A DNA stretch of 64,000 nt, taken from the NCBI GenBank assembly GCA_029249345.1, contig JAQWHM010000017.1, forward strand, positions 262,456 to 326,455. Direction: 5' to 3'. Below are positions 1 to 64,000 of the stretch, piece after piece; within the stretch, counting starts at the first letter, position 1; every line of letters starts with the position of its first letter. The position numbers were made by a program, and so were the translations under genes. This DNA comes from Rhodothermales bacterium. GTDB lineage: Bacteria; Bacteroidota; Rhodothermia; Rhodothermales; UBA10348. The notes under the pieces are model-generated. The model was given only the letters and a program-made list of their open reading frames with translations, was not told the origin of the DNA and did not search any database.

Positions 1-74
1 TCCCGGCTCTGCGACGTCAGCCTATTGTTGGCTTTAACCCTCCTCCGCGCGTCCCGGACATTCCGGGTCAGAGA

Positions 75-1604
75 ATGCCCTTTGCGGATCCCTACAAGCA
101 GCCAAGTGCGGAATTGCCCCCAAGTCCCCTAGTTGCTCCTAATCCTCCAGATGTGAACGCACTGGCTACAAGAGTGCCTATCACTGGTGTTATTGAAGGT
201 TCATTGGGAAAACACCTTAATCGAAGCGTAACAGCCGATTTGGCGCTTGCCTCAACGAAAGCGACCTCTGTTCTACTCTCTGGAGCCTATCGCGGAAGTA
301 ATGGAATCGAACCCTTTTCAGGCTCAGATGCCAGTAGTGGTTTTGATCACCTGAATGGAATGATGACCCTCAGTCATGCTATGTCGAATGCGCAGATAGA
401 AACGTCTATTGCTGGTTTTCGAAATGGATACTCCTTGTACGGAGCAAGTCTAAGCGCTGGCTCACTTGCTCTAAATAATCCTGAACGAATTTTCTCAGGT
501 GCCCATGCTCGAATCGCGTTGTCATCTCTGCCAGGATCCCGTATTCAGCTTACGGGGGCCCTAGATCTGGGGATGAGTTCAATTGGCACGGACATTTTCG
601 ATCCTGCTATTCGCGTCGATCCGTCCAGCGAACGAGATGAATCCTACCTTGATTTTTCTACTGCGGCCTCATTTCCTATTCGAGACGGAAATATCAGAAT
701 AGTTGGGAATGCTGTGACATCTGGCTTAGATGATTCGGGCTTCCCAGGTTCGACTGTGCAATCTGGATACTCGGAGGTTGCTCTTGCCTACTTGTACTCT
801 AAAAACTTATTTCTTGAGGGCGGTTTGGCTGCTTTCGGATTTGCGTCGGACGCCCAAACAGACGCCGGTAGAAGCCAATCGTTGTCTTACCTGTCGCCGG
901 TTCTGAAAGCGACCTATTCAATTTCGCCTTCCGTATCATGGTATGTAGGAAATACACCTTCTATTACTTCCCATCTCATGAAGGACGCTTTTAAACATGC
1001 TCCTTTCTTGATGGACGAACCCCTCCTTCTTCCGACGTTAACCGCCCTTGATGCTCACACAGGAATGTCCTTGATGTCTGAATACGTAACTGGGCAGGCA
1101 CAATTTGGTTGGAAAGATCAGCCTTTTAGACGTTTTGCACACAGGCCATCAGCAGGACTCGCATCCTATGACCGCGGGTATGCTGCTTTAGCATACGATG
1201 ATGCACGTATGTTTTACGGTCGCCTTGATTTAGCCTTCATTCTCCGCCCCGGTTTCCAGTTTGGTGTAGATCTAGAATTCAGAAATGCTGAATTGACTGA
1301 GTTAAAATCGGATATCCCTTATTTCTCTCCATTAACAGCGGGTGGCTTTTTGTCCGCGAGCTTTATGGATGGAAGAGCACTGATTCAAATGAACTGGCGG
1401 CACGAAGGTTTGAGACCCATCAATTTAACGGGAACGACCGAAACCCAGTCGTTAACGCTTATCTCTCTTTCTGGAACCTACTTTGTATCTCCGGCCTACG
1501 GCGTATCGTTGGGTGTTAGAAATCTCGGCTCTCAACCGGAATTCTGGGACAACTATACCAGCGAGGCCTCGACTGTCTTTTTTGGAGCGCAATACAGATG
1601 GTAA
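75..1604 (+). CDS. hypothetical outer-membrane beta-barrel-like protein (possibly 5'-partial)
   Basis: 509-aa ORF rich in Gly/Ser/Ala/Tyr, ending FFGAQYRW (aromatic C-terminus typical of OM barrels). The frame has no stop between nt 3 and nt 75, so the gene may begin left of the window. Confidence 0.45.
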   Translation: MPFADPYKQPSAELPPSPLVAPNPPDVNALATRVPITGVIEGSLGKHLNRSVTADLALASTKATSVLLSGAYRGSNGIEPFSGSDASSGFDHLNGMMTLSHAMSNAQIETSIAGFRNGYSLYGASLSAGSLALNNPERIFSGAHARIALSSLPGSRIQLTGALDLGMSSIGTDIFDPAIRVDPSSERDESYLDFSTAASFPIRDGNIRIVGNAVTSGLDDSGFPGSTVQSGYSEVALAYLYSKNLFLEGGLAAFGFASDAQTDAGRSQSLSYLSPVLKATYSISPSVSWYVGNTPSITSHLMKDAFKHAPFLMDEPLLLPTLTALDAHTGMSLMSEYVTGQAQFGWKDQPFRRFAHRPSAGLASYDRGYAALAYDDARMFYGRLDLAFILRPGFQFGVDLEFRNAELTELKSDIPYFSPLTAGGFLSASFMDGRALIQMNWRHEGLRPINLTGTTETQSLTLISLSGTYFVSPAYGVSLGVRNLGSQPEFWDNYTSEASTVFFGAQYRW

Positions 1605-1685
1605 CATAGATGGGTTCAGACATCGTATCTTAAGAATGTCCGTACCCGAAAATCTAGTCTATCTGTTTTCCTGACCTGAAACATT

Positions 1686-3083
1686 TTGGCCGTCACTGAA
1701 CATATCCACCGCATCGTGTCTGAATGCCTAGCAAATGGGCAGTCTATCAGCTTACCTGAACTCGGTGTGCTGTTCGTGCAGCGCACGCCAGCGAAACGCG
1801 AGGAAACGGCTCAGGGAGCAACTTGGAGCCCCCCTCAAAAACAATTGGGGTTTTGGAATGGACCCTCATCTGCTGCAGATGTCGAGTTGGGTGCCATTAT
1901 CGAACAGACTCACAAGATGGATCGTGCCGATGCCAACCTGAAGGCAAAAGGTTTATGTGCCACTATGAAGGTTGATTTAGAGGCACACGGTCGCGTTGAT
2001 TTTGGTCATATCTGTATTTTTGTTTCAGATGAAGCCGGAGTTCGGGTCGAGACCAATGAGCACTTCTCCTCTGTCTTGAATATTCAGAATGTGGGTCTCC
2101 GAACTCATCACCTCGAGAAACCATCTGCTACAACTGGCACCCCTGAGACTTCCGAAACTCTGTCAGAAGAAAAGGAAGGTGAACTGGAAGTACCGAAAGA
2201 TGCGTCAATCCGCTATGCTCCCATCGGTACTCATTCTAAACCGCAGGATATTGAACCGTTGGCGCCTGAGAGCGGACCTGAAACTCCCATACACACGGAG
2301 CTTTCTTCGACAGATGATTTAGCCAGCCAAAAAATTGAGAGCGTATCCGTAACGCATGAGCCGGCTACGGATTCGGTTGACTTGTCTGACGTTACAGAAG
2401 ACGTTCGTACTGGCACTGATTCCCAAGATGACCTAACCCGAGCCATCGCTGCAGCTACTACCGTTTCTAAGGGTCTGCCGGCCGCTACCCAACCTCCACC
2501 ATCTAAGCGACTTTCTCCACGCGAGATACGCAATCAGCGCACTTCGTCCGGAAGAACGTCTTTGATCATCGCAGCAATGCTTGCCTTGATTGTCGTGGTC
2601 GTCTTAGTCGTTCGGCAGCTACCAGGGCCGGACGACCCTGCATCTCTTGTCACGAATGAAGAATCCGTACTAACGATAGAGAAAGATTCAGCAGCATCGG
2701 ATCCAGCATCCTCCGACAGCCTGACCGCAGCAGCGACAACAACGGGGACAGGGACAGCTACTGAAACGACTACGGCATCGGATTCGCCAGTTGCAGAACA
2801 ACCCGCGAGTGCAACCCTGACTTCTTTTGAACCCATTTTGAGATCTACTGAAGGATATACACTCGTAGTAGGATCAACCATGAACCCGACCTTAGCTGCT
2901 CAAGCATTAAAGGAATATGCATCTTTAGGCATGCGTACTGGCATACTAATAGACGAATCTGATGAGGTCGTGCGTTATAGAATGGCCGTTGGAGTATTTT
3001 CATCCGGCGCACGTGCAGATTCTGCTCGTAAAGCAACTCCAGACAAGCTTCCTCAAGGAACGTGGGTTTTTCGGATCAGGTAA
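1686..3083 (+). CDS. HU-like N-terminal domain / SPOR C-terminal domain membrane protein
   Basis: TTG start. The N-terminus IHRIVSECLANGQSISLPELGVLFVQ resembles bacterial HU/CCDC81-like domains. A long acidic, Thr/Ser/Pro-rich linker follows, then one TM (LIIAAMLALIVVVVLVV). The C-terminal ~75 aa (GYTLVVGS...YRMAVGVFSSGARADSARK) look like a SPOR peptidoglycan-binding domain. Confidence 0.7.
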   Translation: MAVTEHIHRIVSECLANGQSISLPELGVLFVQRTPAKREETAQGATWSPPQKQLGFWNGPSSAADVELGAIIEQTHKMDRADANLKAKGLCATMKVDLEAHGRVDFGHICIFVSDEAGVRVETNEHFSSVLNIQNVGLRTHHLEKPSATTGTPETSETLSEEKEGELEVPKDASIRYAPIGTHSKPQDIEPLAPESGPETPIHTELSSTDDLASQKIESVSVTHEPATDSVDLSDVTEDVRTGTDSQDDLTRAIAAATTVSKGLPAATQPPPSKRLSPREIRNQRTSSGRTSLIIAAMLALIVVVVLVVRQLPGPDDPASLVTNEESVLTIEKDSAASDPASSDSLTAAATTTGTGTATETTTASDSPVAEQPASATLTSFEPILRSTEGYTLVVGSTMNPTLAAQALKEYASLGMRTGILIDESDEVVRYRMAVGVFSSGARADSARKATPDKLPQGTWVFRIR

Positions 3084-3116
3084 TTGTTTTAATCATTTTC
3101 AAACCACTCAAGTCAC

Positions 3117-3851
3117 ATGCTCGCTTTGAGCCTCCAAGTTATTCAGGATTCGACCGTTGTCGGTGATTCCTTGCAGACCCTCGCTTCGCCTGAAGCAGTA
3201 AGCCAGCTAGATATTATTCTGGAGGCTGGATGGATCATGATCCCAATCGTGCTCCTTTCCATTCTAACCATCTATCTTTTGGTGGAGCGATTGATGACGC
3301 TAAATCGTGCGAAATCTGATCGATCTGAGGTCATGGGCCGCATCCGAGAATATGTTAGTCGGGGCAATATTAGCGGTGCACAGGCGTATTGCGATGCGCA
3401 AGAAAAGCCGCTTACCCGCATTCTGATGCATGGATTGGAGCGTCTGGGTCGGCCTATCGCTGAAATTCAAGACGCGGTAAATGCTGCCGGTAAGCATGAA
3501 GCCTTTGAACTAGAGCGACGCATGGACATACTGGCTAGTATTGCCGGTATCGCTCCCATGCTGGGTTTTCTTGGAACCGTAACGGGCATGATTAAGGCGT
3601 TTCAACAAATTCAGAACCTGCAAGGAAATGTAAACCCAAGTGTTCTGGCAGGCGGTATCTGGGAGGCTCTCGTATCTACAGCGGCTGGGTTAATCGTCGG
3701 GATCTTGGCGTTTTTCTTCTACAATTTCTTGCTGAGCAGAATAAGTAGACTGGTTAACGACATGGAGCAGTCTGCTACGGAGTTTATTGATCTTCTTCAA
3801 ACTCCTGCCTCTGGTAATGCGTCGGATTCCGGATACGGTAACAGCTTCTAG
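3117..3851 (+). CDS. exbB: MotA/TolQ/ExbB family proton-channel protein
   Basis: Three TM segments and the family signature LASIAGIAPMLGFLGTVTGMIKAF; followed directly by an ExbD-like gene. Confidence 0.9.
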   Translation: MLALSLQVIQDSTVVGDSLQTLASPEAVSQLDIILEAGWIMIPIVLLSILTIYLLVERLMTLNRAKSDRSEVMGRIREYVSRGNISGAQAYCDAQEKPLTRILMHGLERLGRPIAEIQDAVNAAGKHEAFELERRMDILASIAGIAPMLGFLGTVTGMIKAFQQIQNLQGNVNPSVLAGGIWEALVSTAAGLIVGILAFFFYNFLLSRISRLVNDMEQSATEFIDLLQTPASGNASDSGYGNSF

Positions 3852-3855
3852 AATC

Positions 3856-4260
3856 ATGTCAAGTAACTTTTCCACAGCGCGAAAACCGCTCACTGCATAC
3901 AGCTTAGCTGGATTAGCCGATATCGTCCTGTTGCTACTGGTCTTTTTTCTGCTTACATCCAGTTTTATTCCACAGTCCGGCATTCAGGTTAACCTACCAA
4001 AGACCCAGACTACAGCGCCCACTACCGGCCAGTACATCACGGTGGTGATTACCAGTGATGGTACGTTTTATGTTGAGCAAGAAAAAGTAGCGAGAGATCA
4101 GCTACTGGACGCGATCAGGCAGGTAATCGACGGCAAAACGTCTCTCGTTTTGCGCGCTGACGAAGATTCTAGAGTCAAGCATTTGGCAACCGTCGCAAGT
4201 ATCGCCAAAGCACTCAATCTTCGGTTTCACATGGCAACAGATCCAAATGATAGGTCCTAG
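3856..4260 (+). CDS. exbD: ExbD/TolR biopolymer transport protein
   Basis: ATG at 3856, 5 nt after the exbB stop. N-terminal TM LAGLADIVLLLLVFFLLTSSF followed by a periplasmic domain. The ORF-track start at 3787 overlaps exbB and is less likely. Confidence 0.88.
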   Translation: MSSNFSTARKPLTAYSLAGLADIVLLLLVFFLLTSSFIPQSGIQVNLPKTQTTAPTTGQYITVVITSDGTFYVEQEKVARDQLLDAIRQVIDGKTSLVLRADEDSRVKHLATVASIAKALNLRFHMATDPNDRS

Positions 4261-4286
4261 TGCTCCGTTCCTGGGAGGGCGCTCCG

Positions 4287-5759
4287 TTAATGAGATGGCG
4301 CCTCTTTATACCGCAGGGCCTCTGAAACGTCTTCCAGTTTAATTTCACGACGCCCATCTAGTGCCGCAATAGTTCGGGAAACGGCAGATACTTTCCGGCG
4401 AGATCGCATCGACATGCCAAGGTTTCGCACAGATCGATTCAGTAAATCTCTGATGTCCCTCGATAAAGGTAGCGGATTACCAGATATCAACCGTCGCCGG
4501 GCTTCGTTTACGCGATGACGGATAATGGCCGAACTATCTCGACTGGTTTCGCTTACGGTGGGATCAACCGACTGCAAGTGTGCAACCATATCAATACGAT
4601 CTAGCAGCGGCCCACTGACTCTTGACAGATAGCGACCTCTATCTCGAACTGGGCATGAACACACTTTTATCGAGGATCCAGCGTACCCACATGGACATGG
4701 GTTCATGGCAGATATCAGCTGAAATCTTGCTGGAAACAGTTCTGAACCTGAGGCCCGAGCTAGAATAACCCTGAAGTCCTCCAGTGGCTCTCTGAGCGAC
4801 TCCAACACCGACCGATCGAATTCCGCTAACTCATCGAGGAAGAGCGTCCCGTGATGTGCAAGAGAGACCTCACCAGGTAATATGGGCGTTCCACCTCCTA
4901 GCATCCCTGCTTTCGAAATGGAATGGTGGGGCGCCCGAAACGGGCGCCCCACAAGAAGTCCCGCTCGCGTAAGCCCTCGCAATGAATGTATAGACGTCGC
5001 TTCCAAGACCGACTTCCGGCTCCAAGTGGGTTGTATATGCTGAAAAGCTCTGCACAACATTGTTTTACCGCAACCTGGTGGACCCACTAAAAGAATATTG
5101 TGCCGCCCAACTGCAGCAATTTCAAGCCCTCTTTTAGCATGACGTTGGCCCATTATGTCGCCAAAGTCTGGCTCTGGCGTAACCACGGGTCCTATCACCC
5201 GTTTTGCACTTCCAACTCTACGACTCCAGTTGGTTTCTGAAATCTTGATTACGGCATCTTTCAGGTTTTTTACGGGAATAACGTCAATTTCGTCAATCTC
5301 TAGTGCTTCGTCCATATTCCCAAATGGGACCATAACTCGTTCAAAACCTTCCTTCAACGCACCCAAAACAGCATTAAATACGCCTCTGACAGGCCTCACA
5401 GAACCGTCTAGAGCCAACTCCCCCAAAATGAGATCCGTCTTTCTGCACGCTGAGTCGGGAATGATACCGTCTGCCGCAAGGATACCTAGTGCAATAGGTA
5501 GGTCGTACATCGTACCCTCTTTACGGATATCTGCAGGAGCCAAATTTACGGTTATGCTGCCTCTGGGAATTTCGAACCCAGACGCCGTTGTTGCAGCCCG
5601 TATTCGGTCGAGCGCTTCTCGAACAGCTCCATTTGGCAAACCCACGATAGTATGCCTTGGAATACCTCGCTTAATGCTGGTCTCTACGGTTACCGATATA
5701 GCGTCTATTCCAGAGGTAGCACTACCATATACCCGGCTGTACGATGGAATAGTGGCCAT
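4287..5759 (-). CDS. comM: YifB/ComM family Mg-chelatase-like AAA+ ATPase
   Basis: Lon-protease-like N-domain followed by Walker A (LLVGPPGCGKTM), LFLDELAEF, and a Cys cluster (CPCGYAGSSIKVCSCP) typical of YifB/ComM. Start taken at MATIPSY (5759). Confidence 0.9.
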   Translation of the reverse strand: MATIPSYSRVYGSATSGIDAISVTVETSIKRGIPRHTIVGLPNGAVREALDRIRAATTASGFEIPRGSITVNLAPADIRKEGTMYDLPIALGILAADGIIPDSACRKTDLILGELALDGSVRPVRGVFNAVLGALKEGFERVMVPFGNMDEALEIDEIDVIPVKNLKDAVIKISETNWSRRVGSAKRVIGPVVTPEPDFGDIMGQRHAKRGLEIAAVGRHNILLVGPPGCGKTMLCRAFQHIQPTWSRKSVLEATSIHSLRGLTRAGLLVGRPFRAPHHSISKAGMLGGGTPILPGEVSLAHHGTLFLDELAEFDRSVLESLREPLEDFRVILARASGSELFPARFQLISAMNPCPCGYAGSSIKVCSCPVRDRGRYLSRVSGPLLDRIDMVAHLQSVDPTVSETSRDSSAIIRHRVNEARRRLISGNPLPLSRDIRDLLNRSVRNLGMSMRSRRKVSAVSRTIAALDGRREIKLEDVSEALRYKEAPSH

Positions 5760-5900
5760 GATGTGAACTAAAAGGATGTGAACCAAAGGGATTGCTTCTC
5801 TACTTTTACTAAAGACACTTCCATTCTAGAAGCATGACCTGTTAGTTTGTAGAATTATTCTCTCGTAGTTTTACGAAATGACACTATCTCCCGATTGCGC

Positions 5901-6782
5901 ATGAAACTGGGCATCACCGGAAACACAGGGAAACCCGGCCTGTGGAAACCAGTCGCTGATTTGATTTCCTTTCTAAAGGAATCCTCCTATCCCTTTGTCT
6001 TGCATCCAGAATTGGGCTTGGGCTTAAGCCATGAGGGGTTTGAAATCGAATCGGAATCTGTCGCGCGCGATCTAACCGACTTCTTGAACCAATCAGATAT
6101 CGTGATATCATTTGGCGGAGACGGTACGTTGCTCAACACCGTATATGAGTTAGGTGAACATCCCATTCCCATTCTCGGAGTGAATTATGGGAGGCTAGGA
6201 TTTTTAGCCCACGTTGAGCAATCTGAACTGACTAACCGGATGCATCAACTTGAAAAGGGAGATTATCAAGTTGAGGAACGGCTCGTTCTAGAAGCGACGT
6301 ATGGCGAGCCAGCTAATCTGCAGAAAGTATGGGCGTTGAATGAATTCACCATTCAGCGATCGGGAGAAACCGGCCTGTTGGCTATCGAGGTCGAAGTGGA
6401 TGGTCTTTACCTAAATACATACTGGGCCGATGGGCTGATCTTATCTACTCCCACCGGTTCTACGGCCTACTCGTTAGCTCTGGGAGGTCCAATAATGGCT
6501 CCTGGATGCGGATCTATCTTAATTTCTCCTATCGCGCCTCATACATTAACAGTGCGTCCAATCGTTATTCCGGAAACATCCAATATTGTAGTTCGCGTTC
6601 TGGATTTCGATAAACCACATGTTTTTACATCTGACGGCGTGCACCATAATAACTCAGTTACCAAGACGGGATTGACCATTAGGAAAGCAGAGCATCAGGT
6701 AAAACTAGTCAGGTTCCCCGATCAGGACCATTTTTCCACCCTTCGCACCAAGCTAATGTGGGGTGCACGCAAGTCAAATTAG
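5901..6782 (+). CDS. nadK: NAD+ kinase
   Basis: GGDGTLL motif, NEFTIQR and TPTGSTAYSLALGGPI motifs; ATG at 5901 (TTG at 5895 is also possible). Confidence 0.93.
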   Translation: MKLGITGNTGKPGLWKPVADLISFLKESSYPFVLHPELGLGLSHEGFEIESESVARDLTDFLNQSDIVISFGGDGTLLNTVYELGEHPIPILGVNYGRLGFLAHVEQSELTNRMHQLEKGDYQVEERLVLEATYGEPANLQKVWALNEFTIQRSGETGLLAIEVEVDGLYLNTYWADGLILSTPTGSTAYSLALGGPIMAPGCGSILISPIAPHTLTVRPIVIPETSNIVVRVLDFDKPHVFTSDGVHHNNSVTKTGLTIRKAEHQVKLVRFPDQDHFSTLRTKLMWGARKSN

Positions 6783-6834
6783 ACTTTAGCAATTGTCAAC
6801 AGATGGTGAAACCGACCTTTGCTTCAGAAGATGG

Positions 6835-6864
6835 TTGACTCCGCTAAAGAGAGGGTTGTATATT
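6835..6864 (+). promoter_or_regulatory. sigma70-like promoter candidate for tRNA-Phe
   Basis: TTGACT (6835-6840), 18-nt spacer, TATATT (6859-6864), ending 14 nt upstream of the tRNA 5' end. Confidence 0.4.
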
Positions 6865-6878
6865 CGTCGGCTCCTCAG

Positions 6879-6951
6879 GGTCAGGTAGCTCAGTTGGTAG
6901 AGCAATGGACTGAAAATCCATGTGTCGGCGGTTCAATTCCGCCTCTGACCA
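6879..6951 (+). tRNA. tRNA-Phe (anticodon GAA)
   Basis: Hand-folded 73-nt cloverleaf: acceptor GGTCAGG/TCTGACC, D arm GCTC/GAGC, anticodon loop CTGAAAA, T loop TTCAATT, discriminator A. CCA is not encoded. Confidence 0.93.
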
Positions 6952-6954
6952 CAT

Positions 6955-6984
6955 CAGGAAACGCAAGTTTTCTGTCTGTTCTTT
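6955..6984 (+). terminator. candidate intrinsic terminator after tRNA-Phe
   Basis: 8-bp stem CAGGAAAC/GTTTTCTG (one G-U pair) with a GCAA tetraloop, followed by the T-rich TCTGTTCTTT. Confidence 0.4.
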
Positions 6985-7026
6985 AAAAAGCGTTCGCAAC
7001 TACATCGTTTAATCAAACTTTTAGGG

Positions 7027-7056
7027 TTGCAATACGCTAGGAAGTGACCGTATTTT
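7027..7056 (+). promoter_or_regulatory. sigma70-like promoter candidate for tRNA-Asp
   Basis: TTGCAA (7027-7032), 18-nt spacer, TATTTT (7051-7056), 26 nt upstream of the tRNA. Confidence 0.35.
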
Positions 7057-7082
7057 TGCGGCCGCTCCTTTAGAGAGCAATT

Positions 7083-7160
7083 GGTCCGGTAGTTCAGTTT
7101 GGTTAGAACGCCTGCCTGTCACGCAGGAGGTCGCGAGTTCGAGTCTCGTCCGGACCGCCA
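7083..7160 (+). tRNA. tRNA-Asp (anticodon GTC), CCA encoded
   Basis: Hand-folded cloverleaf: acceptor GGTCCGG/CCGGACC, anticodon stem CCTGC/GCAGG with loop CTGTCAC, T loop TTCGAGT, discriminator G, then CCA. Confidence 0.93.
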
Positions 7161-7178
7161 AACAGGGCAAAGCCCGCA

Positions 7179-7214
7179 AGCGCTGGTCAACATAAGTTGG
7201 CCAGCGCTTTTTTT
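7179..7214 (+). terminator. rho-independent terminator after tRNA-Asp
   Basis: 13-bp stem AGCGCTGGTCAAC/GTTGGCCAGCGCT (one wobble), loop ATAA, followed by a T7 run. It lies 10 nt from the 3' end of the convergent minus-strand ORF ending at 7224. Confidence 0.8.
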
Positions 7215-7223
7215 ATGCCGCCG

Positions 7224-7556
7224 TTATTCGTTCCAAACTCCGAAAGAAAGCATCATTCCAGCATGCAAATGCTCTGCAATGTGGCAATGCATCACCCATT
7301 CACCGGGGTTCGACATATCAACCAAAAGATCTACCGTGGAAGCCACAGGAATGATAGCCGTGTCCTTCCAAACCAAATTATCGTTCCTTTTGCCATCAAC
7401 ATCTAGCACTAAAAACCGTTGTCCATGGAGATGCAGCGGATGATTCATGGGATGTAGTGACCGTGGGTCGTTGAAGATCCGAATTTTGACGACATCTCCC
7501 TCATCAAAACCCCAATAGATCTCCATATTTTCAAGCCCCGTACCAATATCCCTCAT
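7224..7556 (-). CDS. multicopper-oxidase C-terminal cupredoxin fragment (separate ORF)
   Basis: Contains HPLHLHG and HCHIAEHLHAGMM, the canonical C-terminal MCO copper-ligand motifs. Its ATG overlaps the stop of the upstream MCO N-terminal ORF (ATGA). Confidence 0.7.
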   Translation of the reverse strand: MRDIGTGLENMEIYWGFDEGDVVKIRIFNDPRSLHPMNHPLHLHGQRFLVLDVDGKRNDNLVWKDTAIIPVASTVDLLVDMSNPGEWVMHCHIAEHLHAGMMLSFGVWNE

Positions 7557-8335
7557 GACCCAAAACGCCCCATTAGCGTGTGATTCGGGACGTCTCTTCC
7601 GAATGGTAGTATACCAGCGTCATCCATTAGCACATCATCCAGTATAATCACTTCCTCCCGATCAGAGGCTGAATAATGATCGGTATCCTTCGGCTCAACA
7701 ATGATTCCTCCGTACATACCTGAATCGACCTGAAAATCCAGACGCACGCCTGCATGATACCAGAAAACGCCGGGGTCACTAAATCTCAATTCGTAGACAA
7801 ACTCCCCCCCGACCTGTACAGGATCTTGCGTAATGACAGGCGTACCGTCGTACGCATTATCTACCCTTAAACCATGCCAGCGAATCGTTGATGGCATCTC
7901 AATATGATTCACAAACCGAACCGATACCGTTGATCCTTCTTTAGCCCTCAATACAGGCCCGGGAAACTGACCATTAATTCCGTACCCGATAAACACATGC
8001 CCATTAAGCGACCTCCGAACAAAAGTCGCTTCCAAAACGATCTGATCGCCATCCTCCAATTCTATGAATCTAGGTACCTCTGCCAGAGATACATCCATGG
8101 GGTCTAAACCGAGACCGGGTAGAAATGGAGCTATTGGTGGAAGAGCGGTACTAAGCCCGGCTAACATCGGCATCGACATATCCATCGGCGGCATTCTCCA
8201 GATAGCCTCACCCGACGCCAATCGCGCTTGAACCTCAGCATTCATTTCCTGCCCTTCGTGTTGTCCATAAGCAGGAATACACGTCCCAGCGACGTCCAAG
8301 GCAATGAATGAAATGATTAAAAAGACAACCCTCAA
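7553..8335 (-). CDS. multicopper-oxidase N-terminal cupredoxin fragment with signal peptide and Met-rich segment
   Basis: TTG start, signal peptide and a Met-rich stretch (MPPMDMSMPM). MCO domain-1 pattern is present but degenerate: RWHG instead of HWHG and WYHAG instead of WYHxH. The ORF ends right after LMGRFG, where full-length MCOs continue into domain 2. Confidence 0.65.
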   Translation of the reverse strand: MRVVFLIISFIALDVAGTCIPAYGQHEGQEMNAEVQARLASGEAIWRMPPMDMSMPMLAGLSTALPPIAPFLPGLGLDPMDVSLAEVPRFIELEDGDQIVLEATFVRRSLNGHVFIGYGINGQFPGPVLRAKEGSTVSVRFVNHIEMPSTIRWHGLRVDNAYDGTPVITQDPVQVGGEFVYELRFSDPGVFWYHAGVRLDFQVDSGMYGGIIVEPKDTDHYSASDREEVIILDDVLMDDAGILPFGRDVPNHTLMGRFGS

Positions 8336-8450
8336 AAAGTCCGAGGAAGTAGTGCGAATCTTTGTATCTCAGAAAATAAAAGACCATCTATTGTAGCAGT
8401 TCAAGTATACACATAGATTTAAGACATATTTGTCTTTATTATGCCTAAGA

Positions 8451-9116
8451 ATGTCTGCTTATATAGTCCTAGAGGGCCTTATCGTGAGTCGAAGCCGCTT
8501 TTATTTATGTGTCACACTGCTTTTTTTGGGTGGTTTCATTTTTTCGGTATCTAACGCATTCTCCCAGTCGAGCGAGTTGGGTTCCATTTCAGGGGAAATT
8601 ACTCATCCCATAATGCGCAGATATATGGGGGCTGTCTTTATCGGCGAGATTGATGGGATTCAATTTAATGCTGATGAAAATCAACCGGTGATGGACCAAG
8701 TAAATTTGCGTTTTACGCCTCATGTCCTGCCGGTGCTGCAAGGCTCTACCGTCCAATTTCCAAACAGTGATGAGATTCGGCATCATGTGTATACGTCCAC
8801 TTCATCCGTATGCCAATTTGAATTAGGTGTTTACGAAGCAGGTATCGTCAAGGAGCAGAAGTGTGACACTCCGGGACTGATCACACTACTGTGCAATGTT
8901 CATGCGGAAATGAAAGGGTTTATTGTTGTTTCTCCCACTCCACACTTCTCCACGACCGATAGGAACGGCAGCTTCAGAATAGAAGCAGTGCCTGAGGGCA
9001 CGTACACACTTCATTTTGAGCATGAGCGCTTAATGGTTGACCCCATCACCGTACACGTTATTCCTGATCAGGAAACGGAAGTAGATTTTGGTAAGCCTCG
9101 GCGCAGAAAACCATAA
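8451..9116 (+). CDS. secreted cupredoxin-like domain + carboxypeptidase-regulatory-like (Ig-like) domain protein
   Basis: Signal/TM segment, then FPNSDEIRHHVY...LLCNVHAEMKGFIVV (His, Cys-x2-His-x2-Met type-1 Cu ligand pattern). C-terminal TDRNGSFRIEAVPEGTYTLHF is a CarboxypepD_reg-like motif. Start at ATG 8451; TTG 8430 is also possible. Confidence 0.6.
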   Translation: MSAYIVLEGLIVSRSRFYLCVTLLFLGGFIFSVSNAFSQSSELGSISGEITHPIMRRYMGAVFIGEIDGIQFNADENQPVMDQVNLRFTPHVLPVLQGSTVQFPNSDEIRHHVYTSTSSVCQFELGVYEAGIVKEQKCDTPGLITLLCNVHAEMKGFIVVSPTPHFSTTDRNGSFRIEAVPEGTYTLHFEHERLMVDPITVHVIPDQETEVDFGKPRRRKP

Positions 9117-9243
9117 TCTTTCTTTGTCCTTGCAGTAGCCTTCTCCCATTCTGATATTCCTTTCGAACCAATCAAATGGATCGTGGCCAAACTATAGCGG
9201 TCATTGAAGCCCACTGCAACCATATAAAGTCGAGATTTTCTAC

Positions 9244-10716
9244 ATGAGACATTCCCTGATTATTCTGTTCATCGGAATGCTGTTCGCAGGATGTGCGACG
9301 GAAACCGAGCAGCCTAATATCATTTACATCCTCGCTGATGATCTCGGATACAAGGAGTTAGGCTCCTACGGTCAAGAAATAATCCGCACACCGCATCTGG
9401 ACCAGCTGGCCGACGAAGGAATGCGTTTTACCCAGCATTATTCGGGTAGTCCGGTTTGTGCACCCTCCAGAGGCACCCTACTTACGGGCAAGCACACTGG
9501 TAACGCGTATGTGAGGGACAATCTAGAAATGGGAGGATGGGGTCCTGACGAGCCTGAAGGACAACTGCCCCTGCTTGATGCAGAGTTTACCATTGCGGAA
9601 ATGCTGAAACCCATGGGCTATGCCACAGGATTTATCGGGAAATGGGGTCTGGGCGGACCGGATTCCGAAGGCCATCCCAATAATCAGGGCTTTGATCAGT
9701 TTTATGGTTACTTGTGTCAACGAGTCGCTCACAACTACTACCCGACCCATTTATGGCAAAATGGAGAGCCAGACAGTTTGGTTGGACACGCGTATTTCGC
9801 CGCCCACCAAAAAATTGATGAGTCCTTAGATACGATCGAGGAATACTACGATCGATTTGCAGCCGAGCACTATGCACCAGATCTCATGCTAGAGTCGGCT
9901 CTAGACTTCGTAGATGCCAACAAGGATAATCCCTTCTTCCTCGTATTCGCCACACCAGTGCCCCACCTAGCACTTCAGGTTCCTCTTGAATCGCTAAACG
10001 AATATCCGGACTCAATGGACACCGAACATTTCCTTGGTGGCTCCTATCTCCCCCACCCGCGCCCTCATGCAGCATATGCGGCCATGATTACTCGCATGGA
10101 CCGGGATATCGGTACACTTCTTTCCCGCCTAGAAGAACTGGGACTGGACGACAATACCGTTGTAATGTTTAGCTCAGATAACGGCACGACCTATTCCAGA
10201 GGTGTGGATGCGTCATACTTCAATAGTGTAGGCACGCTACGCGGACTAAAAGGATCGGTCTTTGAGGGTGGTGTGCGTGTGCCCATGATTGCCAAATGGC
10301 CAGGTAAGATCAAAGCCGGATCCACAACCGATCATGTCTCTGCGTTCTGGGACGTAATGCCCACGATTGCTGCTATTACAGGAGCTGAAGCACCGTCTGC
10401 GATAGATGGAACCTCATTCTTGCCCGCCCTGCAAGGTGAAAATCAAGAACCTGGAGAGCCTCTTTATTGGGAATACCATGCCTTCGGAGGCATGCAGGGA
10501 GTTCGGATGGGAGATTGGAAGGGGGTCAGACTCGAAATTCGCAGGCAAGATGACGCGCCATTGCAGCTCTTTAATTTGGCGATCGATGAAGATGAAACAA
10601 CGGATGTCGCTGACCAACACCCCGAAATCGTACGTGAAATCAGGGCAATCATGGACAGTCGACAAACGTCGGAAATAGAAAGCTGGAATTTTGCGAGGAA
10701 CGCCAAGTATCAGTGA
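9244..10716 (+). CDS. arylsulfatase family lipoprotein (formylglycine-dependent sulfatase)
   Basis: Lipobox LFAGC; NIIYILADDLGY; sulfatase signature SPVCAPSRGTLLTGK (C-x-P-x-R); SSDNG. Confidence 0.9.
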   Translation: MRHSLIILFIGMLFAGCATETEQPNIIYILADDLGYKELGSYGQEIIRTPHLDQLADEGMRFTQHYSGSPVCAPSRGTLLTGKHTGNAYVRDNLEMGGWGPDEPEGQLPLLDAEFTIAEMLKPMGYATGFIGKWGLGGPDSEGHPNNQGFDQFYGYLCQRVAHNYYPTHLWQNGEPDSLVGHAYFAAHQKIDESLDTIEEYYDRFAAEHYAPDLMLESALDFVDANKDNPFFLVFATPVPHLALQVPLESLNEYPDSMDTEHFLGGSYLPHPRPHAAYAAMITRMDRDIGTLLSRLEELGLDDNTVVMFSSDNGTTYSRGVDASYFNSVGTLRGLKGSVFEGGVRVPMIAKWPGKIKAGSTTDHVSAFWDVMPTIAAITGAEAPSAIDGTSFLPALQGENQEPGEPLYWEYHAFGGMQGVRMGDWKGVRLEIRRQDDAPLQLFNLAIDEDETTDVADQHPEIVREIRAIMDSRQTSEIESWNFARNAKYQ

Positions 10717-11960
10717 GCCAGTTGAACAGGCTGAACCCAAGCACTTTCCGGCTCTCCTTCATAGTTGGGATTGCCCGTCGGCTTCGATGAGGTGACTCGT
10801 GCTCGGACGTATAGTTCGTCTCCAGTAAGGGTGTACGTGGCTGTAGTGCCCGAGGTGGTTTGTAATAAACGGCCAACCGCATCACTGTACCTCCAACCAA
10901 CCTGCTCTCCCGTTTCGGGATGCACTACAGCAGTAGGTGCAGGATCATGCTCAGCAAGGGTTCCAAAGTATTCGATTGTATACAAAACGCCCTCTTCTTC
11001 CTGAACTTCAATTACCAGTTGATCGGCCTCGAAGGTAACCTCTCGCAATGACACGCCTGATGATGCGTAAAAGGCACCAGCTTCCATTTGACCGATGAGG
11101 GCTTCTGGATTGAGCTCGTTCGATTTGACCATAACCCATCCTCGTCCCACATTGGCTTTATTCATAGCCTGTTCCTGATAATGATGCGCATCGTCAGTTG
11201 CGATACCGAACATCATCTCTCTTCCGTCCCGAATGCGCAACGTGTTTACTACGTCCCACATTTTTTCCATTCCCATTCGCAGTGAGTCTCCCAGGTTATT
11301 GACCGATGGATGCCCATTGTACACTTCGAAAAACTGTTCGCCATCGACAAGCGCCAATTCCTCAGCCTGAATGCCCCAGCCAAAATTAGGATGATTAATG
11401 TGGGGCATAACAACGGCCCCTAAGCGTGCCTTCTGTTCCAAAATGGCGTCCAGATTGTTCTGCATAACCTCAACCACACTTCCTCCACCCCGTGGCTGGA
11501 CATACTCCATAATATTCGTGGCGTTAATATGGACAGGTCGGTTGCCAAAACGATCGGTAACTTCTTCGGCGTGAACCAGCAAGAACTCTCCCTTCTGGCC
11601 CATACGAGAAGCATACTCCTCGAAGGTTTTCAGCCGAACGTGAATGGTGTCCTGTTCAATTCGGTATTCCACCCAATCTGGACCAAACGCGGTTAAATAC
11701 GCTTCGAATGTGGCCTCTCGAGCATGCCCCACGGGAATCTTGAGCCATCTTTGGGAGTCAGCCATCGTGTTATGGTCCGAAATGGCCAGGAAATCGTATC
11801 CATTTTCACGATACCAACTAGCAATCGCTTCAGGAAAATCATCACCGTCGCTCCAAAACGAATGAGTATGCAAATTGCCTTTTTGCCAGATCACTTCTTC
11901 CGGTTGGCAACCGACGAGTACGAAAAGGCCAATAATGAATACAGAGACGAGCTTTGACAT
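10710..11960 (-). CDS. PHP-domain metal-dependent phosphoesterase-like lipoprotein
   Basis: Lipobox LVGC; GNLHTHSFWSDGDDFPE and ISDHN / ATDDAHH His-rich metal motifs typical of the PHP fold. Confidence 0.7.
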   Translation of the reverse strand: MSKLVSVFIIGLFVLVGCQPEEVIWQKGNLHTHSFWSDGDDFPEAIASWYRENGYDFLAISDHNTMADSQRWLKIPVGHAREATFEAYLTAFGPDWVEYRIEQDTIHVRLKTFEEYASRMGQKGEFLLVHAEEVTDRFGNRPVHINATNIMEYVQPRGGGSVVEVMQNNLDAILEQKARLGAVVMPHINHPNFGWGIQAEELALVDGEQFFEVYNGHPSVNNLGDSLRMGMEKMWDVVNTLRIRDGREMMFGIATDDAHHYQEQAMNKANVGRGWVMVKSNELNPEALIGQMEAGAFYASSGVSLREVTFEADQLVIEVQEEEGVLYTIEYFGTLAEHDPAPTAVVHPETGEQVGWRYSDAVGRLLQTTSGTTATYTLTGDELYVRARVTSSKPTGNPNYEGEPESAWVQPVQLAH

Positions 11961-11964
11961 GAGA

Positions 11965-12561
11965 TCAGGATTGGTTTCCGTTAAGAAGGATGTTCAAAGA
12001 GTCCCGACCATGGTTAAAGAGAAGATCAAGACTACTCATTCCGGTAAAAAAGCCTTTAAAATTCTGCCTATACACGGGGTGATGATACAATTCCGAGGCG
12101 CAATGCGTGACGTCCACCTCATGGGAGTCAGATAAGATGTGCATTGACGAGGCAATACCCAAGACCTTGTGCGTCCACTTCATGGATGCGATCGTTAGCT
12201 CAGCCAACGATTCACTAGGGCTATCAATCAACTCAGTTAGATCATCAATGTAATATTCATAGTACGGAGAGGTAGAATAATTATACCTCAGTCCCTTTAA
12301 GTGACGCTTTCTCCATCCGGGATTAGCTTCCAGCAATACATTTCGAACAGGTGTACCAAGGGAAAGCTTTTGCAACGGAATCGTGAGCCATTGCCATCCA
12401 TCCGGATTTCGAACCCGGCAACGATTTTCAAATGATTGCCGACTGTATTGCTTTAGATCGTTGATCCTGCAAATTGGTGATGAAGCGATTCGCCACATGG
12501 TTTCGAGTCCAGGAAAGTATTCCGGGGACAAAATTAGGTCGGCATCTGTCGAAGTGCTCAA
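11965..12561 (-). CDS. WbqC-like family protein
   Basis: YFPGLETMWRIASSPICRINDLKQYSRQSFENRCRVRNPDGWQWLTIPL matches my recollection of the WbqC-like family pattern. Confidence 0.6.
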   Translation of the reverse strand: MSTSTDADLILSPEYFPGLETMWRIASSPICRINDLKQYSRQSFENRCRVRNPDGWQWLTIPLQKLSLGTPVRNVLLEANPGWRKRHLKGLRYNYSTSPYYEYYIDDLTELIDSPSESLAELTIASMKWTHKVLGIASSMHILSDSHEVDVTHCASELYHHPVYRQNFKGFFTGMSSLDLLFNHGRDSLNILLNGNQS

Positions 12562-12644
12562 GTCGTCTAAACCAATGGTCGGAGTAGTGGGTACGAATGA
12601 TCTATATTAGGTCATTATCCACCTTCAAACCAGCCTTCTGCCCT

Positions 12645-13577
12645 ATGCTCAACAAGGCTCCCGCTCTTTCGCCCCCAACGAGGGTTGGCATCGTTGCTCC
12701 GGCATCTTCTCCCAAAGATGCTCAAGCCTTTAAATCAGGACTTTCGAACTTGGAAGCAGCGGGATTTTTGCCGGTCCTGAGACGAAACGAGTACACTGAA
12801 AATGGATACCTGGCCGGCACCGACTCGGAACGTCTGTCAGAGTTCAATGCCTTTCTAAAAGATGATAGTGTGGATGCGCTCATTGCGGTGCGCGGCGGAT
12901 ATGGATCCCTACGGCTGCTGGACGACATTGATTATGAAGCAGCGCGAAGGTTGCCCAAACTCTTAGTTGGGTATTCAGATATCACCGCGCTGCAGCTCGC
13001 GTTGTACAAACACGCAGGCTGGGTTGGCGTGTCTGGACCTATGGTTGCCGTAGAGTGGCCAGATCCTAAAGCATCTAATTGTGATCAGTTTATGGCCTTG
13101 GCCTCTGGAGCTTTGGTTGACCAACCGCTCGATGGCCATCACTCGCTCGTTCCCTTACGCCAAGGACGAGCAATTGGCCCGCTCTTGGGGGGCAATCTGT
13201 CGTTAATAGCAAAACTTTTAGGTACGGCACACATGCCCGACCTTAAAGGAGCTATCCTCTTTCTAGAAGATATTGGAGAATCCCCCTATCAGGTTGACGG
13301 ACTAGTTGCTAGTCTGAAGCTAGCTGGCGTGTTATCCACACTTTCGGGGATTGTACTAGGTGGCTTTACTGAGGGCGATGCTGAGCAAGGCAAGCCATCA
13401 TTGACACTGAAGGATGTTTTTGAACACTATTTCGCACCGCTGGGAATCCCCGTTGCTATGGGGTTGAGATATGGTCATTTTGCTCAAAAAGCTGCGATTC
13501 CAATAGGTGTTCAAGCGGAATTGCTTTGTGAATCGAAAACCGGACAACTCATCCTCAGAGAATCCCCTGTTCGGTAG
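12645..13577 (+). CDS. ldcA: LD-carboxypeptidase (peptidase S66, LdcA/MccF-like)
   Basis: VGIVAPASS, RGGYGS and GYSDITAL (Ser nucleophile context); C-terminal His region GLRYGHF. ATG at 12645 preferred over 12597. Confidence 0.85.
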   Translation: MLNKAPALSPPTRVGIVAPASSPKDAQAFKSGLSNLEAAGFLPVLRRNEYTENGYLAGTDSERLSEFNAFLKDDSVDALIAVRGGYGSLRLLDDIDYEAARRLPKLLVGYSDITALQLALYKHAGWVGVSGPMVAVEWPDPKASNCDQFMALASGALVDQPLDGHHSLVPLRQGRAIGPLLGGNLSLIAKLLGTAHMPDLKGAILFLEDIGESPYQVDGLVASLKLAGVLSTLSGIVLGGFTEGDAEQGKPSLTLKDVFEHYFAPLGIPVAMGLRYGHFAQKAAIPIGVQAELLCESKTGQLILRESPVR

Positions 13578-13673
13578 CTGCATATTCATCTCCTCTTTTC
13601 GGATGCTCACCACTTCCATCCTTACGTTGTACGTGTTCCGAGTTCTTCTGCACACCGCACCTTTTCTAGCCTC

Positions 13674-14285
13674 ATGCGCATAGCAGTTTTTGCCTCTGGC
13701 GGCGGCTCCAATTTCCAGGCGATTCTCGACGCTTCTCGCTCGGGTGAATTGCAGGCTGATGTCGTTTTGTGTGTGGCCAGTAGACCTGAGGCTGGTGTTA
13801 TTTCGCGCGCGGAGAGAAACGACATCCCCGTTCACGTTCTAGGCGGATCGATCCAACAAGAATTAGGCAACCTCATCGAAGTCTTTGCAGCACATGAAGT
13901 TGACTTCATTGCTCTTGCTGGTTTCATGAAAATGATCCCCCTCGACCTCATTAGGGCATTTCCCAATCGCATCGTAAACATCCACCCTGCACTTTTACCC
14001 GCGTTTGGCGGAAAAGGCATGTATGGGAGCCATGTTCACGTCGCCGTGATTAAGAGCGGTGTGACTGAATCCGGTGCGTCGGTCCATCTTGTTGATGAAC
14101 ATTACGATACCGGACCCGTGGTTTTGCAAGAAACCGTACCGGTATTGAAGAACGATACGCCCGAAGCATTAGCTAGTCGCGTACTCGAAATTGAGCATCA
14201 ACTCTACCCCAAGGCCCTAAACCTCTTCGCAAAGGGGCATGTACACGTTCACGGCCGCACTATTTCTATACAGCGTTCTCGATAA
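13674..14285 (+). CDS. purN: phosphoribosylglycinamide formyltransferase
   Basis: [29 protein letters not shown] and [12 protein letters not shown] motifs. Confidence 0.93.
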
Positions 14286-14317
14286 AGCGATCTCACTTAA
14301 ACCATCTGAAACGATTC

Positions 14318-15892
14318 ATGATCAACGTTAAAGATCTTCCTGCACCTAACGACACCTATCCTATCCGACGTGCGCTTCTTTCCGTTTTTGATAAGACAGG
14401 AATTGTTGAATTAGCCCAGGCGCTGCATAATCATGGAGTAGAGTTAGTTTCCACAGGCGGGACATCTCGGGCACTCGAGCAAGCAGGCTTGCCTGTCGTA
14501 ACGGTTGAGTCGCTTTCCGGGTACCCAGAGATTTTGGATGGCAGAGTAAAAACGCTTCACCCTGCCATACATGGTGGATTACTCGCGCGAAGAACCGACC
14601 CCGAAGATCTAGCTCAGCTCAAGGAACAGGGCATTCAAGAAATCGATTTAGTGGTAGTCAATCTGTATCCTTTTGAAGAAGCCACTGCTGGAGATGATGT
14701 GACCGACGCTACCGCTATCGAAAATATTGATATTGGCGGTCCGACAATGCTCAGAGCTGCAGCCAAAAATTTCTTTTATGTGGGTGTGGCTTGTTCGCCG
14801 TCCGCATATCCTCAAATCGTTTCAGAACTTGACGCAACGGGTGGCTCGCTAACGCTCGCCACAAGGCGAAGCCTCGCCGCCGATGTTTTTCGTCAGACCG
14901 GTGCCTATGACACGGCCGTATCAGCTTATTTCGACGGTGCTGAAAATAGATTCTCTACATCTAAAGGGTTGCAACAAACCATGCGGTATGGTGAAAACCC
15001 TCACCAAAAAGCTGGATTATATGGCAATACAAACCCATTTTTTGAAGCACTGCATGGAAAAGCCTTGTCCTTCAACAATCTCCTCGACCTGAGTGCTGCT
15101 CTACATTTAATTGATGAGTTTGCCGAGGCTGGACCCACCGTGGCCATTCTCAAGCATACCAACCCTTGTGGCGTCGGTACAGCGACATCTCTCGAGGAAG
15201 CCTACCACAAAGCTTTTTCAACGGATCGGCAGTCGCCATTTGGTGGGATCGTAATCGTAAACCGCACACTGGACCTCGCTACTGCGCAAGCCATCGATAA
15301 AGTCTTCACCGAGATCATCATCGCCCCAGCCTACGAGGAGGGTGTCTTAGACTTCCTGATGCAGAAGAAAAACCGACGGTTAGTACGCACGCTTGCGCCG
15401 GCTGCGAGTGATGCTAGCAAAGATGTTCGATCCGTGGTTGGCGGATACCTCGTTCAAGATCGGGATCCTGCCCTCCCCTCGTTCGAAATACTCAAAAACG
15501 CCTGCACCGTAGTCACGAAGCGCCAACCAACTGAGCAAGAGTGGTTGGATCTAGATTTCGCATGGCGTGTGGCGAAAAACGTAAAGTCCAATGCCATCGT
15601 GTATGCCAAAGACGGTCAGACCATTGGTGTCGGTGCAGGGCAAATGAGTCGTATTGATGCTTCTGAAATCGCCGTCAGTAAGGGCGCCAAGTCCGAATTA
15701 GATTTCCAGGACTGTGTGGTCGCATCAGATGCCTTCTTCCCATTTGCAGATGGTCTTTTGGAAGCGGCGAACAACGGTGCAAAGGCAGCCATTCAGCCGG
15801 GAGGTTCTATCCGAGACGATGAAGTCATTGCCGCCGCGGATGAAAACGGAGTTGCTATGGTGTTTACCGGAAATCGACACTTCCGACACTAG
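14318..15892 (+). CDS. purH: bifunctional AICAR transformylase / IMP cyclohydrolase
   Basis: [35 protein letters not shown], and a C-terminal RHFRH ending. Confidence 0.96.
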
Positions 15893-15961
15893 TCCCCACA
15901 TTTCTGATGTGGAAATTCCTTTTCTTTCTACCTGACGGCATCTTCACCTGACTACTAACAA

Positions 15962-16777
15962 ATGAACCGGCTTTGGGAGCGGATTCGAGACTGGATTTTG
16001 CTGGGGGGCCTCCTCCTCATTTCGCTCGTCCTATTGCTGACGGCGAACGAATCCATGTTACGTGGCCTAAGGGCTCGCTCGCTCGAAATCACATCCGCTG
16101 TCGAGGGCGTCTTTTCTGGCCTGGGGCGCTATGTCCGAGCCCTCGAAGAAAACGAGACGCTGCGAACCCAGAACATCGAGTTATCCAACGATGTGGCCCT
16201 TATGCGTGCTGCACAGTCTGAAAATGCCCGTTTACAGTCTTTACTCGCCTTATCGGACTCCCTCGATTACGATTTAATTGCCGCCCGAGTTACGTCCAAG
16301 GACATTACAAAGGAGCGAAATGTGTTTGTCGTTGATGCAGGTCGAAGCAACGGGGTTGAGTTAGATATGTCGGTGATTGATTCCAGAGGCATTATCGGCA
16401 AAGTCATTTTGGTTTCTGAGAATTACTCTCAGGTAATGACCTATCTGAACGACGAGTTTTTTGCGCCCGTTCGTGTCCTACCATCTAATTCGGACGGTAT
16501 TATTCGTTGGGACGGGGGGCGATTTGATCGACTCATACTGGATTTCATCGTTCAGTCGGCAGCCATAAAGCCGGGAGATCCCGTTGTCACAAGCGGCCAG
16601 TCTGCTGTCTTTCAGTCCGGCTACCCGATTGGAATCGTCGACGAGGTTTTTGCTGAGCCTGGAACGAGTACTTGGACCATACATGTAACCCCAACAGCAG
16701 GATTAGACGACGCCTCGCACGTCTTCATTGTTAATGCAGCGCCAAATGTCGAATTACAATCATTGATTTCGCAATGA
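15962..16777 (+). CDS. mreC: rod shape-determining protein MreC
   Basis: N-terminal TM, coiled-coil (ENETLRTQNIELSNDV...ENARLQSLL), then beta-domains with GIIGKV and GYPIGIV motifs. Confidence 0.88.
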   Translation: MNRLWERIRDWILLGGLLLISLVLLLTANESMLRGLRARSLEITSAVEGVFSGLGRYVRALEENETLRTQNIELSNDVALMRAAQSENARLQSLLALSDSLDYDLIAARVTSKDITKERNVFVVDAGRSNGVELDMSVIDSRGIIGKVILVSENYSQVMTYLNDEFFAPVRVLPSNSDGIIRWDGGRFDRLILDFIVQSAAIKPGDPVVTSGQSAVFQSGYPIGIVDEVFAEPGTSTWTIHVTPTAGLDDASHVFIVNAAPNVELQSLISQ

Positions 16778-18270
16778 GCCGAAGACGCCTTCTACTCGTG
16801 CTTTTCGGGTTAGCCGAAATACTGAATTCTTCCTCCTCTTTCGCTCAAACGCGTACAGTGTCTGAGCTCCGCTCAAGCATCGACGAGGCAGTTGCATCAG
16901 CTAACCTGCCCAATGCATGGATAACCATAAACGTGCAGGATGCTACGACCGGAACGGCTTGGTATCAGAAGGATGTTGGACGCAGTTTCATTCCTGCGTC
17001 CAATACGAAGTTGTTTACCACGGCTGCCTCCCTGCATTTGTTGGGACCGGATTTCAGATATGAAACCTCCGTTTGGACCGATGGAGAAGTCTCTGGCGGA
17101 ATATTACATGGTAACCTGATCGTAAAAGGATCGGGCGACCCAGTCATTGGAGGTAGATTTAGCGATGGAGACTTGACGCATACCTTTCGGTCTTGGGCCG
17201 ATTCCTTGAAGGGTCTTGGCATTACTCGCATAACAGGCGACATCATTGGAGATGACGACTTTTTCGATGAAGATCCACTTGGGAGCGGCTGGCAAGCCAA
17301 CTACCTAAACGACTGGTATGCTGCAGAAATTGGCGCTTTGTCTTTCAACGATAACTGCGTAGACCTGACGCTTATCGCTCAGAAAGAAAATATGCCCACT
17401 TTGATAGAGTGGGCACCGTTCATGACTGATTTCATCCAGGTAGATAATGCAACGCGGACCGTGGAAGCTACGCTTGGCATTACAGAAGACTACACACGTA
17501 CTCCGGGATCGAATCACTTTGTGGTTAGCACGTTGGTACCTGAGGGCAGACGAGAAACAGAGTCATTAACTGTTCGCAACCCAACCCTCTTTTTCGTTCA
17601 TATCCTGCGTGATGTATTGATTCAGCAGGGCATTGCCGTATCAGGACTTCCGGTTGATATTGATAACCTGTCCGTAAAGCCTTCCTACCCGTCTTCTCCT
17701 CTTTTTTCAACGTTCTCTCCCCCGCTTTCTGAAATTGTATCTGTGATTAACAAACGGAGTCAAAATCTGTATGCCGAGCAACTTCTTCGAACTCTCGGAG
17801 CACACTTTCCTGCCGAAGGATTTGTACGTGGATCTGCGGCATCGGGATGGGCAAGCACCATGGACTTCTTCAGGTCTGCCGGACTGAACACAGAGCGTCT
17901 TCAGCTAGTAGACGGCTCCGGATTAGCTAGGCAAAACCTGGTTACCTCAACTATGGTCTCTCAGGTCCTCAGGTATATGTTCAATCATCCCAACGAGGAT
18001 ATCAAAAAAGGATTTCTAGATTCCCTGCCGGTTGGGGGCGTTGACGGATCGCTATCATCTCGCATGAAGGGCACGTCCGCTGAGGGCAATGTGAGAGCTA
18101 AGACGGGCACTATTGGAGCTGTTTCTGCACTAAGTGGATTCGTTTCCACAGCCGAAAGTACGCATTTGGTATTTTCTATTATGGTTAACCACTACACAGG
18201 ATCGAGCAAAAGTGTTCGAAACTTGCAAGATACCATTTCCACGATTCTGGCGTCTCACGGCTCCCATTGA
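16774..18270 (+). CDS. dacB: D-alanyl-D-alanine carboxypeptidase/endopeptidase (PBP4, peptidase S13)
   Basis: Signal peptide, SxxK motif in FIPASNTKLFTTAA, DGSGL, and KTGT in VRAKTGTIGAVSALSG. The start overlaps the mreC stop (ATGA). Confidence 0.9.
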   Translation: MSRRRLLLVLFGLAEILNSSSSFAQTRTVSELRSSIDEAVASANLPNAWITINVQDATTGTAWYQKDVGRSFIPASNTKLFTTAASLHLLGPDFRYETSVWTDGEVSGGILHGNLIVKGSGDPVIGGRFSDGDLTHTFRSWADSLKGLGITRITGDIIGDDDFFDEDPLGSGWQANYLNDWYAAEIGALSFNDNCVDLTLIAQKENMPTLIEWAPFMTDFIQVDNATRTVEATLGITEDYTRTPGSNHFVVSTLVPEGRRETESLTVRNPTLFFVHILRDVLIQQGIAVSGLPVDIDNLSVKPSYPSSPLFSTFSPPLSEIVSVINKRSQNLYAEQLLRTLGAHFPAEGFVRGSAASGWASTMDFFRSAGLNTERLQLVDGSGLARQNLVTSTMVSQVLRYMFNHPNEDIKKGFLDSLPVGGVDGSLSSRMKGTSAEGNVRAKTGTIGAVSALSGFVSTAESTHLVFSIMVNHYTGSSKSVRNLQDTISTILASHGSH

Positions 18271-18356
18271 CGCCTATTGTGGAACCCGATTTACTCGAAC
18301 GTGTAACCCATACGTTAAACTTCTTATTTGATAGATTGATTTAAGGAACAAGGATA

Positions 18357-18935
18357 TTGTCTATAAACCCTGAGCCAGCGTCCTCTTCGTCCAATCGCAT
18401 TAAAAGCACCACCGTTGTAGGTATTCGACACAACGGATCTGTTGTCCTTGGCTCCGACGGCCAAGCTACATTGGGAAGCACCGTCATGAAGAGCACGGCG
18501 CAAAAAGTGCGCTCCCTTTACGGTGGCAAGATTCTGGCAGGCTTCGCTGGAGCGACGGCCGATGCATTTACTCTTTTTGAACGGTTTGAAGAGAAACTTC
18601 AGCAATTCGGAGGAAATGTCACTCGCTCCGCAGTAGAGCTGGCCAAAGACTGGAGAACAGACAGATATCTTCGAAAACTAGAGGCCCTACTAGCGGTTGC
18701 CGCATCCGATCGTTTGTTGCTCATTAGCGGAACGGGAGACGTCATTGAACCCGACGATGAAATCGTTGCTATCGGTTCAGGCGGTCCATACGCCCTTGCC
18801 GCCGCACGCGCCATGCTCCGACACTCTCCGGATATGGCTTGCCGAGAAATGGTTGAGCAATCTTTGATTATAGCATCGGAAATATGCATTTACTCTAACA
18901 GTAATCTTACTATAATGGAATTGGAAGCGACGTAA
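18357..18935 (+). CDS. hslV: ATP-dependent protease subunit HslV
   Basis: [35 protein letters not shown] and [16 protein letters not shown] start gives a 17-residue extension before the catalytic Thr. Confidence 0.93.
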
Positions 18936-18983
18936 TCCCTCAATACGGCTTTCCACTATTCAACAGTTTAGGAGGGTATTCAT

Positions 18984-19949
18984 ATGCCTGGACAACGATC
19001 TCAATCCCGACCTCGTTACCGAAACGCTATCGTTTTAATTGACTACACCAATGTCTTCGGTGTGGTATCGGAACGATCCGTAAACGATCAGCCGGATGCG
19101 GTAGTGCTCGATTTGATAAAAGAGCTTCACCGGCATATTTCTGACCATATGCATCTGAAACCGCTCAGAACACTCGCTTTTGCGAATTTACCGCCGGGTC
19201 ATGTCAAGGGACACCGGGCAACGGGCGCATGGTTGGCCCAAGGAATTGAGCCCCGATTCACATATGCCCGATCCACTGATGAGGCTTCGGCGATAGAGTT
19301 GGCTATGGAAGCCATGCAGCTAGCTTCAGACGCTGGACCTGATACGGCGTTTGTCCTACTCTCCGGCAATCAGTTGTTTGTCCCACTCGTTCAGCGCTTG
19401 CAGCGCCGAGGACATTTTGTGCTTGCTGCGACGCTTGAAAGTCCTTCAGCAAGCAATCATTTACCCAATGATTGTCAGGATGCTTACCTAAATGCAGATT
19501 TCTTGCTCAAAACAGGAGCGATGCAGGTGGAATTAGATCCATCCGGCGACCATAACTCGGGTATCATGCAGGCTTCCGGTGAGCCGTCGGAAGTTCATCC
19601 TATTACGGATGATATTGTCCGCAAAACCCTGGAGATTATTGACTCTTATTTTGGTCAATACGAAGAGATTTACTTGACTCCGCTCCTCAGAAGACTGTCG
19701 GAAATCTTTGCAGATTCGGAAGATGAGCCTAAAACGCTTATCAATGACCTCGAAAAAAGCGGGGCAGTGTGGCTCGAGAAACGGCGAGGCTTTCCTCACA
19801 ACTATACGATTCTCATGATAAATGAGAATCACCCTGATGTTGCGGAAATCAAGGATTCCCATTCCAATAAGGACGAATCCGACTATGATGATGGGTACTA
19901 CGATGAAGATGAACCCGCATCTGATGAAGATGCGCACTTTGATGACTGA
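18984..19949 (+). CDS. NYN/LabA-like domain protein (degenerate active site) with helical C-terminal domain and acidic tail
   Basis: VLIDYTN...[16 protein letters not shown]...[24 protein letters not shown] follows the NYN/LabA pattern, but SGDxDF is replaced by SGNQLF. The C-terminal tail is [25 protein letters not shown]. It lies between hslV and hslU on the same strand. Confidence 0.6.
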
Positions 19950-19996
19950 TCGGATTACGTCCCTTTTTTAATTTCAAACGGATTAAGACCAAATTT

Positions 19997-21406
19997 ATGT
20001 CGTTCAACAGCGAACTGACCCCTCACCAGATTGTCACCGAATTGGACCGGTACATCATCGGGCAGCGTGATGCTAAAAAGAGCGTGGCTATAGCACTTCG
20101 AAATCGCTGGCGTCGCCTAAATGCTTCTCTAGAGATGAGAGAGGAGATTATGCCAAACAATATTATCATGATTGGCCCAACGGGAGTTGGTAAAACCGAG
20201 ATAGCGCGTAGGCTGGCTAAGCTGTCCGGTGCGCCGTTCATTAAGGTAGAAGCAACTAAGTTTACCGAGGTCGGCTATGTCGGCCGTGATGTTGACTCGA
20301 TGATAAGGGACCTCACCGATATCGCCATCAATATGGTGCGAGAAGAGCACACTGAGTCGGTGCAAGAAAAGGCAAAGGCGCACGCAGAGGACCGTATCCT
20401 TGATTTGTTGATCCCTCCAGCGCCCGTATCGCGACCTGTTGTCCCAGAGAACACACTTCCGGCACCATCAACGGAAACCGGAACGGAATCGGCTAATGAC
20501 GAAGAGTCGTTACGGAATCGAACAAGGGACAAGTTCAGAAAGAAACTTCGTGCAGGAGATCTTGATGATCGTGAGTTGGAAATCGATGTAACCGCTGATG
20601 GCTCACCCATGCTGCAGGTTTTTGGCCCAATGGGTATGGAGGAAATGGGAGTAAACTTTCAAGATATACTTGGCAACCTGGGTGGCGGAAAAAAGAGCAA
20701 AAAGCGTAGAATGCCCGTTTCTGAAGCTCGGGAGCTCTTAACACAGGAGGAGGCCAACAAACTTATTGATATGGACAAGGTCACCAAACAGGCGCTGACT
20801 CGTGTCCAACAGGCTGGCATTGTGTTTATCGACGAAATAGACAAAGTGGCCTCAAGGTCCGGAAGTGGTAAGTCGGGTCCCGATGTTTCTCGAGAGGGTG
20901 TGCAGAGAGACCTGCTGCCCATTGTCGAGGGATCAGGCGTAATGACGAAATATGGAATGGTCAAGACAGACCACATTCTGTTCATTGCGAGTGGAGCCTT
21001 TCATATTGCCAAGCCAAGCGATCTCATTCCAGAACTCCAAGGGCGATTCCCCATCCGCGTTGAGCTCACAAATCTGACAGAAGATGATTTCTACAAAATC
21101 CTGACAGTCCCTAAAAATGCGCTCCTCAAGCAATACCAGGCTCTATTAGCCTCAGAAGGGGTCACAGTAGACTTCAAGGATGAAGCGGTTAAAGAGGTGG
21201 CTTCTATGGCCGCCGCGGTAAACGAGGAAGTTGAAAACATTGGTGCTCGACGGCTTCATACCATTCTAACGACCCTTCTAGAAGACATCCTGTTTGACGT
21301 ACCTGACGCCATGAAGGACGACTCTTTTGAGGTAGATAAGGCGATGGTTCAGGAAAAACTATCCGAAGTCGTAGAAAACAGGGATTTAAGTCAATACATC
21401 CTGTGA
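19997..21406 (+). CDS. hslU: ATP-dependent protease ATPase subunit HslU
   Basis: [22 protein letters not shown], Walker [25 protein letters not shown], and a C-terminal DLSQYIL ending. Confidence 0.96.
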
Positions 21407-22380
21407 GTTCGCAGGAGCATATGGATCCAAAGATTATTGTGGACCAAGTTGAGGCCCGCGCTCTTTGGCAAGATCTACTACGAAACGCCGTAGTTGTTAG
21501 CCCTTTTGATGACTTCGACTTTTTAGACGGGCTTGCCGCGTTATACGGATGGTCTGTCAAAACCGTCGTGTGGGGTCAGCGGTTAGGCGTCCGTTTTGTT
21601 GAACGGTCGCGAATAGGCATTCGGGATATCGTCGTTCCACCGTTTGTACCCTTCTCCAGTGTTTTGCTTTCCAGCGAGGTACCGCTTGATGAACGACTAA
21701 ATACACTAAACCTTGCGTTTCATCCGCTATCTGGTCTTCCAGATTCCAGGCTAATATCGCTACATCCTACCCTTGGCAGAATAGGAGTGCTCAGCCCAAC
21801 GGGATACTCTTTTCGTGAAAAGGCAACCTACGAAGTACCTACAGGCTCGAAAGAGGAGGTGCTTTCACGCTTATCAGAAAGCACTGCTAGGAAGTACAAA
21901 AAATCGCATGATCAATACGATTTTAGGGCAGGCGAAATTGAATCTGTTTTCATTGCCGACATGGTTAAGCAGGCGTACGACAAGCATAGTAAACGTATTT
22001 CCCTTCCAACGGGTGCACTAGGCGTCTTTTGTGACGGACTCACCCAACGACAATTCGCGACCTCTGTTGGAGCCTACAATCGCGACTCGGGCGCATTGGA
22101 AGCTGGGATTGTACTCTTGATGAATGAGGATACTGCATGGTATTGGCTAGCTGGGAGTCAGCCCGGGCCTGCAATGACTGTCCTACTCGTCGATACGCTA
22201 GTCCATCTAAAAACACTGGGCAGATCCTCCATGGATCTGATGGGCGCCAACACACCTGGCATCACGGAATTCAAGCGGCGATTTGGTGGCGACCTAGTAA
22301 ACTATCCTCACCTCCATAAAAGTACGTTTCTGACCGCCCTTCTCTCCTCCTCAGCCAGTTACTTCAGAAAGCTTACGTGA
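21403..22380 (+). CDS. FemAB/BioF2-like GNAT-fold acyltransferase family protein (tentative)
   Basis: 325-aa ORF with C-terminal WYWLAGS...[24 protein letters not shown], resembling FemAB-like/Acetyltransf_6 families. GTG 21403 overlaps the hslU stop (GTGA); alternative ATG at 21421. Confidence 0.5.
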
Positions 22381-23975
22381 ACAAGGAGTCTCATCACCAT
22401 TCCCGTGGCTGGTTCAGAGCAGCCCTCAGTACGGTCATACTTGCTGGCTCCGTGTATTTTTTGAGATTTGGGTATGGCTTCGGAGTAAGTGATCAGGATG
22501 AATTGATTCCACTCGCCATGAAATTCATGGATCCGACAGCCTTTCAAAATGACTGGTTCGTGGCTTATCAGGCTTCTGAATTTGGCGTTCGAACAATCCC
22601 AGCTCATCTACTTGCCTTCTTTGCCAAAATCGCACCCATGGAGACGGTAGTCCTCATCCTGCATATGCTGACCTGGGTTGCGCTGTGTGGGGCTCTTTTT
22701 TCAATCGCAGAACGCATGTGGGCAAACAGAGCAGCATCTGCCTTTTTCGTCCTGCTAGTTGCCGTTATTTCAGCCAGATGGAATCCAGGAGGAAACGATT
22801 TAATACATGCCGTTTTAGTACCCAGCTCGATTTCGTGGGCGCTTTCGCTGTGGGGGTATGATCGCATTCTTGGTAAAATGCCGTTTCAGGCTGGAATTTT
22901 GACCGGCCTTGCCATTCTCATTCAACCGCTTGTCGGATTGCAGGTTGGAGCCGTCTTCCTTGTCCTTCTGTTTGTACAACAACGATCTAAGGCCTGGATG
23001 TTTGCGGTGCCATTTTTACTAGCTGCCCTTCCTATTTCGCTGGCCCTGAGTGGACTTTCTGGCGATAGCTCGAGTGCCGTCGATGCGAGCTTCATTTTAA
23101 CACAGGTTCGTTCTCCCCACCATTATTACCCGGAATATTTTAGTCTTGCTCATTCGGTCAGGTGGTTCGCGATGCTTCCCATCGGTTTGGGAATGCTGTT
23201 CTATTACAGAAAAAGCCACGATGCGGTCCACATGGGCCTACAGGTTTTAATCATCGTGCTAGGCGTACTAGCGACTTCTTATTTAGTGATTAACGTATTT
23301 GACTGGCAGCTCTTAGTTCGTTTACAGCCTTTCAAACTAAGTGTATTTGCACGTTTGATCGCTCTTTCAGGTTGCGTTCTTCTTCTAACCCAGATTCCTA
23401 CCCCAAAAATCTGGACCAAGGTCTCGTCTGCCATCAGCTCTAGTCGATTCTTAGCAGCGTCCTTTGTCCTATTAGCAATCTCATTAATGAGTCCTCAATT
23501 CAGTCCCTACTTGAGCGAGCGAACTCAATTAGTGGATAGTAGCCTGATGGAGGCCTTTAAATGGATTGAGGAAAACACACCCGAAGATGCTGTTTTTGCC
23601 ATTCCCCCGAGTTTAACAGGGTTCCAGATTCACACGAGCCGCGCTCAATACGTCAATTTCAAAGCGTACCCTTTTGATTCTAGCCAATCCACAGAATGGT
23701 TACGCAGGCTACGTACCATTGCCCCGGTAAGCGAAGTATTACCGGGGGGCGTACCCTTACTTAGAAATTTTGAATCGTCGTATACTGCGCAATCGCCTGC
23801 TCGGATGGGCTCTGTATTGTTAGAGGAAGGAATCGATTTTGTATTTCGACCGTTCCCCTCAGAAGAAACCAATAAGCAGTCTGACTGGAATACGAAGTCT
23901 GCGACTTGGTGCAATTCCACATGGTGCGTTTTTGAGACCGCCCAAATTCTCTCAGAAGAACCACATATCGATTGA
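22377..23975 (+). CDS. polytopic membrane protein, GT-C-like glycosyltransferase candidate
   Basis: About 11-13 hydrophobic segments. An acidic first-loop motif (GVSDQDELIP) follows TM1, as in GT-C enzymes. C-terminal soluble ~150 aa. GTG start overlaps the upstream stop. Confidence 0.5.
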   Translation: MNKESHHHSRGWFRAALSTVILAGSVYFLRFGYGFGVSDQDELIPLAMKFMDPTAFQNDWFVAYQASEFGVRTIPAHLLAFFAKIAPMETVVLILHMLTWVALCGALFSIAERMWANRAASAFFVLLVAVISARWNPGGNDLIHAVLVPSSISWALSLWGYDRILGKMPFQAGILTGLAILIQPLVGLQVGAVFLVLLFVQQRSKAWMFAVPFLLAALPISLALSGLSGDSSSAVDASFILTQVRSPHHYYPEYFSLAHSVRWFAMLPIGLGMLFYYRKSHDAVHMGLQVLIIVLGVLATSYLVINVFDWQLLVRLQPFKLSVFARLIALSGCVLLLTQIPTPKIWTKVSSAISSSRFLAASFVLLAISLMSPQFSPYLSERTQLVDSSLMEAFKWIEENTPEDAVFAIPPSLTGFQIHTSRAQYVNFKAYPFDSSQSTEWLRRLRTIAPVSEVLPGGVPLLRNFESSYTAQSPARMGSVLLEEGIDFVFRPFPSEETNKQSDWNTKSATWCNSTWCVFETAQILSEEPHID

Positions 23976-25450
23976 GCATTAAGCAACGCATCTTAGGACT
24001 TTTAGGAGATTCCAGCTTTAGGGCACCGGTCATAAAGCTCCTTTCGGGTACCGGAGTAGCCTTTCTGATTGGATATCTGGCCAAAATAGTTCTACTAAGG
24101 ATCTACCCGGCCGAGTATTGGGGCATAGCTGACTATATCGTGACTTGGGTTACGATTCTGGTGCCTCTCTCCTCCCTCCGCTACGAAGATGCGCTAATGT
24201 TGCCCGAGAATCGGAGAACATCGGCTCACGCCTACTTGCTTGCCATCTCTACGGTCGTCATCTCAACCGTACTCCTTTTGGTGCTCATCGCGTTCTTTCC
24301 CCCAGTGATTGAGTTTTTCGCAGAACGAGAGATTGGTAGATGGGCTCTTTTCCTTCCTTTGGCACTCTTTGCTAATCGAGTCGCAAAAATCAGCGAGCTT
24401 TGGCTTTCTAGGCAAGAGTCGTTCGGAACGATTTCAATCGGACAAATTGTTCAAAGTGGCTCCATGACCACAATTCGGGTCACTTCCGGACTCATCGGCC
24501 CGGGTCCAGGGGGCCTTTTGTGGGGGTTTATAGGCGGATACCTGCTTTCGACGGCTTCATACCTAAAACGAGTTTGGAATACGCTCAAGGACTCGCTGCA
24601 AGGCCCGGTCAAAAAACAAGAACTGAACTATGTCGCTCGCCGATATAGAAAATTCCCCTTGTTTACGATGCCGGCCGCCCTTCTCAGTGCATTAATTACT
24701 CGGATGCCTTTCTTGGCAATACCCGAGTTCTTTGACTGGGAAATCATGGGGCAGTTTTCGCAAGGGTTCAACGTTCTATTTGTACCGCTTAGCTTGCTGG
24801 GTTCGTCAGTGGCTCAGGTGTTTTTTGTCCGTGCAGTTGAAGTAAATCGAGCGGGTAAGTTGGCTCAGTTTTCTGCTAATGTCCACGGGCGTCTGGTATT
24901 GATGTCCATTTTTCCAGTAAGCATTCTGATGGTGGCTGGTGGAGACATCTTTCATGCCCTTTTTGGAGCTGAATGGCGTGTTTCGGGCGATTTCCTGCTA
25001 TGGATAGCACCTTGGATTATGTTGTCCATTGTCGCCTCACCGATGACGCGACTTTTTGATGTTCTGGAACGTCAGAAACTGGAGTTCATCACGGTCTTTG
25101 TTATGTTTATCGTGATTTTAGGGGCTGTTTATTTGGGAGGGCAGTCTGGGGATATCCATCAACTAGTGCTCTATCTGGGGGTGGGCGGCACCTTAGTACG
25201 ATTCGGACAGATTATTTTGCTCTTAAAGCTATCCGGTACCTCTCTCAGGGATACCTTATCGCCCTACTTCAAATACACCCTCGCGGTCGCTCCCATTTTA
25301 ATAGGCGTCTGGTTTGCCACTACGTTTGATAGCCCATGGATTTCCACCTCAGCTGCTGCGCTAGGTGGACTCTTATTCGCCGCCTATGTATTCATTGCTG
25401 AGCGATCTCGCTCCCGCTCAAAAGCTTCTGAAACCTCATCTGATGCCTAA
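23972..25450 (+). CDS. Wzx/MOP-family oligosaccharide flippase-like membrane protein
   Basis: 492 aa with about 12-14 TM segments. The N-terminus (LSGTGVAFLIGYLAKIVLLRIYPAEYWG) is typical of polysaccharide flippases. TTG start overlaps the upstream stop. Confidence 0.65.
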   Translation: MSIKQRILGLLGDSSFRAPVIKLLSGTGVAFLIGYLAKIVLLRIYPAEYWGIADYIVTWVTILVPLSSLRYEDALMLPENRRTSAHAYLLAISTVVISTVLLLVLIAFFPPVIEFFAEREIGRWALFLPLALFANRVAKISELWLSRQESFGTISIGQIVQSGSMTTIRVTSGLIGPGPGGLLWGFIGGYLLSTASYLKRVWNTLKDSLQGPVKKQELNYVARRYRKFPLFTMPAALLSALITRMPFLAIPEFFDWEIMGQFSQGFNVLFVPLSLLGSSVAQVFFVRAVEVNRAGKLAQFSANVHGRLVLMSIFPVSILMVAGGDIFHALFGAEWRVSGDFLLWIAPWIMLSIVASPMTRLFDVLERQKLEFITVFVMFIVILGAVYLGGQSGDIHQLVLYLGVGGTLVRFGQIILLLKLSGTSLRDTLSPYFKYTLAVAPILIGVWFATTFDSPWISTSAAALGGLLFAAYVFIAERSRSRSKASETSSDA

Positions 25451-26309
25451 TTTCTTTTCAAATATCATATGTATATCCACTCTTTGCCTGTTAATCGGCG
25501 GATGCTCAACGAGTGACTCACCTGTTAGCGTTACCGCAATGACGTTTAATATTAGGTGGGATAATCCTAACGATGGTGTAGATGGTTGGGATTTACGCAA
25601 AGACTGGGTGTCTGATGTGATCACCGAAAGTGGAGCTGAGATCATCGGGCTTCAGGAAGCGTTGCTTCATCAGATTGCTCATTTGGATTCGTCGTCCGCA
25701 GGCTTTGATTGGATCGGAGTGGGGCGTGATGATGGAAAGACGCAAGGCGAGCTTTCCCCTATCCTATTTGATACGACGAAATGGACCGTTTTAGAGTGGG
25801 ATACACGTTGGCTTTCTTCAACACCAGATTCTGTTGGTGTGGCAGGTTGGGATGCTGCTCTTCCACGTATAGCAACGATTGCCACTTTACAACATGTGAA
25901 AACCCAATTTGAATTACGGGTTATCAATACTCATTTCGATCACCGGGGTGAGACGGCCAGATTAGAGAGTGCAAAACTGATTCGAGATTGGGCGCTCGAG
26001 GGAAATAAGCCTGTATTGGTACTCGGTGACTTCAACTTCAAACAGCATGAACCTCCTTACGCAGCGCTGACAGACACAGTCGCAGATCGCTTCTTACGTG
26101 ACGCAGGGACTGGTGACACTACATCTACCTTCAAAGGGTTTGATGCCCTGAAGCCCGTCTCCGGAGCGCGAATCGACTACGTTTTATCAGCGGGACATCA
26201 AGGGCCCGATCAAAACGGCCAATATGCTACCTACTCAGTGATTGAGTCGATACGCAGTGATCGTTTTGTGTCTGATCACCTCCCAGTATTGAGCACCCTC
26301 CGGTATTAA
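25443..26309 (+). CDS. endonuclease/exonuclease/phosphatase (EEP) family lipoprotein
   Basis: Lipobox LLIGGC; MTFNIRWDN, GLQE, NTHFDH, LGDFN and SDHLPV motifs of the EEP fold. ATG 25443 overlaps the flippase 3' end by 8 nt. Confidence 0.85.
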   Translation: MPNFFSNIICISTLCLLIGGCSTSDSPVSVTAMTFNIRWDNPNDGVDGWDLRKDWVSDVITESGAEIIGLQEALLHQIAHLDSSSAGFDWIGVGRDDGKTQGELSPILFDTTKWTVLEWDTRWLSSTPDSVGVAGWDAALPRIATIATLQHVKTQFELRVINTHFDHRGETARLESAKLIRDWALEGNKPVLVLGDFNFKQHEPPYAALTDTVADRFLRDAGTGDTTSTFKGFDALKPVSGARIDYVLSAGHQGPDQNGQYATYSVIESIRSDRFVSDHLPVLSTLRY

Positions 26310-26354
26310 AGCCAGCTATTGGGTACGGCTCTTATTACGCAACACGTGTAGACA

Positions 26355-26389
26355 TAAAAAAAAGCGGGGTCGGCTATTGCCGGCCCCGC
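26355..26389 (-). terminator. rho-independent terminator downstream of tRNA-Gly (minus strand)
   Basis: On the minus strand: GCGGGGCCGG-CAATAG-CCGACCCCGC (one mismatch) followed by T8. It also lies 46 nt past the end of the plus-strand hslV-to-EEP gene string. Confidence 0.8.
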
Positions 26390-26395
26390 ATCCTG

Positions 26396-26467
26396 AGCGG
26401 GTGATGAGATTCGAACTCACGACCCTCACGTTGGCAACGTGATGCTCTACCACTGAGCTACACCCGC
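26396..26467 (-). tRNA. tRNA-Gly (anticodon GCC)
   Basis: Reverse complement folds as a 72-nt cloverleaf: acceptor GCGGGTG/CACCCGC, D arm GCTC/GAGC, anticodon stem TCACG/CGTGA with loop TTGCCAA, T loop TTCGAAT, discriminator T. Confidence 0.93.
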
Positions 26468-26482
26468 TTTTGAGAGAGCGCA

Positions 26483-26511
26483 ATAATACGCTGAACCCCT
26501 TCACAGATCAA
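26483..26511 (-). promoter_or_regulatory. sigma70-like promoter candidate for tRNA-Gly
   Basis: On the minus strand: TTGATC, 17-nt spacer, TATTAT, then 15 nt to the tRNA 5' end. Confidence 0.4.
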
Positions 26512-26699
26512 GCCCTTAATACGCCTTTACATGAACCTCACGAATGCAGGTCCCCGAAAATGCGTATTCAGTCCCCAAAAGAGCGATCATCCGTCATTCA
26601 CTTAAAGTTGACATCAGGCTTACGCTCTAAGTGCGTGCATTGCGCGCCTGTGTCGTAGATTTTGCGCTTACAACACTTCAACGCATCCGTTTTTCAGCT

Positions 26700-27566
26700 A
26701 TGGCTCAGCTCATCGATGGCAAAGTATTGTCCGCACAGATTCGCGCAGAAGTTAAAGAGGCCGTTTCGAAACGGATTGACAGCGGAAAACGCCCTCCTTA
26801 CCTCGCAGTCGTACTTATTGGTGAAGATCCAGCGTCAGCATCTTATGTTCGCGGCAAGGCCAAAGCGTCGGCTGAAGTCGGAATCCGAAGTGATACCATG
26901 ACATATGATGCGGACATTTCGGAGCAGGAAGTACTTAAGATTGTTGAACGTCTAAACCGAGATGATTCCGTAGACGGCATCCTCGTACAATTACCGCTAC
27001 CCAGCCATATCGATGACCGAAAAATAATTAACGCTATTTCGCCAGCGAAAGACGTCGATTGTTTCCACCCCGAAAGTGTGGGAAATCTTGTCATCGGATT
27101 GGATGGCTTTCAGCCAGCGACTCCTGCTGGAATTATAGAAATGATTACTCGATCTGGCATTGAAACCTCGGGCCAACATTGCGTGATTATTGGGCGTTCA
27201 AATATTGTTGGGAAGCCTTTAGCGAACCTGATGCTGAAAAAAGGAATCGATGCGACCGTTACCGTCTGCCACAGTCGAACGAAAAACCTTCCTGAAATAG
27301 CACGACAAGCCGATATTCTGGTTGCTGCTATTGGATGGCCCAATTTTGTGACCGGCGACATGGTCAAAGAAGGCGCTATTGTCATTGATGTAGGTATTAA
27401 CCGAGTAGATGATGCATCCCGAGAGAGAGGATATCGCCTAGTTGGAGATGTGGATTTTGGGGCGGCATTCGAAAAGGCCAGTTACATTACGCCCGTACCT
27501 GGCGGAGTAGGGCCCATGACCATTGCCGTGCTTCTTCAGAATACACTAAAGGCCGCGACCTCCTAG
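26700..27566 (+). CDS. folD: bifunctional methylenetetrahydrofolate dehydrogenase / methenyl-THF cyclohydrolase
   Basis: MAQLIDGKVLSAQIR start, YVRGKAKA, DGILVQLPLP, VIIGRSNIVGKP and PVPGGVGPMT motifs. ATG 26700 preferred over the 26631 ORF-track start. Confidence 0.95.
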   Translation: MAQLIDGKVLSAQIRAEVKEAVSKRIDSGKRPPYLAVVLIGEDPASASYVRGKAKASAEVGIRSDTMTYDADISEQEVLKIVERLNRDDSVDGILVQLPLPSHIDDRKIINAISPAKDVDCFHPESVGNLVIGLDGFQPATPAGIIEMITRSGIETSGQHCVIIGRSNIVGKPLANLMLKKGIDATVTVCHSRTKNLPEIARQADILVAAIGWPNFVTGDMVKEGAIVIDVGINRVDDASRERGYRLVGDVDFGAAFEKASYITPVPGGVGPMTIAVLLQNTLKAATS

Positions 27567-27786
27567 CTCGCCCTTCCTTGAGTGTTGGGACAGCATGTTT
27601 TCTCTTATGCATTGCTGCCCTTGATGTTATGTCGTGTTTTGTGAACTGAATACTAGAGCAGGTTTTAGCTCCCTTTGGCTTGAGTAGTTGGGATTGTAGC
27701 CGATCCTTTTGACGTGGGTGCGCGCGCAGATACGTGAGATGCGCGGACGCTCCAATTGTCAAACGGCAAAATCATATCTCAAAGCC

Positions 27787-29046
27787 ATGAGCAACTCAAC
27801 TATACTGCGTCGATACAGCAGAGCGTATTCTCTTATATCAAGAGTCGCGACTTTTGCTGTGGCTATCTGTCTTGCGCATTCTGTTGCTTCCGCCCAAGCC
27901 ACTGGCGACTTTAGGTCCAAAAAGAACGGAAAATGGGACCAGAAGCAGACGTGGCAGACCTGGGATGGCACGAAATGGAAAAACGCAACACGGGGTCCCG
28001 CCCGTTCGGATGGAGTGATTACGATCAAAAACCGAGTCGAAGCGAACGTTAGAGGGAATTATGACCAAGTAGTGATTTCGGCAGCCGGCCAACTTACTGT
28101 CACGCAAGGATTCCGCATACGTGATGGACCAGGAATCGATTTACAGGTCTATGGCTCCCTTATTGCGAACCGATCAGTACGCATTAAAGATTTTGCAGAA
28201 GCCGAATTTTATGCTGGATCGACTACGGTAATTGCCCTTTCTCGCAAATTGAGATTTGAAGAGTTATCAAAAGGCGTTTTTGAAAATGGGGCCTTGATAA
28301 CGGTAAACGGCACTTTTCAAGTTGAAGACTTCTCAGAAGTAGACCTCAATTCCGGCGTGTATTTAACCAATCCAGGAAGGGTCTTTGTAAGAGATGACGC
28401 AGTTCTTACCGTCTCAGAAAGCACCATACTCAATCAAAACAAGATTGATGTATGGCAATCATCGTCGCTTATCTTTGAAAACGGTGGAAAATATATTCAT
28501 GATCTAAATGGGAGCAAGTTTCCTTTATCGGTAAACACGATTTGGAACGATGGATCTGAAGCACAGGTAATCGGGGTTACGAACACCCTACCCACGAATT
28601 TAGACGACACGTATGATTCCTTCATTTGGAACAGCAGCTCTCAAACAGCTGATCTTGATGTCAATTCCGTGCCTGTTGCGATAAATGGTGATTTAAGTGT
28701 GCTTTCAACGGGGGCCGGGTCTCTGACATGGGCCGGTACGGGTGGGGCGCTTTCAGTGGGTGGTAACTTCGTGCAGACTAACGGGGACTTTCGCTTTGTT
28801 GACGCAGGAGCCGGAACGATGACGGTTGCAGGAGACTTTGAGGTATCTGGAGGAACTTTTGATATTGTAAAAACCTCTGGAAATCCCATTCTGGACGTTA
28901 ATGGCGACTTTACCGTTACCGGTACGTTTACAGAGTCAGGCTCTGGATTTGGCACCGTTTTGCTCTCTGGATGCTCTGAGCGATGTGCTTCCACGGCGCT
29001 CAGATGTCATCCTGATGAAAGTGGCCGAAGCATTAGATCCAGCTAG
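27787..29046 (+). CDS. secreted beta-helix/adhesin-like repeat protein, possibly 3'-truncated
   Basis: Signal peptide (FAVAICLAHSVASAQA), then repeated G-x-F/L-x-V-x-G style segments (GGNFVQTNGDFRF, VAGDFEVSGGTFDI, VNGDFTVTGTFTE). No recognisable C-terminal sorting domain. The last 24 aa are compositionally aberrant. Confidence 0.6.
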   Translation: MSNSTILRRYSRAYSLISRVATFAVAICLAHSVASAQATGDFRSKKNGKWDQKQTWQTWDGTKWKNATRGPARSDGVITIKNRVEANVRGNYDQVVISAAGQLTVTQGFRIRDGPGIDLQVYGSLIANRSVRIKDFAEAEFYAGSTTVIALSRKLRFEELSKGVFENGALITVNGTFQVEDFSEVDLNSGVYLTNPGRVFVRDDAVLTVSESTILNQNKIDVWQSSSLIFENGGKYIHDLNGSKFPLSVNTIWNDGSEAQVIGVTNTLPTNLDDTYDSFIWNSSSQTADLDVNSVPVAINGDLSVLSTGAGSLTWAGTGGALSVGGNFVQTNGDFRFVDAGAGTMTVAGDFEVSGGTFDIVKTSGNPILDVNGDFTVTGTFTESGSGFGTVLLSGCSERCASTALRCHPDESGRSIRSS

Positions 29047-29137
29047 GCTATACGTAGTGCATAGTCTAAAAGACAGCCTGAGTACATTTGTAGGCCGCGA
29101 AGCCTGGTTTTCTACTCTTTATTCTGACAAACCCTAG
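29015..29137 (+). pseudogene. detached 5' segment of the pullulanase reading frame, ending at in-frame TAG
   Basis: ATG 29015 opens MKVAEALDPARLYVVHSLKDSLSTFVGREAWFSTLYSDKP, which stops at TAG 29135-29137. It is in the same frame as the GH13 ORF; the sequence immediately after the TAG (GAIVSDDGADTVFRLFAPRASGV) is pullulanase N-domain-like. Confidence 0.5.
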
Positions 29138-29203
29138 GGCGCCATCGTCTCCGACGATGGCGCGGATACCGTTTTCAGGCTATTCGCGCCGCGCGCGTCT
29201 GGT

Positions 29204-31138
29204 GTGACACTTCATTTGTTCTTATCTGCGGATCAACCTGTTACTACGCAGGAAAAATCCGTAAACATGATGCGTGATATCAACGGCGTATGGGAAGCTA
29301 CACAGTCCGGAGATCACCACGGTGTATTTTACACCTACACGATTGAAGGACCAGACGAACCGGGAAATCTGTTTTTTGACACACACCCCGAGCATATATC
29401 CGATCCCTACGCGTTGGTAAGCGACGACTCTTTTGGTAAGGCGATGGTATACAAACCAACTCCTGCACCCAAGCCCCTGAAAAACGGTCGCCCAGATTTC
29501 GAAGATATCATCGCTTATGAGGTACACGTTCAGGACTTCACAGACGAATTACCTGTGGCTAGGAATAAGAAAGGCACCTTCAGCGCCATGATTACCCCGG
29601 GTCTTTCCAATGAAAACAATGCACCCATAGGTTTTGATCACTTAACGTCCCTAGGCATCAACACTGTGCACTTAATGCCAGTTCAGGAGTTTCTGCACTA
29701 TCCGGATTCACTTTGGCAAGCTGCTTTTTCGGAAGATGCGTATATGATTGAGCAGGGTATATCCGAGGAGAATTATCAGTGGGGATACAGGACGACGCAC
29801 GCCTTTGCCGTGGAATCACGATACCGCACGCTAGGATCGCCGATCGGAGCCGAGCGCGAACAATTCAAAGCGCTCGTAGAAGCTTTTCACGCGGAAGACA
29901 TGGCGGTAATTATTGACGTAGTGCCAAATCATACCGGGGAAAACATGGATGGGCGAAATTTCCTGTTCAATTTCAATGCCATCGATAAGCCATATTATTA
30001 CCGCACCAATTCCAAGTTGGAGCACATTGGGCCCTATGGAAATGAGATCAAATCTGAATATCGCCCCATGGTTCAGCGCTGGATTTTGGACCAATTACAA
30101 CATTTCGTCGATGTGTTCGGTGTTGACGGGTTCAGGATCGACTTGGCTGGCCAAATTGACGAACAAACGCTGATTTGGCTCAAAAACGAGCTCCCTGAAG
30201 ATCTGATTATTTACGGAGAGGCATGGATCGCCCCATCCGATCCTACAGTGGCCAATGATCCCGATCTTGGTTGGTATAAGGCAGATGCCCCCATCCCATT
30301 TTTTCAAGATGATGCAAGAAATGCCTTTAAAGGCACTGTTTGGGAACTGAACAATCCAGCTATCGATCGCGGTTTTGCCGGAGGTAACGGGGAAGAGCGA
30401 GAAGCCGCCATGCGGGGTCTAGCCAATGACTACTCTGAGGAGCCGACGCCCAATCACGGAATCAACTATCTAGATATCCATGATAACTGGGCCCTTGCCG
30501 ATCAGTTTTCGGACGTGGATTGGGATGGACGTAGGCATGTAGACGAAGGTCAATTTAAGATTGCTGCCACCCTCCTATTCACCTCTCTTGGGCCCATCGT
30601 ACTGCACGGTGGAACAGAAATGATGCGTTCTAAGGGTCACTCCCCACTGGAAGAGATTGAAAAACAAGTAGCCTCGGGTACCATCTATATCCACGGCAAG
30701 CGCGACACTTACAATCTTAGAAAGGCCAATGCTTTCCTTTGGGAGCAAGCTGGAGCATTAGCTACAGAAGATCGCCCAATGAATTACGCCCAAATGACGG
30801 ATTTCTGGCGGGGCCTCATCGCGTTGAGATCTAGTTCTATCGGCGACGTGTTTACAATCGGTCATCAAGTTCCAGAGGGATATTTCAAGTGGATTCTTCC
30901 CGAGAATAACCAGTTGCTGGGATACACTGTAGACGAAAAGGTCCTCGTTCTGGTCAATACGGCCGACGATGCGGCCGATTTTAAAATGGATAATGCTCTT
31001 CCTGAGGGGTATTGGATCCAGGTATCGGACGGATCTGATGTGAACATCGATGGATGCGACTGTGGCACCGACTTCGAGTCGCCCATCCAAACGATACGAA
31101 TTCCTGCCAAAACGGCGCAGATCTGGAAGCGTCGCTAG
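29204..31138 (+). CDS. type I pullulanase-like glycoside hydrolase family 13 enzyme (5' end interrupted)
   Basis: GH13 regions: DVVPNHTG, GVDGFRIDLAGQ, IIYGEAW, YLDIHDNW. The longest ORF starts at GTG inside the conserved FRLFAPRASGVTLHLF strand, so the native start must lie upstream, beyond the TAG at 29135. Confidence 0.85.
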   Translation: MTLHLFLSADQPVTTQEKSVNMMRDINGVWEATQSGDHHGVFYTYTIEGPDEPGNLFFDTHPEHISDPYALVSDDSFGKAMVYKPTPAPKPLKNGRPDFEDIIAYEVHVQDFTDELPVARNKKGTFSAMITPGLSNENNAPIGFDHLTSLGINTVHLMPVQEFLHYPDSLWQAAFSEDAYMIEQGISEENYQWGYRTTHAFAVESRYRTLGSPIGAEREQFKALVEAFHAEDMAVIIDVVPNHTGENMDGRNFLFNFNAIDKPYYYRTNSKLEHIGPYGNEIKSEYRPMVQRWILDQLQHFVDVFGVDGFRIDLAGQIDEQTLIWLKNELPEDLIIYGEAWIAPSDPTVANDPDLGWYKADAPIPFFQDDARNAFKGTVWELNNPAIDRGFAGGNGEEREAAMRGLANDYSEEPTPNHGINYLDIHDNWALADQFSDVDWDGRRHVDEGQFKIAATLLFTSLGPIVLHGGTEMMRSKGHSPLEEIEKQVASGTIYIHGKRDTYNLRKANAFLWEQAGALATEDRPMNYAQMTDFWRGLIALRSSSIGDVFTIGHQVPEGYFKWILPENNQLLGYTVDEKVLVLVNTADDAADFKMDNALPEGYWIQVSDGSDVNIDGCDCGTDFESPIQTIRIPAKTAQIWKRR

Positions 31139-31156
31139 CTATTATTGCGCAAATAG

Positions 31157-31618
31157 CTATTGCGCTGCTAACTCAGTCCCCTCAAACGCGTCGCCGTTAA
31201 TCGTAAAGGAATACGCGATCTGAGCCGATTTCTCAAGGGTCCGGGCTACCGAACAATATTTTCCAATGCTTAAATCAATCGCTCGTCTAACTCGGGCCTC
31301 CTCTAAGTCTCCTTTGAAATGAAAGGTGACGTCGATTTGATTAAAAATGGATGGTGAAACGCCATCAGGCTTCCATCCACTAACCTCAATATTGAACTCA
31401 TCAATATTCTGGCGGCCTTTTTTCAAAATAGATACAACGTCTACGCCGCTACATCCGCCAATGGCCATCACTAAGAGCTGCATGGGTCCGACCCCATTCC
31501 CCTTACCATCATCATAGGCAGTAGCATCGTCGATATCGATAAAAAGGCCATCCTTATTGAAGGCTCGAAAGTGAAAATCGGCTTCCTGCTTTTTCAGTGT
31601 TACTGCTACGCGTCCCAT
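31157..31618 (-). CDS. OsmC/Ohr family protein
   Basis: 153 aa with GPMQLLVMAIGGCSGVDV and GKYCSVARTL, the two-Cys pattern of the OsmC family. Confidence 0.8.
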   Translation of the reverse strand: MGRVAVTLKKQEADFHFRAFNKDGLFIDIDDATAYDDGKGNGVGPMQLLVMAIGGCSGVDVVSILKKGRQNIDEFNIEVSGWKPDGVSPSIFNQIDVTFHFKGDLEEARVRRAIDLSIGKYCSVARTLEKSAQIAYSFTINGDAFEGTELAAQ

Positions 31619-31624
31619 TGATCT

Positions 31625-32431
31625 CTACGTGTTGTTTTCGCCAGCGGGATCTCCCCACTTCCAGTTTTCCAAACCCTCAAGTGCACTGTACGCAGTGAGG
31701 TCGTGTTGTATAGGTGTAATGGACACCCAACCATTATCAACGGCCCACAAGTCTGTGTTTTCACCTGAATCCAGGTTAACAAACTTTCCAGAGAGCCAGT
31801 AATAGGGCCGATCAAATGGATCCATGCGCTCAGCAAAGGACTCTTCCCATTTAGACCGTGCCTGGCGCGTAATCATACAGCCTTTGATGTCCGCAAGAGG
31901 TAAGTCAGGAATATTGACGTTGAGCAATATCCCCGGCTGAAGTCCTCCCTCGAGAACACGTTTTGCGACGGATCGAGCCATTCTACCTGATGCCTCAAAA
32001 TCACCACCCGAGCCCCACTTGCAATACGAAAAAGCAATGGCTGGAATGCCCAGAATAGCCGCTTCCGTGGCAGCACTGACCGTTCCCGAATAGATTACAT
32101 TTACGGCCGTATTAGGTCCGTGATTAATGCCTGAGACTACCAAATCGGGCTGTCGAGGTACGAGTTTGTCCATAGCCAACTTTACGCAGTCTGCCGGGGT
32201 GCCAGAGACAGCATAAGCAGTAACATGACCAGATGGCCCCCTAAATGGCCAAGGACGAGCGCGAACAGGATCTCGCATCGTGATGGCATGTCCCACAGCA
32301 CTTTGTTCGTGCAAGGGAGCAGCAACAACGATATCGCCTAGTCCATCCATGGCAGCAACCAGAGACAAAATCCCCGGGGCCTCAATTCCATCATCGTTGC
32401 TGATAAGAATCAGCGGTCGTTCTTTTTTCAT
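31625..32431 (-). CDS. surE: 5'/3'-nucleotidase SurE
   Basis: ILISNDDGIEAPGI, SGINHGPN and YSGTVSAATEAA motifs. Confidence 0.93.
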   Translation of the reverse strand: MKKERPLILISNDDGIEAPGILSLVAAMDGLGDIVVAAPLHEQSAVGHAITMRDPVRARPWPFRGPSGHVTAYAVSGTPADCVKLAMDKLVPRQPDLVVSGINHGPNTAVNVIYSGTVSAATEAAILGIPAIAFSYCKWGSGGDFEASGRMARSVAKRVLEGGLQPGILLNVNIPDLPLADIKGCMITRQARSKWEESFAERMDPFDRPYYWLSGKFVNLDSGENTDLWAVDNGWVSITPIQHDLTAYSALEGLENWKWGDPAGENNT

Positions 32432-32446
32432 AGTCCGATTTCGGAT

Positions 32447-33271
32447 TCAATAGCTTTCTTCATCTGTTGGAAACGATCGCGACCTTACATCTGAGATATA
32501 ATTTTGAACCATACCTGCGATCTGCGAATCAAGATGTCCGTAGCGTCTGACAAACCTTGGATTGAAGTCCGTGGTCAGACCCAACGCATCATGCGTAACA
32601 AGAACCTGCCCGTCACAATGACTTCCTGCACCGATACCTATCGTTGGAATAGAAAGCGACTTAGACACTTCTGCGGCTAACTCTTGAGGGATTTTTTCGA
32701 GTACAATTCCAAAGCAGCCGGCTTCTTGTAGTAAGAGCGCATCCGCCTTTAACTGTTCGGCCTCCTCCTCTTCTTTGGCTCTCACCTGGTACCCTCCAAA
32801 TCGATAGATCGATTGAGGGGTAAGCCCTAAGTGTCCCATCACTGGTATTCCTGCTTCGATCAAACGCTCGACCGTAGAAACGATTGGCTTTCCGCCTTCA
32901 AGCTTGACGGAATGGGCGCCGGACTCTTTCATTACCCGAATAGCCGAAACTAATGCTTCTCGAGAATTCCCTTGATAAGAGCCAAACGGCAGATCAACTA
33001 CTACAAGTGCACGGTCTACACCCCGAACCACACATTGAGCATGATAAATCATGTGATCCAGTGTGATCGGAAGTGTCGTTTCAAAGCCAGCCATCACATT
33101 AGAGGCTGAATCACCAACTAGAATTACATCGATGCCTGCTCCGTCCAGAATGCGAGCCGACGTGTAATCGTAAGCAGTCAGCATGGCAATGGGAATGCCA
33201 GACTGTTTCATTTCCTGTAGGGTACGGGTAGTTACCTTCGGAGAATCCAAAGGGGACGGGTGAATACTCAT
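32447..33271 (-). CDS. panB: 3-methyl-2-oxobutanoate hydroxymethyltransferase
   Basis: [26 protein letters not shown] and GHLGLTPQS motifs. Confidence 0.95.
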
Positions 33272-33314
33272 GGAGTGTGTCCAATGGTGACGGTGCTGAA
33301 CCGAGAATATAAAG

Positions 33315-33352
33315 AAAGGCGGGGGGCCTGCGGCCCCCCGCCTTTAATTTTT
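33315..33352 (-). terminator. GC-rich intrinsic terminator hairpin downstream of the skp genes
   Basis: Perfect 14-bp palindrome AAAGGCGGGGGGCC-TGC-GGCCCCCCGCCTTT with T-rich flanks on both strands. It sits between the skp 3' end (33417) and the panB start (33271). Confidence 0.75.
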
Positions 33353-33416
33353 CTGATCAAAGATGACCGACAATGCGGATTATCCCTTTTGGGCTTCGCC
33401 TTATCGGTCTGCAGAT

Positions 33417-33956
33417 TTAATTCTGTGTCTCTTCTTCGATCTCAATACCCAACTTCTTAGCAATATCAATGTTGATATTAGCAACGCGTTCGGAATTGAC
33501 ATAAAGCAATGCAGGAGAGCGTATTACAACGTCTAATCCTTTCTCCACGGAGATCGCATCGATGGCCTCCTGAACACGTTCGAGCAGAGGAGCCATTAAC
33601 TCTTCCTGACGCTGAGTAAGCTCTTCATCTTTGCGAGCGGCTGAGTCCTGAATTTCAGCTTGAAGCTGAGCAAGCTCACCTTCTCGTTCTGCCTGGCGTT
33701 CGGCAGACAGAAGAGGCTGCTGTTTCTGGTACTTATCGACGCGCTCCTGAAAGTCTGCGGCAAGTGCCTGAAGGGCTTCCTGACTCGTGCGGTACTCAAT
33801 CGCCATCTGGTTCTGAACCTGAGCGTACTCAGGCATATACGTGATGATGATTTCTGGATCAGCGTATCCAATCTGCAAACCCTGTGCCTGTACGCTCGTG
33901 CCTGCGAGAGTAACGGTCAGAAGAATCAAAAGGATACTGGAAATGCGATGTTTCAT
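33417..33956 (-). CDS. OmpH/Skp family periplasmic chaperone
   Basis: Signal peptide, IGYADPEII, and a long Q/E/A-rich coiled-coil arm; downstream of bamA. Confidence 0.85.
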   Translation of the reverse strand: MKHRISSILLILLTVTLAGTSVQAQGLQIGYADPEIIITYMPEYAQVQNQMAIEYRTSQEALQALAADFQERVDKYQKQQPLLSAERQAEREGELAQLQAEIQDSAARKDEELTQRQEELMAPLLERVQEAIDAISVEKGLDVVIRSPALLYVNSERVANINIDIAKKLGIEIEEETQN

Positions 33957-34024
33957 AGTAATGTTTTATGCGCAGTTAAGATGAAGTAGCGAATACTGCT
34001 ACCCAGATGCGTTTAGTTGCTGTT

Positions 34025-34579
34025 CTATCTCTGACCAACCGTACTATCAACGTCTATGCCAAGTTCTCTCAGCACGAGGTCCGATACGTCAAATTGATCT
34101 CGTCTAAACATGAAAAGGAAGTCGCCAGCGGCGTCGAATATAAAATCGAAACCCTCTGAATCCGCAACTTCATTAATTGCTTGTAGAATCTTCTCCTGAA
34201 TGGGACGCATGAGCTTTTCCTGCTCCAGAAAAATATCTCCGTCAGGTCCAAAATACTTTACTCTCAATCGCTCCAAGTCTTCTTCAGCCCGCACAATATC
34301 CTGGCGGCGTCGCTGACGCTCTTCATTGGTGTAAAGCAACTCTCTGGCCTGATAATCGCGGAATTGCTCATCAAGATCCGATTTCAGCTCGTCCAATTCC
34401 TTTTGCCAGTCTTGAGCCATACGATCCAACTGCTGCTGGATCGTTGCATAGTCGGGCAAGGCCTGCAAAATGAAATCTGAATCCACATATCCAATCTTTT
34501 GCTGTGCGGTAGCAGGCGCTACTAGAGCGATAGAAAGGAGAACAAAAGTAATCGCGGAAAGGAATCTCTTTTTGATCAT
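34025..34579 (-). CDS. OmpH/Skp family periplasmic chaperone (second copy)
   Basis: Signal peptide, KIGYVDSDFIL and a coiled-coil arm; directly downstream of bamA. Confidence 0.85.
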   Translation of the reverse strand: MIKKRFLSAITFVLLSIALVAPATAQQKIGYVDSDFILQALPDYATIQQQLDRMAQDWQKELDELKSDLDEQFRDYQARELLYTNEERQRRRQDIVRAEEDLERLRVKYFGPDGDIFLEQEKLMRPIQEKILQAINEVADSEGFDFIFDAAGDFLFMFRRDQFDVSDLVLRELGIDVDSTVGQR

Positions 34580-34647
34580 GGGAGGAGCCTTTAAAAAGGC
34601 AATCTGATTGGCAGACTAGTGTACAGTATCGTGGACTCTATAGGCTG

Positions 34648-37131
34648 CTACTGTCCGAATCCTTGTCCTAAACTGAACTGAAAGGTCCATTTCTTGGAGC
34701 CATCGTGCTTATTGTTGATAGGCTCAAAGGTATCAAAGTTGTATCCGTAAGCCATCTCGACCATCCCCAAGATGGGTAGGAAAAATCGCATACCAAATCC
34801 AGCTGAGCGGTAAACATCCGTGGGATTATAACTACTAAAGCTGTTCCATGCGTTCGCAGCATCAATAAATGCGTACGGCGCAGCTTGTAACTGCTCAGAC
34901 TGAATAGCCATGTACTTCAATTCTGCCGTGTATTTGTTCAGCACCTTTCCTCCAAAGGGATCATTGTCCGCGCTTCTTGGCCCCAATGCGCCCAGCGGAT
35001 ACCCGCGGAGATAGACAATGTCTTTACCAAAGAAGGAATAGAATCCCTGCGTTTCAAATGGAGATCCACCGACGATGAAACGCTCAAATGCGACATCACG
35101 ACTATCTAACGATCCGATGAAGCCAAAGTCGGAGGATAATCCGATAGACAACTTCTGTGTAATGGGAGTATGCCACGTATTGGACAAACGCCATTTATGG
35201 TATTGAATTAAATCACCCAGCGGAGGGGCAACTTCTAGAGAGAGGGAAAACTTAGAACCGGCACTCGGGAATAGAGGATGATTAAGCTTGTTCCTAGTGA
35301 GCGCCTGGCGAATCGTAATCTCTTGGCTTACTCCATATGGAAGCGTCGAAATCCATTGTCTATTGTCGTAAAATTGATATCCAAGGCTCGTTGAAGAGCT
35401 AAACCATGGATCAGGACGCTTTAAACGCTGCTCAAAAAAGACGCGTTGCGAAAAGGTAAGAAGCTCTCCGCCTCTGTCATCGATAACCGTAAGCCCAGAA
35501 ATTCTAGAGAATGAGGTCGAAAACCCGACAGGCCTCGGCTTTCCTTTAAACCAGGGTTCTGTGTAGGAAAGTGAATACTGCTGATACCGACGCCCATTTG
35601 TTTGAATCCCAACTGAGAAACGTTGACCGTCACCGGCGGGAAGTGGCTTCCAAGCATCCCCTTTCAGCATATTTTGGGCGGAAAAGTTGTTGAAGTTGAA
35701 TCTCAACATCAAAATAAGTCCAAACCTTCCCCACGTACCGGATAGCTCAAGCTGATCCGTGCCCGTCTCCTCTAGATTATACTTGAGGTCGACTGATTTG
35801 CTTTCTTCACGTACATCGATTCCCGGACCACCAGCAAGAGACTCCTGTGTAAAATAGTTAAGCCCAATCAGGCGGCGAATAGACTCCTGAATCTGGCTAC
35901 GACTAAACGTTCGGCCAGGAACCGTGGTCAGTTCACGACGAACTACATGATCCTTCGTCTTTGTGTTACCGGCAATTTCGACGGTGCCAATCTTGTAGAC
36001 ATCACCCTCGAAGACCTCGAACTTCAGGTCCAGAGAATCTCCATCGACCACGATTTGAGGTTCTACGCCAAAGCGCATATAGCCAGAATTGTAATAGAGA
36101 CTCGATACGTCTGTGTCTTTACCTGCTCCGTACAGATTTTCCTGAAGCTGCGTGCTGTTGTACAAGCTTCCTTTCTCGAACCCTAGACGGGCGTTCAGCA
36201 AATCATCATCAAAAAGGGTGTTTCCTTCCCAAGAAACATCCCGAATATGGTATTCAGGACCTTCTCGGAGGTCGATCTCGACGACTAGGTATGGTTTGCC
36301 TTCTTCTTGACCCGCGATATAAACCGAATCTCGAAGGACTTGAGCGTCATAGTAGCCTTTCTCATTGTAACGAGCTAGAATGCGGCCCATATCTTGATCA
36401 TACTCGGACTGATCCAGCTTACCACTACGCCAGAATCTCCACCCATGCTTGGGTTTGGTTTTCATGGCTTTAATTACAGAGGCGTCATCAAAGCCTTCAT
36501 TTCCAGTAATGACGATGCTTTTCACACGGACTTTCTGTCCGCGATCTACGTTAAACGTCAGAGAGACCGTATTGTCGTCGTGTTCTATTGTTTCGACTTC
36601 CACTTCGGCCAGAGGCTGCCCTTTTTCCGCATAATACTCCTTGATAATCTGGACGGACCGAGCAATTGAATTCTCGTGTACCGGTCCCCTAGTAATCAGC
36701 GGGACTTCTTTCTGTAAGTCTTTTGTGTGCCCTTTTTTTACACCGGAAAACGTGTACTCTCGAAGTTTAGACACTTCTCGAACTCGAATAACGAGGTAAA
36801 TGCCGGTCCCTACTTTTCTTTCCTGCAGGATCTGCACATCTTCATATGTGCGTAGGCGATAAATCGACCGAATGGCGTCTCCTAAAACAGGATCGCCAGG
36901 AATAGTGAGCTTTTGACCAATCTGGAGACGACTGGTTTGCTGGATGAAGCTATTGGAATAATCATCGGTCGTTCCTTCTACGGAGATACCGAGAATTTCT
37001 ACAATTTCTGGGTTTACACCTATCCCACCGACGCTAGAAGCGGGCGATCCGGGTACCTGACCTTGTACGTGTCCAACAACAAAGACCAGCACGAGGCTGA
37101 ATAAAGCGGCTCTAAAACTCATGAAATGCAT
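34648..37131 (-). CDS. bamA: outer membrane protein assembly factor BamA
   Basis: 827 aa with signal peptide, five POTRA-like repeats and a C-terminal barrel ending FQFSLGQGFGQ; uppS-bamA-skp synteny. Alternative start MSFRAA at 37122. Confidence 0.93.
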   Translation of the reverse strand: MHFMSFRAALFSLVLVFVVGHVQGQVPGSPASSVGGIGVNPEIVEILGISVEGTTDDYSNSFIQQTSRLQIGQKLTIPGDPVLGDAIRSIYRLRTYEDVQILQERKVGTGIYLVIRVREVSKLREYTFSGVKKGHTKDLQKEVPLITRGPVHENSIARSVQIIKEYYAEKGQPLAEVEVETIEHDDNTVSLTFNVDRGQKVRVKSIVITGNEGFDDASVIKAMKTKPKHGWRFWRSGKLDQSEYDQDMGRILARYNEKGYYDAQVLRDSVYIAGQEEGKPYLVVEIDLREGPEYHIRDVSWEGNTLFDDDLLNARLGFEKGSLYNSTQLQENLYGAGKDTDVSSLYYNSGYMRFGVEPQIVVDGDSLDLKFEVFEGDVYKIGTVEIAGNTKTKDHVVRRELTTVPGRTFSRSQIQESIRRLIGLNYFTQESLAGGPGIDVREESKSVDLKYNLEETGTDQLELSGTWGRFGLILMLRFNFNNFSAQNMLKGDAWKPLPAGDGQRFSVGIQTNGRRYQQYSLSYTEPWFKGKPRPVGFSTSFSRISGLTVIDDRGGELLTFSQRVFFEQRLKRPDPWFSSSTSLGYQFYDNRQWISTLPYGVSQEITIRQALTRNKLNHPLFPSAGSKFSLSLEVAPPLGDLIQYHKWRLSNTWHTPITQKLSIGLSSDFGFIGSLDSRDVAFERFIVGGSPFETQGFYSFFGKDIVYLRGYPLGALGPRSADNDPFGGKVLNKYTAELKYMAIQSEQLQAAPYAFIDAANAWNSFSSYNPTDVYRSAGFGMRFFLPILGMVEMAYGYNFDTFEPINNKHDGSKKWTFQFSLGQGFGQ

Positions 37132-37263
37132 TTTTTATCAGAAGACAGAGCGATACTCGCCCCATAGAAGCGCATGAACGGTAATCTACCGCTTGGTGTT
37201 TCCCTCCTCGCGATCAATACTACATGCCCTGAAAACGTACCAAGGGATCCTTTATTGCACATA

Positions 37264-38019
37264 TCAGACACTAACGTCAACACTTCCAAATCTGCGCTCT
37301 CGACTTTGAAAATCGCGAATCGCCTCGAAGAGATCATTACGGCGGAAATCGGGCCATAATTGCGCACTAAAATGGAGCTCCGTATAAGCAAGCTGCCACA
37401 GCAAGAAGTTAGAGACCCGATATTCACCGCCAGTGCGTATCAAGAGATCAGGGTCAGGCATGTACGAGGTACTTAATGAGTCAGAAATAAGCTCTTGATC
37501 AATGTCTTCGACGGTTAATTCCGAATCGGATACTCTGCGTGCAAGGTGTTTCATTGCCTCAGTGATTTCCCAACGCCCACTATAAGAAAGGGCCAACGTC
37601 ATGGTCATGCGGGAATACCCGCTCGTATCCTCAATGACCTCTTCCAGTTCTTCTTGACAGGCTTTCGGAAGATGACCCACATCGCCAATAGCCCGAAGCC
37701 TGATATTATTATCGTGGAAGGTTGCCGTCTCTTTTTTGAGTGCTTTGATAAGTAATTGCATCAAAGCATTCACCTCAGTCAACGGCCGACTCCAATTTTC
37801 AGTAGAAAACGTGTACAGCGTTAGATTCGGGATGCCCAATTCGGCGCAAGCTTCCGTTACATCACGGACGGCATGAACGCCATTTTTGTGTCCATGAACG
37901 CGAGTGCGACCTCTCTTTTTGGCCCACCTTCCATTACCATCCATGATAATGGCGATATGCTCTGGTAACGGCCCGTTCGAAACCAATTGGGCCATTTCCT
38001 GACTCAATGGTTGGTTCAA
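37264..38019 (-). CDS. uppS: isoprenyl transferase (undecaprenyl-diphosphate synthase)
   Basis: HIAIIMDGNGRWA, FSTENWSRP and RTGGEYRVSNFLLWQ motifs. TTG 38019 overlaps the rseP stop; alternative ATG at 37995. Confidence 0.93.
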   Translation of the reverse strand: MNQPLSQEMAQLVSNGPLPEHIAIIMDGNGRWAKKRGRTRVHGHKNGVHAVRDVTEACAELGIPNLTLYTFSTENWSRPLTEVNALMQLLIKALKKETATFHDNNIRLRAIGDVGHLPKACQEELEEVIEDTSGYSRMTMTLALSYSGRWEITEAMKHLARRVSDSELTVEDIDQELISDSLSTSYMPDPDLLIRTGGEYRVSNFLLWQLAYTELHFSAQLWPDFRRNDLFEAIRDFQSRERRFGSVDVSV

Positions 38020-39398
38020 AGCTTGATTAGATCATTGAAGATGACAAATACCATAAAGGCTAAAAGTACTAGCATACCTACCTGTTGTAGCGCCATGCGG
38101 ATTTTCAAGGACGGCTCACGGCGCGCGATTCCCTCGTAGATCAAAAACACCAGATGCCCTCCATCTAGTGCAGGTATCGGTAGGATATTGATAATGGCTA
38201 AGGTAATGGAAAGCATGGCTACAATATTCCAGAAGTAAGCAGCACCCAAATCGGCCGCCTCTTTTGTTACCTTCGCGATCATGACCGGTCCCCCAATGTT
38301 CTGCCTGAAATCGTCTTGACCGACGAATATTCGTTTCAAGCTAGACGCAACGAGTCGTGTCTGAAGAAAGGTCTCAGAAACGCCTTGACCGATGGAGGCA
38401 AAGAAGCCATACTTCTTAATTTCCAGAATCTGAGAGATGCCGATGGCATACTGTCCAAGTGATTCTTCACCGGCCATAACGATTTCATAAGCAGTACTAC
38501 CTACCGCTTGTAGCGAATCTGGAAGTCGGACGAACGCAGCGGACGCCTGAGCGGTAACGGTATCTGGACGCACAAACCGCAGTGCAAAATCTGCTCCGTC
38601 TGTGGCTTGAAGTGCAGGAGGAAGATCCGAAAAGAACACCACACTTGAATCACCCAATGCGGTGATGCGGTCCCCTGGCGCCAATCCTGCGCGTTCTGCA
38701 GGAGAGTCTGGAGCTACTATTCCAACCACGGCTGGATCAAACTGTATTCCGAAGGATCCCCCACCCGTATTCAATTGGGTCATAATATCCGAAGGACCTT
38801 CAAAACGAAGGACGCTGGATCCCCGTTCAACGTCAATGATCAACGGATCGGCTAGCAATAACTCTTGAATGCTACCCAAACCCTCGAGTGCATCAACAGG
38901 CTTACCGTTTACGGCTGTTATGTGATCACCCGTCCTCAAGCCCATATCGTAGGCCACGGACTCCGTTGTTACCGTCAACGCTCCAACAGCCGGGATGTAC
39001 GACTTTCCGTAGAGGATCGTCAACGAACTAAAAATCACTGCCGCCAAAATCAAGTTAAAGAGCACGCCGCCCGTTATCACCAATATCCTCTGCCACACAG
39101 GCTTAGATCGGTACTCCCATGGCTGAGGTTCAGCAGCGAGTTCTTCGGTATCCATGCTTTCATCGACCATGCCGGCAATTTTAACATATCCACCAAGCGG
39201 CGTGAGACCCAAAACATACTCAGTTTCACCAACTGTGACTCCTACCACTTTGGGAGGAAAACCGACAGAAAACTTGTCTACTCGCATTTTGAACAGCTTT
39301 GCAAATAGAAAATGTCCCAATTCATGAATGAACACGAGGATCATAATGGCCAACAGGACCCAACCTACGTACGGCAAGAAATTCAGAATAGCTTCCAT
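38016..39398 (-). CDS. rseP: RIP metalloprotease RseP (site-2 protease)
   Basis: HELGHF zinc motif in TM1, PDZ region, and C-terminal NILPIPALDGGH. Confidence 0.93.
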   Translation of the reverse strand: MEAILNFLPYVGWVLLAIMILVFIHELGHFLFAKLFKMRVDKFSVGFPPKVVGVTVGETEYVLGLTPLGGYVKIAGMVDESMDTEELAAEPQPWEYRSKPVWQRILVITGGVLFNLILAAVIFSSLTILYGKSYIPAVGALTVTTESVAYDMGLRTGDHITAVNGKPVDALEGLGSIQELLLADPLIIDVERGSSVLRFEGPSDIMTQLNTGGGSFGIQFDPAVVGIVAPDSPAERAGLAPGDRITALGDSSVVFFSDLPPALQATDGADFALRFVRPDTVTAQASAAFVRLPDSLQAVGSTAYEIVMAGEESLGQYAIGISQILEIKKYGFFASIGQGVSETFLQTRLVASSLKRIFVGQDDFRQNIGGPVMIAKVTKEAADLGAAYFWNIVAMLSITLAIINILPIPALDGGHLVFLIYEGIARREPSLKIRMALQQVGMLVLLAFMVFVIFNDLIKL

Positions 39399-39457
39399 CG
39401 GTTACCCGAATTCGGGTGTTTCAATTACTGGAGTTTGTGGATTTGCGTCAGTCTCTT

Positions 39458-40645
39458 CTAATGGCTGGTAGGCGCACGGAGTTCCTTAGCAATTTTCCGA
39501 GCTACCTGGTCAGCCCTGACTCGATCTTCAAACGAATCCTCGAAAGAATCAGTGACTTGGGATAGGACCTCTTCCACCAGCCGGGTAATAGCAATAAATT
39601 CTAGATCTCCCTTCAAAAAACGGTCTACAGCGATTTCGTTGGCCGCATTCAAGATGGCAGGCACAGCGCCTCCTTGACGAAGCGCTTCAAAAGCCAGTCC
39701 AAGTGATGGGTATTTCCTCAAGTCTGGAGCCTCGAAATCAAGCGAGCGAGTCTCAGACCAATCGAGCACCTCGTGGTCTGACTTCCATCTTTCTGGATAA
39801 GAAAGTGCAAATTGTATAGGCACTTTCATGTCTGGAGGCCCCAACTGCGCCTTTGACGACCCATCTACAAACTCGACCATGGAGTGCACTATGGACTGAG
39901 GGTGGATCACAACATCGATTTTTTCAGGTGGAAGGTCGAACAACCAACGCGCCTCGATGACCTCCAAGCCTTTATTCATCATGGTGGCAGAATCGATCGT
40001 AATCTTAGAACCCATTTCCCAATTTGGGTGGGCCATGGCCTCCTCTCGGGTTATGGAGCCAAAGCTTTCAAGACTTCGTTTCCGAAAAGGACCGCCAGAA
40101 GCCGTAAGGATGAGACGAGATACGAATTCCTCCCGCTCCCCTAACAAACACTGATAGATAGCGGAATGCTCGCTATCCACCGGAATAATTTCAGCGCCAT
40201 GTTGCGAGGCTAATTCCTGAATGAGATCACCGGCTACAACAAGGGTTTCTTTATTGGCCAGCGCGATGCGCGACCCGGTTTTGACCGCTGCAATAGTGGG
40301 CTTCAAGCCCACGGCTCCGACGAGAGCTACCACAACTACATCCAGATTGAGCCACGTCGCTGCCCGGACCAGACCGTCTGAGCCGTCAAAAACCGGACAA
40401 GAAAAATGATTTGAGAGGCTGGCCGCTCCCCCTTTCGCCCCAATCGAGACACATTCAGGAGAAAACTCTGCAGCCTGTTCCTCCAGAAGTCCTACGTTTG
40501 CTCCCGCGGTAATTGCCACAATATCGATCCGTTCAGGATGCATTCGGGCAATATCTAGTGTCTGCGTTCCAATCGACCCCGTAGAACCAAGAATCGCAAC
40601 CCGGATGGGCGGCGTGGGTTTATCGATGCGTTTTTCGACTCTCAA
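39458..40645 (-). CDS. dxr: 1-deoxy-D-xylulose-5-phosphate reductoisomerase
   Basis: ILGSTGSIGTQTLD, LANKETLV, PVDSEHSAI and ASGGPFR motifs; TTG start. Confidence 0.95.
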   Translation of the reverse strand: MRVEKRIDKPTPPIRVAILGSTGSIGTQTLDIARMHPERIDIVAITAGANVGLLEEQAAEFSPECVSIGAKGGAASLSNHFSCPVFDGSDGLVRAATWLNLDVVVVALVGAVGLKPTIAAVKTGSRIALANKETLVVAGDLIQELASQHGAEIIPVDSEHSAIYQCLLGEREEFVSRLILTASGGPFRKRSLESFGSITREEAMAHPNWEMGSKITIDSATMMNKGLEVIEARWLFDLPPEKIDVVIHPQSIVHSMVEFVDGSSKAQLGPPDMKVPIQFALSYPERWKSDHEVLDWSETRSLDFEAPDLRKYPSLGLAFEALRQGGAVPAILNAANEIAVDRFLKGDLEFIAITRLVEEVLSQVTDSFEDSFEDRVRADQVARKIAKELRAPTSH

Positions 40646-40799
40646 AGTGACATGCGCGCCTAGACGCTTTCGAATGATTAGGGTAAAAACACCAAAGGTT
40701 GAAACATACGAGGCCCACCCACGATATTAAAGCGCACTTTCAGGGAAACAGCCGTCCCGCTGCGAAGCAGCTGTACAAAAGAACCCTCTACCCCAGTCC

Positions 40800-42665
40800 A
40801 TGCTTTATATACGTCCATTTGCTTTTTTAATTGCCCTCTCACTGAGTGTGAGCCTGTCAACTGTATCATCAGCACAATCAGTAGACAGCACTCAGGTTGG
40901 ACGATTTCAATTAGCTGAATCATTCATGCGTTCAGGACAATTCCAGAGGGCGATTTCTCTTCTTGAGGACTTGTATCAGGATAGTCCAAACACCCACGTC
41001 TTTTATGAGCGACTTCGAGAAGCGTACGAAAGTGTAAAGCGATATGATGATGCCATTCTACTCATTGATCGGAAAATCCAGCAAGATGCCTCTCCTGTTG
41101 TCTATATCACCGACAAAGCCCGTTTGCTCTTTCTTAAAGGCGATGAAGCAGGATCTAAGGCCACATGGCAATTAGCCATTGATTCCAATGTGACTTCATC
41201 TTCTGTGTACTTGATGGTATACCGATCGCTTATGCAGGTCCGCCTGTTTGATTTTGCGATCGAAGTCCTTGAGCAAGGTCGCGATAATTTGGGGAATGCT
41301 TCTCTTTTTCAAACGGATCTCGCTCAACTTTACAATTTGACGTCTCAGCATGGTAAAGCAGTCTCTCAATACCTCGAACTGCTGAAAATCAATCAGAACC
41401 AACTTAATTACGTCCGCAGCCAGATGAGCCCTTTCCTGACTTCGGATGAAGCCCTCGATAAAAGCATTTCGGTAGCCGAGGAAGGCGTAGCTACTGTGCC
41501 TCTCAACCGGGCATTTAGAGAGCTGCTAGCCTGGCTATATGTCGAAGACGGGCAATTCAGAAGTGCTTTGGATGTATATCGTGCTATTGATCGTTTAGAG
41601 CGTGAAGAGGGCCGATTACTGTTCACATTTGCCCAAATAGCTGCCGACGGGGCCGCGTATGATGTCGCCCTGGAAGCCTTTGATGAGGTATTGCGCCGTT
41701 ATCCAGATGGCTCCTCTGCGCCAGATGCCTTGCGCGGTCTTGGACTCATGCAGGAAATGTGGGCTGAAACACTTGGAGAACAAGTTTTTGACATCGCAGG
41801 TAATCGGCTAGAACGAAACCACTATGATGAAGCGCTCGACACCTACCAGCGCTTTTTAATTGATCACCCTCAGCATCCCCATTTTCCTGATGTTCTCAGA
41901 AGGATCGGAGTGCTTCACCAGGATATCTTTTTTGATTACACCGCTGCTTCTACTGTTCTCACAGAAGTCATAACGAGATACCCTCAGACCATGACGGCCA
42001 ATCAGGCTGCATATGATCTGGGGAGGCTGGCAATTACAGAGAATAGACTTGGGGATGCCCGAATTCAGTTTTCGCGCCTACTAACCCGCCTTCGAACGGG
42101 AGAATTAGCCGATCTGGCCCGCTACGAATTAGCGTTGCTTCATTTTTATAAAGGAGAATTCGAAGCCACGGACGGCTTTACTCGGGCCATGCAAGAAAAC
42201 ACGTCCACAGATGTAGCTAATGACGCTATTGCCATGAAGGTGATGCTCATTGAGAATCGAGGACCTGACTCCTTGGACGTTCCGCTCCGGAAGTTTGCGC
42301 GGACCTCTCTTTTAATCCGGCAACGCAAATGGGAAACAGCGTTACATCAACTCGAAGATCTTGAGGCAGAGATAGGTCTTCATGCCCTTTCTGACGATGT
42401 GCTTTTTTCGAAAGCTGGATTACAAGCTCGAACTGGAGCAATAGATGCCGCGATTCAGTCCTATTTGGAACTGCCGTTAGTTCATGAGGGCAGCTTTCTA
42501 TCGGCCCGAAGCCTTTTTGAAGCTGGTTCGCTTCAAGAAACCCATCTTGGAGATACCGATACTGCAATTCGTACGTTTGAGCGTATCCTGACTGAATATC
42601 CTGGCTCGCTGATGGTCAAGGAAACCCGTGCAGAAATCCGCCGCCTGAGAGGAGACGAAGTGTAA
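40800..42665 (+). CDS. secreted tetratricopeptide-repeat protein
   Basis: Signal peptide (LSTVSSAQS) and multiple TPR-like helical repeats throughout the 621 aa. Confidence 0.75.
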   Translation: MLYIRPFAFLIALSLSVSLSTVSSAQSVDSTQVGRFQLAESFMRSGQFQRAISLLEDLYQDSPNTHVFYERLREAYESVKRYDDAILLIDRKIQQDASPVVYITDKARLLFLKGDEAGSKATWQLAIDSNVTSSSVYLMVYRSLMQVRLFDFAIEVLEQGRDNLGNASLFQTDLAQLYNLTSQHGKAVSQYLELLKINQNQLNYVRSQMSPFLTSDEALDKSISVAEEGVATVPLNRAFRELLAWLYVEDGQFRSALDVYRAIDRLEREEGRLLFTFAQIAADGAAYDVALEAFDEVLRRYPDGSSAPDALRGLGLMQEMWAETLGEQVFDIAGNRLERNHYDEALDTYQRFLIDHPQHPHFPDVLRRIGVLHQDIFFDYTAASTVLTEVITRYPQTMTANQAAYDLGRLAITENRLGDARIQFSRLLTRLRTGELADLARYELALLHFYKGEFEATDGFTRAMQENTSTDVANDAIAMKVMLIENRGPDSLDVPLRKFARTSLLIRQRKWETALHQLEDLEAEIGLHALSDDVLFSKAGLQARTGAIDAAIQSYLELPLVHEGSFLSARSLFEAGSLQETHLGDTDTAIRTFERILTEYPGSLMVKETRAEIRRLRGDEV

Positions 42666-43927
42666 TGAAGAATCGATTGTTCATGACGGTGTTGATTGCT
42701 CTTTTGATAGGTCCGGTGCAGGCTCAAGATCTCCTTATTCCCATGGATGATTCCCAGAGCGATCACCTAAAGGCGTACGGCGTGACATTCTGGTCCTTAA
42801 ACAGGTCCATCGATGTAGATTGGCTACTGAATTACCGTGGTGGATCGTTCCTGATCTCTCGGACACCTGAGGTTGAGAACGAGCTCAGAGTGCGAGGCGT
42901 CCGATACGAGGTGCTCAACGGATCCCAAACGGCGGCAGTCATATCTGAAGTAGAAAGTGATGCCTCCAATACGAGTGTAGTGCGCTTAGAGAAGCCGCCA
43001 AAGATTGCGGTTTATGCTCCAGACCAGACCCTTCCCTGGGATGATGCCGTCCTTTTGGCTCTGACGTATGCTGAGGTGCCTTACGACATGATCTATGATG
43101 ATCAGGTGTTGGCCGGTGATCTAGAAGATTACGATTGGCTTCATCTCCATCATGAAGACTTTACAGGTCAGTACGGTAAGTTTTTTAACTATCGCTCTGC
43201 ACCGTGGTATATCGAGCAGCAGCGCCAGGCCGAAATATCAGCTCGAAAACACGGATATAGAAAGGTGAGCGACTTTAAGCGAGAGGTGGTTCAAGTAATT
43301 CGAGAATATGTTGGCGGTGGAGGTTTTCTTTTTGCAATGTGCTCTGGCACGGATACGTTTGACATTGCATTGGCCGCTCAGGGCACAGACATCGTCCCCA
43401 TGGAATACGACGGTGATCCTATCGATCCAGACGCTCTTGCCTCTTTAGACTTCTCTGAAACGTTCGCATTTACTGATTTTAGACCCAGTTTTAATTCCAG
43501 AGAGTACGAGCATTCTAATATTGACTCGGGGCCTCCTCCTCCCCAACTCCGAAATCCAGCGGTAGACTATTTCACCTTGTTCGAATTCAGCGCTAAGTAC
43601 GACCAAGTACCCACTATGTTGACTCAGAACCACGTTCCCACTGTCAAAGGCTTCATTGGGCAAACCACAAATTTTATCAAGACGCTCATCAAACCAGGCG
43701 TAGTCATCCTTGCTGAAGCCCCAGGCCGAGGTGAAGTCCGATATTTACACGGAACGTTTGGTGAGGGTACTTTTACCTTTTACGGCGGCCATGACCCTGA
43801 GGATTATCAGCACTTTGTGGGCGACCCGGCGACTGATCTGAATCTGCACAAACATTCTCCAGGCTATCGCCTCATTTTAAACAACATTCTTTTTCCGGCT
43901 GCTAAGAAGAAGAAACAAAAGACCTGA
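42665..43927 (+). CDS. secreted class-I glutamine-amidotransferase-like fold protein (uncharacterised family)
   Basis: Signal peptide; start overlaps the TPR gene stop (TAATG). Contains GGGGFLFAMCSGTDTF, a nucleophile-elbow-like Cys motif. Lys-rich C-terminus AAKKKKQKT. Confidence 0.55.
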   Translation: MKNRLFMTVLIALLIGPVQAQDLLIPMDDSQSDHLKAYGVTFWSLNRSIDVDWLLNYRGGSFLISRTPEVENELRVRGVRYEVLNGSQTAAVISEVESDASNTSVVRLEKPPKIAVYAPDQTLPWDDAVLLALTYAEVPYDMIYDDQVLAGDLEDYDWLHLHHEDFTGQYGKFFNYRSAPWYIEQQRQAEISARKHGYRKVSDFKREVVQVIREYVGGGGFLFAMCSGTDTFDIALAAQGTDIVPMEYDGDPIDPDALASLDFSETFAFTDFRPSFNSREYEHSNIDSGPPPPQLRNPAVDYFTLFEFSAKYDQVPTMLTQNHVPTVKGFIGQTTNFIKTLIKPGVVILAEAPGRGEVRYLHGTFGEGTFTFYGGHDPEDYQHFVGDPATDLNLHKHSPGYRLILNNILFPAAKKKKQKT

Positions 43928-43930
43928 TCC

Positions 43931-44470
43931 ATGGACCGCCTAACTCGGACGGCTTCGCACTCCTACAGCATCATGAGCGAACTGGTGCTTCCCAACGACA
44001 CCAACGGCCTTGGTAATTTGATGGGTGGCAGGCTGTTGCACTGGATGGACATTTGTGCTGCTATATCCTCTCAACGGCACGCTGGTAGCGTGTGTGTTAC
44101 GGCTTCTGTAGATAATGTGGAGTTTCATCATCCGATTCTCCAATCTGATATCGTGATTCTAGAGAGCCGCGTTAATCGGGCCTTCAACTCCTCCATGGAG
44201 ATTGAAATCACGGTGGATGCTGAAAACCCGCGAACAGGCACCAAAAAAAGATGCAATCAGGCGTTTTACACGTTCGTAGCAGTTGATTCCGATGGAAAAC
44301 CCAAGCAGATACCGGAATTAGTACCTGAAACTGCGGAAGAAATTGAGCGATTCAATAGTGCTCAATTGAGACGAGACTTCAGACTCTTTCTGGCTGGAAG
44401 ACTCAATGCAGAACGCGTCGAGAATATCGAGGACTTTTTGAAATCTGTGAAAGATGCTCATTCTCTTTAG
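43931..44470 (+). CDS. acyl-CoA thioesterase (hotdog fold, YciA/BFIT-like)
   Basis: ELVLPNDTNGLGNLMGGRLLHWMDICAAISSQRH and VCVTASVDNVEFHHPI motifs. Confidence 0.88.
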   Translation: MDRLTRTASHSYSIMSELVLPNDTNGLGNLMGGRLLHWMDICAAISSQRHAGSVCVTASVDNVEFHHPILQSDIVILESRVNRAFNSSMEIEITVDAENPRTGTKKRCNQAFYTFVAVDSDGKPKQIPELVPETAEEIERFNSAQLRRDFRLFLAGRLNAERVENIEDFLKSVKDAHSL

Positions 44471-44963
44471 TCCTTCAGCTTTACGCGGCTCGTATTGTTT
44501 GCCCCGTATCATCCTTCTTCTAGGATGTTTCGTAATCTGTTCCAGCCAAGTAGACGCCCAGAGTAGAGGCCCCGTAACCTACAGTGCGGGGATTATGGTG
44601 GGAACCGTAAATGGTGTCTCTGTCAAAGGTTCATTCGAAGATCAAGCTGCTGCCCCGTTCGGTAGTGGGTTTAGGAGTATCGATATCAACTTGAGTAGTG
44701 ACCTCGCTGATTTTGTTCTATCGTCGGCTCATATTCGAATTGACCATCACGTACTGAATTCTCCCCTTACCACGTTCCTAGGTCCTGGAATGACGCTTGG
44801 GGTAGATGAAAATGAGATTTTTTGGGGGCCTTCTGGCGTCTTGGGCTTTTTCTTCTCGAAAGGCCCTTATGAGGTATTTTTACAACTCATGCCGCGACTC
44901 ACCATCACGCCAAAAATGGACGGAAGGATCGAATCTGCTGCCGGGCTTCGCTTGAAAATGTGA
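44454..44963 (+). CDS. hypothetical small secreted / outer-membrane beta-rich protein
   Basis: 169-aa ORF with signal-like N-terminus (ILLLGCFVICSSQVDAQS) and alternating beta-strand-like pattern. Overlaps the thioesterase 3' end by 17 nt. Confidence 0.45.
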   Translation: MLILFSPSALRGSYCLPRIILLLGCFVICSSQVDAQSRGPVTYSAGIMVGTVNGVSVKGSFEDQAAAPFGSGFRSIDINLSSDLADFVLSSAHIRIDHHVLNSPLTTFLGPGMTLGVDENEIFWGPSGVLGFFFSKGPYEVFLQLMPRLTITPKMDGRIESAAGLRLKM

Positions 44964-45021
44964 AACCGTTAATCCGCCTCAGAGTTACTCCGCCTCCTCA
45001 TTCAATACTTCAAAGGCCGAA

Positions 45022-45933
45022 TTGTACCGAAGAATACTCATAACGGGAGCCAATGGCTTGCTGGGCCAGCATCTGGTTCGGGTCATGGGGTCTATGCCTG
45101 AATATGACCTACTGACTACCGGTCAGGATGAGTCTCCACGGTTTTCTGGCGGATCTTGTGGATACACTCGTCTCGACATTACGGACAATGATTCCGTTGC
45201 TCGACTCATAGACGACTTTGCCCCGGATGTAATTATTAATTGTGCTGCACTGACCAACGTTGATCAGTGTGAAGTAAACCGGGAAGCATGCTGGAATGTG
45301 AATGCAGTTGCCGTAGAACATCTTGCAAAATGTTGTTTGGCCAAGGGTATTCGTCTGATTCAAGTATCGACAGATTTCGTATTCGATGGTGCCTCAGGCC
45401 CCTACAAAGAGTCTGCCCGCCCAAATCCCATCAATTATTACGGACGATCCAAGCTAGCTGGTGAGAACTATGCACGGGGCGCTGGCACTGAAAAATGGGC
45501 CATCGTTCGGACAGTTCTGGTGTATGGCGCCGCTGAAAACCTCAGTCGATCCAATTTTTTCCTCTGGGTGCGCGATCAACTTATGGCCGGCAAACCCATA
45601 CGCGTAGTGAACGATCAATGGCGTACTCCTACCTATGCGCTAGATCTGGCCAACGGCATTGAGCAAATCATTCGCTACGGAAGACATGGTGTTTTCCATG
45701 TGTCTGGACGTGAATACTTAACCGTGCATGATTTCGCCTGCCAAATCGCTGAAGCGCTGGATTTAGACCGCTCCCTCATTTCGGCTACTGATAGTCAGAC
45801 CTTTAAACAAACGGCAGCACGTCCAGCAAAGACTGGGTTTATCATTCTGAAAGCAGAAACGGAACTTGGATATGCGCCCCATTCCTCTTCAAAAGCGGTT
45901 GAGGATCTAATGCATCAACTAGGAAACGTTTAG
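45022..45933 (+). CDS. rfbD: dTDP-4-dehydrorhamnose reductase-like SDR (RmlD family)
   Basis: ILITGANGLLGQ Rossmann motif, STDFVFDG, YGRSKLAGE (YxxxK), and WRTPTYALDLA. Confidence 0.85.
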   Translation: MYRRILITGANGLLGQHLVRVMGSMPEYDLLTTGQDESPRFSGGSCGYTRLDITDNDSVARLIDDFAPDVIINCAALTNVDQCEVNREACWNVNAVAVEHLAKCCLAKGIRLIQVSTDFVFDGASGPYKESARPNPINYYGRSKLAGENYARGAGTEKWAIVRTVLVYGAAENLSRSNFFLWVRDQLMAGKPIRVVNDQWRTPTYALDLANGIEQIIRYGRHGVFHVSGREYLTVHDFACQIAEALDLDRSLISATDSQTFKQTAARPAKTGFIILKAETELGYAPHSSSKAVEDLMHQLGNV

Positions 45934-46038
45934 ATCAGAACTGCTGCTTATCCTCTGAATCACAGGTAATTCGAAACCAACCTTCCATTCTGGAAAGAGG
46001 TGTGCTTAACTTGTCCTCTCACCAACCAATGAACAGGA

Positions 46039-47316
46039 ATGCTTGATCTCCAATTCATCAGAGACCATACTGACGCAGTAAAAGCGGCAATCACCAACAA
46101 GTCTGCAGGAGATCCGGCCTCCGTCGACGCGCTCCTCGAACTTGATGCCGATTGGAGACGCATCACAACCGATCTTCAAGAGACACAGACGCTGGCCAAT
46201 ACAGCTGCGCGCCAAATTGGTGAGCTCATGAAGTCGGGTCAGAAAGATCAGGCCCAAAGCGCGATTGCCGAAAGCTCTCGCCTAAAAGGTGTCACTAAAG
46301 AACTAGAAGACGCACAACGTCAAGCACAAGACGCTCTCAGCGCTCTCCTTCTTGAGATTCCGAATGTGCCCCATTCCAGTGTGCCAGTCGGAGCTACTCC
46401 GGATGACAATGTTACCGCCTATGAATGGGGTAGCAAGTCCGAATTTGATTTTACTGCAGTGCCCCACTGGGACCTCCTCGATAAATGGGAGATGGCCGAC
46501 TTTGATCGTGGATCGAAAGTCTCGGGAGCCGGATTTCCGTTTTACAAAGGCGCAGGCGCCAAAATCCAGCGCGCGTTGATCAACTTTTTCCTGGATAAAG
46601 CAATTGAAGCAGGATATGTTGAGATTCAGGCTCCTCTAGTTGTGAACGAGGACTCTGCTCGGGGGACAGGACAGCTTCCAGACAAAGAGGACTTGATGTA
46701 TGAAGCCAAACGAGACGGCCTCTACCTCATTCCAACGGCCGAAGTGCCGGTAACGAACCTGCACAGGGACGAAATCATACCTGAGTCGGAGCTTCCAATT
46801 CGCTATTGCGGATACACTCCTTGTTTTCGCCGTGAAGCAGGCTCTCACGGGAAAGATGTACGAGGCTTGAATCGGTTGCATCAATTTGACAAAATCGAAT
46901 TAGTCCACTTTGTGGCTCCAGAAGACAGCTACAGCGCTCTTGAAGACTTGCGTAATCACGCCGAAAGTCTGCTTCAGGCGCTTGAACTTCCCTACCGCCG
47001 ATTGTTGATGTGCACTGGAGACATGGGATTTACTCAAGCTAAAAAATATGATTTAGAAGTCTGGAGTGGCGGACAGGAACGCTGGCTGGAGGTTTCCTCT
47101 ATTTCCAACTTTGAAACCTTCCAAGCGCGTCGAATGCGCATTCGTTACAGACCGGCCGATGGAGGAAAACCACAGATTCTGCACACCATCAACGGTAGTG
47201 GATTAGCTCTTCCACGCATCGTGGCCGCTCTACTGGAGAACAACCAGAACGAAGACGGCTCTATCTCAATTCCCACCGTCTTACAGCCTTATTTCGGCGG
47301 CAAATTTATCGGTTAA
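46039..47316 (+). CDS. serS: serine--tRNA ligase
   Basis: MLDLQFIRDH, N-terminal coiled-coil arm, and class II motifs (FRREAGSHGKDVRGLNRLHQFDK, TINGSGLALPR). Confidence 0.96.
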   Translation: MLDLQFIRDHTDAVKAAITNKSAGDPASVDALLELDADWRRITTDLQETQTLANTAARQIGELMKSGQKDQAQSAIAESSRLKGVTKELEDAQRQAQDALSALLLEIPNVPHSSVPVGATPDDNVTAYEWGSKSEFDFTAVPHWDLLDKWEMADFDRGSKVSGAGFPFYKGAGAKIQRALINFFLDKAIEAGYVEIQAPLVVNEDSARGTGQLPDKEDLMYEAKRDGLYLIPTAEVPVTNLHRDEIIPESELPIRYCGYTPCFRREAGSHGKDVRGLNRLHQFDKIELVHFVAPEDSYSALEDLRNHAESLLQALELPYRRLLMCTGDMGFTQAKKYDLEVWSGGQERWLEVSSISNFETFQARRMRIRYRPADGGKPQILHTINGSGLALPRIVAALLENNQNEDGSISIPTVLQPYFGGKFIG

Positions 47317-47388
47317 TACGTTGAGAATTGCACAACAAAAGCAACACGAATCAGTATACTAGTGTGCCCCTTAGATGGACTTAGCATC

Positions 47389-48891
47389 ATGGAAATACAC
47401 TCAAGCCCATTAACAATCGAGACCTCAAGGCATCTTCTCAGACGTCTTTGCTTCGGCTGTACGTTAGATGAAGCGCAGGCGTTGGTTGGACGTCAAGCAA
47501 AAGACGTTGTCGATGAATTCTTTGAAGCGGCATTTGACAGCCTAACTCCCGAAGATCCATGGTGGACGGAAGTTTTACCCCCGCCAAATGGGTCTACCTC
47601 CAATGCAAGACGGGTTTTTAACCAGCAAAATCGGGAATGGCGTGATGACATCACCTATGACTGGTTCAAGGAAATGTATGCCGACCGGGTCAGTCAACGA
47701 CTTACGCTATTCTGGCACGATCACTTCGTGACCAGTTATGATGCGTACTACTACACCGCTTGGGGATATCGGTACAAAAAATTGCTCCGCGAGAACGCGA
47801 TGGGCAGTTTCAAAAGATTTGTTCGAGCAATTGGATTAGATCCGGCCATGCTTAGGTACTTGGATGGCCGTTCCAATACCGTGTATGCACCTAATGAGAA
47901 CTATGCGCGTGAGCTCTTAGAGCTGTTTACCATGGGTCCTATCGGTCCGGACGGAACGCCCAATTACTCTGAAACAGATATCCGAGAAATCGCCAGAGCG
48001 CTAACCGGATATATCACCATGGTTCCTCAGTCCTGGTACGCCAGGTTATACGGTCCTAGGCACGACAAAGAGGACAAGACGTTTTTCGGACAAACCGGAA
48101 ACTTTGGTTATGACGATGTGGTCAACATTTTGTTTGAGGAACGATCCGAACAAATTGCTCACTTCATTTCGAAAAAAATGTTGGTTGAGTTTGTCGGGCA
48201 AAATCCAGACGCCGCCTCAGTTACCGAGCTTTCGAGGGTCTTGTTAGACTCGAATTTCAGTTTATTACACACATTTAAGGCACTTTTTTCCAGTAAGACC
48301 TTTTTCCAACAGGCCATCAGTGGCTCCAGAATCAAATCCCCTGTTGAGATATTTCTGGGACATTATGTAGAAATGGGCGTCCCGCCCAACAGGGATCAAT
48401 CTACCTACTTGTTGACCGCCTGCTCAGTAATGGGTCAAAAGCTTCTGGCCCCTCCTAACGTCGCGGGATGGCCGGGACATCGAAATTGGATTTCCACCAA
48501 TACGCTGACCTTGCGCTGGGCCTACTCAGATGCGATTCTTCGCAGGGAAATGTCTGATGAAAACATGGTCGAGTTTGCTCGAAGGCATATTCAACCAGGG
48601 TCTACCCATCCAGCGGTAGATGTGGCTCTTTCAATAGCTGAGCACTGTTTTTCTATTCCAATGGAGTGGATTGAGGTTCCAAGCATCGACGAACCTTTCG
48701 AAGGAGACCTGCACGAACTGCCCTTACCGAGCAGTCTACTGGACGGACCGGAATACAAAATCAACCTAGTCAAGCTGTTTTTGAATGGCCTACCTTGGTA
48801 CGAGTGGAACCTGGAAACGGATGGTGGCCGAGATCGGGTTTCCCAATACATGAGAAGGCTGATTCAATTTCCAGAATATCAGTTGATGTAA
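47389..48891 (+). CDS. DUF1800-like family protein
   Basis: N-terminal HLLRRLCFG, LFWHDHF, ARELLELFTMG and NVAGWPG motifs as I recall for DUF1800. No signal peptide visible. Paired with a DUF1501-like gene. Confidence 0.7.
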   Translation: MEIHSSPLTIETSRHLLRRLCFGCTLDEAQALVGRQAKDVVDEFFEAAFDSLTPEDPWWTEVLPPPNGSTSNARRVFNQQNREWRDDITYDWFKEMYADRVSQRLTLFWHDHFVTSYDAYYYTAWGYRYKKLLRENAMGSFKRFVRAIGLDPAMLRYLDGRSNTVYAPNENYARELLELFTMGPIGPDGTPNYSETDIREIARALTGYITMVPQSWYARLYGPRHDKEDKTFFGQTGNFGYDDVVNILFEERSEQIAHFISKKMLVEFVGQNPDAASVTELSRVLLDSNFSLLHTFKALFSSKTFFQQAISGSRIKSPVEIFLGHYVEMGVPPNRDQSTYLLTACSVMGQKLLAPPNVAGWPGHRNWISTNTLTLRWAYSDAILRREMSDENMVEFARRHIQPGSTHPAVDVALSIAEHCFSIPMEWIEVPSIDEPFEGDLHELPLPSSLLDGPEYKINLVKLFLNGLPWYEWNLETDGGRDRVSQYMRRLIQFPEYQLM

Positions 48892-48895
48892 TACT

Positions 48896-50521
48896 ATGTG
48901 CAATCACTCACATCAACCTACCACGATTGGAACGAGCCTCAAAGATGGTATTCATCACGACAAGGCTCATTTTCGTTGGTCCAGAAGACAGTTTCTGAAG
49001 GGCTTAGGGCTCGCTGCTTCAGGAGTGACCATGGGGCTAAACGGGCGCCCCGTAAAAGCCTTCCACACCTCCCCACTGCTTCAAAAACTAGCAGGAGCGA
49101 AATCGAACCGCGTTCTGGTTCTCGTTCAACTCTCAGGAGGTAACGATGGATTGAACATGGTCGTACCGTACAGCGATCCAGAGTACTACAGAGTCCGCCC
49201 TTCCATCGCTATCCCGGGCTCCGATGTCATTCCACTGACCGATCACACTGGGCTTCATCCCAATTTGGCACCGTTTGAGTCCCTGTATGGGGATGGAGTT
49301 ATGCAAGTGCTACACGGGGTAGGATATGACAACCCTGCTCTTTCACACTTTACCTCCACCGATGTATGGATGACCGCTGGAAGCGCCAACGACGTCGGTT
49401 CTAGTGGTTGGTTAGGGAGATATCTTGAAGCATCCAATCCGGAACTACTTGCTGCCCCCCCAGACCATCCTTATGCGCTACAGCTTGGTAGCGGTTCGCC
49501 ATTACTCTTTCAAGGAAACACCTCGAGTCTGGGTGTTCAGTTTCCCAACTTGAGCCTGCTCGAACGATTTGTTGAGGAAGGAATTTTGTTTGACGAGGAA
49601 TTCGTTCCAGACACTCCGTTTGGTCACGAACTATCCTACATACGTTCCATTGCAAACGACTCGTTTCATTTTGCGGAATCTATTCAGACGGCATCTGAAA
49701 CCGGAGCTAATCTTACCGAATACCCATCTACCAACGGACTTTCGGGAAATATGGCCGTTACGGCCCGGCTCATTCGAGGTGGTTTAGGAGCCAACCTTTA
49801 CCATCTCAATTTAGGTGGTTTTGACACGCATTCAAGCCAGATTTCCCGACATCGATCCTTAATGGATCAATTGTCCGCTGCCATCTCAGCCTTTATGACA
49901 GACCTGGCCACTGATGGGTTAGATCAGGAGGTCCTAGTCATGACCTTCTCCGAATTTGGTCGACGCGTATATCAGAATGGATCCGGTGGTACAGACCACG
50001 GCACCTCTGCACCGCTCTTTATGTTTGGCGGCGGTGTCACGGGGGGAATAATCGGAGAACAACCGAGTCTGACCGATTTGGCCCCAGGTGGTAACCTCAA
50101 GCACGGCATAGACTTCCGAGGACTTTACTCGTCTATACTAAGAGATTGGTTTGGTTTGTCAGAAGACGATGTACTGGATGTAATGGGAGCGAGTTTTACT
50201 CCACTTCCTATCATTGATTCTACATTTATTACATCATCCGAATCGGTTCATCTGCCTGTTTCTGCACGCCTCACTGGGAACTACCCCAATCCCTTCAGAA
50301 ACCGGACCACGATTGAAATTGAGCTTGATCGGTCGCAGCATATTCGCCTGGAGATTTTCGACCTCCAAGGCAGAAACCTGACCACTCTTTCCAACCGCAT
50401 GGTTTCAGCGGGCACACACCGCATTTCTTTTGCTGCCGAAAATCTCCCTTCCGGCAGCTACTTTGCTAGGTTAACAAGCCGGTCTGGATCTCAAACTCAC
50501 AAATTAAGCGTAATTCGCTGA
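48896..50521 (+). CDS. DUF1501-like (sulfatase-fold) protein with twin-arginine signal and T9SS C-terminal sorting domain
   Basis: WSRRQFLKGLGLAASGV Tat motif; LSGGNDGLN, GGFDTH and TFSEFGRR...GTDHG motifs. C-terminal NYPNPFRNRTTIEIEL...LPSGSYFARL is a T9SS type-A CTD pattern. Confidence 0.75.
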   Translation: MCNHSHQPTTIGTSLKDGIHHDKAHFRWSRRQFLKGLGLAASGVTMGLNGRPVKAFHTSPLLQKLAGAKSNRVLVLVQLSGGNDGLNMVVPYSDPEYYRVRPSIAIPGSDVIPLTDHTGLHPNLAPFESLYGDGVMQVLHGVGYDNPALSHFTSTDVWMTAGSANDVGSSGWLGRYLEASNPELLAAPPDHPYALQLGSGSPLLFQGNTSSLGVQFPNLSLLERFVEEGILFDEEFVPDTPFGHELSYIRSIANDSFHFAESIQTASETGANLTEYPSTNGLSGNMAVTARLIRGGLGANLYHLNLGGFDTHSSQISRHRSLMDQLSAAISAFMTDLATDGLDQEVLVMTFSEFGRRVYQNGSGGTDHGTSAPLFMFGGGVTGGIIGEQPSLTDLAPGGNLKHGIDFRGLYSSILRDWFGLSEDDVLDVMGASFTPLPIIDSTFITSSESVHLPVSARLTGNYPNPFRNRTTIEIELDRSQHIRLEIFDLQGRNLTTLSNRMVSAGTHRISFAAENLPSGSYFARLTSRSGSQTHKLSVIR

Positions 50522-50584
50522 GTAGCCGATTCCGTGCCGGTTACTCAGCTCAAATGGGGCAAAACCGGTGTGTCGTCCTATGTC

Positions 50585-52552
50585 TTAGGCTTCCACTGGG
50601 GTGGCCTTTAAGACAGAGTCTCCGGGGAATTGCTGAATATGATCTTTCTGCACCTTCTTACCCGAACCTGCCGCATGAGGAGCTGCTTCGTGGATATAGA
50701 AATCACCATTCGATAGTGAATCATTGTAGGTTCTGGCTGCTGCAGCGGCAGTAGCCATACTTGAATCCGCATTCGTCCTCAATCCAGCGATTTCTTGCTC
50801 GATTCTGAGTTCGAGTAGATCGAATGCATGCTCAAAAAAGGCACGGTCATGCGCCAAGGCCGGATCATTATTCTGAATTTGAAGATCTACTCGTGAAAGA
50901 ATGGATACCATGGCAAAAATGTACGTTGCACTATCTGCGAGTCGCGCTTGCGGTGCTTGCCGTACAACAATCTGCTCAGCATGCCATTTTGAGGCCATTT
51001 TGAACATATGGGTATGCTGCTGAATCAGACGAGCTAGTCGATCGGCATGACCTACCAATTCTGAACTTTTGGGTTCAATGCTAGGCGCCTTCTTTTTAAT
51101 ACCCAGAAAGAGCTCTGTGGCCAGCGGAATGGCTCGTGCCATTACTTTGGGATTGACCATCCCCGAAAGAATGCGACTCAGGTTAGCTCCTAAGGATTCA
51201 TCCGAATCCCAGGTAAGACGTTGCTGAATGCCCAACATCTGCTCAGCTAGCTGCTTACCACCGTACCCAAATATGAACGGCTGCATCACTTCGTTGGAGC
51301 CTTCGACAATGCGATGAATCCGGTTGTCTCGCCAAATCCTATCGATCTCATTTTCAGTAACGTATCCTTCACCGCCCATGATTTCGAGCGCGTCGTCTAT
51401 GATTTCCCAACCAAGCTGAGAGCAAAAGACTTTAGTTATCGCAGTCTCGACCATAATATCGGAATCTCCCCGATCCAACATGCCCGTCATCAGGTAGAGC
51501 ATGGAATCCATGGCGTAGCTAAAAGCGTGCATACGCGCGACGCGCTGTTGTACCAATTCAAAATCGGCTAGCGGACGATCGAACTGATATCGAGTCTGAA
51601 CCCATTTCGTAGCTTGATCTGTAGCTCTTTTGGCGGCTCCTGCAATTCCTGCAGATAACGTGCAGCGTCCAAAGTTCAGACAGGTAAGAGCGACGTGAAG
51701 TCCCCTACCCTCTTCGTGAAGCAAGTTTTCGCGAGGCACACGGACGTTGTTGAAGCGAATTCGCCCCTGCCAGGTCCCTCTAATGCCCACTTTAGAGCGG
51801 TTTTTTTCAAAAACATCTACTCCTTCCATATCAGGCGTCAAAATGAGCGCTGACACCTTTTTACGACCACCCACCATCTGATTCGCCATCACAGTGAACA
51901 TCCCACTGAGCGCTCCCGATGTACTCCACTTCTTCTCACCATTCAATATATAGTGCGATCCATCCTCACTAAGTTCACAGCGGGTCTCCTGCCCAGCTGC
52001 ATCGGATCCGACATTGGGCTCCGAGAGACAAAATGCAGACAAGTACTTCCGTGCTACGCCTGGTAGGAAGGTCTGCTTCTGCTTGTCACTACCAAATAGC
52101 ATGATAGCCTTACAGCCAATGGATTGGTGAGCAGACACCATAACGGAAGTTGAACCACAATAGGCCCCAATCATCGACAAGACTCTGTTATAGCTCGTGA
52201 TGCCGAGCCCCAGCCCTTCGTACTCCACAGGTACCGTCATCCCCATGACACCCATGTCAAACAGACGCTGTATAACCCATTCCGGGATGTACTCCTTCTG
52301 ATCAATCTCTATGGAAGGGTGCTCATTCTTGAGGTAGGTCTCTAACTCAAGCAATAGCGCATCACAGCGCTGTTTCTCCTCAGATGAAACATTCGGATAT
52401 GGAAATACTAAGTCACTTCTGAAATTTCCCCAAAACAGATTCTTGGCGAACCCCATTTGCTTTGGTTCTGGACCCATCATCCGTTCGATATCCGCAATCA
52501 TTTTGCGGTCTTGGTCAGAAACGTTTTTGAGCTTTAAGTTATCGAGAGCCAT
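50585..52552 (-). CDS. long-form acyl-CoA dehydrogenase
   Basis: 655 aa. ACAD core motifs (CLSEPNVGSDA, KKWSTSG, GGEGY) plus a C-terminal helical extension. Confidence 0.88.
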   Translation of the reverse strand: MALDNLKLKNVSDQDRKMIADIERMMGPEPKQMGFAKNLFWGNFRSDLVFPYPNVSSEEKQRCDALLLELETYLKNEHPSIEIDQKEYIPEWVIQRLFDMGVMGMTVPVEYEGLGLGITSYNRVLSMIGAYCGSTSVMVSAHQSIGCKAIMLFGSDKQKQTFLPGVARKYLSAFCLSEPNVGSDAAGQETRCELSEDGSHYILNGEKKWSTSGALSGMFTVMANQMVGGRKKVSALILTPDMEGVDVFEKNRSKVGIRGTWQGRIRFNNVRVPRENLLHEEGRGLHVALTCLNFGRCTLSAGIAGAAKRATDQATKWVQTRYQFDRPLADFELVQQRVARMHAFSYAMDSMLYLMTGMLDRGDSDIMVETAITKVFCSQLGWEIIDDALEIMGGEGYVTENEIDRIWRDNRIHRIVEGSNEVMQPFIFGYGGKQLAEQMLGIQQRLTWDSDESLGANLSRILSGMVNPKVMARAIPLATELFLGIKKKAPSIEPKSSELVGHADRLARLIQQHTHMFKMASKWHAEQIVVRQAPQARLADSATYIFAMVSILSRVDLQIQNNDPALAHDRAFFEHAFDLLELRIEQEIAGLRTNADSSMATAAAAARTYNDSLSNGDFYIHEAAPHAAGSGKKVQKDHIQQFPGDSVLKATPVEA

Positions 52553-52729
52553 GTGCGTACGAATATCCGTTGATGTAAAGAGAAAAATCGGCTAATACAC
52601 GCACAATACGTCGATAATGACGATAACCTGGCGTGTAGAGCATTGATTCTTCGCTGCTAGGTGAACAGTGTTAACCTACTTATGTACCCCAGCGTTCCTG
52701 AGTAGTATATTCCAGAACCAAATTTTCAC

Positions 52730-53563
52730 ATGACCACAGATTTAAACCGTGTGCCAGTGACGTTTTCCGAGCGCCTATCTACCCTCCGATCCTCCAAACA
52801 GTCCGTGCTGTGCGTTGGATTAGATCCTGACCCATCCCGTTTGCCAAGTCACCTTCTTTCGGCACATCCACTACCCGCCGCGGTAGAGTTTTTCTGCCGT
52901 GAGATTGTTGAAAGCACGTCGGACCAAGCGGTCGCCTTCAAAATGAACTTTGCCTTTTTTGAGGCCTTGGGAGATTCGGGACTTCAAGTCTTGCGATCTG
53001 TCCTGAATGGTATCCCCTCCGACGTTCTAACAATTGCAGATGCCAAAAGAGGTGACATTGGAAATTCAGCAGGGTTTTATGCGCACTCCGTATTTGATGA
53101 CTTGGGTTTTGATAGTGTAACGGTTAGTCCATACATGGGAGAGGACTCCGTGGCTCCTTTTTTGACCCAAACCGGTACCTGTACCTTTGTCTTAGCTCGA
53201 ACATCGAATCCCGGTGGAGCTGACTTTCAACTATTAGACGTGGGTGGCGAACCCCTTTACCGAAAAGTGGCAAGAGACGCAGTGTCTTGGTCTACAGACA
53301 CGCCGGGCACCACAGGACTGGTAGTTGGGGCCACGGACGTTGAAACCATGAGTGATCTGAGACACATGTTGCCAGAGACTCCTTTTCTGATTCCTGGCGT
53401 AGGCTCGCAGGGCGGTTCGGCAGCTGATGTCATGCAGGCTTCAGGAAACGGTCCAGTGCTAGTGAACAGTAGTCGAGGCATTATTTACGCCGGGAATGAT
53501 CAAGACTTTGCCAAAGTAGCGAGAAACGCCGCCATTCAAACCAGAACGGAACTGGGAGCATGA
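52730..53563 (+). CDS. pyrF: orotidine-5'-phosphate decarboxylase (type 2)
   Basis: LCVGLDP, FKMNFAFFE, DAKRGDIGNS and PGVGSQGG motifs. Confidence 0.92.
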   Translation: MTTDLNRVPVTFSERLSTLRSSKQSVLCVGLDPDPSRLPSHLLSAHPLPAAVEFFCREIVESTSDQAVAFKMNFAFFEALGDSGLQVLRSVLNGIPSDVLTIADAKRGDIGNSAGFYAHSVFDDLGFDSVTVSPYMGEDSVAPFLTQTGTCTFVLARTSNPGGADFQLLDVGGEPLYRKVARDAVSWSTDTPGTTGLVVGATDVETMSDLRHMLPETPFLIPGVGSQGGSAADVMQASGNGPVLVNSSRGIIYAGNDQDFAKVARNAAIQTRTELGA

Positions 53564-53856
53564 TTATTCGAATGGTCCAACTAACCATCCGCCCAGATGC
53601 GTTAGACGAATTTAAGGCCCTCTTCGAGAGCATTAAACACAAGATTCGAGCCAGTGAAGGTTGCCATGACCTGGAACTGCTTAGTGATGTACGCTACCCC
53701 AATGTGGTTAGTACCCTGAGTAAATGGGAAAGTGAAGCAGCTCTAGAGGCGTACAGACAATCAGAGTTGTTTCGCTCGTCTTGGAAGGCATCAAAGCGGT
53801 TGTTTGCTGCGCGGCCTACGGCTTCGAGCCACGTCATAATCAGCGAAACATCATAA
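53560..53856 (+). CDS. antibiotic-biosynthesis-monooxygenase (ABM/Dabb) family protein
   Basis: 98 aa, ferredoxin-like pattern (FKALFESIKHKIRASEGC...WESEAALEAYRQSELF). Start overlaps the pyrF stop (ATGA). Confidence 0.75.
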   Translation: MIIRMVQLTIRPDALDEFKALFESIKHKIRASEGCHDLELLSDVRYPNVVSTLSKWESEAALEAYRQSELFRSSWKASKRLFAARPTASSHVIISETS

Positions 53857-53887
53857 CCCACCAAACGCGGTAATTCCGACGGCCCGC

Positions 53888-55888
53888 TCAATAAGACAAA
53901 TTTATTCCGAATCGGGCGCTTCTACCGGGAGCAGGCAAACCGAGCTGAGGCAATTGAACAGCATTTGTAATGTTGTCAACACCAGCATAAAGCTCTAAGA
54001 ACATGCCAGAAGAACTAAAGTACCGGTTAGTTGAAAGACGGGACCCCATCACTGTACTCGTCGGTAATCGAACCTGACTGTTGTCTTCCGCTAGTCCATA
54101 TGCAACACCCGTGTATACCAGGCCTGTTTGAACCTTTAGATTGGGAATCAAAGACACTTCTGCATTTAGGGTAATGAGTACTTCGGGTTTCTCGGTTAAA
54201 TGACGGTTTCCATCCTCATTCAGTGAAATCGGCCTTAGCCACGTGGCGTGACCATCGATAGAAACGTGTTCTCCAATCACGCCAATCCCTGACGCCTCGA
54301 TGCCGACGGTCCTCGAACCATCCAGATTGATTCGTTTTCTTTTTGTCCGCTCTCCAACTACCACATTCGTTTGATCTATGGTGTCCGTCGTTCTTCGCAC
54401 AAACGCTACCATATCAAAGGATAGGCGCTCGCCCTGCTTTTGAATCCCGGATTCCGCCATCCAGGTTCGCTCGCTCTTTAGTGCCTCATTTAATTCAAAT
54501 CGATTCAGCGCTGTACCAAATAGCTCCCGCATAGTCGGAAATCTTGTCTTACTCCCTGCATTGGCCGTAATACTCACGGATTCAGAGATCGGATACGTCC
54601 CTTCAAGATTGAATCCCGGTTCAACAAAAGCATCACGCCCCGGTTTATCACCCGTTTCCGGTGTCTGCATAATGTCCAAAGAGGCGCCCACAATCCAGGT
54701 GGAGCGTGAAGAAACACCACTTGCTAGTTCACTTCCAACCGAAAGCATTCGCTGACGATACGATTGCTCAGGCCTTACCAACTTTCCTGTTGTCGAAAAA
54801 TCAGTATCGATTTGGTCATGAGATGCGGTGGAAACAATAGCGAAATTTCGCAGGTCCAAAGATGCCACTCGGCGCTCAGCTACGAAGCGAGCGCCTGCTC
54901 CCAAATCGGTATCTCGTTGCTGACTTTCCAATTCGTCGTAAGTGGCCGAAGTGTACTGATCAATACGTTGGCGAAACCGAGTCATCCATCCAGTCGAAAA
55001 TACCTGAAAGCCGACCAGCTCCCGCGTGGCACTGACTATAGCCATGCTGTTTTGCCAGACTGGATATCGCCAGTACCTAACTCGACTCGTTAGTGGATCC
55101 AAGTGTCCTTCAGGCGCGACCCCTTTTTCAGCATCTGCATGGAGAAGCGTAAGACCGATGGATCCTTTTTCGTACTCCCGCTCAAACCTGAAGTATCCAG
55201 TAGAAGAGCGACGATCCGTATTTACCCTTACATCGTCCCGCGCATCAAAAGGCACATTCACTTGATTGGGTACGGAATACGCGCTCCTAGATTCATGCGA
55301 TCCTCCAATCAATATCGATGAACGCTCCCCTCGATGAGCAAACATGCCTCTGCCCAGACGAGATTCAAACGAACCACCCTGAAACGAGACCTCTGCAATT
55401 CGAGACCCTTGTCCGAGGCGCCTACTCTGGAGATTGATAACCCCTCCAGAAACGTTGGGCCCATACGCTCCACTGACGGCACCTTGCTCAGAGGACACAT
55501 CTCCTAACACGGTTGAGGGTACTAGACTCAAATCAATACGATTATCCCACGGAATGTTAAGCGGTGCTCCATCCAGAAAAACAGCTACTTGGCGCTCTCC
55601 GACTCCTCGAATGTATACGAGGGTCTCACCGCGGGAGTTCGTCTGGATATGAGCCGAAGGCAACTGCCTTAAGACGCCTGCCACGTCTGGACGGTCTTGA
55701 GACGCCAATCTGGCTAAACCAACGCGGTATACTCGGTTGAATTGTTGCTCTTGGCGAGCCTGACCACCTATAACAATTTCAGACAGGTCGTAAGACGCAA
55801 GGGAATCTTTTTCTACTTGTGCATCCGCATGAACAGGTAGAAAAATGACCCACACAAGAACCCATATCAACAAGCGGCTCAATGACAT
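53888..55888 (-). CDS. TonB-dependent receptor
   Basis: Signal peptide MSLSRLLIWVLVWVIFLPVHADAQ, plug domain (VYIRGVGERQVAVFLDGAPLN) and a long barrel ending FGINLSY. ATG 55888 preferred over the 56005 ORF-track start. Confidence 0.88.
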   Translation of the reverse strand: MSLSRLLIWVLVWVIFLPVHADAQVEKDSLASYDLSEIVIGGQARQEQQFNRVYRVGLARLASQDRPDVAGVLRQLPSAHIQTNSRGETLVYIRGVGERQVAVFLDGAPLNIPWDNRIDLSLVPSTVLGDVSSEQGAVSGAYGPNVSGGVINLQSRRLGQGSRIAEVSFQGGSFESRLGRGMFAHRGERSSILIGGSHESRSAYSVPNQVNVPFDARDDVRVNTDRRSSTGYFRFEREYEKGSIGLTLLHADAEKGVAPEGHLDPLTSRVRYWRYPVWQNSMAIVSATRELVGFQVFSTGWMTRFRQRIDQYTSATYDELESQQRDTDLGAGARFVAERRVASLDLRNFAIVSTASHDQIDTDFSTTGKLVRPEQSYRQRMLSVGSELASGVSSRSTWIVGASLDIMQTPETGDKPGRDAFVEPGFNLEGTYPISESVSITANAGSKTRFPTMRELFGTALNRFELNEALKSERTWMAESGIQKQGERLSFDMVAFVRRTTDTIDQTNVVVGERTKRKRINLDGSRTVGIEASGIGVIGEHVSIDGHATWLRPISLNEDGNRHLTEKPEVLITLNAEVSLIPNLKVQTGLVYTGVAYGLAEDNSQVRLPTSTVMGSRLSTNRYFSSSGMFLELYAGVDNITNAVQLPQLGLPAPGRSARFGINLSY

Positions 55889-56009
55889 AGCACCCTTGAA
55901 TTCAAATATAATTGATAATATCCAGAACGAAGCATCTCCACAGCTACCTTTTCGGGAGCTTTGATGGCGGAGTGCTACGTTTCCACGCTCTTCCTTTCCA
56001 ATCATCGAA

Positions 56010-57269
56010 TTAAATGATCGTTCCGTCCGGAATCTGACAGTTTTTCGGAATAACTACGATGCCGTCTCGAATGAAGTATCCATCACCATCGAAATGATCA
56101 TATCCTGTTTCATTAAGAATCTTGCAGTCCTTCCCAATACTCGCATTTCGGTCAACGATAGTGCGACGAATTTTAGTACCGTCTCCAATACCTGGCTGAT
56201 CCGGGCCATCCATTAATATTCGATCTGCAGGGTCATGCCAACGGAAGTAATCATTTCCCATGACTACCGTTTCATCCAACTCGACATCATCTCCAATGAA
56301 ACTGCGAAGACCAATGACCGAGTTCGTAATCCGCGACTTCCCAATAACACTTGCTTCCGCAATGATCGAGTGATTTACTCTCGAATGTTGAAATTTCGCG
56401 GGCTGTAGCATGCGGGCATTCGTGTATATCGGCATTTCCGGATTGTACAGGTCAAAATCAGGTCTTGGCCTCGTTAACATCAGATTCGCGTCAAAAAATG
56501 ACTTGATGGTTCCGATATCACTCCAATATCCCTCGAAAGCATAACTCGCTACTCTGTGCGAGGAAAGTGCGGACGGGATAATCTCCTTTCCAAAGTCGTG
56601 GGCGTCCTGATGACGCTCAAACAACTCTTTCAGAACTTTTGCAGAGAAAATATAGATGCCCATAGAAGCAAGATATATACGACCTTGCTGCTCCATTTCA
56701 TCTGAAACACTACTGCTTTTCCCTTCCAGATCTTCAACATCAGGTTTTTCATAAAACTCGGTGATCAAACCCTCTGAGTTGGTCTTCAAAATTCCAAAAC
56801 CCGGTGCATCCGAGGCATCAACCGGGATAGAGGCAATCGTAACATCAGCGTTGGTAGCACGATGATGAGCCAACATCTTCTGATAGTCCATCGTATAGAG
56901 TTGGTCACCAGAAAGGATGAGCACCTCATCATGACGGTAATGCTGCACGTGCTGCATACTTTGTCGAACCGCATCTGCCGTGCCTTGAAACCACTCTTTT
57001 GAAAACGGAGTCTGCTCAGCCGCCAAAATGTTCACAAATCCATGTCGAAACTTGTCGAAACGATAGGTTTGGCTAATGTGTCGATTCAAACTCGCTGAAT
57101 TGTATTGGGTCACCACAAATATCTGATTGATATCTGAATTGATACAATTCGAGACCGGAATATCAATTAATCGATACTTCCCTGCCAGAGGCACAGCTGG
57201 TTTGGACCGGTGATGAGTTAATGGAAACAGGCGAGAACCAGCTCCCCCTCCGAGAATGATAGAAATCAT
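56010..57269 (-). CDS. glgC: glucose-1-phosphate adenylyltransferase
   Basis: ILGGGAGSRLFPLT, FQGTADAV and a C-terminal left-handed beta-helix repeat region. ATG 57269 preferred. Confidence 0.92.
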   Translation of the reverse strand: MISIILGGGAGSRLFPLTHHRSKPAVPLAGKYRLIDIPVSNCINSDINQIFVVTQYNSASLNRHISQTYRFDKFRHGFVNILAAEQTPFSKEWFQGTADAVRQSMQHVQHYRHDEVLILSGDQLYTMDYQKMLAHHRATNADVTIASIPVDASDAPGFGILKTNSEGLITEFYEKPDVEDLEGKSSSVSDEMEQQGRIYLASMGIYIFSAKVLKELFERHQDAHDFGKEIIPSALSSHRVASYAFEGYWSDIGTIKSFFDANLMLTRPRPDFDLYNPEMPIYTNARMLQPAKFQHSRVNHSIIAEASVIGKSRITNSVIGLRSFIGDDVELDETVVMGNDYFRWHDPADRILMDGPDQPGIGDGTKIRRTIVDRNASIGKDCKILNETGYDHFDGDGYFIRDGIVVIPKNCQIPDGTII

Positions 57270-57457
57270 GGATAGCTCCAATAGGTTTACGGAGTCAAAC
57301 CTACGCCTGAACAACTGAACGGTCAACGCCGGACCTTGCCGCTCACCTCTATTAACCGAATTATAATGTGCCGCGCCGGAGGATCGTCAATAATTGGTGC
57401 TCCGTGAAACTCGACTCTACTCCTCGTGTAGACTGTGCAACTCATTTCATTTGAAGC

Positions 57458-60400
57458 ATGTCCAGTAGCACGACCCAACTGGTGGAGTTTATCCACCGAA
57501 AACTGAAAGCAACACGTCTTCGGTTGCTCCAAGTAAGCCTGTTCAGTGGCGCGTTACTTCTCATTGGTTCATTTTCGGCCTTGTGGTTCATTTCCGCATC
57601 GCTTGAGTCCTTTTTCTGGTTTGCTCCAACCGTGCGCTGGGGACTACTGATATTCGCCGGTTTAGGCCTTCTCATTGTCTTTTCCCGATTTGTTCTTCTA
57701 CCCGTTCTAATTAACGCTGGTCTCTTATCTGGAGGGGAAAATGAGACGCTTGCCAAGAAAATCGGCCATTCGTTTCCTGAGGTAGAAGATCGACTACTGA
57801 ATCTGCTACAGCTCTCCGAGGGAAGTCATAGCTCCTCTCCTGAGCCTTTTGTGGACTCTGCACTCCAAAAACTTGGTGAGCCACTCAAAAGTGTTCCTTT
57901 TGAAGAGATCGTTTCCTGGAAAGAGACGCGAAAGGTTGGGCTTTGGGCTATCAGCCCAGTACTTCTTCTACTGGTTTTCCTGCTTGCCGCACCCGGTTCC
58001 TTTTTCTCCGCTACTACTCGTCTTACAAGCCCAACTACGGAATTTGAACGTCCTGCGCCTTTTTCTTTCGCTGTTTTACCTGGCGACACAGAAATCGTGA
58101 TCGGTGAAGACCTAAAAGTTTCCATTTCTATCTCGGGTGACTATGCAGATACCCAGCCTGTACTTGAATCGTTGGTGGACGGTGAAATGCGGTCCAGGTT
58201 CATCAATCTGACGGAAGACTCCACGGGTTCGCTGAGTCATTTATACAGAAGCATTCGGCAACCCTTCAGATATCGCGTTTCCGGTGGTGGTTTAGCCAGT
58301 CCTTGGTTTACGGTCGAAGTCGTTGAGCGTCCATTGGTACAGGAATTGAATCTGCGTATTTCCTACCCGTCCTACACCCGAATTCCCGACCAACGGCTAG
58401 CTTCCAATGTGGGCGACGTAGTTGCACTCGGTGGAAGCCGTGTTGATCTCACTGTTTCTGTTGCAGGGGCTCGCGCGGAAAGAGCTGTCCTAGCATTTGA
58501 AAGTGGAATCAATACCGAAATGGAGCTCGACGGCCTTTCCGCGCGAGCCTCATTCACCGTCAGATCGAATGATCGCTACAAAGTGCGTCTTTATTCCGCA
58601 GGCGACATCCAAAACTTAGATCCGATCTCCTATTCAATCGAGACGCTTTCTGACTCGTCGCCAACGGCCACGTTATTATCGCCTGCCGCTTTGGTCGACC
58701 TCTCTGATGAGATGCATGTTTTTCTGCTTACCCACATCACAGATGATTTTGGGTTTCGCAACATGACACTTAACTATCGACTCTCCGATAGTCGATTTGG
58801 CAACGTTTCTGAGACGTTTACCACGTACCCTCTCCCCGCTCCAGATCCTTTTGCGTTAGATCAAGAAATCCCCTTCGATTGGTACCTCAACCGGGAAACA
58901 GGTCTTGACCCCGTACCTGGCGATATGTTTGAATATTACATTCAAGTTTGGGACAATGATGCCGTCTCTGGGTACAAATCTGCCCAGACCAGAGTTTTCC
59001 AACTCCGCTTCCCCTCCCTCGCAGAGCAATTCAAAGATCTAGATAACTCCCAAGATCGCACCGAGGACTCCATTGAGAAGATGCTCGAAAAGGCCGACGC
59101 GGTCAGAGAGCAGTTTGAGGAATTGAAGGAAGATCTCATTCAAAAACCAGAAGCAGAATGGGAAGATGAACGCGCACTTGACCAGCTGCAAGAACGTCAG
59201 GAGGAAATGGAAAATGCCGTTGATGAGATCAGCCAGCAAATGGAGGATCTGGCCGAACAGATGAACAACAACGATCTGGTATCGGACGAGACGATGAGCA
59301 TGTTCGAAGAACTTCAAGAGGTAGTAGACGAAGTTCGGACGCCCGAGTTAATGGACGCGCTTGAGCAATTGGAATCTGCAATCGACAACATGGACTTGAA
59401 TGAGATGCAGGATGCCCTCGAAAAATTTGAGTTCTCCGAGGACATGTATTCCGAAAGACTGGAGCGAACGCTGGACCTGTTCAAACAATTTAGAGTCCAG
59501 CAGGACATGGATGAAGTCGAACAACGAGCAGAGGATCTCGCAGAAACTGAAGACAAATTAGCTGAGGAGACCGCCAAACTCGAAAACGAACAACAAGAGC
59601 CTGAGGAGGCCGCGGGCGACAATGAGGATGCAGATGAACGTCGTGAGGAGTTAGCTGAGCAACAGGAAATGGCGGCCGAAGAAATGCAAGCCCTCGAAGA
59701 TAAGATGGAAGAAGTGCTGGAGCGCATGGAAGAGCTGAAAAACATGCCATCCGAACAGATGCAGGACTTGATGGAAGACACGCAGGACGAGCAACTCTCT
59801 CAAAAAATGCAGGAAAATGCTGAAGAGGTGAAAGAAGGCGACCTTGGCGAGGCATCTCAGCAACAGCAGGAAATGTCCGAGCAGTTGGGCCAGCTCTCAT
59901 CGGATATGAACCAGATGCAGATGAACATGCAGGGTGCTCAGATGCAACTCAATATTGCCGCCATACGTGCTGCGGTCGAGGACATCCTTGTGCTGTCAGA
60001 TCAACAAGAAAGTCTACGTCTTGATGTAATTCAATTATCTGCAGAGTCCCCTCTTTTAAGAACCTCGGCACAAGCACAGGTAAATCTGGCCGAGGGTCTA
60101 AGTATGGTCTCGGATTCATTACAGAGCATTGCCAAAGAAGTGCCGCAAATGACTCGCGATATTCAGCAGCGGGCTGGTGATGCGATGCGAGAGATGGGAG
60201 ATGCTACGCTGGCTCTTACCGAGCGAGCCGCCAGACGAGCCGGTGGTCATCAGAAAGGTGCTATGACCAATCTCAATGAACTCGCGCTCATGCTGTCTGA
60301 ATTACTTAATCAGCAGATGAACGGGTCCGGAGCTGGGCAAAGCAATATGTCTATGGAAGAGATGATGGAGCAGTTGCAGCAAATGGGCCAGCAACAGCAG

Positions 60401-60901
60401 CAAATCAATCAGCAGATTCAACAGCTTCTGAATGACATGCAAGGCAGTCGACTCACTTCCGATATGATGGAGCGTTTGCGCCAACTGGGAAGCCAGCAGG
60501 AGAAAATGCGGGGGGATCTTCGAAAAATGAATAGGGAGAAAGGCGCTCGTAATAAGGTGCTGGGAGATTTGAATCGTATTGCAGACCAGATGATGGAGAG
60601 TATCGAGGAGCTACAGCAAAACCGAGTCTCCCGACGTACCGTGCAGCGTCAGAATCAAATTCTCACCCGATTACTTGAAGCATCAAGGTCCCTTGAGAAG
60701 CGCGGAGAAGAGAAGAAGCGTAAAGGCAAAACCGCTGAAGAAATTCTGAGGCAAAGCCCCGCAGATTTGCAGCCTTCTGAGCAAATGGAACGGTTGCGCC
60801 GAGACCTTATTAGAGCTCTAGAAACAGGCTACTCTTCGGATTACGAATCTTTGATTAGACGGTACTTCGAAATGCTTCAAACAGAGAGCCGGGATCAGTA
60901 G
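57458..60901 (+). CDS. large membrane-anchored coiled-coil protein (DUF4175-like, tentative)
   Basis: 1147 aa. N-terminal TM segments, a beta-rich central region, then ~450 aa of E/D/Q/M-rich heptad-like sequence (e.g. QQMGQQQQQINQQIQQLLNDMQG). Confidence 0.7.
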   Translation: MSSSTTQLVEFIHRKLKATRLRLLQVSLFSGALLLIGSFSALWFISASLESFFWFAPTVRWGLLIFAGLGLLIVFSRFVLLPVLINAGLLSGGENETLAKKIGHSFPEVEDRLLNLLQLSEGSHSSSPEPFVDSALQKLGEPLKSVPFEEIVSWKETRKVGLWAISPVLLLLVFLLAAPGSFFSATTRLTSPTTEFERPAPFSFAVLPGDTEIVIGEDLKVSISISGDYADTQPVLESLVDGEMRSRFINLTEDSTGSLSHLYRSIRQPFRYRVSGGGLASPWFTVEVVERPLVQELNLRISYPSYTRIPDQRLASNVGDVVALGGSRVDLTVSVAGARAERAVLAFESGINTEMELDGLSARASFTVRSNDRYKVRLYSAGDIQNLDPISYSIETLSDSSPTATLLSPAALVDLSDEMHVFLLTHITDDFGFRNMTLNYRLSDSRFGNVSETFTTYPLPAPDPFALDQEIPFDWYLNRETGLDPVPGDMFEYYIQVWDNDAVSGYKSAQTRVFQLRFPSLAEQFKDLDNSQDRTEDSIEKMLEKADAVREQFEELKEDLIQKPEAEWEDERALDQLQERQEEMENAVDEISQQMEDLAEQMNNNDLVSDETMSMFEELQEVVDEVRTPELMDALEQLESAIDNMDLNEMQDALEKFEFSEDMYSERLERTLDLFKQFRVQQDMDEVEQRAEDLAETEDKLAEETAKLENEQQEPEEAAGDNEDADERREELAEQQEMAAEEMQALEDKMEEVLERMEELKNMPSEQMQDLMEDTQDEQLSQKMQENAEEVKEGDLGEASQQQQEMSEQLGQLSSDMNQMQMNMQGAQMQLNIAAIRAAVEDILVLSDQQESLRLDVIQLSAESPLLRTSAQAQVNLAEGLSMVSDSLQSIAKEVPQMTRDIQQRAGDAMREMGDATLALTERAARRAGGHQKGAMTNLNELALMLSELLNQQMNGSGAGQSNMSMEEMMEQLQQMGQQQQQINQQIQQLLNDMQGSRLTSDMMERLRQLGSQQEKMRGDLRKMNREKGARNKVLGDLNRIADQMMESIEELQQNRVSRRTVQRQNQILTRLLEASRSLEKRGEEKKRKGKTAEEILRQSPADLQPSEQMERLRRDLIRALETGYSSDYESLIRRYFEMLQTESRDQ

Positions 60902-60909
60902 ACACGATC

Positions 60910-61311
60910 TCAAATGAAGCGTGCGCGCGTTTCCGGTGTTGGCATCCGGCAAACATCCTGCTTCCCGAACCACTTGTACCTATTTCTGGCGATCCAGTTA
61001 TATACTGGATTCCTTATGATTTCGGGGATAATGATAAACCCATACATCAACGGCCAAGCTCCGCTTAGCCTACGTGCCACACGTAACGCAGCCGTTGAAT
61101 TCGTGTAGACCACGCCGCCTTCTAACAAAACAATAGAATCCAGGTAGTCTCCCGATAGGTTGTAGTTCTTCAGTAAAGCCATTCCCTCATCAGATTGAAG
61201 CGCACCGAACTTAAAATGGCGTTTCAGATCCCGATCGAGAATAAAATTGACGCTAGCGTTGCACAGATTGCACACTCCATCAAATAGTATGACTGCTGAC
61301 TCTGAATGCAC
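60910..61311 (-). CDS. thiol-disulfide oxidoreductase DCC family protein (DUF393)
   Basis: ILFDGVCNLCNASVNFILDRD N-terminal C-x-x-C motif typical of the DCC family. Confidence 0.8.
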   Translation of the reverse strand: MHSESAVILFDGVCNLCNASVNFILDRDLKRHFKFGALQSDEGMALLKNYNLSGDYLDSIVLLEGGVVYTNSTAALRVARRLSGAWPLMYGFIIIPEIIRNPVYNWIARNRYKWFGKQDVCRMPTPETRARFI

Positions 61312-61656
61312 CGGAATAATAGGATTTATGAGGTTTCGGCATTGAGTTGCCCGAAACGGATTGGCGTTACAAAGGCTTCAAAAGCTACACAAAATCCTCA
61401 CTACCTACACATATTGCCGAAACTTGACGCTTCTAGTCTTGAAAAAACAATGACATATTGGTAAATTAAGGGTTCTGTCAATTTTTGAAGATTGCGATTC
61501 GAGTCGCGTCCTTGAGGATGGCCAGTACCCACCGACCGGGAAAAGAGGTGATTGGCGTGCGCATTTTGACCAGTTCAGAATGGCAATCCGCCCTCTCGCA
61601 CCGTGTCATAAAGATGTTTCTCCCGTCAACAAAGTGACACAGAAATGGCCGACGCG

Positions 61657-62415
61657 ATGAGGATTCTGTTTATTTCCGGAGAAGTATCCCCTTTTTCCGA
61701 CACTAGCGAAGCAGCTGGGCTTGTTCGTTCTCTCCCAGAGGCATTGCATGAATCCGGTCGATTTGAGACCCGAATCATGATGCCCCGTTACGGGACAGTG
61801 AGTGAACGCAAAAACAGGCTTCACGAAGTCATTCGACTTTCAGGCAGTGAGATCACGCTGGGAGATCGAACGGAAATGCTGCGTGTCAAAGTAGCTTCAA
61901 TTCCTGGTATTCGTCTCCAGGTCTATTTCATGGACAATGACTACTACTTCAAGCGGAAAGGCATCTTTGCTGACCGCCAAGGCGTCATGTTCGAAGACAA
62001 CCTTCAACGTTCGGCATTTTACGCCCGCAGCGTGATCCGTACTATTCGCAATCTAGGTTGGAAGCCGGATTTAGTGCACTCATTCGGATGGTTAAGTGGA
62101 CTCGTCCCATACGTTCTGCGTACCGAGTTCAACGAAGATGACCTATTTAAGGAAGCTAAAATCGTCTATACACCCGAAGAGGTTGATTTCGATACCCGCT
62201 TTGAGCAGGCCTCGTTTGATCATCTAACGATGGCTCCTCACGATGACTTAATTGGTGGTTCACCTGTTGAGGCTGGAATACGCTTCGCTGATGCGACCAT
62301 CCTACCTCCTTCGATGGCCAGTTCCTCTCAGGCCTCTTTCTCTGGCGTGGCTGAAACTGAAATGGATGAGGCTGTAGCGGTGTACGAAAAGGTTCTGGCT
62401 GGAATTCCTGCCTGA
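61657..62415 (+). CDS. short glycogen/starch-synthase N-terminal-domain-only protein (GlgA-like)
   Basis: MRILFISGEVSPFSDTSEAAGLVRSLPEAL matches the GlgA N-terminus (Glyco_transf_5 pattern). The ORF is only ~250 aa and lacks the C-terminal GT-B half. ATG 61657 or 61645. Confidence 0.75.
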   Translation: MRILFISGEVSPFSDTSEAAGLVRSLPEALHESGRFETRIMMPRYGTVSERKNRLHEVIRLSGSEITLGDRTEMLRVKVASIPGIRLQVYFMDNDYYFKRKGIFADRQGVMFEDNLQRSAFYARSVIRTIRNLGWKPDLVHSFGWLSGLVPYVLRTEFNEDDLFKEAKIVYTPEEVDFDTRFEQASFDHLTMAPHDDLIGGSPVEAGIRFADATILPPSMASSSQASFSGVAETEMDEAVAVYEKVLAGIPA

Positions 62416-62684
62416 TTGACTTTTCAAGAAGACGTTGATTTCTACCCTACATGGAAGAAACAACTGGATTGAAGGAGGCATACACCTACGCTATATCTAT
62501 CGGAGCTAAGCTCCGTTGGTTCAACTCTGCACGGAACACACTACAATTTGCGTTTTGGTACACTTCAATCGAAGCGTTGGTATACGAAATGTGGCTCGGG
62601 TCCCGTTGAGAGAAGAAAACGGTAAATACAATCAGATCTAAACCTACGGTCCACGACCAGGCCAGTCATACAACGCGAGACGGA

Positions 62685-63857
62685 ATGCCCGGCAAATCAC
62701 TTCTACGCTCTTCTTTTCTAGGGCTTATCGCTATCGTATTTCTGCTTGCAGGATGCGATGATCCATCAACGGTTGGTATGGGACTTGTTGAATCCCAAGC
62801 GGGAGACCCGGAAGTTTCTACGCTAAGCGCAACGTTATCCAACTCCGATGGTCTAGCTGATATGACCGGTGGCACACAACAGTCGGGAGCATTTAGAGCC
62901 CTTTTTGGGCAAGTTGATGACCCAGTAGCTGGACCATTTTCAATGACGGGTGTAATGGATTTTGTCCCAGGTTCGGATGTTGATACCGCTTTCAAGGTTA
63001 CATCTGTTGAATTTGCCGAGCTCCTTTTGAATCTAGATTACGTCTATGGAGATACCACCCTCGATTTGACATTGAATGTCTATGAAGTGGACCAAGCGTG
63101 GGACGCGGTGAATGCCAGAGCAGACACCTTTATTGTGGCCCGATCGCTGGTAACGACCGTTACTTTCACCCCAGAGCCAGGAATGATTCGAATTGAACTT
63201 CCAACGGAATGGGTAAATGATCACGATGCAGATTTGAGAAGCGATTCGTTCGCGGATGAATTCCATGGCTTTTCGTTCCAAGTATCGGACGGAAATGCCA
63301 TCGGTGGTATTCACTTAAGCTCCTCTGAATTGAGAGCTTCATCCGTACCTGGAGACACCGTTGGGTTTCCTCTGTCCAAGGTCCTGTCTACCTCTTCCCT
63401 TCAAGATGGTCCGCAGAACAGCGACTTGTTTGTGTTAAGAGATGGAGCTGCAGAAGCTGCTTCCCTGAACATCCCTATTGATCCAGACTTGTTTGGACAA
63501 GCTGCTATACACAGATCTATTCTTCGTTTGGACGTAGATGACCTCACCGGATTGTATCCAGTTGGATTTAATCGCCCGGGGCTGGCAGAGGTCGGCCTTA
63601 GAGCAGTCGCTGAAGACAATGAAACGCGTTTGGATGTGCTTGAAGTAGCCGTTACGGAAGATGGCCCGCTGTCGTTCGAATCAGATGCTCTGGCCAATAT
63701 TTTGCAAAGCGCCAATCTGGGTAATTCTGGATTGGATCGGTTTGAGCTTTACATACCCAACGAGTCTAGCACCGTGGACTTCGTTGCTATCAGATCAGGA
63801 ACGCCCCAGAACATGGGCCCTCGCGCGATCATCACATTTACCCCTCTGAACCGATGA
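62685..63857 (+). CDS. DUF4270-like lipoprotein (tentative)
   Basis: Lipobox LLAGCDD. I recall DUF4270 genes following the short GlgA-like gene in Bacteroidota, hence the family guess. No catalytic motifs seen. Confidence 0.5.
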   Translation: MPGKSLLRSSFLGLIAIVFLLAGCDDPSTVGMGLVESQAGDPEVSTLSATLSNSDGLADMTGGTQQSGAFRALFGQVDDPVAGPFSMTGVMDFVPGSDVDTAFKVTSVEFAELLLNLDYVYGDTTLDLTLNVYEVDQAWDAVNARADTFIVARSLVTTVTFTPEPGMIRIELPTEWVNDHDADLRSDSFADEFHGFSFQVSDGNAIGGIHLSSSELRASSVPGDTVGFPLSKVLSTSSLQDGPQNSDLFVLRDGAAEAASLNIPIDPDLFGQAAIHRSILRLDVDDLTGLYPVGFNRPGLAEVGLRAVAEDNETRLDVLEVAVTEDGPLSFESDALANILQSANLGNSGLDRFELYIPNESSTVDFVAIRSGTPQNMGPRAIITFTPLNR

Positions 63858-64000
63858 TCACATCCACTCTAAACGTGCACTTTCACAAAGGTATGCGAAT
63901 CATAACCGTGGGCTTACTGGCCTTGGTCACATTAGTAGGCCTACCTAAAGCTACTAGTGCTCAAAGCCAGAATGACGGATCCATTTATTCACGATTTGGC
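63854..64000 (+). CDS. 5' part of a secreted/outer-membrane protein (runs off window)
   Basis: ATG overlaps the upstream stop (ATGA). Signal peptide MRIITVGLLALVTLVGLPKATSAQ, then SIYSRFG. The ORF is open to the window end. Confidence 0.4.
   Translation, partial: MITSTLNVHFHKGMRIITVGLLALVTLVGLPKATSAQSQNDGSIYSRFG

Follow-up and report, generated by a model that had tools for sequence, protein, structure and literature searches.

The genes for the HslUV protease, hslV and hslU, normally form a two-gene operon. In the window, by which is meant the whole 64,000-nt stretch of Rhodothermales DNA analysed here, an additional gene lies between them. What does this gene, here called X, encode, is its position more than an accident of gene order, and could its product act together with the protease? 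The physiological substrate selection of HslUV is poorly understood and, to our knowledge, HslUV is the sole major bacterial AAA+ protease for which neither an adaptor nor a dedicated regulator has been described. Searches of the literature for hslV and hslU together with NYN, for HslU adaptors and for Rhodothermales hslVU, with most subscription journals outside their coverage, found no account of an hslV–X–hslU arrangement, in agreement with the first-pass annotation of this DNA, which knew of none.

Organization of the hslV–X–hslU locus

According to the first-pass annotation, X shares its strand with hslV and hslU and is set 48 nt from the former and 47 nt from the latter. These coordinates are exact, and both HslV and HslU match NCBIfam equivalog models. 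The locus is arranged as follows.

18357..18935, plus strand: hslV, 192 aa (NCBIfam NF003964, 270.6 bits; TIGR03692, 261.7 bits)
18936..18983, plus strand: hslV–X spacer, 48 nt
18984..19949, plus strand: gene X, a 321-aa ORF for a protein with an NYN domain, a winged-helix domain and an acidic tail
19950..19996, plus strand: X–hslU spacer, 47 nt
19997..21406, plus strand: hslU, 469 aa (TIGR00390 equivalog, 655 bits)
21403..22380, plus strand: ORF of a GNAT-fold gene of the Acetyltransf_6 family, its start overlapping the hslU stop by 4 nt

The catalytic Thr-Thr pair of HslV is at residues 18-19, with position 1 of the TIGR03692 and NF003964 models aligned to Thr-18, and is preceded by a 17-aa N-terminal extension that is kept in relatives. 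A purine-rich aggaggg is present in the hslV–X spacer, 9 nt 5' of the X ATG. A terminator scan detected no terminator-like hairpin on the plus strand in either spacer flanking X. Promoter-like sites around X are not more numerous than in shuffled sequence, as judged with a sigma-70 consensus whose fit to the host phylum may be poor, and one such site within the 3' end of hslV (18889-18916) was dismissed as being no better than chance. The common strand, the short spacers and the lack of terminator-like hairpins within them suggest that X is the third cistron of the hslVU operon and is co-transcribed with its neighbours. The GNAT-fold gene is probably in the same transcription unit as hslU; its orthologs score 31-39 bits against PF13480 (gathering score 22), and it lies 3' of hslU in most of the 80 loci examined, the best 80 from 231 genomes.

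Conservation of X in Rhodothermales

Homologs of X number 216, and all those with taxon names come from Rhodothermales-type MAGs. In GenBank, these homologs and the canonical relatives described below are labelled just as 'NYN domain-containing protein' or 'LabA/DUF88'. When one genome of each GTDB species was scanned, 231 contained an X relative, and gene order was read by tblastn at the best 80 loci. At 76 of these 80 loci, or 76 of the 78 that have sequence on both sides of X, hslV, X and hslU follow one another in this order on one strand. In two loci (L015 and L080) the contig sequence stops inside or just past X. X is found without hslU downstream in L031 and L048, of which L048 is an incomplete second copy from the MAG that also contains L022. 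An apparent X–HslU fusion ORF in L052 is an artefact of a masked run of N, a real stop codon being present before hslU. The gene order persists where X is reduced to about 30% identity, with HslV and HslU there 63-89% identical.

The spacers flanking X range across relatives from overlaps up to several hundred nucleotides. The stop codon of X overlaps the start codon of hslU by 4 nt in six loci (L056, L062, L066, L069, L074 and L079), by 1 nt in L014 and by 8 nt in L016, and the gap between hslV and X is 1-20 nt in many relatives. These overlaps and short gaps have the geometry of translational coupling, suggesting that X may be translationally coupled to its neighbours in some species. The syntenic block conserved across Rhodothermales is larger, mreC-dacB-hslV-X-hslU-GNAT, and since synteny covers all of it, conserved adjacency does not in itself single out X and hslVU.

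Every part of X is under purifying selection. In 12 independent close pairs, omega is 0.03-0.25 for the NYN domain, 0.00-0.09 for the winged-helix (wH) domain and 0.04-0.31 for the tail. The link to HslUV proposed in the first-pass annotation called for X to be maintained at the hslVU loci of close relatives under purifying selection, and both are observed: X is in place at nearly all informative loci, and omega is far below 1 in all domains.

Domain organization of X

The structure of X was modelled with AlphaFold2 from 35 homologs (mean pLDDT 82). The model divides the protein into four parts.

19020..19514, plus strand: NYN (PIN-like) domain, residues 13-177, assigned by Pfam NYN and Foldseek
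19515..19610, plus strand: disordered linker, residues 178-209, with pLDDT <50 at residues 180-197
19611..19877, plus strand: wH domain, residues 210-298, alpha-beta-alpha-alpha-beta-beta-alpha
19878..19949, plus strand: disordered D/E/Y-rich tail, residues 299-321, with pLDDT <50, and the stop codon

X matches Pfam PF01936 (NYN) over residues 16-166 with 43.1 bits (gathering score 24.2, E=7.9e-11), and none of the NCBIfam models matches it. The model of the N-terminal domain has a PIN-like alpha/beta fold without the helical insert and a pLDDT >90 across most of residues 13-177, and the best Foldseek matches of this region are the MARF1 NYN structures 5yaa and 6fdl, with TM 0.70-0.72 normalised to the target. 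The passing of the PF01936 threshold and the match to the MARF1 NYN fold thus bear out the original reading of the N-terminal part as an NYN/LabA-type domain. The linker that follows is the least conserved region of the X family. The C-terminal half had been described as a small helical domain, possibly of the LOTUS/OST-HTH kind; the former description holds, whereas the latter finds no Pfam, structural or profile signal.

The D/E/Y-rich tail at the C-terminus, also noticed at first reading, is disordered in the model and common to the whole family. Across the family, the tail has a median length of 45 aa and contains 39% Asp plus Glu, 12% aromatic residues (mostly Tyr) and 4% Lys plus Arg. 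It cannot be aligned between members, yet its composition is conserved.

The active site of the NYN domain

By eye, four of the five canonical Asp residues of the NYN active site had seemed to be replaced in X. To map the site, the family profile was aligned with 2QIP, and a profile–profile alignment with the canonical relatives was made by hhalign (probability 100%, E=3.3e-57); the two agree with the by-eye assignment residue for residue. Asp-20 (19041-19043) is kept, while Ala-103 (19290-19292), Glu-109 (19308-19310), Asn-129 (19368-19370) and Leu-131 (19374-19376) each stand in the place of a conserved Asp.

Among 79 members of the X family, Asp-20 is retained in 78. Position 103 is Ala, Ser or Glu, and position 109 is Glu or Asp, or else His, Gln, Thr, Lys, Arg or Gly. 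Position 129 varies by clade (Asp, Asn, Ser, Gly, Arg or Gln), and position 131, the last Asp of GDxD, is acidic in none of the 79. This pattern across positions 103-131 points to relaxed constraint on catalysis. The clade of the window protein has the most decayed site, D-A-E-N-L/W, with a single carboxylate left among the canonical Asp positions, in addition to one Glu. More distant Rhodothermales members retain three or four acidic positions; more than 20 of the 79 have a D-E-D-D set (Asp-20, Glu-103, Asp-109 and Asp-129, followed by any residue at the last position), and such members could keep weak nuclease activity. Of the four metal-binding acidic residues expected of an active NYN domain, X retains only Asp-20; it belongs to the NYN fold family but probably without being an active member. 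Since purifying selection on the NYN domain persists despite the decay of the site, the domain would be kept for something besides canonical catalysis, most simply for binding.

The winged-helix domain

The wH domain, not the NYN domain, is the most conserved part of X, with a mean column conservation of 0.73 vs 0.48. The X alignment contains 33 invariant columns, mostly within residues 219-286, among homologs whose identity to the window protein is about 32-68%. Conserved motifs of the wH domain are FGQY, YLTPLLRK, EPK, EKRRGFP, YT and HPDV. Modelled alone, the domain reaches a pLDDT of 92. Its topology is that of a winged helix to which a trailing helix is added, and the best Foldseek matches are PadR, LmrR, RTP, Pex and BlaI, with weak E-values of 3.8e-3 or worse and 13-21% identity. 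The DNA-binding domains of these proteins resemble the wH domain of X in topology, but the conserved residues of FGQY, YLTP, KRRGFP and HPDV are specific to the X family.

No Pfam family matches the C-terminal domain at E<=10 in any of 19 members, and PF12872 (OST-HTH) does not match full-length X at E<=10. A search of the wH profile against solved structures found no sequence similarity and recovered no LOTUS chain, and LOTUS domains are not the nearest structural neighbours of the domain. A LOTUS/OST-HTH identity is not supported, given the lack of a PF12872 match and Foldseek results that give only generic winged helices.

When the profile of the wH domain alone was searched against 1.84 billion representative proteins, just 187 representatives were retrieved, with scores falling steeply past the Rhodothermales set. 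The distant matches are NYN proteins with strong Pfam scores of 70-80 bits, and an SF2 (ResIII/DEAD) helicase (P0213) bears the same wH domain. Judged from these architectures, the wH domain is a module used alongside nucleic-acid enzymes.

Canonical NYN–wH relatives and the origin of X

The NYN proteins that share the wH domain form a canonical NYN–wH family of 719 proteins in a large protein database, for example P0223, P0285 and P0350, which the wH profile retrieves at E of 1e-15 to 1e-8. Their named sources include Chlorobi, Bacteroidetes and Abditibacteriota. The active-site motifs are intact in this family (fIDfENVYY, KNAADMRLCIDA and AGDRDYIPL, corresponding to DxEN, KNxAD and GDRD), and the five Asp residues are invariant in an alignment of 30 canonical sequences. 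The canonical proteins have long low-complexity linkers and end with the wH domain itself, no acidic tail following it. The hhalign comparison of X with the canonical family extends over 290 aligned columns and covers both domains, which indicates that X is a derived branch of an older architecture consisting of an RNase-type NYN domain and a wH domain.

The degenerate site and the tail are derived features of one branch of an NYN–wH family with intact sites. The tail is missing from all canonical NYN–wH relatives, suggesting that it is a Rhodothermales innovation that coincides with the decay of the active site. In a neighbour-joining tree with 300 bootstraps, a weak test on sequences this divergent, the Rhodothermales proteins cluster with P0201, P0211 and P0220 at 100% bootstrap, and a Chlorobi-like clade and an Abditibacteriota clade, each at 100% bootstrap, lie inside the canonical branch. 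A single hslU-linked clade, as expected of one origin, receives 0% bootstrap in the same weak test on very divergent sequences.

Linkage to hslU and Anbu outside Rhodothermales

The gene context of canonical members was read on long contigs and at 80 metagenome loci, about 40 of them with 6 kb of sequence or more. At about 60 of these 80 loci, no hslU or hslV lies within 5 kb, and the neighbours at unlinked loci are unrelated to proteolysis. Universal linkage of NYN–wH genes to hslU is therefore rejected, since most are unlinked. In the largest unlinked group, the flanking genes are an L,D-transpeptidase gene, an AIR-synthase-like gene and a GH31 gene, with dnaK further off, and one divergent relative adjoins genes for an RRM protein, Archease and RtcB.

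The linked loci have gene orders of their own. In the Chlorobi-like clade the order is rpoN-X-hslU-PD40 (L083, L084, L086, L089, L091 and L157), with the identity of HslU checked in the first three of these loci by TIGR00390 scores of 586-597 bits. A separate divergent lineage represented by P0211 (L170) also has the order rpoN-X-hslU. In the canonical rpoN-X-hslU loci, 240-500 nt separate X and hslU. In five Abditibacteriota loci (L085, L096, L097, L148 and L151), X starts 1 nt past the stop codon of an Anbu gene, and the 248-aa upstream protein matches solved Anbu structures with E=1e-69 to 3e-59. The presence of hslU linkage on both sides of the deepest split implies either that the linkage is old with many losses or that it was gained more than once. 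That it recurs with differing gene orders argues most strongly for a functional tie to HslU- and HslV-type proteases, and makes such a tie plausible.

Comparison with known systems

Like X, LabA-type NYN proteins (PF01936, NYN.COG1432; 2QIP) have the NYN fold, and an RNase-fold domain is followed by a small winged-helix-type domain; unlike them, X has an acidic tail and sits within the hslVU operon. Bacterial proteins that combine NYN and OST-HTH domains have been predicted to be stand-alone RNA-degradation systems (PMC5499597). X differs from these proteins in that its C-terminal domain has no OST-HTH/LOTUS signal and four of its five Asp residues are replaced. MARF1 also pairs its NYN domain with winged-helix-type (LOTUS) domains (PMC5499597). 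The MARF1 NYN structures (5YAA and 6FDL) are the best structural match to the NYN domain of X, yet their sequence identity to it is only 12-13%. Eukaryotic MARF1 is a catalytically active RNase whose site is intact, and it is not linked to any protease. The closest relatives remain the canonical NYN–wH proteins, which have the same domain–linker–domain order as X and in some cases adjoin hslU or Anbu, but differ from X in that they keep the five acidic residues, have longer linkers and no tail, and are mostly unlinked to hslU.

Adaptors of AAA+ proteases bring a substrate to the unfoldase, whereas RNase R is itself delivered to HslUV and Lon. X resembles the adaptors SspB, ClpS, RssB and MecA, and RNase R, only in the mode of action proposed for it below, and has no sequence or fold relationship to them or to the RNase R/tmRNA–SmpB route. 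We know of no HslU adaptor, hence there is no motif for comparison. The folds of X and the general combination of an NYN domain with a small HTH-type domain are well known; the wH family, the apparent conversion to a pseudo-enzyme, the acidic tail and the fixed place inside a protease operon are previously undescribed.

Possible roles of X

From these observations, we infer that X may bind RNA, that it has probably lost catalysis and that it may interact with HslU or HslV. The gene context makes a functional tie to HslUV plausible. We tentatively prefer the reading, to which we give somewhat less than even confidence, that X is a pseudo-nuclease co-produced with HslV and HslU and that it acts as a nucleic-acid-binding accessory of HslUV, whether as an adaptor, a regulator or a dedicated substrate. 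In the ancestor, an RNase-type NYN domain would have been joined through a disordered linker to this particular wH domain. In the Rhodothermales branch, X would have become fixed as the third cistron of hslVU, most metal-binding Asp residues would have disappeared from its NYN site, and a disordered C-terminal tail rich in acidic and aromatic residues would have been added. One transcript may then yield X, HslV and HslU, with translational coupling in some species. The wH domain and the retained NYN fold may bind RNA, a ribonucleoprotein or a protein partner, and the disordered tail may be the site of engagement for HslU; alternatively, the tail may mimic a polyanion and, within the same molecule, control access to the binding surfaces of X. 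X would then deliver or select substrates as an adaptor or regulator, or would itself be degraded as a dedicated and regulated substrate. A precedent supports this reading: the turnover of E. coli RNase R by HslUV and Lon needs tmRNA–SmpB and the HTH domain of RNase R, so that an RNase is handed to HslUV by way of an HTH domain (PMC12320835). The same reading is weakened because many canonical relatives are unlinked, because synteny extends over the whole block and because X occurs without hslU in L031 and L048.

The main rival, which we consider doubtful, is that X is an RNA-binding stress protein merely co-expressed with HslUV and makes no contact with the protease; it might be an RNA chaperone, or might sequester or mark RNAs in heat stress, by virtue of the operon promoter. 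The helicase fusion and the RRM/Archease/RtcB neighbourhood point to an RNA function for which the protease is not required, and in keeping with co-expression the wH domain elsewhere partners RNases and a helicase, one relative lies beside RRM, Archease and RtcB genes, most canonical relatives have no hslU link and the larger syntenic block is kept in its entirety. Against it stand the linkage to hslU or Anbu, which recurs with differing gene orders in three or more clades that each have their own support, and the location of X between the genes for both subunits with stop/start overlaps in some species, which would constrain stoichiometry beyond what co-regulation needs. It is quite improbable that X, or at least its D-E-D-D members, retains nuclease activity through a reduced or non-canonical site and contributes to RNA decay under the stress conditions in which HslUV acts. 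More than 20 of the 79 members do have the D-E-D-D pattern, NYN.COG1432 proteins carry 1-5 conserved acidic residues in the classification of PIN-like domains (PMC5499597) and the NYN fold is under purifying selection, but the clade of the window protein has D-A-E-N-L, position 129 has changed repeatedly and position 131 is never acidic, as expected of relaxed constraint; the canonical relatives, by contrast, keep all five Asp residues invariant.

Very improbable, in our estimate, is a post-transcriptional autoregulator that binds the hslV–X–hslU mRNA and sets the HslV:HslU ratio or the heat-shock response, the catalytically intact relatives also cleaving the operon mRNA. An RNase-derived fold and a wH domain are encoded within the very transcript to be regulated, and where canonical loci have the order rpoN-X-hslU, the 240-500 nt between X and hslU leave room for a regulatory RNA element; however, the spacers in the window are 47-48 nt and vary in length in relatives, no conserved RNA target is evident, and the acidic tail is left unexplained. 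That X is a functionless passenger held in place by the inertia of gene order would account for the extended synteny across the Rhodothermales region, but selection effectively rules it out: each domain has an omega far below 1 in all 12 independent pairs, 33 residues are invariant among sequences about 32-68% identical to the window protein, and the full-length ORF is kept in at least 76 species.

Implications

The broadest form of the accessory-factor proposal, in which X is the first dedicated accessory subunit of HslUV and NYN–wH proteins are partners of proteasome-family peptidases (HslV with HslU, and Anbu), is unlikely. If it is true, NYN–wH proteins would couple the recognition of RNA or ribonucleoproteins to ATP-dependent proteolysis in several bacterial phyla, and in Rhodothermales a former nuclease would now serve purely for binding, with an acidic tail for engagement. 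Fixed between the subunit genes throughout the order and under strong purifying selection, X is a concrete and clonable candidate for an HslUV partner. Anbu is a proteasome-family peptidase whose function and partners are unknown, and the NYN–wH genes adjacent to Anbu give an entry point to it. The X family is also a clean natural case of a nuclease becoming a pseudo-enzyme, and allows direct comparison between the two-domain protein with its site intact and the same protein with the site decayed.

Gene order around hslV and hslU in Rhodothermales

In the window, positions 15962–23975 carry, in this order, mreC, the S13 D-Ala-D-Ala carboxypeptidase gene, hslV, X (the 321-aa ORF with a degenerate NYN domain, a winged helix (wH) and an acidic tail), hslU, a GNAT gene and the gene for a DUF6798 membrane protein. 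Genes of the cell envelope surround the hslV–X–hslU protease operon. The members flanking the operon are as follows.

Genes flanking hslV–X–hslU in the window
15962–16777, mreC, member of the block
16774–18270, S13 D-Ala-D-Ala carboxypeptidase, start overlapping the mreC stop
21403–22380, + strand, GNAT gene, 325 aa, GTG start, 4-nt overlap with the hslU stop
22377–23975, DUF6798 membrane protein, start overlapping the GNAT stop

Synteny across Rhodothermales covers at least mreC to the GNAT gene, which is retained downstream of hslU in most loci and is probably transcribed together with hslU. Its orthologs pass the Pfam Acetyltransf_6 (GNAT/FemAB-like) model with 31–39 bits, a model on which the copy in the window reaches just 14 bits. 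The gene may have a role in cell-wall synthesis or protein acylation.

Two loci, L031 and L048, are exceptions to the hslV–X–hslU arrangement. L031 (2401–7402) retains hslV–X, and hslU was not found within 4 kb of this pair. L048, from the same MAG as L022, carries a second, partial copy of X at the contig edge (47–607), with hslU absent from the 3.9 kb downstream; this copy represents a paralog, or else contamination of the bin.

N-terminal extension of HslV

The window HslV begins 17 residues ahead of its catalytic Thr-Thr (18357–18410), and this stretch contains no other start codon. Among the best 80 Rhodothermales loci with a relative of X, all that bear hslV start it 7 to 20 or more codons upstream of Thr-Thr, and the junction is kept as [IL]-[RKH]-[SGA] | T-T-V-[VLI]-G. 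The extension looks like a propeptide requiring cleavage, by analogy with Staphylococcus aureus HslV, for which propeptide cleavage has been demonstrated (PMC7468587). The extension and gene X are found together throughout the lineage.

Relatives of X outside Rhodothermales

Seven loci (L083, L084, L086, L089, L091, L157 and L170) have the order rpoN, NYN-wH, hslU, followed in five of them by a PD40 gene. No hslV was found in their 4–5 kb flanks, suggesting that hslV lies apart from hslU or is missing in those lineages.

Anbu is a peptidase of the proteasome family. Five Abditibacteriota loci (L085 3253–5113; L096, L097, L148 and L151) have a canonical NYN-wH gene, with its active site intact and the acidic tail lacking, that starts 1 nt past the Anbu stop codon; the identity of Anbu is given by E=1e-69 against solved Anbu structures. 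Immediately upstream of the pair, on the opposite strand, is a transglutaminase-core gene.

Judged by the winged helix, P0201 (479 aa; L167 1946–3385) is the nearest relative of X outside Rhodothermales, and it groups with the Rhodothermales clade with 90% bootstrap. It has a very long, basic, low-complexity linker and no acidic tail, and its N-terminal half gives no Pfam NYN match. P0220, a divergent NYN-wH relative that lacks the tail and whose VGRLVY motif is degenerate, adjoins an RRM protein, Archease and the RNA ligase RtcB (L168 / L169 4001–8312), which is an RNA-repair neighbourhood. In P0213 (714 aa), a wH domain of the X type (residues 634–713) is fused C-terminally to a ResIII/DEAD-type SF2 helicase, and this fusion shows that the wH domain is a mobile module paired with nucleic-acid enzymes.
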